Part shown: piece by piece, positions 1 through 24,000 of the stretch
Layout: the number at the start of each line of letters is the position of its first letter
How positions within the stretch are numbered: the first letter of the stretch is position 1
NCBI GenBank assembly: GCA_023269855.1
Contig: JAGDWP010000027.1
Span: forward strand, 4,826 to 28,825
DNA from: Nitrososphaerales archaeon
Lineage (GTDB): Archaea > Thermoproteota > Nitrososphaeria_A > Caldarchaeales > Wolframiiraptoraceae
DNA length: 24,000 bases
Direction of reading: 5' to 3'
The notes under the pieces: model-generated
Seen by the model: the letters and a program-made list of their open reading frames with translations, nothing else
What the model was told of the DNA's origin: nothing
Databases searched by the model: none
Position numbers and translations under genes: made by a program

Positions 1-58
1 ATAAATATGGTGAGAGTAAGAGTAAACCCAACAAAATATCGGATGGTCTCATGTATTC

Positions 59-1264
59 TCACTTGGAGGCTAGACTCCTCTTAAGACTAATTGAGAAATC
101 TCTAAGCTTAACGATTTCAACTGAACCCTGAATCTTGGAAGCAACATTCCTTAGTCTCTCACATTCATGATTTATTATCTTCTCTTCAACTATTCTGGAG
201 ACAACATCTGATAAGTCTATTAAAAGTAAATTGAACTTGAACCTCGTGTTCTCAAAATATTTTTCTAGAAAGTTCAATTCTTCTCTGTCTAATAGTCTAG
301 ATAGGTATATTAGGATGCCTCCAGAAGGAATAGAATCTTTCCCCGATACCAACTCTCCATAACTTAACTTCAATTGTATGAATACTGGTTTTCCATTATT
401 ATAGTTTAGTATCCAGACTCTTGAACCTTCTCTTAGGTAATGTAGAGCATGAGATATAGATATCTGTGTTATCCAGTTTAAGACGTTCCCAAAGGATGGG
501 ATGTCTAGATCTAATCCAGTTCCAAACCCGAAGATTAAGTCAGATGCTCTCCTCCTACTATATTCTTTAATGTATACTTCTTCTCCCTCTGTTCTAGCAG
601 TTCTCCTCCAATCAATGCTTCTCAAAGATAAGCTATCACTTTGTATACTCTCTCTATATTCTTCATGAACACCTATGAATGGATGCAATATATATCCAGG
701 GTAATTGAATCCTACAGGTACTTGAGATGCTACTATTCCTCTAGCTCTTACAGGCTCTTCGAAAGAATACATTATTCCAGATATTCTTGAATCAATTTCC
801 CTGCATACTAGCTCAAGATCATCTTTAGCTACAATTTGTAATGGTCCAACTCTGAGTAAACCTGCTTTTTCTACTTTAACAGTAAATTCGAATACGATAC
901 TATCTCTTCTATCTAGTCTACCTATCCAACTTGTCTCTCCTGAATCTATTCTTAACCCCTCACTGAGCGGTGCGTGAACTTCTATCTTCAATCTATCATT
1001 TAGCTTTGATTCTAAGTGTATTCTTACTCTTGACTTATCATTTATTGATAATATGTTTGGTTTGATACTCATGGAAACTTCAAAAGATTCTTCATTTAGT
1101 TTCTTAAGCTTCTGTACGCCTTTCACTATGTATAGAGTTAGGGTTAGAATGATGAATACAGGTGCTAAAAATATTGTTGGATGATTGAATAGCATGAGGG
1201 ATACGATGGCGAAGAATATTGCAGAGTATTGATATGTCCTAGCGGCTCTCTGAGTCAGCTTCAC
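59..1264 (-). CDS. DUF58-like protein (MoxR-associated), with N-terminal transmembrane hairpin
   Basis: 401-aa ORF with two hydrophobic N-terminal helices (AIFFAIVSLMLF, FLAPVFIILTLTLYIV). Its start overlaps the stop of the MoxR ATPase gene by 4 nt (1261-1264), the usual MoxR-DUF58 pairing. The family call rests on context and architecture, not on a diagnostic motif. Confidence 0.6.
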   Translation of the reverse strand: MKLTQRAARTYQYSAIFFAIVSLMLFNHPTIFLAPVFIILTLTLYIVKGVQKLKKLNEESFEVSMSIKPNILSINDKSRVRIHLESKLNDRLKIEVHAPLSEGLRIDSGETSWIGRLDRRDSIVFEFTVKVEKAGLLRVGPLQIVAKDDLELVCREIDSRISGIMYSFEEPVRARGIVASQVPVGFNYPGYILHPFIGVHEEYRESIQSDSLSLRSIDWRRTARTEGEEVYIKEYSRRRASDLIFGFGTGLDLDIPSFGNVLNWITQISISHALHYLREGSRVWILNYNNGKPVFIQLKLSYGELVSGKDSIPSGGILIYLSRLLDREELNFLEKYFENTRFKFNLLLIDLSDVVSRIVEEKIINHECERLRNVASKIQGSVEIVKLRDFSISLKRSLASK

Positions 1265-2214
1265 CTGGGAGGCTCAACCTCCTCAACGATTTCTCTAAGC
1301 AGCTCCATAGTCTCCCGACGTAGTGTGATTGGATTACTACTACGGCTTTTAAGAATAATTCTGTGATTAAAAACTAGGTTAACTACAGATTTTACGTGGT
1401 CAGGTGTTACATAGGGCTTACCTTCTAGAGCGGCTGCAGCTTTTGAAGCATATAATAGTGAGACTTGCCCTCTTGGGCTAACACCTAACAAGACTTGTTC
1501 ATGTTTTCGAGTTTGCTGACCAAGCTTAACTATGTATTCTAGAATTGATCTATCAACATATACTCTTCTTGTTAATTCAATCGCTTTGAGGACATCTTGT
1601 AGGTCTGCAACTTTCTCTACCTCGAGTCTTTCACCATGTATTTGTTTCTTCTCAAGTATTTGGAGTTCATGGGAAGGGTCAAGATAGTCTATGAAGACTC
1701 TTATCAGAAATCTATCAAGTTCAGCTTCTGGGAGAGGATATGTTCCCTCAAGCTCAATAGGGTTTTGGGTAGCAATAATTAGAAAAGGCTTGGGTAGAGG
1801 GTAAACAGTACCTTCAATTGTTACTTGCTTCTCCTGCATACATTCGAGGAGAGCTGATTGAGAACGGGGGGATGCACGATTTATCTCATCCGCCAATACA
1901 ACATTCGCAAATATAGGACCATGTCTAAACTCTAAGGCCCCCTTAGCTCTATTATAAACGATTGACCCAGTTATATCGCTTGGCATAAGGTCTGCAGTAA
2001 ACTGTATTCTCTTAAATTCTAGTCCGAGAGAGTATGAGAAGACTCTAGCTAGATACGTTTTAGCTGTTCCAGGAGCTCCTTCTAAGAGTATGTGTCCCTC
2101 TACAAGTAATCCTATCAAAAGGCTTCTAATAGCTTCATCCATTCCAACTATAATCTCATGAATGTTAGAAGTCAATCTTTCAGCCATATCTTTAATGAAA
2201 CTATACTCATTCAA
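1261..2214 (-). CDS. MoxR-family AAA+ ATPase
   Basis: 317 aa. Walker A is GAPGTAKT and Walker B is VVLADEINRASP. Length and overall sequence pattern (ATQNPIELEGTYPLPEAELDRF) are typical of the MoxR/AAA_3 family. Confidence 0.9.
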   Translation of the reverse strand: MNEYSFIKDMAERLTSNIHEIIVGMDEAIRSLLIGLLVEGHILLEGAPGTAKTYLARVFSYSLGLEFKRIQFTADLMPSDITGSIVYNRAKGALEFRHGPIFANVVLADEINRASPRSQSALLECMQEKQVTIEGTVYPLPKPFLIIATQNPIELEGTYPLPEAELDRFLIRVFIDYLDPSHELQILEKKQIHGERLEVEKVADLQDVLKAIELTRRVYVDRSILEYIVKLGQQTRKHEQVLLGVSPRGQVSLLYASKAAAALEGKPYVTPDHVKSVVNLVFNHRIILKSRSSNPITLRRETMELLREIVEEVEPPR

Positions 2215-2405
2215 TCATTTTCACCTCTATTCTTTATTCTCTGTAACTCGGATGCAAGTAAGTCCGGCCACTCTTTCTTGCTATCTTTCTTACTATCTTT
2301 CTTATTTTCTAAACTCTTACTAACGTATTGGGGGATAAACAGTGATGCAATTATAGTTGAAGCAGCGATGACTAGGATTGTTAAGTTTACGCACATGTTA
2401 TTCAC
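2211..2405 (-). CDS. Small single-pass membrane protein with a lysine-rich KKDSKKDSKKE tail
   Basis: 64-aa ORF with one TM helix (LTILVIAASTIIASLFI). It overlaps both neighbouring operon genes by 4 and 8 nt, which suggests translational coupling. No recognisable family. Confidence 0.45.
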   Translation of the reverse strand: MNNMCVNLTILVIAASTIIASLFIPQYVSKSLENKKDSKKDSKKEWPDLLASELQRIKNRGEND

Positions 2406-2862
2406 CTACATGAGTATTAATCCTTTCACTGAGTGATACGAGTCTTTCAGAAAATTGTTTTATTTCTTCTCCACTTGGGTCATGGCCCCCGAATCTAACG
2501 AGCTCATAGAAGTTGTACATTTCATAAAGGGTGCGGCTTGCATCCTTTGGCAAGTTATTACTAAGGATGTTCAAGACTTCCTTATTCGTTAAATTCCTAC
2601 CAATGTTTATATGATTTGACATTGTTAAATTAACAATTACCTCATTAAAGATAGCTATTACTGCCATTCTACTACCAATGTTCAAAACATATTCTTGGAA
2701 TTTTCTAGCAAAGTCTACTTGATTACTGGTTATCTTATTCTTAGCTTCTCGTACTCGCTTCTTGAGCTTGATATACCTAATCAGAACATAAATTGTTAAA
2801 AATGTTAGAGAGATATCGATTGTTATCCAGAATGCTGTTTCGAGATCTATCATCTGAGCCAC
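2398..2862 (-). CDS. Membrane-anchored DUF4129-like protein
   Basis: 154 aa with an N-terminal TM helix (FWITIDISLTFLTIYVLI). The C-terminal pattern LYEMYNFYELVRFGGHDPSGEEI resembles the DUF4129 signature found in MoxR/DUF58 clusters. This assignment is an inference. Confidence 0.45.
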   Translation of the reverse strand: MAQMIDLETAFWITIDISLTFLTIYVLIRYIKLKKRVREAKNKITSNQVDFARKFQEYVLNIGSRMAVIAIFNEVIVNLTMSNHINIGRNLTNKEVLNILSNNLPKDASRTLYEMYNFYELVRFGGHDPSGEEIKQFSERLVSLSERINTHVGE

Positions 2863-3629
2863 TTCTCTTCAACCTCCACTTTCTCAACTGGGAGAAAACT
2901 AAATATTGGATGAATAAATGTTGGGAAACCTCGAACTTCTTCTATAAATTCAATTGTTTGACCACCAGACTCTAGTCTCTGATAGTTTATCTCAACTAGA
3001 TCCCATACATTATCGAGGCTTATACCTTCTGAGATTTCAAAGTCTCTGTAATGTACTCTTAATTGACCCCATGGAGTATAGTATGTTATGGTGGGTTCAC
3101 CAACATAGTATCTCCCAGTTGTTGGAAGCATAAACGCTATCTTTACATTGGTTAAGCCTTCAAACGGTTCAGGATAAGCATTTATACCTGAAGATTCAAG
3201 CCTAAACCTGTAGAAAGTAATATTAACTTCACCATCAGAGACGACGTTTAGAGAGGTTTGCCAAACTGACTCAGCCCACTTTTTCCTAGCTACTGAAAGT
3301 GTATAGTTTCCTTTAGGTATAATGATGTATGCTTTTCCCTGGCTATCTGTAAAAGTTATCTCCCCACCTATCCTGATGAATGCATTTGATATAGGTGTGA
3401 CTGGAGCTGTCTCATTACCGAAATATGTCATAGAATGTCCAAGATCAGATTCCATCAAGTACATTGTAAGCTTAACGTATTCAGGTTCTTGGATTGAAAG
3501 AGATTCTTGAATGTTGCGTATTATCTGAGCTACAATGTCTTGGCTGCTGGGCATGCTGAATGAAAAAAGGAGAAAGGCCAGAGAAAGTAAAAGGACGACG
3601 ATTGCTGCAAGCGTAATCTTCTTCCACAT
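2850..3629 (-). CDS. Exported or membrane-anchored beta-rich protein, first gene of the MoxR operon
   Basis: 259 aa with an N-terminal signal/anchor (ITLAAIVVLLLSLAFLLFSF). The segment GKAYIIIPKGNYTLSV looks like a carboxypeptidase-regulatory-type beta sandwich. Overlaps the next gene by 13 nt. Confidence 0.55.
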   Translation of the reverse strand: MWKKITLAAIVVLLLSLAFLLFSFSMPSSQDIVAQIIRNIQESLSIQEPEYVKLTMYLMESDLGHSMTYFGNETAPVTPISNAFIRIGGEITFTDSQGKAYIIIPKGNYTLSVARKKWAESVWQTSLNVVSDGEVNITFYRFRLESSGINAYPEPFEGLTNVKIAFMLPTTGRYYVGEPTITYYTPWGQLRVHYRDFEISEGISLDNVWDLVEINYQRLESGGQTIEFIEEVRGFPTFIHPIFSFLPVEKVEVEEKWLR

Positions 3630-3715
3630 TCGTTTTCCTATTCTAAAATCTGCTCAGATAGATATTAATGTTAAGAAGCTACATTACAATAATCATTATA
3701 AAGTTTTAACAAATT

Positions 3716-4414
3716 TTACAATAGATTTTTGATTTTTTGAGGAATTTCTTTAAAACTATTTACAAGGTAGTCCGGTTTTGAAGCTTGGAGCATTTCTAAA
3801 TCATGTGCTCCACCCGTTATAGCCATAGACCTAACTCCTACTTCTTTTGCAGCTAATACATCGTGAACGGTATCACCTACATGGATGACTTCGCTAACTT
3901 CTAGGCCTAGCCTCCTGACTGCCTCTACTATCATTTTACCGTTAGGTTTTAGATCCATAACATCATCTCTTGTAACTATTACATCAAAGTATGTATCCAT
4001 CATGACCTTCTTTAAACATAATTCAACACTCTTCCTACTATTATTAGTTGCAATAGCAAGTTTAATACCTCGACTCTTTAGGAATTCAATAACTTCTCTC
4101 ACTCCTTCTCTAAGTTCTGCAATTTCTGCAGCATTTATCTCGAATGGCTCGAAAACTTCATTCAATATTTTAAACGCAGTTATCCTGTCTTCTTCCTTTA
4201 ACTCGTTTAAAATATATGCGACTGGAAGGTCAAGTATAAACTCTGTATCGATTTGGAGCTTCTCTCTTAATCTATTTAGGAACTCTCTCTTCGCTTCATA
4301 AAGCTTAAGCTTATGCACTAGTAGTGTCCCATCTAAATCGAATATTACACCTCTAATAGTCATTTTCCTTATATTGAAGAGAAAATCTGTATAGTAAATA
4401 TCTTTGTATAACAA
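3716..4414 (-). CDS. HAD-superfamily phosphatase (phosphoglycolate phosphatase-like)
   Basis: HAD motif I FDLDGTL, motif II IATNN, motifs III/IV K...VGDTVHDV. The true start is probably the internal Met at 4363 (MTIRGVIFDLDGTL), because motif I normally lies within about 10 residues of the N-terminus. Confidence 0.85.
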   Translation of the reverse strand: MLYKDIYYTDFLFNIRKMTIRGVIFDLDGTLLVHKLKLYEAKREFLNRLREKLQIDTEFILDLPVAYILNELKEEDRITAFKILNEVFEPFEINAAEIAELREGVREVIEFLKSRGIKLAIATNNSRKSVELCLKKVMMDTYFDVIVTRDDVMDLKPNGKMIVEAVRRLGLEVSEVIHVGDTVHDVLAAKEVGVRSMAITGGAHDLEMLQASKPDYLVNSFKEIPQKIKNLL

Positions 4415-4440
4415 TGTTGCAATAATGTAAGTACTGCTAA

Positions 4441-5403
4441 TTATGGTATTACATGGGTTCCAGACTTACCGTTGACAGCTTCCATCAACTGTGTGAGCTC
4501 CCCAATTATTGCTTCTTCTCCTCCCGAGTCTATGAATCTTATGGCTGCTTTAACTTTCGGCCCCATACTTCCAGGTGGAAAATGTCCTTCATTGTATAAC
4601 TTCTTTAATTCTTGAGCTTTTATCGTTTGTATCTTCTGCTGAGTCTCCTTTCCGTAGTTGATGTATACTGCATCTACATCTGTTAATATTATGAATTTTT
4701 CAGCTTCCAAGAAGGTAGCCAGCCTTTCTCCAGCAAGATCTTTATCTATTACAGCTTCCACACCTTTGAACACTCCATCTTCTTCTATCACGGGGATGCC
4801 TCCGCCTCCACTTGCAACCACTATTACCCCTGCGTCTACTAAAGATTTAATCACTGGCCCCTCAACTATGTACTTTGGATCAGGTGATGGGACAACTCTT
4901 CTCCATCCACCCCTCGCTTTATCTTCTTTGAATATGTATTCGGGATGTATCTTTTTTATCTTTTCGACTTCTTCTAAACTATAGAATGGTCCAACAGGTT
5001 TGCTGGGATTAATGAAGTCGGGGTCTTCTTTATCAACTACTACTCTAGTAACAATTGTTACTACATGCTTTCTCAGATTTCTACTAGATAATTCGTTTAC
5101 TAATGCTTGCTGTATCATGTAGCCGATGAATCCCTGTGTTTCAGCTCCACATACATCCATTGGGAAAGCAGGTATATTGTATAGTTTTTCTCCAGCATCA
5201 TGTCTTAAGATTGTAGCTCCAACCTGCGGCCCATTACCATGAGTGATCACGATATTGTATCCTGCTTCTATAATATCTGCTAAGATCTTACAAGTTTGTC
5301 TAACATTCTCATACTGTTCTTCAAAAGATCCTCTCTGATTTCTTCTTAGTAATGCGTTACCTCCTAAAGCGATGACCATTAAATTTCTATGTCTAGTCTT
5401 CAT
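4441..5403 (-). CDS. arcC: Carbamate kinase
   Basis: 320 aa with N-terminal [18 protein letters not shown] and GGGGIPV motifs. Length and layout fit the amino-acid-kinase-fold carbamate kinases. Confidence 0.9.
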
Positions 5404-5652
5404 GTTTTCTTGCTACGTCTGTTAACTCAAAAACCTTCTCTTACAAGCATGTTCCGCAACATCGAATTCTTCATTAATGAAGTAAGCTTAAGAATCTTTA
5501 ACCTGGCATGCAATTTTGTAAGCATTCTTTACATCCTGGGATAATTTTTTCAAAATCATTATGAGCTTGGATAAAATCGATGAAGAAAATCTGCCTGCTA
5601 GATGGATTATTAAATATTTAATTGATGATAAATTTTAGAAAGAATAGATTGG

Positions 5653-6633
5653 TCATTCCTCTCTTGAGTAGGGTATTCCTAGTGAGGCGGGCGCTCCCAG
5701 CCTTTTCTTTATACTCTCAGTAGAGATGATTATTAGTGTTATTATTGTTACGATGTAGGGTAGCATTGCGAGGAAGTAGGGGCTTTGAGCTCCTAAACCG
5801 AACAATTGTAATCTATATTGGAATGTTTCTACTCCTCCGAATAGGTATGCTCCAAGGATTGCTCTCAACGGGTTCCATGTAGCTAGTATCACTAGAGCGA
5901 GAGCTATGAATCCTCTTCCAGCCGTTACTTCTTCTCTCCAGAATGGGTGGAAGCCTATGAAGAAGTAAGCTCCAGCTAAGCTTGCGAAAGCTCCACTAAG
6001 TATTACTGTAACCCGTCTCACTAAGTAAACATTTACTCCAAGTGAATCAGCCATAGATGGATTTTCACCGACAGACCTTATGGTTAAACCTATACTTGTC
6101 TTGAATAATATAAACCACATAATTAATGAAGCGATGAGTGAGAAGTATACGAGTATGTTATGGCTGAAGAACATCTTACCCAGGATAGGTATGTCTGAAA
6201 GTAATGGTATAGGGATCTCTGGAAGTTTTTCAGACTGCTGAGTAGCTAGAATTTCCTGCGGCAGGTATGGGTTAAGCCTTAGCAGTAAATTCTTCCTGAT
6301 CTCTGGGAATGTGATGAATCCGCTTAAGCCTATTCCAAGCATTGTTAGAGCTAAGCCGACTATGACTTGATTCAATTTCATATCTACAACTAGGATTGAG
6401 AGGATGAACCCCATTAATGCACCAACTATAATTGACATGATGATTGCTGCGAAATGTCCATAAGCTAATGAGAAGATGAAAGATGTTGCTGCACCCATTA
6501 TCATTGTTCCTTCAAGTCCAAGATTTAGAACGCCTGAACGTTCAGCATAGATCTCGCCAAGGGAAGCTAGAAGATAAACTGTCCCCATCTGAACAGTTAA
6601 CTGGAGTACTTGTTCAATCCACTCAACACTCAT
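5653..6633 (-). CDS. ABC transporter permease (BMP/nucleoside or simple-sugar type, second permease)
   Basis: 326-aa polytopic membrane protein. N-terminal pattern YLLASLGEIYAERSGVLNLGLEGTM is typical of BPD_transp_2 permeases. Overlaps the upstream permease gene by 4 nt. Confidence 0.85.
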   Translation of the reverse strand: MSVEWIEQVLQLTVQMGTVYLLASLGEIYAERSGVLNLGLEGTMIMGAATSFIFSLAYGHFAAIIMSIIVGALMGFILSILVVDMKLNQVIVGLALTMLGIGLSGFITFPEIRKNLLLRLNPYLPQEILATQQSEKLPEIPIPLLSDIPILGKMFFSHNILVYFSLIASLIMWFILFKTSIGLTIRSVGENPSMADSLGVNVYLVRRVTVILSGAFASLAGAYFFIGFHPFWREEVTAGRGFIALALVILATWNPLRAILGAYLFGGVETFQYRLQLFGLGAQSPYFLAMLPYIVTIITLIIISTESIKKRLGAPASLGIPYSREE

Positions 6634-7730
6634 TCTATTCCACCTTTCTGAACTATCATAATCCTATATCTTTTAATGAATTCGCCTACTATTATGAATA
6701 GGAAGATTGAGGCTTGACAGATTTCAACTGCTGCTCCAGGAATCTTTAATGCTGCTTGTAGTATGTCACCTGCTACAAATAATCCTCCAAAGAATATGCT
6801 AACAGGGATTATTAACCAAGGATTTAAAGATGAGAGTAAGACCACAATTATAGCTGTATATCCGTATCCCGGTGAAGCTCTCGGTCTCAACCTTCCAATT
6901 ATGCCGCTAACGATAGTCAGTCCACCGAGACCAGCTACTCCTCCTGAAAGGAAGCCTCCTAGAGTAATTACTTTAGAAAGATTTATACCTGCATACCTAG
7001 CGGTATCAATGCTTTCTCCAACGATCTTGAGTTCAAATCCTAGTTTTGTGTATTTTAGAATGACGTAAACTAGTGCTGCGGTTAAGGATAATAGGAGTAA
7101 ACCAGTGTATGCGAATTCTCCAAGTAACATTACTAATTTAGCGTAGTCAGGGAAGGGTGCAGATAGAGGGAATCCGTATCCTTTGGGGTCTCTCCATGGA
7201 CCATATATTAGGAAATCTACAAAGTACATTGCTACGTAATTCATCATTAAAGTTGTAAGTATCTCGTTTACTTTCATCTTTATCTTTAGGAATGCGGGGA
7301 GACTACACCATAGACCGCCAGTAATGAATGCAGCTAACATCATTAAGAACATGACTAGGTAGTCTGGGATTAACCCATAGTATAAGTGGAGTAACACTAT
7401 CCCTGTTGAAGCAAACATACCCATATACATTTGACCCTCGGCTCCAATATTCCAGAAGTTCATCCTGAAAGCTATGCTCAAACCTAAAGCTGCTAATCCA
7501 ATAGGTATAGCTCTCTTAAACGATTCAAAGAGGAGTGTTGGAGAAGAGAAGACCATCGTGATGTGGTAGTATACATCTACAGGGTTTATCCCCATGAAAA
7601 TGAAGATTAAACCTACTACTAGAAATGCTAGGATTAAGCTGAGAAACGTTATCGATATAGAGACCTTTCGAGTTATATATGTTCTTTTCTGTATTTTGAC
7701 AGTGTACGGTATTGCCAGCAACTTAGCCAT
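6630..7730 (-). CDS. ABC transporter permease (BMP/nucleoside or simple-sugar type, first permease)
   Basis: 366-aa polytopic membrane protein. FWNIGAEGQMYMG is the same BPD_transp_2 hallmark. Sits between the ATPase and the second permease. Confidence 0.85.
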   Translation of the reverse strand: MAKLLAIPYTVKIQKRTYITRKVSISITFLSLILAFLVVGLIFIFMGINPVDVYYHITMVFSSPTLLFESFKRAIPIGLAALGLSIAFRMNFWNIGAEGQMYMGMFASTGIVLLHLYYGLIPDYLVMFLMMLAAFITGGLWCSLPAFLKIKMKVNEILTTLMMNYVAMYFVDFLIYGPWRDPKGYGFPLSAPFPDYAKLVMLLGEFAYTGLLLLSLTAALVYVILKYTKLGFELKIVGESIDTARYAGINLSKVITLGGFLSGGVAGLGGLTIVSGIIGRLRPRASPGYGYTAIIVVLLSSLNPWLIIPVSIFFGGLFVAGDILQAALKIPGAAVEICQASIFLFIIVGEFIKRYRIMIVQKGGIE

Positions 7731-7745
7731 AATGACACCTTTTTC

Positions 7746-9374
7746 CTATGTTGATGCGATCTCTACACCGGCCATCATTAAACCTATCTTTTCAATATCT
7801 AATTCTCCAGGCTTAAATACACTAACGATCTTACCATCATGCATTACAGCGACTCTATCACATACCATTAACGCTTCTTCTACATCTTCTGATACGATAA
7901 GTATTCCAGAACCCCTTCTACTATATTCTATTAATGTTTTGTGTACAAACTCTGTTGCACCTATGTCGAGACCCTTAGTTGGATACGCAGCAACAATCAG
8001 TCTAGGTATTCTTTCACCGATCAATCCTGATAGTTCTCTCGCTAAGATAAGTCTTTGCAGATTACCACCCGAGAGAGATCTAGCTTGAGCTGAGAGGCTT
8101 GGAGAAACTATCTGGAAAGCCTTGACTAATTCTTCTGACTTTTCGTATATTGTCTTCCAATTTATTAATACTCCATTCGAATAAGGCTTATATCTATACG
8201 CTTTCATGAATAAGTTGTCTGCAATTGTTAAGTTCGGGATAATTCCATATTTTAGGGGCTCCGGTGGAATGAATGCTACACCTAACTTAATAATCTTCTC
8301 GGGACTATTATTAACGATGTTCACACCATCAATGAGTATGGAGCCTTCAGTAGCTTTCCTTAAGCCTGATATTACTTCAACTAATTCTTGTTGACCGTTG
8401 CCTGTTACACCTATTATTCCAACTATCTCATTCTTCATAACAGTTAGGTTTACGCCTTTCAATGCTAGAACACCTTTATCATTAAAAGCTTTCAGATTCT
8501 TTATGACCATTACTTCTTCACTTGGTTGGACTTCCTTCTTTTCTATAGTAAATATTACTGGTCTACCAACCATGTATTGGGCTAGCTCTGACATATTTGT
8601 CTTACTCGTCTCCTTGAGGAATACTACTTTCCCCCTCCTCATCACTGTAACTCTATCACTGATAGCGAATACTTCGTCAAGCTTATGAGTGATGAAGATT
8701 ACTCCTTTTCCCTCATTAGCCATTCTCCTCAGAGCCTGAAATAGTATTTTGCATTCCTGAGGTGTAAGAACAGAAGTTGGTTCATCAAGTATTAGAATCT
8801 TCGCATCACGGTAGAGAAGCTTCAATAATTCTACTTGCTGCTTCTCACCTGCAGTAAGCTGCCAAACATACGCGCTAGGGTTTATCCTCCATCCATATGA
8901 TTCTGCAAGCTGTTTAATCTTCTCGCCTATAGCTTTATAATTTATTATGAGACCGACTTCTTTAAGCCCTAGAATAATATTCTCTAATACTGTGTGTGAA
9001 GGTATTAGCTTGAAATTTTGGTGAACCATTCCTATCCCAAGCTTTATAGCATCTCTAGGAGATTCTATCTTAACTCTCCTACCTTCAATAAATATCTCTC
9101 CACTATCGGGCCGATAGAGACCGTATAGAATATTCATTAGAGTAGTCTTGCCTGCACCATTCTCCCCAAGTAATGCATGGATCTCTCCTTTTCTAAGACT
9201 AAAGTCTACATTGTCATTAGCTACTACTCCTGGAAAACGTTTTACTATCCCTCTAAGAGATACTAGTTCCTCCAAAACTGCTCCCCAATAATTAAAGCAC
9301 TCTGTTAATAAAAAATATGTGTGAGGTTGTATGGTTTTATTCTCTCCAATATCATCTAGGTAATGGTTCCTCAA
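7746..9374 (-). CDS. ABC transporter ATP-binding protein with duplicated ATPase domains
   Basis: Domain 1 has Walker A GENGAGKTT, signature LTAGEKQQV and Walker B ILILDEPT. Domain 2 has GVTGNGQQEL and signature LSGGNLQRL. The first ~33 residues of the ORF look non-native. A TTG at 9275 (giving MEELVSLRGIVKRFPG) is a plausible real start. Confidence 0.9.
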   Translation of the reverse strand: MRNHYLDDIGENKTIQPHTYFLLTECFNYWGAVLEELVSLRGIVKRFPGVVANDNVDFSLRKGEIHALLGENGAGKTTLMNILYGLYRPDSGEIFIEGRRVKIESPRDAIKLGIGMVHQNFKLIPSHTVLENIILGLKEVGLIINYKAIGEKIKQLAESYGWRINPSAYVWQLTAGEKQQVELLKLLYRDAKILILDEPTSVLTPQECKILFQALRRMANEGKGVIFITHKLDEVFAISDRVTVMRRGKVVFLKETSKTNMSELAQYMVGRPVIFTIEKKEVQPSEEVMVIKNLKAFNDKGVLALKGVNLTVMKNEIVGIIGVTGNGQQELVEVISGLRKATEGSILIDGVNIVNNSPEKIIKLGVAFIPPEPLKYGIIPNLTIADNLFMKAYRYKPYSNGVLINWKTIYEKSEELVKAFQIVSPSLSAQARSLSGGNLQRLILARELSGLIGERIPRLIVAAYPTKGLDIGATEFVHKTLIEYSRRGSGILIVSEDVEEALMVCDRVAVMHDGKIVSVFKPGELDIEKIGLMMAGVEIAST

Positions 9375-10716
9375 TGTATTCTACTAGCCAATCCATGTTC
9401 CACAGCATATCATGGTCAGCTCTTTCTCCACTGCTAATTCTAACTTCTCCCGCTTGGTCTCTTATAGGTTCACCTAGATTTCCTTCAACGCTGAAGGGCT
9501 CAAAGATCAATTCTTTCATTTCTTCATATCTCTTCTTAATCTCAAGCTGCCACTGGCTTGGAATGACAGGGTTGAGTGGGGCTAGATAGACTGTACCCTC
9601 AGGTTTGCCAGCAGTACTGTTCTCAGCTGGAAGCCTCCATCTATAAGGCATGTAGTCTCCTATCCTGCTCCAGATATCAACTGTCTGCCAACTGTTCGTT
9701 GCAACCATTCTATAGAAGTCGAGGTATATTGGTCCCCAATTAGCTATCTGACCTGTTAAATGAGCTGTTGGTCCATATTCTCTCATGTCACTATAGTGGC
9801 TGAAGCTCCACACCTTCTTACCCTTCTTCTGATATTCTTCTGCAACTTGTAGTACTGCAGGTGTATCTTCAGTAAATGCTAGGACATCGCAATTCTTTTC
9901 TTCTATCAATGCTATCGCCGCTGACCTAGCCTTCTCTGGAGCAACCCATTCGAATATCCAGCTTACATGAGCTTTGATGTTCTTACCTGTTCTCTTCTTG
10001 TACGCATAGTTTGCGCCTAAAACAAATGCGTTAATATGTCTAACTACTTCTGGTATAGGATATGCTCCAACATATCCTACTACTCCGGTTTCCGTGACTG
10101 CTCCAGCTGCTAAACCATTTAGATAGTATAGTTGGTAGAATTCCGCGAATGCTGCGCTCATATTGTTGGGAGCGTTCCCAGCCGCTCCACTCTTATAACC
10201 ACTTATATGGACAAAGTATCTATCAGGGTATTTTTCAGCAGCTTCTGCAGTTGGATCCATAAACCCGAAGCTCGTAGTAATTATTAGTTGGCAGCCCTTC
10301 TCTACTAAGCTGGTTATCGCTCCGGCAACCTCAGCTTCTGGAACACTCTCAATATAGGTACTCTCGACTTGGTTTACCCCAAATTTTTCATCAGCCCATC
10401 TCCTACCACGGTCATGTCCATATGACCAACCGTAGTCGCCTACGGGTCCAACATAGACGTACCCAACCTTTAGCTTCTTAGCAGCAGGAACAGTAGCTGT
10501 AATGGTCTTAGTAATTTCAGCACCTGCTTGAGTAGTAGTAACTGTTCGTGTTACTGTAGCGGGAGGAGCAGCCGATGTTCCAGCCAAGTATCCTGCAACC
10601 CCTCCGACGACTCCTGCAGCTACTATTCCTCCCACTGCAGCAGCTTTTGTTACTCCCAGAAATTCCCTTCTAGAAAATTTCCTACAAAATATCCTGTTTT
10701 CTTTTATTCTTTCCAT
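9352..10716 (-). CDS. BMP-family (PnrA-like) ABC substrate-binding protein with Tat-like signal and Thr-rich linker
   Basis: 454 aa. The N-terminal SRREFLGVTKAAAVGG resembles a twin-arginine signal. A Thr/Val-rich linker (TVTRTVTTTQAGAEITKTITATV) is followed by a periplasmic-binding-protein-like body (KVGYVYVGPVGDYGWSYGHD). First gene of the ABC operon. Confidence 0.8.
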   Translation of the reverse strand: MERIKENRIFCRKFSRREFLGVTKAAAVGGIVAAGVVGGVAGYLAGTSAAPPATVTRTVTTTQAGAEITKTITATVPAAKKLKVGYVYVGPVGDYGWSYGHDRGRRWADEKFGVNQVESTYIESVPEAEVAGAITSLVEKGCQLIITTSFGFMDPTAEAAEKYPDRYFVHISGYKSGAAGNAPNNMSAAFAEFYQLYYLNGLAAGAVTETGVVGYVGAYPIPEVVRHINAFVLGANYAYKKRTGKNIKAHVSWIFEWVAPEKARSAAIALIEEKNCDVLAFTEDTPAVLQVAEEYQKKGKKVWSFSHYSDMREYGPTAHLTGQIANWGPIYLDFYRMVATNSWQTVDIWSRIGDYMPYRWRLPAENSTAGKPEGTVYLAPLNPVIPSQWQLEIKKRYEEMKELIFEPFSVEGNLGEPIRDQAGEVRISSGERADHDMLWNMDWLVEYIEEPLPR

Positions 10717-10939
10717 GTTTATGTATAGTCTGAATCAATTGATATACTTTCATTACATGATCGACTCAAATTAGCATAGACAAATTAACGGAAACCAGAT
10801 TATAGAAAATCCAGATCTTTGACAAATTATTGTAACTACTTTGTTATCCAAGGCAGACTTCAAGCGTCTTTTGGCCACACAGTACTTTCATATGAAAATT
10901 CTAATATATGTAAGCTAATTTATTGTTTGGGTTGACTTC

Positions 10940-11395
10940 TTGTCTGAAGTCTGGTTTTTTGCTTACGGTTGGGCGTTAGATAAAACTTTACTAAAGAAAG
11001 TTATTGGTGAATGTGGAGAGCCTAGGAGAGCTATCCTACGTGGTTATAGACTTGTTTTTGATGTTTTCTCCCCAAGCTGGAAAGGAGGCGTAGCAAATAT
11101 TATTGAAGATGTTAATGGTGAAGTGTATGGTGGAGTGTATAAGATAAGTATGAGTCAGTTAGCTAGATTGGATGAAGTTGTTGGAGTACCTAACACTTTC
11201 TCTAGACGAAAAGTTGTCGTCGAAGTTGAAGATTTAGGGAGTATTAATTCCATAACATATGTATCAGCATCAGGTAGAGGAAGATGGGTTAAGCCTTCTG
11301 AACAGTATCTGCGTGCTCTTTTCCATGGTTTAAAACAATTAAAGTATAGTGACGAAGTCATCAACAAGGTGAAGAAGATAGCGTACGGGCAGTAG
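10940..11395 (+). CDS. Gamma-glutamylcyclotransferase-like (GGCT/AIG2-like) protein
   Basis: 151 aa with a TTG start. The N-terminal WFFAYGWAL matches the YFAYGSNL-type motif of GGCT-fold enzymes. GVANIIEDVNGEVYGGVYKISMSQLARLDEVVGV parallels the GGCT core, including an acidic residue in the LDE segment. Confidence 0.7.
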   Translation: MSEVWFFAYGWALDKTLLKKVIGECGEPRRAILRGYRLVFDVFSPSWKGGVANIIEDVNGEVYGGVYKISMSQLARLDEVVGVPNTFSRRKVVVEVEDLGSINSITYVSASGRGRWVKPSEQYLRALFHGLKQLKYSDEVINKVKKIAYGQ

Positions 11396-11433
11396 CTGGA
11401 ATAATATTAAATTACTAATTTGAAACGTTGCGT

Positions 11434-13440
11434 CTATGACTTGACCTTTCTCTCATTTATCACTGGTTCGACTTTCTCTATCTGTGGCTTAGTTATCTTC
11501 AATCTTTTCTCAGCTGCTTTCAGTATGGCTCTAAGCATTTCAGGATAGCTAATCCCCATGTATGCTGCAGCTTTAGCTAGATGTCCATCCCAGCACCATC
11601 CAGGGTTTGGGTTAACTTCTAGAAGTCTCGGGTTGCCTTCAGAGTCGAGTCTCCAATCAAATCTTGCATAATCTCTACATTCTAGTCTATTAAACAATTT
11701 TACACTACATTCTATAATGTAGTCTTTAACTTCCTGCGGTATATTGGCTGGGATAGATTTAATATTCCAGTAGGGTGAATCAGGAAGCCATTTTGCTTCA
11801 TAACTACATATCGGTGGCAATCCTTCAGGCAGTACACTATAGTCTTCTTCAGTTATCGGTAGAACTATGTAATCTTCAGGAGGATTACCTATTATACCCA
11901 GTGTTAAATCTTTTCCAGTAAGGAATTCTTCAATTACTATGGGTTTATTGTAGTTGAATTTTTCTCTCAGTTCTGAGATTGCATTTAGTAATTGTTCTTC
12001 ATCGTAGACAACGCTCTTACTCGTTATACCGAAACTGCTATCTCCATAATTTGGTTTAACTATTACTGGGAAATCGAATGGTATCTGTATGGTTATGTCT
12101 TCAGGCTTTAAAAAGATTGCCCTAGGTACAGGTATGCCCATTTCTCTAGCGATTCCTCTAACGAGGCTTTTATCGTAGCAGTATGCTAGGCATTGGGGCC
12201 CAGCACCTGTGTAGGGTATGCCGAGCACTTCTAGTAATGCGGGAACGTGTAGTTCTTTCCTAGGGTCATTATAGTATCCTTCATCACATAGATTGAATAC
12301 TAAGTCGATCTTACTCCTAAGCTTTAACAAGTCTTGGAGTAATGTATCGTGATTCATTAAGTATATGAATTCATACTCTTTTAATTCATTCAATGCTTGT
12401 ATCAGCTTGTTTATTGTGTAGAAATCATCTTCATCAAATACTCCTCCAGGTTTAGTAGTATCAGTCTTCGACGGGTCTCCAAGTATTACTGCAACCCTCA
12501 TCTTTAAACCATTCATTCTCTTCTTAACAGGCATCCATTCCTTCTTCGCTACAGCAGTCACTATGATTCTCTTCTCCATCATTCCAAGATCTTGGTTTCT
12601 CTTAGATTCAGGAGAAAGCTCTCCATGGAATACGATGTTTGTGAAGCCTGCTTTCTCTAGCAGCTGTCTCAGTGTCTCCTTATCGTATAGTCTTATAGCG
12701 TAGATCTGGTCAGCGATAACTCCTTTCTTAGCGTTTACTATTACTTCTCTCGAGATCAACCTTTGTCCATCTGAAGAGAGAGTCCTTTCTCTACATACGA
12801 ACATTTGCTTATTAATCCATTCCCAAGACCTCTTCTGATAATTTTCTCTAAGATAGCTTCCATCAGCAACGTCTATTAGTATTTTCCCCCAAGGTCTTAA
12901 GACTCTTCTAACTTCCTTCAATACTTGGAGGTCGTCTTTAATTGATTCAAAATACCCGAAGCTGTTACCGAGTATCATTACTACATCAAAGCTGTCAGAC
13001 TGGTAGGGCAGCTTCCTAGCATCTCCCTCTCTGAACTTCACTTTTAATCCTTCCTTCTCTGCCTGAAGCTTAGCCCTCCTAATTAGATAATGGGAGATAT
13101 CTAATCCTTCAACATTCTTGAAACCTCTTCTTGCTAATTCTAGAGAATGTCTACCATGACCACAGCATAAATCTAAGATACTGTCTTCAGGCTTCAACCC
13201 AAGTATACGAGTGAATAAGTCTACTTCTCTCCTAGTTATCTCATAGTCGTTCACAACGTCGCCGTCAGTCTTTAGATATAGAGAATTGAAGAGGTGTTTC
13301 CACCAGTCAGGTCGTACATATTCTTCAAGGTCTGGGATTGGACCGAGAATCTTCTTCTGCCGTTCACGGCATCTAACTTCTCTTACTTTACTATGACTTC
13401 TTGATGATTCATTATCTGAGGGGCCTTCCCCCATGCTCAC
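11434..13440 (-). CDS. Fusion protein: N-terminal class I SAM-dependent methyltransferase plus C-terminal D-Ala-D-Ala-ligase-like ATP-grasp
   Basis: Single uninterrupted 668-aa ORF. SAM motif I is ILDLCCGHGRHSLELARRG and post-I is EGLDIS. From about residue 313 it has a Ddl-like layout (RVAVILGDPS..., GIPYTGAGP, PVIVKPNYGDSSFGI, RFDWRLDSEGNPRLLEVNPNPGW). The ATG at 13434 is as likely a start as the GTG at 13440. Confidence 0.8.
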   Translation of the reverse strand: MSMGEGPSDNESSRSHSKVREVRCRERQKKILGPIPDLEEYVRPDWWKHLFNSLYLKTDGDVVNDYEITRREVDLFTRILGLKPEDSILDLCCGHGRHSLELARRGFKNVEGLDISHYLIRRAKLQAEKEGLKVKFREGDARKLPYQSDSFDVVMILGNSFGYFESIKDDLQVLKEVRRVLRPWGKILIDVADGSYLRENYQKRSWEWINKQMFVCRERTLSSDGQRLISREVIVNAKKGVIADQIYAIRLYDKETLRQLLEKAGFTNIVFHGELSPESKRNQDLGMMEKRIIVTAVAKKEWMPVKKRMNGLKMRVAVILGDPSKTDTTKPGGVFDEDDFYTINKLIQALNELKEYEFIYLMNHDTLLQDLLKLRSKIDLVFNLCDEGYYNDPRKELHVPALLEVLGIPYTGAGPQCLAYCYDKSLVRGIAREMGIPVPRAIFLKPEDITIQIPFDFPVIVKPNYGDSSFGITSKSVVYDEEQLLNAISELREKFNYNKPIVIEEFLTGKDLTLGIIGNPPEDYIVLPITEEDYSVLPEGLPPICSYEAKWLPDSPYWNIKSIPANIPQEVKDYIIECSVKLFNRLECRDYARFDWRLDSEGNPRLLEVNPNPGWCWDGHLAKAAAYMGISYPEMLRAILKAAEKRLKITKPQIEKVEPVINERKVKS

Positions 13441-13459
13441 CTAACCTATCATTTAATTA

Positions 13460-13494
13460 GACTCTTCGGGATCAATATAACCTTTGACTCTTCG
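13460..13494. repeat. Two direct copies of GACTCTTCG spaced 26 nt apart, upstream of the methyltransferase/ATP-grasp gene
   Basis: GACTCTTCG occurs at 13460-13468 and 13486-13494. The extended 15-mers TTAGACTCTTCGGGA and TTTGACTCTTCGAGA agree at 13 of 15 positions. An inverted GACTCT lies at 13543-13548. Confidence 0.6.
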
Positions 13495-13598
13495 AGAGAC
13501 TCGAATAAAGCTCCAAGACCCTACAACCGTATAGTTGGCCACAGAGTCAACGGCTAGACCAGTATGCTTTAATTGTAGATGATTTGATGTAAGAGTAG

Positions 13599-14255
13599 AT
13601 GGATTGGTTTAACTTAGCTGACTTATACAATATGCTTTCTGGATATGCCTATCTAGGAGCATTCATAATATCATTGTTAGGAAGCCTCATACCATTCTTG
13701 CCTCTACCATACCTTATCCCGATAGTATTGATGGCGGATAAGTTTAACCCAGTAATATTGGGGGTAGCTTCAGGAGTGGGCGGAGCATTAGGTAAGATAA
13801 CATCATATCTTATCGGCAGAGTTAGTAGGAGATTCATCTCCACGAGAAACAGTAAAGTTAGCTTCATAGCTAACGCTGTCAATAAGTATGGGGCTATCGC
13901 TGTCTTCTTATTCGCTCTTACACCCCTGCCTGATGATGTAATATATATCCCGATGGGTTTCGCTAAAATGAACTTCATAAAATTCATGATATCTAATGCA
14001 CTGGGAAAGATAATCCTCGCAATAATAGTAGCATTTCTAGGAAAAACCTACTTCACGATAGCCAGGTTGCTAGTTGGTAATGAAGCAGGGATATACCCGG
14101 TAATCGCATCAATAATTTTCATGATACTTATCAGCATCATACTATTCAAGATTGATTGGGAGAAAGCAGTAGAAACCTACAAAAAACATGGATTAAAACA
14201 AACCATAAAAACCCTTTTCTTCACTCAGAGAAATAAAATTGATAAAACAACATGA
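13599..14255 (+). CDS. DedA/VTT-domain (SNARE-associated-like) membrane protein
   Basis: 218-aa polytopic membrane protein. YLGAFIISLLGSLIPFLPLPYLIPIVL and LTPLPDDVIYIPMG resemble VTT/DedA re-entrant segments. Family call from pattern only. Confidence 0.6.
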   Translation: MDWFNLADLYNMLSGYAYLGAFIISLLGSLIPFLPLPYLIPIVLMADKFNPVILGVASGVGGALGKITSYLIGRVSRRFISTRNSKVSFIANAVNKYGAIAVFLFALTPLPDDVIYIPMGFAKMNFIKFMISNALGKIILAIIVAFLGKTYFTIARLLVGNEAGIYPVIASIIFMILISIILFKIDWEKAVETYKKHGLKQTIKTLFFTQRNKIDKTT

Positions 14256-14289
14256 ATTAGATTATAGAATAACTATAACCTAAGTTAAG

Positions 14290-14297
14290 TTTAATAC
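14290..14297 (+). promoter_or_regulatory. TATA box (TTTAATAC) for tRNA-Lys
   Basis: An A/T box centred about 27 nt upstream of the tRNA 5' end at 14322. The same spacing is seen at tRNA-Phe in this window. Confidence 0.5.
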
Positions 14298-14321
14298 TGA
14301 AAAATAAGATAGTAGAGACAA

Positions 14322-14417
14322 GGGCCCGTAGCTCAGTCAGGTAGAGAGAAGGGAACACTCGCCGAGAGCGGCGGGCTCTTAACCCGTTGGTCGGGGGTTC
14401 GAATCCCCCCGGGCCCG
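14322..14417 (+). tRNA. tRNA-Lys (anticodon CUU) with a ~22-nt non-canonical intron in the D-arm
   Basis: Acceptor stem GGGCCCG/CGGGCCC. Anticodon arm GCGGG-CUCUUAA-CCCGU (14371-14387). T arm GGGGG-UUCGAAU-CCCCC. Discriminator G, no encoded CCA. The D stem GCUC (14331-14334) finds its partner GAGC only at 14366-14369, leaving about 22 extra nt (about 14344-14365). Exact borders are ambiguous because GAGAG is repeated at both junctions. Confidence 0.85.
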
Positions 14418-14478
14418 GATTTTATTTATCATATATGTGAGTTTGAGAGGAGAATATAGAGACGATAGACATCTCTCC

Positions 14479-14940
14479 TCATATAGTATGTTTTCCCCTC
14501 TTTCTATCGTAGATCGATGTTCCTTTCTTAACAACCAAATGCGGTCCTGTTACTTCTATCTTCAACTTCAATAGTAGCTCCTTGACATAGTTAAGAAGTC
14601 CTAGGTCTGTATTATAGACATATATTCTTCTATCCTTAACTACGTATCCTTCACTGTCAAAGAATGCTCTCAGAAACGATGTTATAGTTTCTTCACTATA
14701 TTCAATGTATTGTTTTAGCTTCTCAATGTCTAGTGGCTTCACCAATAATTCACATAATGTTTTCGAGTATCCTTCAGCAATATAGAATCCACTATGTCGT
14801 TTTCTGAAGCTTGGCTTAGAGCATGTAACAACTTCGAGACATCTAGCAAACTCCATGACAAGTTCAGCGTCCTTGCATTTTAGGCCAATTATATATTCGC
14901 CGTTTTCTTCAATAATAGTTATGTATCCATCTCCAGCCAC
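14479..14940 (-). CDS. LAGLIDADG-family homing-endonuclease-like protein, double-motif, N-terminally truncated or degenerate
   Basis: 153 aa. Motif 1 lies at the extreme N-terminus (M-AGDGYI). Motif 2 is FLRAFFDSEGYV at about residue 90, followed by the typical IYVYNTDLGLLNYVKELLLKLKIEV segment. Only a GTG start is available. The frame stays open upstream and encodes YLYIIDVV, the missing part of helix 1, right up to the tRNA-Phe 3' end. Confidence 0.65.
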   Translation of the reverse strand: MAGDGYITIIEENGEYIIGLKCKDAELVMEFARCLEVVTCSKPSFRKRHSGFYIAEGYSKTLCELLVKPLDIEKLKQYIEYSEETITSFLRAFFDSEGYVVKDRRIYVYNTDLGLLNYVKELLLKLKIEVTGPHLVVKKGTSIYDRKRGKHTI

Positions 14941-14962
14941 AACATCGATAATATATAAATAG

Positions 14963-15060
14963 TGCCCCGGGCAGGATTTGAACCTGCGACAACCCGGTTT
15001 CTCAGTGTGGTGGGTGATAATTCTTCAGCCGGGCGCTCTCCCGGGCTGAGCTACCGGGGC
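14963..15060 (-). tRNA. tRNA-Phe (anticodon GAA) with a 24-nt intron at the canonical 37/38 position
   Basis: On the - strand: acceptor GCCCCGG/CCGGGGC; D arm GCUC-AGCCCGGGA-GAGC; anticodon stem CCCGG/CCGGG with loop CUGAAG[intron]A; T arm GCAGG-UUCAAAU-CCUGC; discriminator A; no CCA. Confidence 0.9.
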
Positions 15061-15084
15061 CATTTTTCTATCTATTCATAGTTT

Positions 15085-15092
15085 CTTAAAAA
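15085..15092 (-). promoter_or_regulatory. TATA box (TTTTTAAG on the - strand) for tRNA-Phe
   Basis: Centred about 27 nt upstream of the tRNA 5' end at 15060. Lies immediately 3' of the hemL-like stop codon. Confidence 0.5.
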
Positions 15093-15098
15093 CCTTCA

Positions 15099-16400
15099 CT
15101 ACTTCTTCACGTTCTTTGCATATTCTTCTGTTACCTGGATTACTCTGTCCATATCCTCATGAGTGTGTGCTGCTGAGATGAAGAATTGCGGGTTTTCATT
15201 TGTTAACGCTATGATATTGTTTTCAAGTAAGTGTCTAAAGTATTTTCTTGATCTCTCTCTATCCTTCATAGTTTGAGCTGTCTTAACATCTTTAGGTTTT
15301 ATAGGTGTAAAATGGACTCCGACTAGTGAGCCAATACCGGTAGTGTATCCTAGACCATGCTTCTCTAAAATTTCTCCAATGTTTCTTCTAAGTTTCTCTC
15401 CAAGCAAGTCGAGGTAACTGTAGATTTCGTTTCTTCTCTCAAGTTCTGAGAGTAGTGTGTATCCAGCTGATGTCATAAGCATGTTTGCTGAAAATGTTCC
15501 ACCCTGGAAAACTCTTTCATGATAGTTTCTGTATTTCAATTGGTCTAGTAGCTCCATTACTTCGTCTCTTCCACCGAAAGCGCCAACTGCGAATTCGCCT
15601 CCACCAACTATTTTACCGAAAGTAGTGATGTCAGGTGTTACACTGTATATTTTCTGTGCTCCTCCAGAAGAGAGTCTGAAACCAGTTATTACTTCATCGA
15701 ATATCAGGAGTGCTCCAACCTTATCGCATAGTTCTCTCAAACCCTTCAAGAATTCTTTCTCAGCAGGTATCATTCCACCCGCTCCTGCAACAGGCTCAAC
15801 AATTATACCTGCTAACTCTATCTTGTCTACTGTTTTCTCAACTGCTTCTAAATTATTGTAGGGAAGTACTACTGTGTCTTTAACTGCTCCATTTGTTAAA
15901 CCTGCATATAGTTTCTCATAGGGTGGTGATACAGCGATATGTAATGCATCATACCCTCCATGCCAGTTACCTTCAAATTTGATAATAGATGAACGCTTAG
16001 TATATGCTCTGGCCAATCTTACAGCATACATGTTTGCTTCTGTACCACTATTCGTGAATCTAATTTTTTCTACGCTTGGAACCATTCTCTGTATCTGTTC
16101 CGCTAGCTTGATCTCCCACTCGTGGGGGAGACCTACATGTATGCCTATCTCAATCTGTTTTCGGATAGCCTCTATTACGGGTGGGTAAGCATGCCCCATA
16201 ATCTTCGCTCCATGCCCAATCCAGTAATCTGTATACACGTTACCATCCACATCCCATAACTTCTGACCAGCTGCTCTTGAAACATAGAAAGGATACGGCT
16301 CAAAATATCTAATCGAGTAAGATACTCCTCCGGGCAAATATCTTTGAGCTATGTGAAAGAGCTCTCTAGACCTAGGGGTTGAAGACTCATACCTACTCAT
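15099..16400 (-). CDS. hemL: Glutamate-1-semialdehyde 2,1-aminomutase-like class III aminotransferase
   Basis: 433 aa. IVEPVAGAGGMIP, IFDEVITGFRLSSGGAQ and the PLP-lysine context PDITTFGKIVGGGEFAVGAFGG match the HemL pattern. A paralogous class III aminotransferase cannot be excluded. Confidence 0.7.
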   Translation of the reverse strand: MSRYESSTPRSRELFHIAQRYLPGGVSYSIRYFEPYPFYVSRAAGQKLWDVDGNVYTDYWIGHGAKIMGHAYPPVIEAIRKQIEIGIHVGLPHEWEIKLAEQIQRMVPSVEKIRFTNSGTEANMYAVRLARAYTKRSSIIKFEGNWHGGYDALHIAVSPPYEKLYAGLTNGAVKDTVVLPYNNLEAVEKTVDKIELAGIIVEPVAGAGGMIPAEKEFLKGLRELCDKVGALLIFDEVITGFRLSSGGAQKIYSVTPDITTFGKIVGGGEFAVGAFGGRDEVMELLDQLKYRNYHERVFQGGTFSANMLMTSAGYTLLSELERRNEIYSYLDLLGEKLRRNIGEILEKHGLGYTTGIGSLVGVHFTPIKPKDVKTAQTMKDRERSRKYFRHLLENNIIALTNENPQFFISAAHTHEDMDRVIQVTEEYAKNVKK

Positions 16401-16519
16401 ATTCTCTCCTCCCTTAAAGGTTCTTCCATGTTTTAAACATAACTTATCATTAAGTTAACTGTAAACTTTTATTGATTAAGTAAACCGGTTTTATGGAGAT
16501 GCTTGATATGTTGGTATTT

Positions 16520-16984
16520 TTAGGGTGGTGGAGTCATCTTATATGTCGCTGGATCAACGTAGGAGTAGTACCAGATTATTGTTTCACCATTACTTAGGAT
16601 ATATTTGTCGCATGCTGATCCACCGGCAGCCCACCCTAGACTCGTCCATATCCACCAACTCCAATACCTAGACTGCTCAACTGACTGTTCTACCCCGTTG
16701 ATAGACTTTACGTATAAGCCCATGGCACCATAAGATTCTGCATCAACAATCCAACCTGCTTCTAGCATAGCATCGTAAAGAGTTAATCCACGTGTTCCAT
16801 TAAACCATATTCTAGTACCGTTCCCATAGTCTATTCCAAGATTTATGATAGCCTTCGATTTTTCAAGCTTCTCTACGAGGTTACTATACTGATAATAATA
16901 GTAGATGGCTGTAAGCGTAGTAGCAACAGCTAGGCAGAGGATGATTATTGAAGCTAAAGCCCATTTATTTTTTACAGCGGCCAT
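16520..16984 (-). CDS. DUF4430-like exported protein with N-terminal anchor
   Basis: 154 aa with a TM anchor (WALASIIILCLAVATTLTAIYYYY). The C-terminal beta domain has the LYVKSINGVEQS...YWSWWIW pattern reminiscent of DUF4430 (transcobalamin-like fold). Overlaps the upstream membrane gene by 13 nt. Confidence 0.5.
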   Translation of the reverse strand: MAAVKNKWALASIIILCLAVATTLTAIYYYYQYSNLVEKLEKSKAIINLGIDYGNGTRIWFNGTRGLTLYDAMLEAGWIVDAESYGAMGLYVKSINGVEQSVEQSRYWSWWIWTSLGWAAGGSACDKYILSNGETIIWYYSYVDPATYKMTPPP

Positions 16985-17553
16985 GACTCAAACCCTCTAT
17001 AACTCTTTTCTAGAATGGAGATAAGTGGAGGCGAGCATACTCCGAAAAGAATAAGATTGCTTAGTTCATGGATTATAGCAAAGGGTATGCCTGATATTAA
17101 GGCTGCCATTATTGGGATGCCGAAAGTTAATGCAAAGGCTACATTTGTAACCAGGTCGTAAATGAATGTTAGGAGAAAACCTGCGGCCCCGAATAGAACT
17201 CTCACCACGACTCGACTATTGGAGTAGTCTGCTAACGAGATCGACTTAGCAAGAAATCCTCCCATTATCCCGTAAATCGCCTCAGACAACATGGTTACAA
17301 TCCAGATCTGGGGCACGAAGCCGTAGGGGTTCAATACTCCGTAAACCATCCATGTGAGAACCCCAATCGATGCTCCAACGGTGGAGCCGAAGACGAATCC
17401 GCTCACGAAGACGAGAAGGTCCATAACCTTAAAGTTAGCTACACCTAACAAGGCATAGTTGGACCCTATGCATGCTGCTACCAGAACGGCGATTAGGCTG
17501 GCTTTCTTGCTCTTTAGCATGATGGATGGATGAACCATCCAATATATAAACAC
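16972..17553 (-). CDS. ECF-transporter S-component-like integral membrane protein
   Basis: About 6 TM helices and a small size typical of ECF substrate-capture subunits. The first codons of the listed ORF spell a perfect TATA box on the - strand (TTTATATA, 17550-17543). The real, probably leaderless, start is therefore likely Met12 at 17520 (MLKSKKASLIAVLV). Confidence 0.5.
   Translation of the reverse strand: MFIYWMVHPSIMLKSKKASLIAVLVAACIGSNYALLGVANFKVMDLLVFVSGFVFGSTVGASIGVLTWMVYGVLNPYGFVPQIWIVTMLSEAIYGIMGGFLAKSISLADYSNSRVVVRVLFGAAGFLLTFIYDLVTNVAFALTFGIPIMAALISGIPFAIIHELSNLILFGVCSPPLISILEKSYRGFESWPL
17543..17550 (-). promoter_or_regulatory. TATA box (TTTATATA) for the ECF-S-like/DUF4430 pair
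   Basis: Perfect archaeal TATA consensus centred about 26 nt upstream of the in-frame ATG at 17520. Confidence 0.45.
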
Positions 17554-17634
17554 TCCCTAGCAGCCTTAAATACCGTATTACTTGCTTAACGAGAAATATT
17601 TGACGCCGTCGCCAGCAGTTTCAAAATAGATAGG

Positions 17635-17642
17635 CTTAAATA
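17635..17642 (+). promoter_or_regulatory. TATA-like box (CTTAAATA) upstream of the structured RNA candidate
   Basis: Centred about 26-30 nt upstream of the first base of the terminal helix (17669). This is the spacing seen at both tRNA genes in this window. Confidence 0.4.
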
Positions 17643-17668
17643 GATGGATAAACTCTTTCTTAGATGAT

Positions 17669-17919
17669 AGTGTAAAGCGCGGACTCTTCAGGATGATGCG
17701 GTTCAGCTTTAGATGGAGGGTCTTCCTCCATCCCTGAAGCTCTTCGAAGAGCTGGTGAAGGGTTGGAGTGGGTTCACCCTGACAGGGGAAGAGGCTGATG
17801 AAGGTTCCAATGAACTCAAGAGGAGCCCTAAGCTAGTGAATCCCAAGAGCTACATATGTCTACAAAAGACTATGTAGCTCAGAACCCAAATTCCAAACTT
17901 AGAGATACCGCTTTACACT
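17669..17919 (+). ncRNA. Unclassified structured RNA candidate (~250 nt)
   Basis: Intergenic island visibly richer in G+C than its AT-rich flanks. Closed by an 11-bp perfect helix (17669-17679 / 17909-17919). Internal perfect hairpins at 17712-17732, 17754-17778 and 17847-17880, a 16-nt palindrome at 17738-17753, and a 13-bp long-range or pseudoknot pairing 17763-17775 / 17882-17896. TATA-like box upstream and a T5 run at 17946-17950 downstream. Strand is inferred from promoter and terminator placement and from a few G-U pairs. It is not certain. Confidence 0.45.
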
Positions 17920-18105
17920 GCGATTGATTTAAGGCTATTAAATAATTTTTACATTAAGAGACCGATACGTAAGCTAGCCTCATATCTTGTGCAGTAGGAG
18001 TTCGTTAATATAATAGTGGAATAAATAATAATTATTTTATCATGTTTTCCAGCTCTTGATGATTGCGATTTATAACTTATAAGTTAGATGGGAGAAGCAT
18101 GATTC

Positions 18106-18426
18106 ATGAGTGAGTTTATCCAAGTTTTGACTAGCATAGACTCTAGAGAGAGAGCTGAAGAGATTTCTAGAAAACTTCTTGAGATGAGACTTGCAGCATG
18201 TGTTCAGATTATTGGACCTGTAAAGTCTATGTATTGGTGGAGAGGGGTTATTGAAGAATCTAATGAATGGTTGTGTTTCATCAAAACTAGAGGTGATTTG
18301 TATAAGCAGGTTGAAGAAATGATTAGAAGTCTCCATGGCTATGAAGTACCTGAGATAATCGTGTTACCAATAATCCAAGGGTTCTACAAGTATCTTGAAT
18401 GGATGTCAAACGAGTTGAAGAAGTAG
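18106..18426 (+). CDS. cutA: Divalent-cation tolerance protein CutA
   Basis: 106 aa. LAACVQIIGPVKSMYWWRGVIEESNEW and HGYEVPEIIVLPI match the CutA1 family pattern. A TATA-like TTTATAAC lies about 30 nt upstream. Confidence 0.85.
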   Translation: MSEFIQVLTSIDSRERAEEISRKLLEMRLAACVQIIGPVKSMYWWRGVIEESNEWLCFIKTRGDLYKQVEEMIRSLHGYEVPEIIVLPIIQGFYKYLEWMSNELKK

Positions 18427-18474
18427 AATGTCTTTACAGGTTTAAAGATAACTCTTAAAGCTTAAAGTCTTATG

Positions 18475-18948
18475 CTATGTTTTCTCAAGTTTCTCTATTA
18501 ATTCTTGGAGAGATTTCTTTACTTCATGGATGAGTGCTTCAAGCTTCTGGCTCTTCTGTCTTTCTTCTTCTAGTTTTGCTTTTGTTTCTTCGATTTCTCT
18601 CATCGATGGTAACTCAATCTTGACACCTTCTCTTAGAAATTTCTCTAGTGTTTGACGTACTAGTTGACCTGCTTTTGTTTTGCCTGTGAGATGATTTCGG
18701 ACTGTTGCTTCTGTTCTTCCTATATCTTCAGCTATCTGGCTTACAGTCATCTTTGCTCTTTCCCTCGCTAATGCTGCTGCAGCTACAGCTAGGGAATCAA
18801 CCCAGGTCAATCTTTCAGAAGGGTTTCTCAATTCTTCTAATACTTCACTTCTAAATAATGTACCTACTAATAGTGCGTATTCGAGTCTATGGATCTGTTC
18901 TCTACCAATAGGTGATAGAGATATTTCTTCATTCATATCTTTCACCAA
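18475..18948 (-). CDS. Helix-turn-helix protein with C-terminal coiled coil (putative transcriptional regulator)
   Basis: 157 aa. HTH-like segment [26 protein letters not shown]-terminal heptad-rich [37 protein letters not shown]. Start overlaps the KaiC-like gene by 20 nt. Confidence 0.55.
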
Positions 18949-19699
18949 CTATCTTGATGGTCTCAGCTGCTTTTATCTCTATTCCCTTGCCTGTGATTAT
19001 GAATGGGTGGCGTCTCATTGAATGAGCTGTTCCACGCATCTTCCACACGATTATGCTTCTCTTCAATTCTCCATTTACTTCATCTAGATCTAACCGTATT
19101 ATGCCATCTGCGGCATGTTCTACACCTGGACCGCCGAACCCTCTCTCAGTAACGCTTACCTGTGAGATCAATATTGATGTACAACCCATTCCTGACAATA
19201 CTTTCTTTAATTGGAGGACCATGCTTCTAGCTAAGGCTGGCTTAGTTATATATAGTGTTGAAACCGAGTCTATCACTGCTCTCTCAGCGTTTACATCTTT
19301 AATTGCTTCTCTGAGAACATCTATCAAAAGCTGGAAGTCTCCTGGATCCTTAACAACATATTTCTCCCTTTTTGCAGCTTCACCTATACCAGCCGTGAAT
19401 GCATCTACCACAGCGAATAAACCTTTTTCTTCGTACGGTTTAACATCCCAACCGAACTGAGACATAGAGATTCTAACTTGAACTGGATGCTCTTCTAAGA
19501 CTACGAGTACTCCGGGCTCACCAAGTTGTAAACCATTGTATAGATACTGTTGGCCAAATATTGATTTACCTGTTCCAGGTCCACCAGATAATAATACTAC
19601 ATTCCTTCTCGGAATACCTCCACCCATTATTTCATCTAATCCCGCTATACCTGTTACTACTCTCTCAACCATTCCTCTCTCAAGCTTACTCTTACTCAT
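18929..19699 (-). CDS. Single-domain KaiC-like / RecA-superfamily ATPase (archaeal aRadC-type)
   Basis: 256 aa. [30 protein letters not shown] (Walker A) and VLVVLEE are the KaiC/RadA-paralog pattern. Overlaps the upstream DUF429-like gene by 8 nt. Confidence 0.85.
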
Positions 19700-20282
19700 T
19701 CTTGTTCAAAAACATTTCCAAGCATGGTAATATGACTAAACAGTCGTCTGGCTCCCCGATCTCAATGTATTTCTTCTTTAAGTATGCTACACCTGTTAAA
19801 CTGCACGTAACCGCGTCAAGCTCATGACCTGTCTCATTACATCTTAAACCTTTTACACCTATCCTGATCAATCCCTCTTTAAGCAGATGGATACTCTTAC
19901 CCTTCCTTGGAAGTCCAAGTAAGTCTTGTGCACCACCTGGATAAACTTCTATCACAGTGTAACCTGAAGCTTCCAATTGTTCTCTCAATCTCATAGCTCT
20001 CTCTGCTAGAATCTTCATTCCAAAGAGGGTTGGTGGATAAACATGAATCCCCATCTCGACTAGTTTCTTATCGCATGATCTTAGATTTTGACCAGGTTTA
20101 GGTAGACTCAATGGTGCATCTATCGCTACAACTTGAGGATCAGATGAATACACGAAATCCAGTATTTCATAGTCTTCTTTTGATAAGCGTGACTCACAGT
20201 AGAGGTTGAAATCCATTCTACATAAACCAGTATATCTTCTCGGTGACCCAGCTAAGTCTACTCCTACAGATGCCCACACCAT
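19692..20282 (-). CDS. DUF429-like predicted RNase H-fold nuclease
   Basis: 196 aa. The N-terminal [14 protein letters not shown], then [11 protein letters not shown] and [10 protein letters not shown], match the pattern I associate with DUF429 / COG2410. Pattern recognition only. Confidence 0.55.
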
Positions 20283-20329
20283 CTTGATCCTAAACAGTAG
20301 TCTATAGGTTGACTTATTTTTCTTCCTTC

Positions 20330-21457
20330 TTAAATATTCTTGATGAGCGGTGGGATGAAACCGTATCTTATTGCGTGGTCAACTAATACTATTGCTGTCA
20401 TGGCTTCAACTACTGGGACTGCTCTGGGGACAATGCAGGGATCATGTCTTCCACTTACAGTAACTTCTACGGGTATGCGTCTTCTAATATCTACAGTTCT
20501 CTGTCTTATTCTGATAGATGAAGGAGGTTTAACAACTACTCTAAAAATGATTGGCGCACCAGTTGAGATTCCCCCGACTATTCCTCCAGCATCATTCTTC
20601 TCTAATCTTATTTCATTGTTTTCTATAGTGAATGGGTCATTATGTTCTGACCCGAACATTCTCGCTGCTTTAAATCCTGCTCCGAATTCTACTCCTTTAA
20701 CAGCAGGGATAGATAAGACTGCTTTTGCAAGGTCTGAATCTAATGAATCAAATACTGGTTCACCTAAGCCTATCGGTAGACCAGTTACAATGCATTCGAT
20801 TATTCCTCCAACACTATCTCCTCTCGACATAGCTTCTAGAATTTTTTCTCTCATCCTCTTGGCTGCATCAATTGTCGGAGCTCTTACATCGTTTTCATAC
20901 CTGTATCTTCTAGCATCTTCTAGAGTAAAGTTTTCAGCTCTCTCTCCACCAATCTCTAAAGTATATGCAGTTACTTCTACTCCTAAGATTTTGCTAAGGA
21001 GCTTTTTAGCAACTGCTCCAGCCATTACAAATCCCGCTGTAATCCTTCCTGAAAATCTTCCTCCACCTCTATAATCGTTGAATCCTCCATACTTGACATA
21101 TGCAAAATAATCTGCGTGGCTTGGTCTAGGCGTATACCTGATAGATTCGTAATCTTCACTTCTTATATCTCTATTCCAGATGATCATGCATATTGGTGCA
21201 CCAGTAGTGTATCCGTTAAAAACCCCTGATAGAATCTCTACCCTGTCTTCTTCTATTCTCTGAGTAGTTATTGTGGAGATTCCAGGTCTCCTCAAGTTTA
21301 GTTCTTTCTGAATATCTTCTTCGGCGAGTTCTAACCCCGCAGGGCACCCATCTATTACTACCCCGATACATTTGCCGTGGCTCTCACCAAAGCTTACTAT
21401 CCTAAATCTTTCACCAAATATGTTTCCGGTCACTTCTATCCCTGTAGAATGCTTCAA
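20330..21457 (-). CDS. aroC: Chorismate synthase
   Basis: 375 aa. FGESHG, RPGHADY-like (RPSHADY), and GGGRFSGR motifs. Confidence 0.95.
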   Translation of the reverse strand: MKHSTGIEVTGNIFGERFRIVSFGESHGKCIGVVIDGCPAGLELAEEDIQKELNLRRPGISTITTQRIEEDRVEILSGVFNGYTTGAPICMIIWNRDIRSEDYESIRYTPRPSHADYFAYVKYGGFNDYRGGGRFSGRITAGFVMAGAVAKKLLSKILGVEVTAYTLEIGGERAENFTLEDARRYRYENDVRAPTIDAAKRMREKILEAMSRGDSVGGIIECIVTGLPIGLGEPVFDSLDSDLAKAVLSIPAVKGVEFGAGFKAARMFGSEHNDPFTIENNEIRLEKNDAGGIVGGISTGAPIIFRVVVKPPSSIRIRQRTVDIRRRIPVEVTVSGRHDPCIVPRAVPVVEAMTAIVLVDHAIRYGFIPPLIKNI

Positions 21458-21467
21458 CCAGGTTTAT

Positions 21468-22760
21468 CTATATTTCTTTAATGGAGGCACTGATTTTCTG
21501 TAGATCTTCTATAAAGTTGGGATAGGATATTTTGACCCATTTTAACCCATTTATGATGCATCCTTTCAGAGTTGACGCTGCAAGAATTGTGAAGGCCATG
21601 AATAATCTATGATCATTATGTGTGTCTAATTCAACGCCTCCCTCAAGATTTCTCACACCCTTGATCTTCATACCATCCTCGAATACTTCAACTTGTACAC
21701 CGAGTTTCATTAATTCTAATGCTGTTGAAGAAATTCTATCACTCTCTTTAAATCTTGCATGTTTAACTCCTTTGATAACTGTTTCACCTAATGTCTTAGC
21801 GGCCATGACTGCTACTACTGGAACCAGGTCTGGTGAATCTTTAAGATCAAAAACTCTATCTCCATCTATTGGTCCAGAGCCTTCAGCAGTTACTTTATCG
21901 CCTTGGACATTTACTTTAACATCGAAATCTTTAAGAATATTCAATATTGCAGAATCTGCTTGTGGTAGATTAGGATCTAGGTTCCACACTGTTATTCTCC
22001 CACCTGTTAAGTATGCTCCAGCTAGGATGAATGAAGCTGAACTGAAGTCTCCTGGAATCTTAAAAGATATTGCACGCCCAGTCTGGTTTGGATCAACCTC
22101 AAATAGAGAATACCCATCTCTATGAACTTTGAAACCGAATCTCCTCAAAACTTCCATCGTGGCATCAATATACTTTTTAGAGACGGATTCGCCTTCAACT
22201 CTAATCCTAACAGGGTTTTGAGCTTTAGTTGATGCTATCAGTAGGGCTGAGATGAACTGGGATGATACATCGCCTCTAATTATTGTTTCTCCTCCTTTCA
22301 GCCCACCTGACTTTACTATTATGGGTGCACATCCATTACTTCTACTTGACCAGCATTCTACTCCAAGCATTCTTAGAGCATCAAGCAATGGTTGCATAGG
22401 TCTCTTCCTCAAGCTATCATCTCCAGTAAGTATAATGTATCCTGGAGGAGGTAGAGAGGCCAAAGCAGTAAACAACCTTAGAGTAGTACCAGAGTTTTCA
22501 GCATCTATCACATTATCTGGGAGGTCAAGTTCTCCACCACTCAATACTATATAGTTTTCTCCTTCTTCAGTTAATTCTCCTCCAAATTGTCTACATGCTC
22601 TTAAAGTTGCATATGTATCTCCTGACCTAAGTGGATTTATTATCGTAGATTTATCTTCTATTAGGAGAGAGACCGCGTAAACTCTATGTGTGTAACTCTT
22701 ACTTGGTGGAGCAACAATCTCACCGCTTAGGATTGAAGGAGCAACATATAGTTTGTCCAA
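21468..22760 (-). CDS. aroA: 3-phosphoshikimate 1-carboxyvinyltransferase (EPSP synthase)
   Basis: 430 aa. PPSKSYTHR, ENSGTTLR, DVSSQFISALL, KESDR and HNDHRLFMAF motifs. TTG start at 22760, with an in-frame stop immediately upstream. Confidence 0.95.
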   Translation of the reverse strand: MDKLYVAPSILSGEIVAPPSKSYTHRVYAVSLLIEDKSTIINPLRSGDTYATLRACRQFGGELTEEGENYIVLSGGELDLPDNVIDAENSGTTLRLFTALASLPPPGYIILTGDDSLRKRPMQPLLDALRMLGVECWSSRSNGCAPIIVKSGGLKGGETIIRGDVSSQFISALLIASTKAQNPVRIRVEGESVSKKYIDATMEVLRRFGFKVHRDGYSLFEVDPNQTGRAISFKIPGDFSSASFILAGAYLTGGRITVWNLDPNLPQADSAILNILKDFDVKVNVQGDKVTAEGSGPIDGDRVFDLKDSPDLVPVVAVMAAKTLGETVIKGVKHARFKESDRISSTALELMKLGVQVEVFEDGMKIKGVRNLEGGVELDTHNDHRLFMAFTILAASTLKGCIINGLKWVKISYPNFIEDLQKISASIKEI

Positions 22761-22767
22761 GGCTCTC

Positions 22768-22777
22768 TAGAGAACAA
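22768..22777. repeat. TAGAGAACAA, copy 1 (next to the aroA start)
   Basis: Exact 10-mer, repeated at 22871-22880 within the 133-nt aroA/udp divergent intergenic region. Confidence 0.7.
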
Positions 22778-22870
22778 TCGGTATCTAGCTTTAATATAAT
22801 TGTTTTCCAAGTCTGTAGGAGTAGATAGCGTACTCTCTTATAGGGAGCAAATCCTTGTAAAAGCTTATTT

Positions 22871-22880
22871 TAGAGAACAA
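22871..22880. repeat. TAGAGAACAA, copy 2 (13 nt upstream of the udp ATG)
   Basis: Exact direct repeat of 22768-22777. Confidence 0.7.
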
Positions 22881-22893
22881 GCTTGATAGATTT

Positions 22894-23715
22894 ATGTCAG
22901 CTACTGAGCCTCGTATAGGTGAAGAGTTTTATCATGTTAGAGTTAGACCTGGAGAGGTCGCTGAATATGTTTTGCTTCCAGGCGATCCTGATAGAGTATT
23001 AAAGATTGCGAAATATTGGGATGAAGGTAGAGAACTGTCGTTTCATAGAGAGTTTAGAGTCTGGACGGGTAGCGTGTCAGGTAAACCTATATCTGCATGC
23101 TCAACAGGTATAGGTGCACCTTCTACTGCTATAGCTATTGAAGAATTGGCTAGAGCTGGCGCTAGAACATTCATAAGGGTTGGGAGTACGGGAGCAATTC
23201 AGAAAGGGATAGATCTAGGAGACCTCATAATATCTACTGCAGCAGTTAGACTTGAGGGAACTTCTAGACAATATGTAGTTGATGGTTATCCAGCGTTTGC
23301 TAATTACGAAGTTACATTAGCATTGATAGAAGCAGCTGAAAATCTTGGATTAAGATATCATCTAGGCGTAACAGCATCGACAGATAGTTTCTATACTGGT
23401 CAAGGAAGGAAAGGATTCAGAGAGTACAGCTGGAGTTACTCAGAGAAGATAATAAATGATCTCCGCGCAATGAATGTGTTAAACTTCGATATGGAGACAT
23501 CGATAATTTATGTTCTGGCATCGATATATGGTCTGTATGCAGGATCAGTATGCGCTGTCTTCGCTAATAGAGTTGAAGACAAGTTTGGAGTAATGGGTGA
23601 AGAAGATGCTATTAGAACAGCCGTAGAAGCAGTTAAGATCCTCTATGAATGGAATGAGTTAAAAGAGAAGAATAACAAGAAAAACTTCTACCCTGGGCTC
23701 TTAAAGACTAAGTGA
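22894..23715 (+). CDS. udp: Uridine phosphorylase (PNP/UDP-1 family nucleoside phosphorylase)
   Basis: 273 aa. VLLPGDPDRV, STGIGAPS, IRVGSTGA and FDMETS motifs are typical of the Udp/DeoD family. The Udp subtype call is an inference. Confidence 0.8.
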   Translation: MSATEPRIGEEFYHVRVRPGEVAEYVLLPGDPDRVLKIAKYWDEGRELSFHREFRVWTGSVSGKPISACSTGIGAPSTAIAIEELARAGARTFIRVGSTGAIQKGIDLGDLIISTAAVRLEGTSRQYVVDGYPAFANYEVTLALIEAAENLGLRYHLGVTASTDSFYTGQGRKGFREYSWSYSEKIINDLRAMNVLNFDMETSIIYVLASIYGLYAGSVCAVFANRVEDKFGVMGEEDAIRTAVEAVKILYEWNELKEKNNKKNFYPGLLKTK

Positions 23716-23894
23716 ATACATACATTTCAGATAATGAGATTATTGATTTGTTCGAACCTGAAACTTTAAGAAAACATATAATAACTAGTCTGCAAAACTT
23801 TTTTTCGAGAGAGAGGTATTGGAAAATTGAGCCGCGATATCTTGATAGGCATAGTTATCCTTGTATTGTCGGTTATTGGGATACTAGTCTATAA
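23712..23894 (+). CDS. Hypothetical 60-aa ORF, possibly the N-terminal part of a frameshifted membrane-protein gene
   Basis: GTG start overlapping the udp stop codon. No recognisable motif. Overlaps an open +1 frame that encodes TM helices (see next feature). Confidence 0.25.
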   Translation: MNTYISDNEIIDLFEPETLRKHIITSLQNFFSRERYWKIEPRYLDRHSYPCIVGYWDTSL

Positions 23895-24000
23895 CTGGCT
23901 ACTCTTCTTCACTGAATGGGATCTATTCATATTAAAGATAACCGCATTTATTGCGGTAACAGGTGTGCTCGCTATATTTGCATGGATAGGATATACCTTA
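23827..24000 (+). CDS. Partial membrane protein running off the window end
   Basis: Frame +1 relative to the 60-aa ORF is open from 23784 to the window edge. It encodes hydrophobic helices (ILIGIVILVLSVIGILVYNWLLFF, ITAFIAVTGVLAIFAWIGY). Only TTG starts (23827, 23842) are available. Not in the supplied ORF track, presumably because it is incomplete. Confidence 0.35.
   Translation, partial: MSRDILIGIVILVLSVIGILVYNWLLFFTEWDLFILKITAFIAVTGVLAIFAWIGYTL

Follow-up and report, generated by a model that had tools for sequence, protein, structure and literature searches.

The locus and its strongly folding intergenic block

In the 24-kb stretch of DNA analyzed here (hereinafter the window), an ECF-S-like ORF and the cutA gene are separated by a gap of 552 nt. 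The two genes and the repeats that can be read directly from the sequence of the gap are:

16972-17553, minus strand: ECF-S-like ORF
17669-17679 and 17909-17919, plus strand: perfect 11-bp inverted repeat, arms ~230 bp apart
17712-17732, plus strand: hairpin GATGGAGG/CCTCCATC
17738-17753, plus strand: palindrome
17754-17778, plus strand: GGTGAA...TTCACC
17946-17950, plus strand: T5 run, a possible archaeal terminator of a read-through transcript, judged by its sequence only
18106-18426, plus strand: cutA

A further repeat pair, CTTCAGG/CCTGAAG, is also present in the block. From these repeats the initial annotation had proposed an independent, undescribed cellular RNA gene of ~250 nt (17669-17919), closed by the 11-bp helix and possibly representing a reduced RNase P or SRP RNA. 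It had further taken the G+C content of the block as the signature of an RNA gene in a hyperthermophile. The G+C fraction is 0.48 in 17669-17919 and 0.50 in 17707-17887, as compared to 0.31 in the 3′ flank and 0.39 in the whole window. However, because the neighboring ECF-S gene itself reaches 0.46, this enrichment is modest and has the composition of coding DNA rather than that of a hyperthermophile RNA-gene spike.

The plus strand of the block folds with a minimum free energy of -105 kcal/mol (z = -6.6, with none of 200 shuffles being equally good), and the minus strand folds with z = -5.5. A search of the kind suggested in the initial annotation, which could not place the block in a known family, returned no Rfam family for it. 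At gathering thresholds, the whole window contains only two tRNAs, with the models for RAGATH-18, HEARO, RNase P, SRP and C/D sRNA all staying below theirs. At E < 10, the region 17500-18110 yields chance-level matches only (best E 0.56 for MEG8_3 at 14.1 bits; top score 15.0 bits for NEAT1_2), sR7 scores 13.7 bits against a threshold of 37, and neither RNase P nor SRP RNA produced a match. The readings as RNase P, SRP or C/D RNA were dropped. A free-standing RNA gene would nonetheless accord with the strong folding z-score, the lack of an Rfam family, an 11-bp terminal helix rarer than chance, and the promoter-like box and T-run on either side.

Identification as the right end of an IS607-family element

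A metagenomic search with the block recovered 179 matches (~180 copies), of which 80 loci were fetched; there are many copies per metagenome, and many of them lie at contig ends. Segment 17707-17887 aligns with constant ends to all 80 loci at 83-89% identity, and many of them share a second block (about 17596-17652) at a distance of 0.6-1.7 kb on the upstream side. Most of the ~180 copies are joined to tnpA and tnpB (tnpA was found in about 35 of the fetched loci), and the full-length relatives are elements of ~1.9 kb with the order left end (LE), tnpA (a serine recombinase), tnpB and right end (RE). In one such locus, L017, the interval between the ends codes for a 201-aa and a 419-aa ORF, the latter terminating inside the block. 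The 201-aa protein (1335-1940) matches the IS607 family transposase model NF033518 with 220.5 bits (cut-off 110), along with the Pfam Resolvase, MerR and HTH_17 models. The 419-aa protein (1906-3165) reaches 98 bits with the guided_TnpB model NF040570, just below the cut-off of 100, and 43 bits with Pfam Cas12f1-like_TNB (cut-off 26). Its best solved relative is the ISDra2 TnpB (8bf8, E = 4e-8), and this homology extends to residue about 364, the point at which the RE block starts. In tblastn, the window matches TnpB residues 366-418 at 81% identity; across its 24 kb no other part of TnpB and no TnpA was detected. A full copy of the element family is present in the same sample (L007 from ERZ1669248).

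The block is the right end, together with the tnpB 3′ end, of an IS607-family insertion sequence that is multi-copy in hot-spring archaea. The RNA that it most plausibly encodes is of a class already known, the guide RNAs of mobile elements, and no new cellular RNA gene needs to be invoked. We consider it very probable that an IS607-family element gave rise to 17605-17887 as a non-autonomous, MITE-like derivative devoid of genes, lodged between ECF-S and cutA, with the RE block as its ωRNA scaffold. The host of this insertion is a Caldarchaeales ('Aigarchaeota', Wolframiiraptor-related) archaeon.

Anatomy of the gene-less copy

The window copy spans ~283 bp and comprises the following parts:

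17605-17607, plus strand: GCC at the left junction, a putative target/TAM motif with a CC core dinucleotide (GCC precedes the LE in 22 of 23 copies)
17605-17645, plus strand: LE, with TnpA-binding-like repeats (ATAGAyTTAA) and the predicted tnpA promoter; 86-93% identity to the LE of about 24 loci
17635-17642, plus strand: TATA-like box CTTAAATA, the candidate LE promoter of tnpA, conserved in the LE alignment
17646-17706, plus strand: linker, degenerate remains between LE and RE, with the motif GCGCGGACT..GGATGATGCG at 17678-17701
17707-17887, plus strand: RE block, the predicted ωRNA scaffold over the last 54 tnpB codons
17713-17877, plus strand: ORF of 54 codons left over from the C-terminal tail of TnpB (corresponding to residues 366-419 in L017)

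The matching LEs of the about 24 loci are themselves 0.6-1.7 kb upstream of the right end. The initial annotation had assigned the block a promoter of its own and did not regard it as the leader of the ECF-S gene; the block does have a promoter-like element of its own and is the leader of neither neighboring gene. The box at 17635-17642 is promoter-like and conserved, but it belongs to the LE, and its place before the leaderless tnpA in full copies suggests that it would serve as the tnpA promoter; in L017, the tnpA ATG lies about 22 nt past the corresponding TTAAATAG box. In the linker of the window copy, nothing of tnpA or tnpB is left, and the motif that it contains recurs in three other insertions (L029, L013 3741-4014 and the L084-L093 locus). 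The RE block of 181 nt consists of the last 54 tnpB codons plus 10 nt, with the tnpB stop codon at 17875-17877 and the element boundary at 17887. Covariance model R1 scores it at 215.6 bits, its sole match in the window.

The conserved unit is 17707-17887 rather than 17669-17919 as originally delimited: column identity drops at 17888 from ~1.0 to 0.3-0.5. The sequence 5′ of the GCC is unrelated among the 23 copies of the LE alignment, and flank similarity between different copies does not exceed chance. A mobile unit extending beyond LE and RE was considered, as the flanks of the window copy and L029 look alike (AGAGnTAcCGCTTTA; AGAAATA), but was rejected, since their scores fall within those of unrelated flank pairs (P = 0.04 and 0.39). 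The idea that the flanks are pieces of another inverted copy was likewise dropped, with just an 11-nt self-match and one 20-nt match to the interior of tnpB, neither convincing.

The RE finishes in ..AACCC and the LE junction reads GCC|GT, placing CC at both junctions. The serine transposases of IS607 elements (TnpAS) act at a core dinucleotide and leave a scarless donor joint, with neither TIR nor TSD (PMC10690162), and by analogy GCC/CC may constitute the TAM and the crossover core dinucleotide. The window copy shows no target-site duplication in 17599-17604 versus 17888-17893 and no terminal inverted repeats at its ends, the 11-bp repeat sitting elsewhere. That repeat, perfect and with arms about 230 bp apart, could bring to mind a classical TIR MITE with AGTGTAAAGCG/CGCTTTACACT arms mobilized by a DDE transposase. 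We find this scarcely credible: the arms do not coincide with the boundaries of the repeated unit and are missing from other copies, the right one belongs to the ancestral host DNA, and the true ends match the IS607 LE and RE without TIR or TSD.

Insertion polymorphism and the 11-bp helix

The element in the window is an insertion that a syntenic sister genome does not have. The sister locus L097 has the same gene order and a CutA 90% identical to that of the window but carries no copy of the element, covariance model R1 finding none in L097 or L098-L100. When 17608-17887 is removed, the window aligns colinearly with L097, whose empty site has diverged such that the junction is unreadable to the base. 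An ECF-S synteny search of genome contigs gave only Ca. Wolframiiraptor sinensis (L001), in which the locus is rearranged and the block has no homologue, and an exact look-up of the CutA protein returned only contigs identical to the window.

The 5′ arm of the 11-bp helix (17669-17679, plus strand) lies in the linker, and its TAAAGCG is common to other gene-less copies but its AGTG is not. The 3′ arm (17909-17919, plus strand) lies in host intergenic DNA colinear with L097, where the element-free sequence reads CCGCAGATACTGC. The 11-bp match is rarer than chance (shuffle P about 0.0008-0.004) and is not seen in the other gene-less copies. Both the 'closing helix' and the flank half of a 'pseudoknot' proposed in the initial annotation, whose 3′ arm and half are in host flanking DNA, are peculiarities of one insertion site that stand outside the RNA family. 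The stem also brackets the predicted transcription start and guide of this copy (see below).

These observations weigh heavily on the free-standing RNA gene, which we judge highly improbable. Its core is the end of tnpB in ~180 copies, it is missing from syntenic sister genomes, unlike an essential RNA, the stretches 17669-17706 and 17888-17919 fall outside the conserved segment, the 3′ arm of its closing helix is host DNA, and no RNase P or SRP match exists even at E < 10.

Conserved RNA structure of the right-end block

The structure model for the RE block, derived from 71 copies, contains the following elements:

17726-17768, plus strand: helix a (17726-17735 with 17759-17768) enclosing helix b (17738-17742 with 17749-17753)
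17770-17775, plus strand: 5′ strand (GGGUUC) of helix c, which closes the 3′ domain by long-range pairing with 17882-17887
17804-17826, plus strand: helix e hairpin (17804-17808 with 17822-17826, plus an inner 2 bp)
17847-17880, plus strand: 3′ hairpin, its loop region bearing an inverted copy of the LE motif (consensus TAAGTCTAT)
17882-17887, plus strand: 3′ strand (GAACCC) of helix c, the last bases of the element, invariant in the 71 copies

Over these copies, 95.5% of the cells are paired, against 29-50% in controls with the partners displaced by 1-3 columns, and 14 of the 45 pairs show double changes. Compensatory cells number 92 against 29±9 in shuffled alignments, a statistic that overstates independence, since the copies are paralogous members of a single young family, with an effective sequence number of 1.04, and most of them also code for protein. 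Helix a has four pairs with compensatory double changes, and 92% of its cells pair; in helix b, where pairing reaches 97.5%, the changes are confined to G-U; and helix e is 98% paired with two compensatory pairs. The 3′ hairpin has eight compensatory pairs, for example 17853/17874, which is C-G in 25 copies versus U-A in 30. Helix c is 98.8% paired and near-invariant, such that covariation neither supports nor refutes it. The helices are also kept in L013 3833-4014, a divergent copy (78 bits) of different sequence, in which CCCCC/GGGGG takes the place of helix e. The 19 most 5′ positions of the block are near-invariant and unpaired in the model. An extension of helix a taken from single-sequence folds (17719-17725 with 17769-17775) was rejected in favor of GGGUUC/GAACCC, its columns 19 and 63 being devoid of covariation. 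The LE-like motif, borne on an RE stretch of ~40 nt, is a putative TnpA-binding site, given its likeness to the repeats of the LE. Overall, the data from these closely related paralogues speak for a structure that is conserved and accompanied by compensatory changes, which is what the scaffold of a TnpB guide RNA (ωRNA) would show.

The earlier view of the block as a structured plus-strand RNA is, thereby, borne out by the compensatory changes in 71 copies and the z-score of -6.6. The individual repeats on which it was built are all present in the sequence, but the boundaries proposed for the RNA and several of the helices fail as features of it. Neither GAUGGAGG/CCUCCAUC nor GGUGAA/UUCACC has compensatory changes, and they include individual pairs that cannot form in 51 of 69 and 57 of 71 copies. 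The 14-bp hairpin at 17847-17880 survives with its eight compensatory pairs as a part of the transposon right end. The suggested K-turn/L7Ae sites did not withstand a by-eye check of the invariant CUGAUGA, CUGA and helix e, which lack the required 3-nt bulge followed by G-A.

The same alignment bears on whether the ORF at 17713-17877 (54 codons) is a small protein gene encoding a functional peptide. The ORF is intact in the window and in many gene-less copies, gene callers report 54-aa proteins, and third codon positions are the most variable (entropy 0.47 versus 0.28 and 0.26). The last signal, however, comes mainly from full-length tnpB copies, and third positions within helices vary less than unpaired ones (entropy 0.36 versus 0.58). 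The ORF is the C-terminal tail of TnpB read from an internal Met, it has no Pfam domain, and stops or frameshifts occur in L012, L021, L022, L027, L063, L068 and L013b although the helices are kept. Coding would also leave the compensatory base-pair changes unexplained, and we consider a functional peptide very unlikely.

Predicted guide segment and proposed mechanism

In characterized TnpB systems, the ωRNA is encoded at the tnpB 3′ end and the RE, with the guide coming from the flank (PMC8612924) immediately 3′ of the right end (PMC8612924, PMC10055086). Gene-less PATEs encode ωRNAs that act in trans (PMC10055086). The corresponding segment of the window is:

17888-17907, plus strand: predicted ωRNA guide segment (host flank), directly 3′ of the RE

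Its sequence is different in every copy and unique within the window. Based on position, structure and analogy, the RE block is most plausibly the scaffold of a TnpB guide RNA (ωRNA/reRNA), and the length and use of the guide at 17888-~17907 are predicted from the same analogy. We propose that the former tnpA promoter would drive an RNA from the RE block, starting near 17665 and carrying the adjoining host sequence 17888-~17907 as its guide. TnpB from intact copies elsewhere could load this RNA and, after TnpA excision, cut the empty donor site (GCC plus guide match), such that recombination would restore the element. TnpA supplied in trans could likewise mobilize the gene-less copy via its LE and RE. 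Expression of the window copy and its use by TnpB in trans are predicted from characterized TnpB/IS607 systems.

Alternatively, the window copy might be an inert, decaying scar of the IS607/TnpB element in which the structure is merely inherited from the parent. Helix a, which covariation supports, contains one U-U mismatch here (17731/17763), and when folded singly to minimum energy the copy favors a local hairpin other than that of the family structure; because of these two deviations it may be decaying. The degenerate linker and the absence of tnpA and tnpB from the 24 kb point in the same direction. Against this, the full 181-nt block is retained at 83-89% identity without indels, its covariance model score of 215.6 bits is as high as that of copies with an intact tnpB, and the LE promoter is kept. 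Moreover, three deletion junctions all preserve the LE and the complete block, far beyond the ~40 nt of the RE that bear the LE-like motif, and one gene-less copy is fixed across at least 10 samples. We regard the inert scar as possible but not the probable state of this copy.

Other gene-less copies

The gene-less derivatives represent three distinct deletion junctions, namely the type shared by the window, L029, L013b and L084, and those of L078 and L082. All of them keep the LE and the entire 181-nt block. The copy fixed in the at least 10 samples lies between the Sec61-beta and p27-like genes. A far-reaching reading is that the LE-linker-RE elements form a family of promoter-equipped stand-alone guide-RNA genes served by TnpB in trans, i.e., a dispersed 'multi-guide' system in thermophilic archaea, in which the captured tnpA promoter would express an ωRNA with a locus-specific guide from each copy. 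The host might then have kept or adapted some of them, such as the copy next to Sec61-beta or the window copy with its 11-bp stem. We consider this reading unlikely.

Relationship to known systems and implications

The arrangement closely parallels the ωRNA/reRNA of IS200/IS605 and IS607 elements, namely ISDra2 (Karvelis et al. 2021, PMC8612924), ISFba1 (PMC11061315) and CboIStron (PMC10690162), which likewise lie on the tnpB strand over the tnpB 3′ end and stop at the right end. Further shared features are a scaffold of about 180 nt or more followed by copy-specific flank sequence, a TnpB with RuvC/Zn-ribbon (TNB) homology and, as in IS607, a serine TnpA upstream. Nevertheless, the block has no sequence or structure match to the RAGATH-18 reRNA of IS607 or to any Rfam model. 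The reRNA of ISFba1 (IS607) is RAGATH-18-derived and comes from the non-coding region downstream of tnpB (PMC11061315), whereas the scaffold here is contained almost completely in the ORF, whose stop codon precedes the end by just 10 nt. The junction motif also differs, being GCC/CC and not AGGAG or TGGG, and, in contrast to these systems, the host is a thermophilic archaeon.

With the PATE-like IS605 derivatives (Meers et al., PMC10055086) the window element shares a minimal LE and RE, retention of the predicted ωRNA-coding end and a presumed dependence on TnpA/TnpB from other copies. Unlike them, it derives from an IS607 serine recombinase and not from a Y1/HUH enzyme, lacks subterminal palindromes for ssDNA transposition, and has the scaffold joined to the former tnpA promoter, the box preceding the block by about 65 nt. 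SisTnpB1 of Sulfolobus islandicus is likewise a TnpB from a thermophilic archaeon, with an RE-derived ωRNA that was predicted from conserved sequence near the tnpB stop codon. The abstract of that study names both the IS200/IS605 and IS607 families, and the TAM of SisTnpB1 is TTTAA (bioRxiv 10.1101/2023.03.06.531077), as opposed to the GCC junction and serine TnpA (IS607) seen here. Archaeal RNase P and SRP RNAs are comparable in size range and in having a helix that joins the 5′ and 3′ regions, but the block is multi-copy, absent from a sister genome and contained within tnpB in full copies.

For annotation, these results remove a false lead, the block being neither a new cellular RNA nor a reduced RNase P RNA. 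They also indicate that, in an AT-rich archaeon, an intergenic stretch which folds strongly and exceeds its surroundings in G+C can turn out to be the guide-RNA module of a transposon. Such a block is then listed by gene callers as a 54-aa hypothetical protein, of which the databases contain dozens of entries. In Caldarchaeales and other hot-spring archaea, there is an abundant IS607-type TnpB family whose predicted guide-RNA scaffold has no Rfam model, and in which one stretch serves the tnpB frame, the predicted scaffold and the inverted LE motif. For genome editing, a TnpB/ωRNA pair from a thermophile whose junction motif is short and of the GCC type could be of interest, once its TAM and activity are measured.

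A structured intergenic block outside the Rfam families

The ECF-S-like ORF and cutA are separated by 552 nt. The initial annotation had placed a candidate free-standing structured RNA gene here, and all the features it listed are recovered by reading the sequence and by a repeat search, among them the perfect 11-bp inverted repeat with arms at 17669-17679 and 17909-17919, the palindrome, the local hairpins, the CTTAAATA box (17635-17642) and the T5 run (17946-17950). The supposed G+C spike of an RNA gene dissolves on comparison: the block (0.48-0.50, against 0.31 in the 3′ flank and 0.39 in the whole window) has a coding-like composition, given that the adjacent ECF-S gene stands at 0.46. The region 17660-17930 folds at -105 kcal/mol on the plus strand (z = -6.6), with z = -5.5 on the minus strand. 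The block is outside every Rfam family, including those the annotation had wished checked: at gathering thresholds nothing is found there, two tRNAs, probably intron-containing, being the only matches in the whole window, and at E < 10 the block region gives only chance-level matches.

The block belongs to a mobile insertion

Two sets of relatives, with CutA identities of 90% (L097, the sister locus) and 66% (L098-L100), keep the order aminotransferase - DUF4430 - ECF-S / cutA, but their intergenic regions measure just 231 and 110 nt. Searched with a covariance model of the block, the window yields one single copy (215.6 bits), whereas L097, L098-L100 and L001, a contig of the Candidatus Wolframiiraptor sinensis MAG, yield no copy. 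With 17608-17887 removed, the window flanks align colinearly with L097, also across the stretch where the 11-bp helix has its 3′ arm (CCGCTTTACACTGC in the window, CCGCAGATACTGC in the sister). It follows that the element is inserted here and that this arm belongs to the host DNA.

Across 69 copies, column identity is about 0.9-1.0 through 17887 (..CAGAACCC) and falls to 0.3-0.5 from 17888. On the left, conservation begins at GCC (17605-17607), and the 5′ flanks of the copies are different and unrelated. Given these sharp limits, the window holds a gene-less derivative of about 283 bp:

Anatomy of the window element
Left end (LE), 17605-17645: start of conservation at GCC, ATAGAyTTAA repeats and the TTAAATAG box
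Linker, 17646-17706: motif common to other gene-less insertions
Right-end (RE) block, 17707-17887: 181 nt, with constant ends among copies

The TATA box, earlier read as the promoter of the RNA gene itself, is the LE TTAAATAG box, which precedes the leaderless tnpA in full copies. Beyond the element, the 20 nt to its left (17585-17604) match the tnpB interior of another fetched locus, L010, at 95% (E = 3e-4 against a very small database), which could be chance in AT-rich DNA or a remnant of an earlier copy. The whole insertion region is framed by an outer, imperfect inverted repeat (17544-17571 / 17927-17954; 28 nt, 71%), and a third box, AGCCTTAAATA, resembling the LE promoter box, lies at 17562-17572; both may be ordinary promoter elements, given that the element-free sister has most of 17544-17581 in common with the window.

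Copies and the full-length element

With a degenerate probe built from the 54-codon ORF 17713-17874, we obtained 179 matches in metagenome contigs and fetched 80 loci. By BLASTN nearly all of these align exactly to 17707-17887 (83-89% identity), and many carry a second block corresponding to about 17596-17652, 0.6-1.7 kb upstream of the first. Block copies frequently number at least 10 per metagenome, many at the ends of contigs. In the full-length copy L017, two genes lie between the two conserved blocks. The first encodes a 201-aa IS607 family transposase (NF033518, 220 bits) with Resolvase and MerR-HTH domains, and the second a 419-aa protein with a Cas12f1-like TNB domain (guided_TnpB, 98 bits versus a cut-off of 100), whose closest solved structure is ISDra2 TnpB (E = 4e-8). 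Its TnpB homology ends at about residue 364, and the conserved block supplies the coding sequence for the last 55 residues. The 54-aa ORF is this C-terminal tail of TnpB; a search of the rest of the window for tnpA and tnpB gave no further trace. A protein match from a Candidatus Methanomethylicaceae MAG (P0041) comprises a 47-aa ORF with 79% identity to the window ORF, and hence the element family seems to be present in more than one archaeal class.

Conserved RNA structure

Structure was assessed on 71 distinct copies, first with RNAalifold and then by counting the pairs explicitly.

Helices of the block (window coordinates)
Helix a, 17726-17735 / 17759-17768: compensatory changes in 4 pairs
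Helix b, 17738-17742 / 17749-17753: only G-U changes
Helix c, 17770-17775 / 17882-17887: GGGUUC/GAACCC beside the predicted guide; invariant, so that covariation speaks neither for nor against it
Helix d, 17777-17779 / 17785-17787: almost invariant
Helix e, 17804-17808 / 17822-17826: compensatory changes in 2 pairs
3′ hairpin, 17847-17880: compensatory changes in 8 pairs

Over the 71 copies, 95.5% of all cells are paired; sliding the 3′ partners by 1-3 columns lowers this to 29-50%. Double changes occur in 14 pairs, with 92 compensatory cells versus 29±9 after shuffling, a statistic that overstates independence because these paralogues are closely related (effective sequence number 1.04). In a divergent gene-less copy, L013 3833-4014 (78 bits), the helices persist in other sequence, helix a being CUCCAC/GUGGAG and helix e replaced by CCCCC/GGGGG. 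In the window copy, helix a has one U-U mismatch. The segment 17707-17725 is almost invariant, yet unpaired in the model. Third codon positions are the most variable (entropy 0.47 vs 0.28 and 0.26) but less so in helices (0.36 vs 0.58 outside), a pattern that fits overlapping protein and RNA constraints.

Other helices proposed earlier are peculiar to the window copy: GAUGGAGG/CCUCCAUC and GGUGAA/UUCACC lack compensatory changes, and their pairing is disrupted in most copies. The suggested pseudoknot is likewise no family feature, its flank half (AAAUUCCAA vs UUGGAGU) being specific to this locus. By shuffling, the 11-bp helix is rarer than expected by chance (P ~0.0008-0.004); it brackets the predicted transcription start and predicted guide, but one of its arms is host DNA, and no counterpart is seen in the other gene-less copies. 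The 71 copies show little or no variation in CUGAUGA and CCCUGACAGGGG (window 17793-17803 and 17777-17788; model positions 87-97 and 71-82), a conservation that contacts with TnpB or the coding frame may explain; inspected by eye together with helix e, the two motifs form no canonical K-turn, contrary to the earlier hint.

A putative TnpB guide RNA

TnpB guide RNAs (ωRNAs or reRNAs) lie on the tnpB strand, overlap the ORF end, and end at the transposon boundary with variable sequence after it (PMC8612924; PMC11061315). The block matches this layout: it is on the tnpB strand, overlaps the end of the ORF and stops at the transposon boundary, beyond which the sequence is different in each copy. 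We infer that it encodes the scaffold of such an RNA. In IS607 elements, TnpAS catalyzes scarless excision at a core dinucleotide, and TnpB-ωRNA cuts the empty donor joint (TAM plus guide match), upon which recombination restores the element (PMC10690162). Gene-less PATEs encoding ωRNAs used in trans are known for IS605 (PMC10055086). By analogy, transcription from the former tnpA promoter would start near 17665, yielding a scaffold of 17707-17887 and a guide of 17888-~17907, directed at the target re-formed on excision (..TTTGAC-GCC, followed across the joint by AAATTCCAAACTTAGAGATA). Both TnpA and TnpB would have to be supplied by intact copies elsewhere; one such copy, L007, comes from a sample that also contains a contig identical to the window. 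Alternatively, the window copy might be an inert scar, which we hold to be the less probable case, though a substantial one.

Other gene-less derivatives

The window linker motif GCGCGGACT..GGATGATGYG recurs in three other insertions:

Insertions sharing the linker motif
L029
L013 3741-4014
The locus between the Sec61-beta and p27-like genes, at least 10 samples

Two more derivatives, L078 and L082, have different deletion junctions. All gene-less derivatives (the window copy, these three insertions, L078 and L082) retain the LE and the complete 181-nt block. The copy between Sec61-beta and Auto_anti-p27 (L084-L093, e.g., L084 1385-1675) occurs in at least 10 metagenome samples, always with an identical 54-aa ORF, and hence appears to be fixed in a widespread population. 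L078 is an independent deletion derivative, in which three tandem copies of the LE motif TAGACTTAA (~2900-2995) are fused about 25 nt upstream of the RE block. In L029, a nested miniature element of about 89 bp (2838-2926), with 19-bp perfect terminal inverted repeats (AGATGATGTTACGATAAGG / CCTTATCGTAACATCATCT) and a GTTTCA duplication on its flanks, sits in the LE of another gene-less IS607 derivative.

Host locus and significance

The window ECF-S protein is 69% identical to one from the Ca. Wolframiiraptor sinensis MAG, and a neighboring protein clusters with a 'Nitrososphaerota archaeon' MAG. L097-L100 retain the window's gene order, unlike L001, where a block homologue was sought and none found; this locus is rearranged, with ECF-S and DUF4430 followed directly by a KaiC-like ATPase and a 157-aa protein, without cutA. 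The two window tRNA genes (14322-14417, plus strand; 14963-15060, minus strand) score 63 and 57 bits with Rfam, ARAGORN finding neither. In one the insert is 25 nt long and lies in the D-loop region, in the other it is 27 nt long and lies in the anticodon loop; both genes probably encode archaeal tRNAs with introns, in one case at a non-canonical position.

By mechanism and family, the element is a non-autonomous IS607-type TnpB element with its putative ωRNA module. In contrast to the characterized IS607 reRNAs, the block differs in sequence and structure and lies almost wholly within an ORF, and the junction motif is different (here GCC). The value of the finding lies in a correct annotation of this locus and in a thermophilic TnpB/ωRNA family open to characterization.
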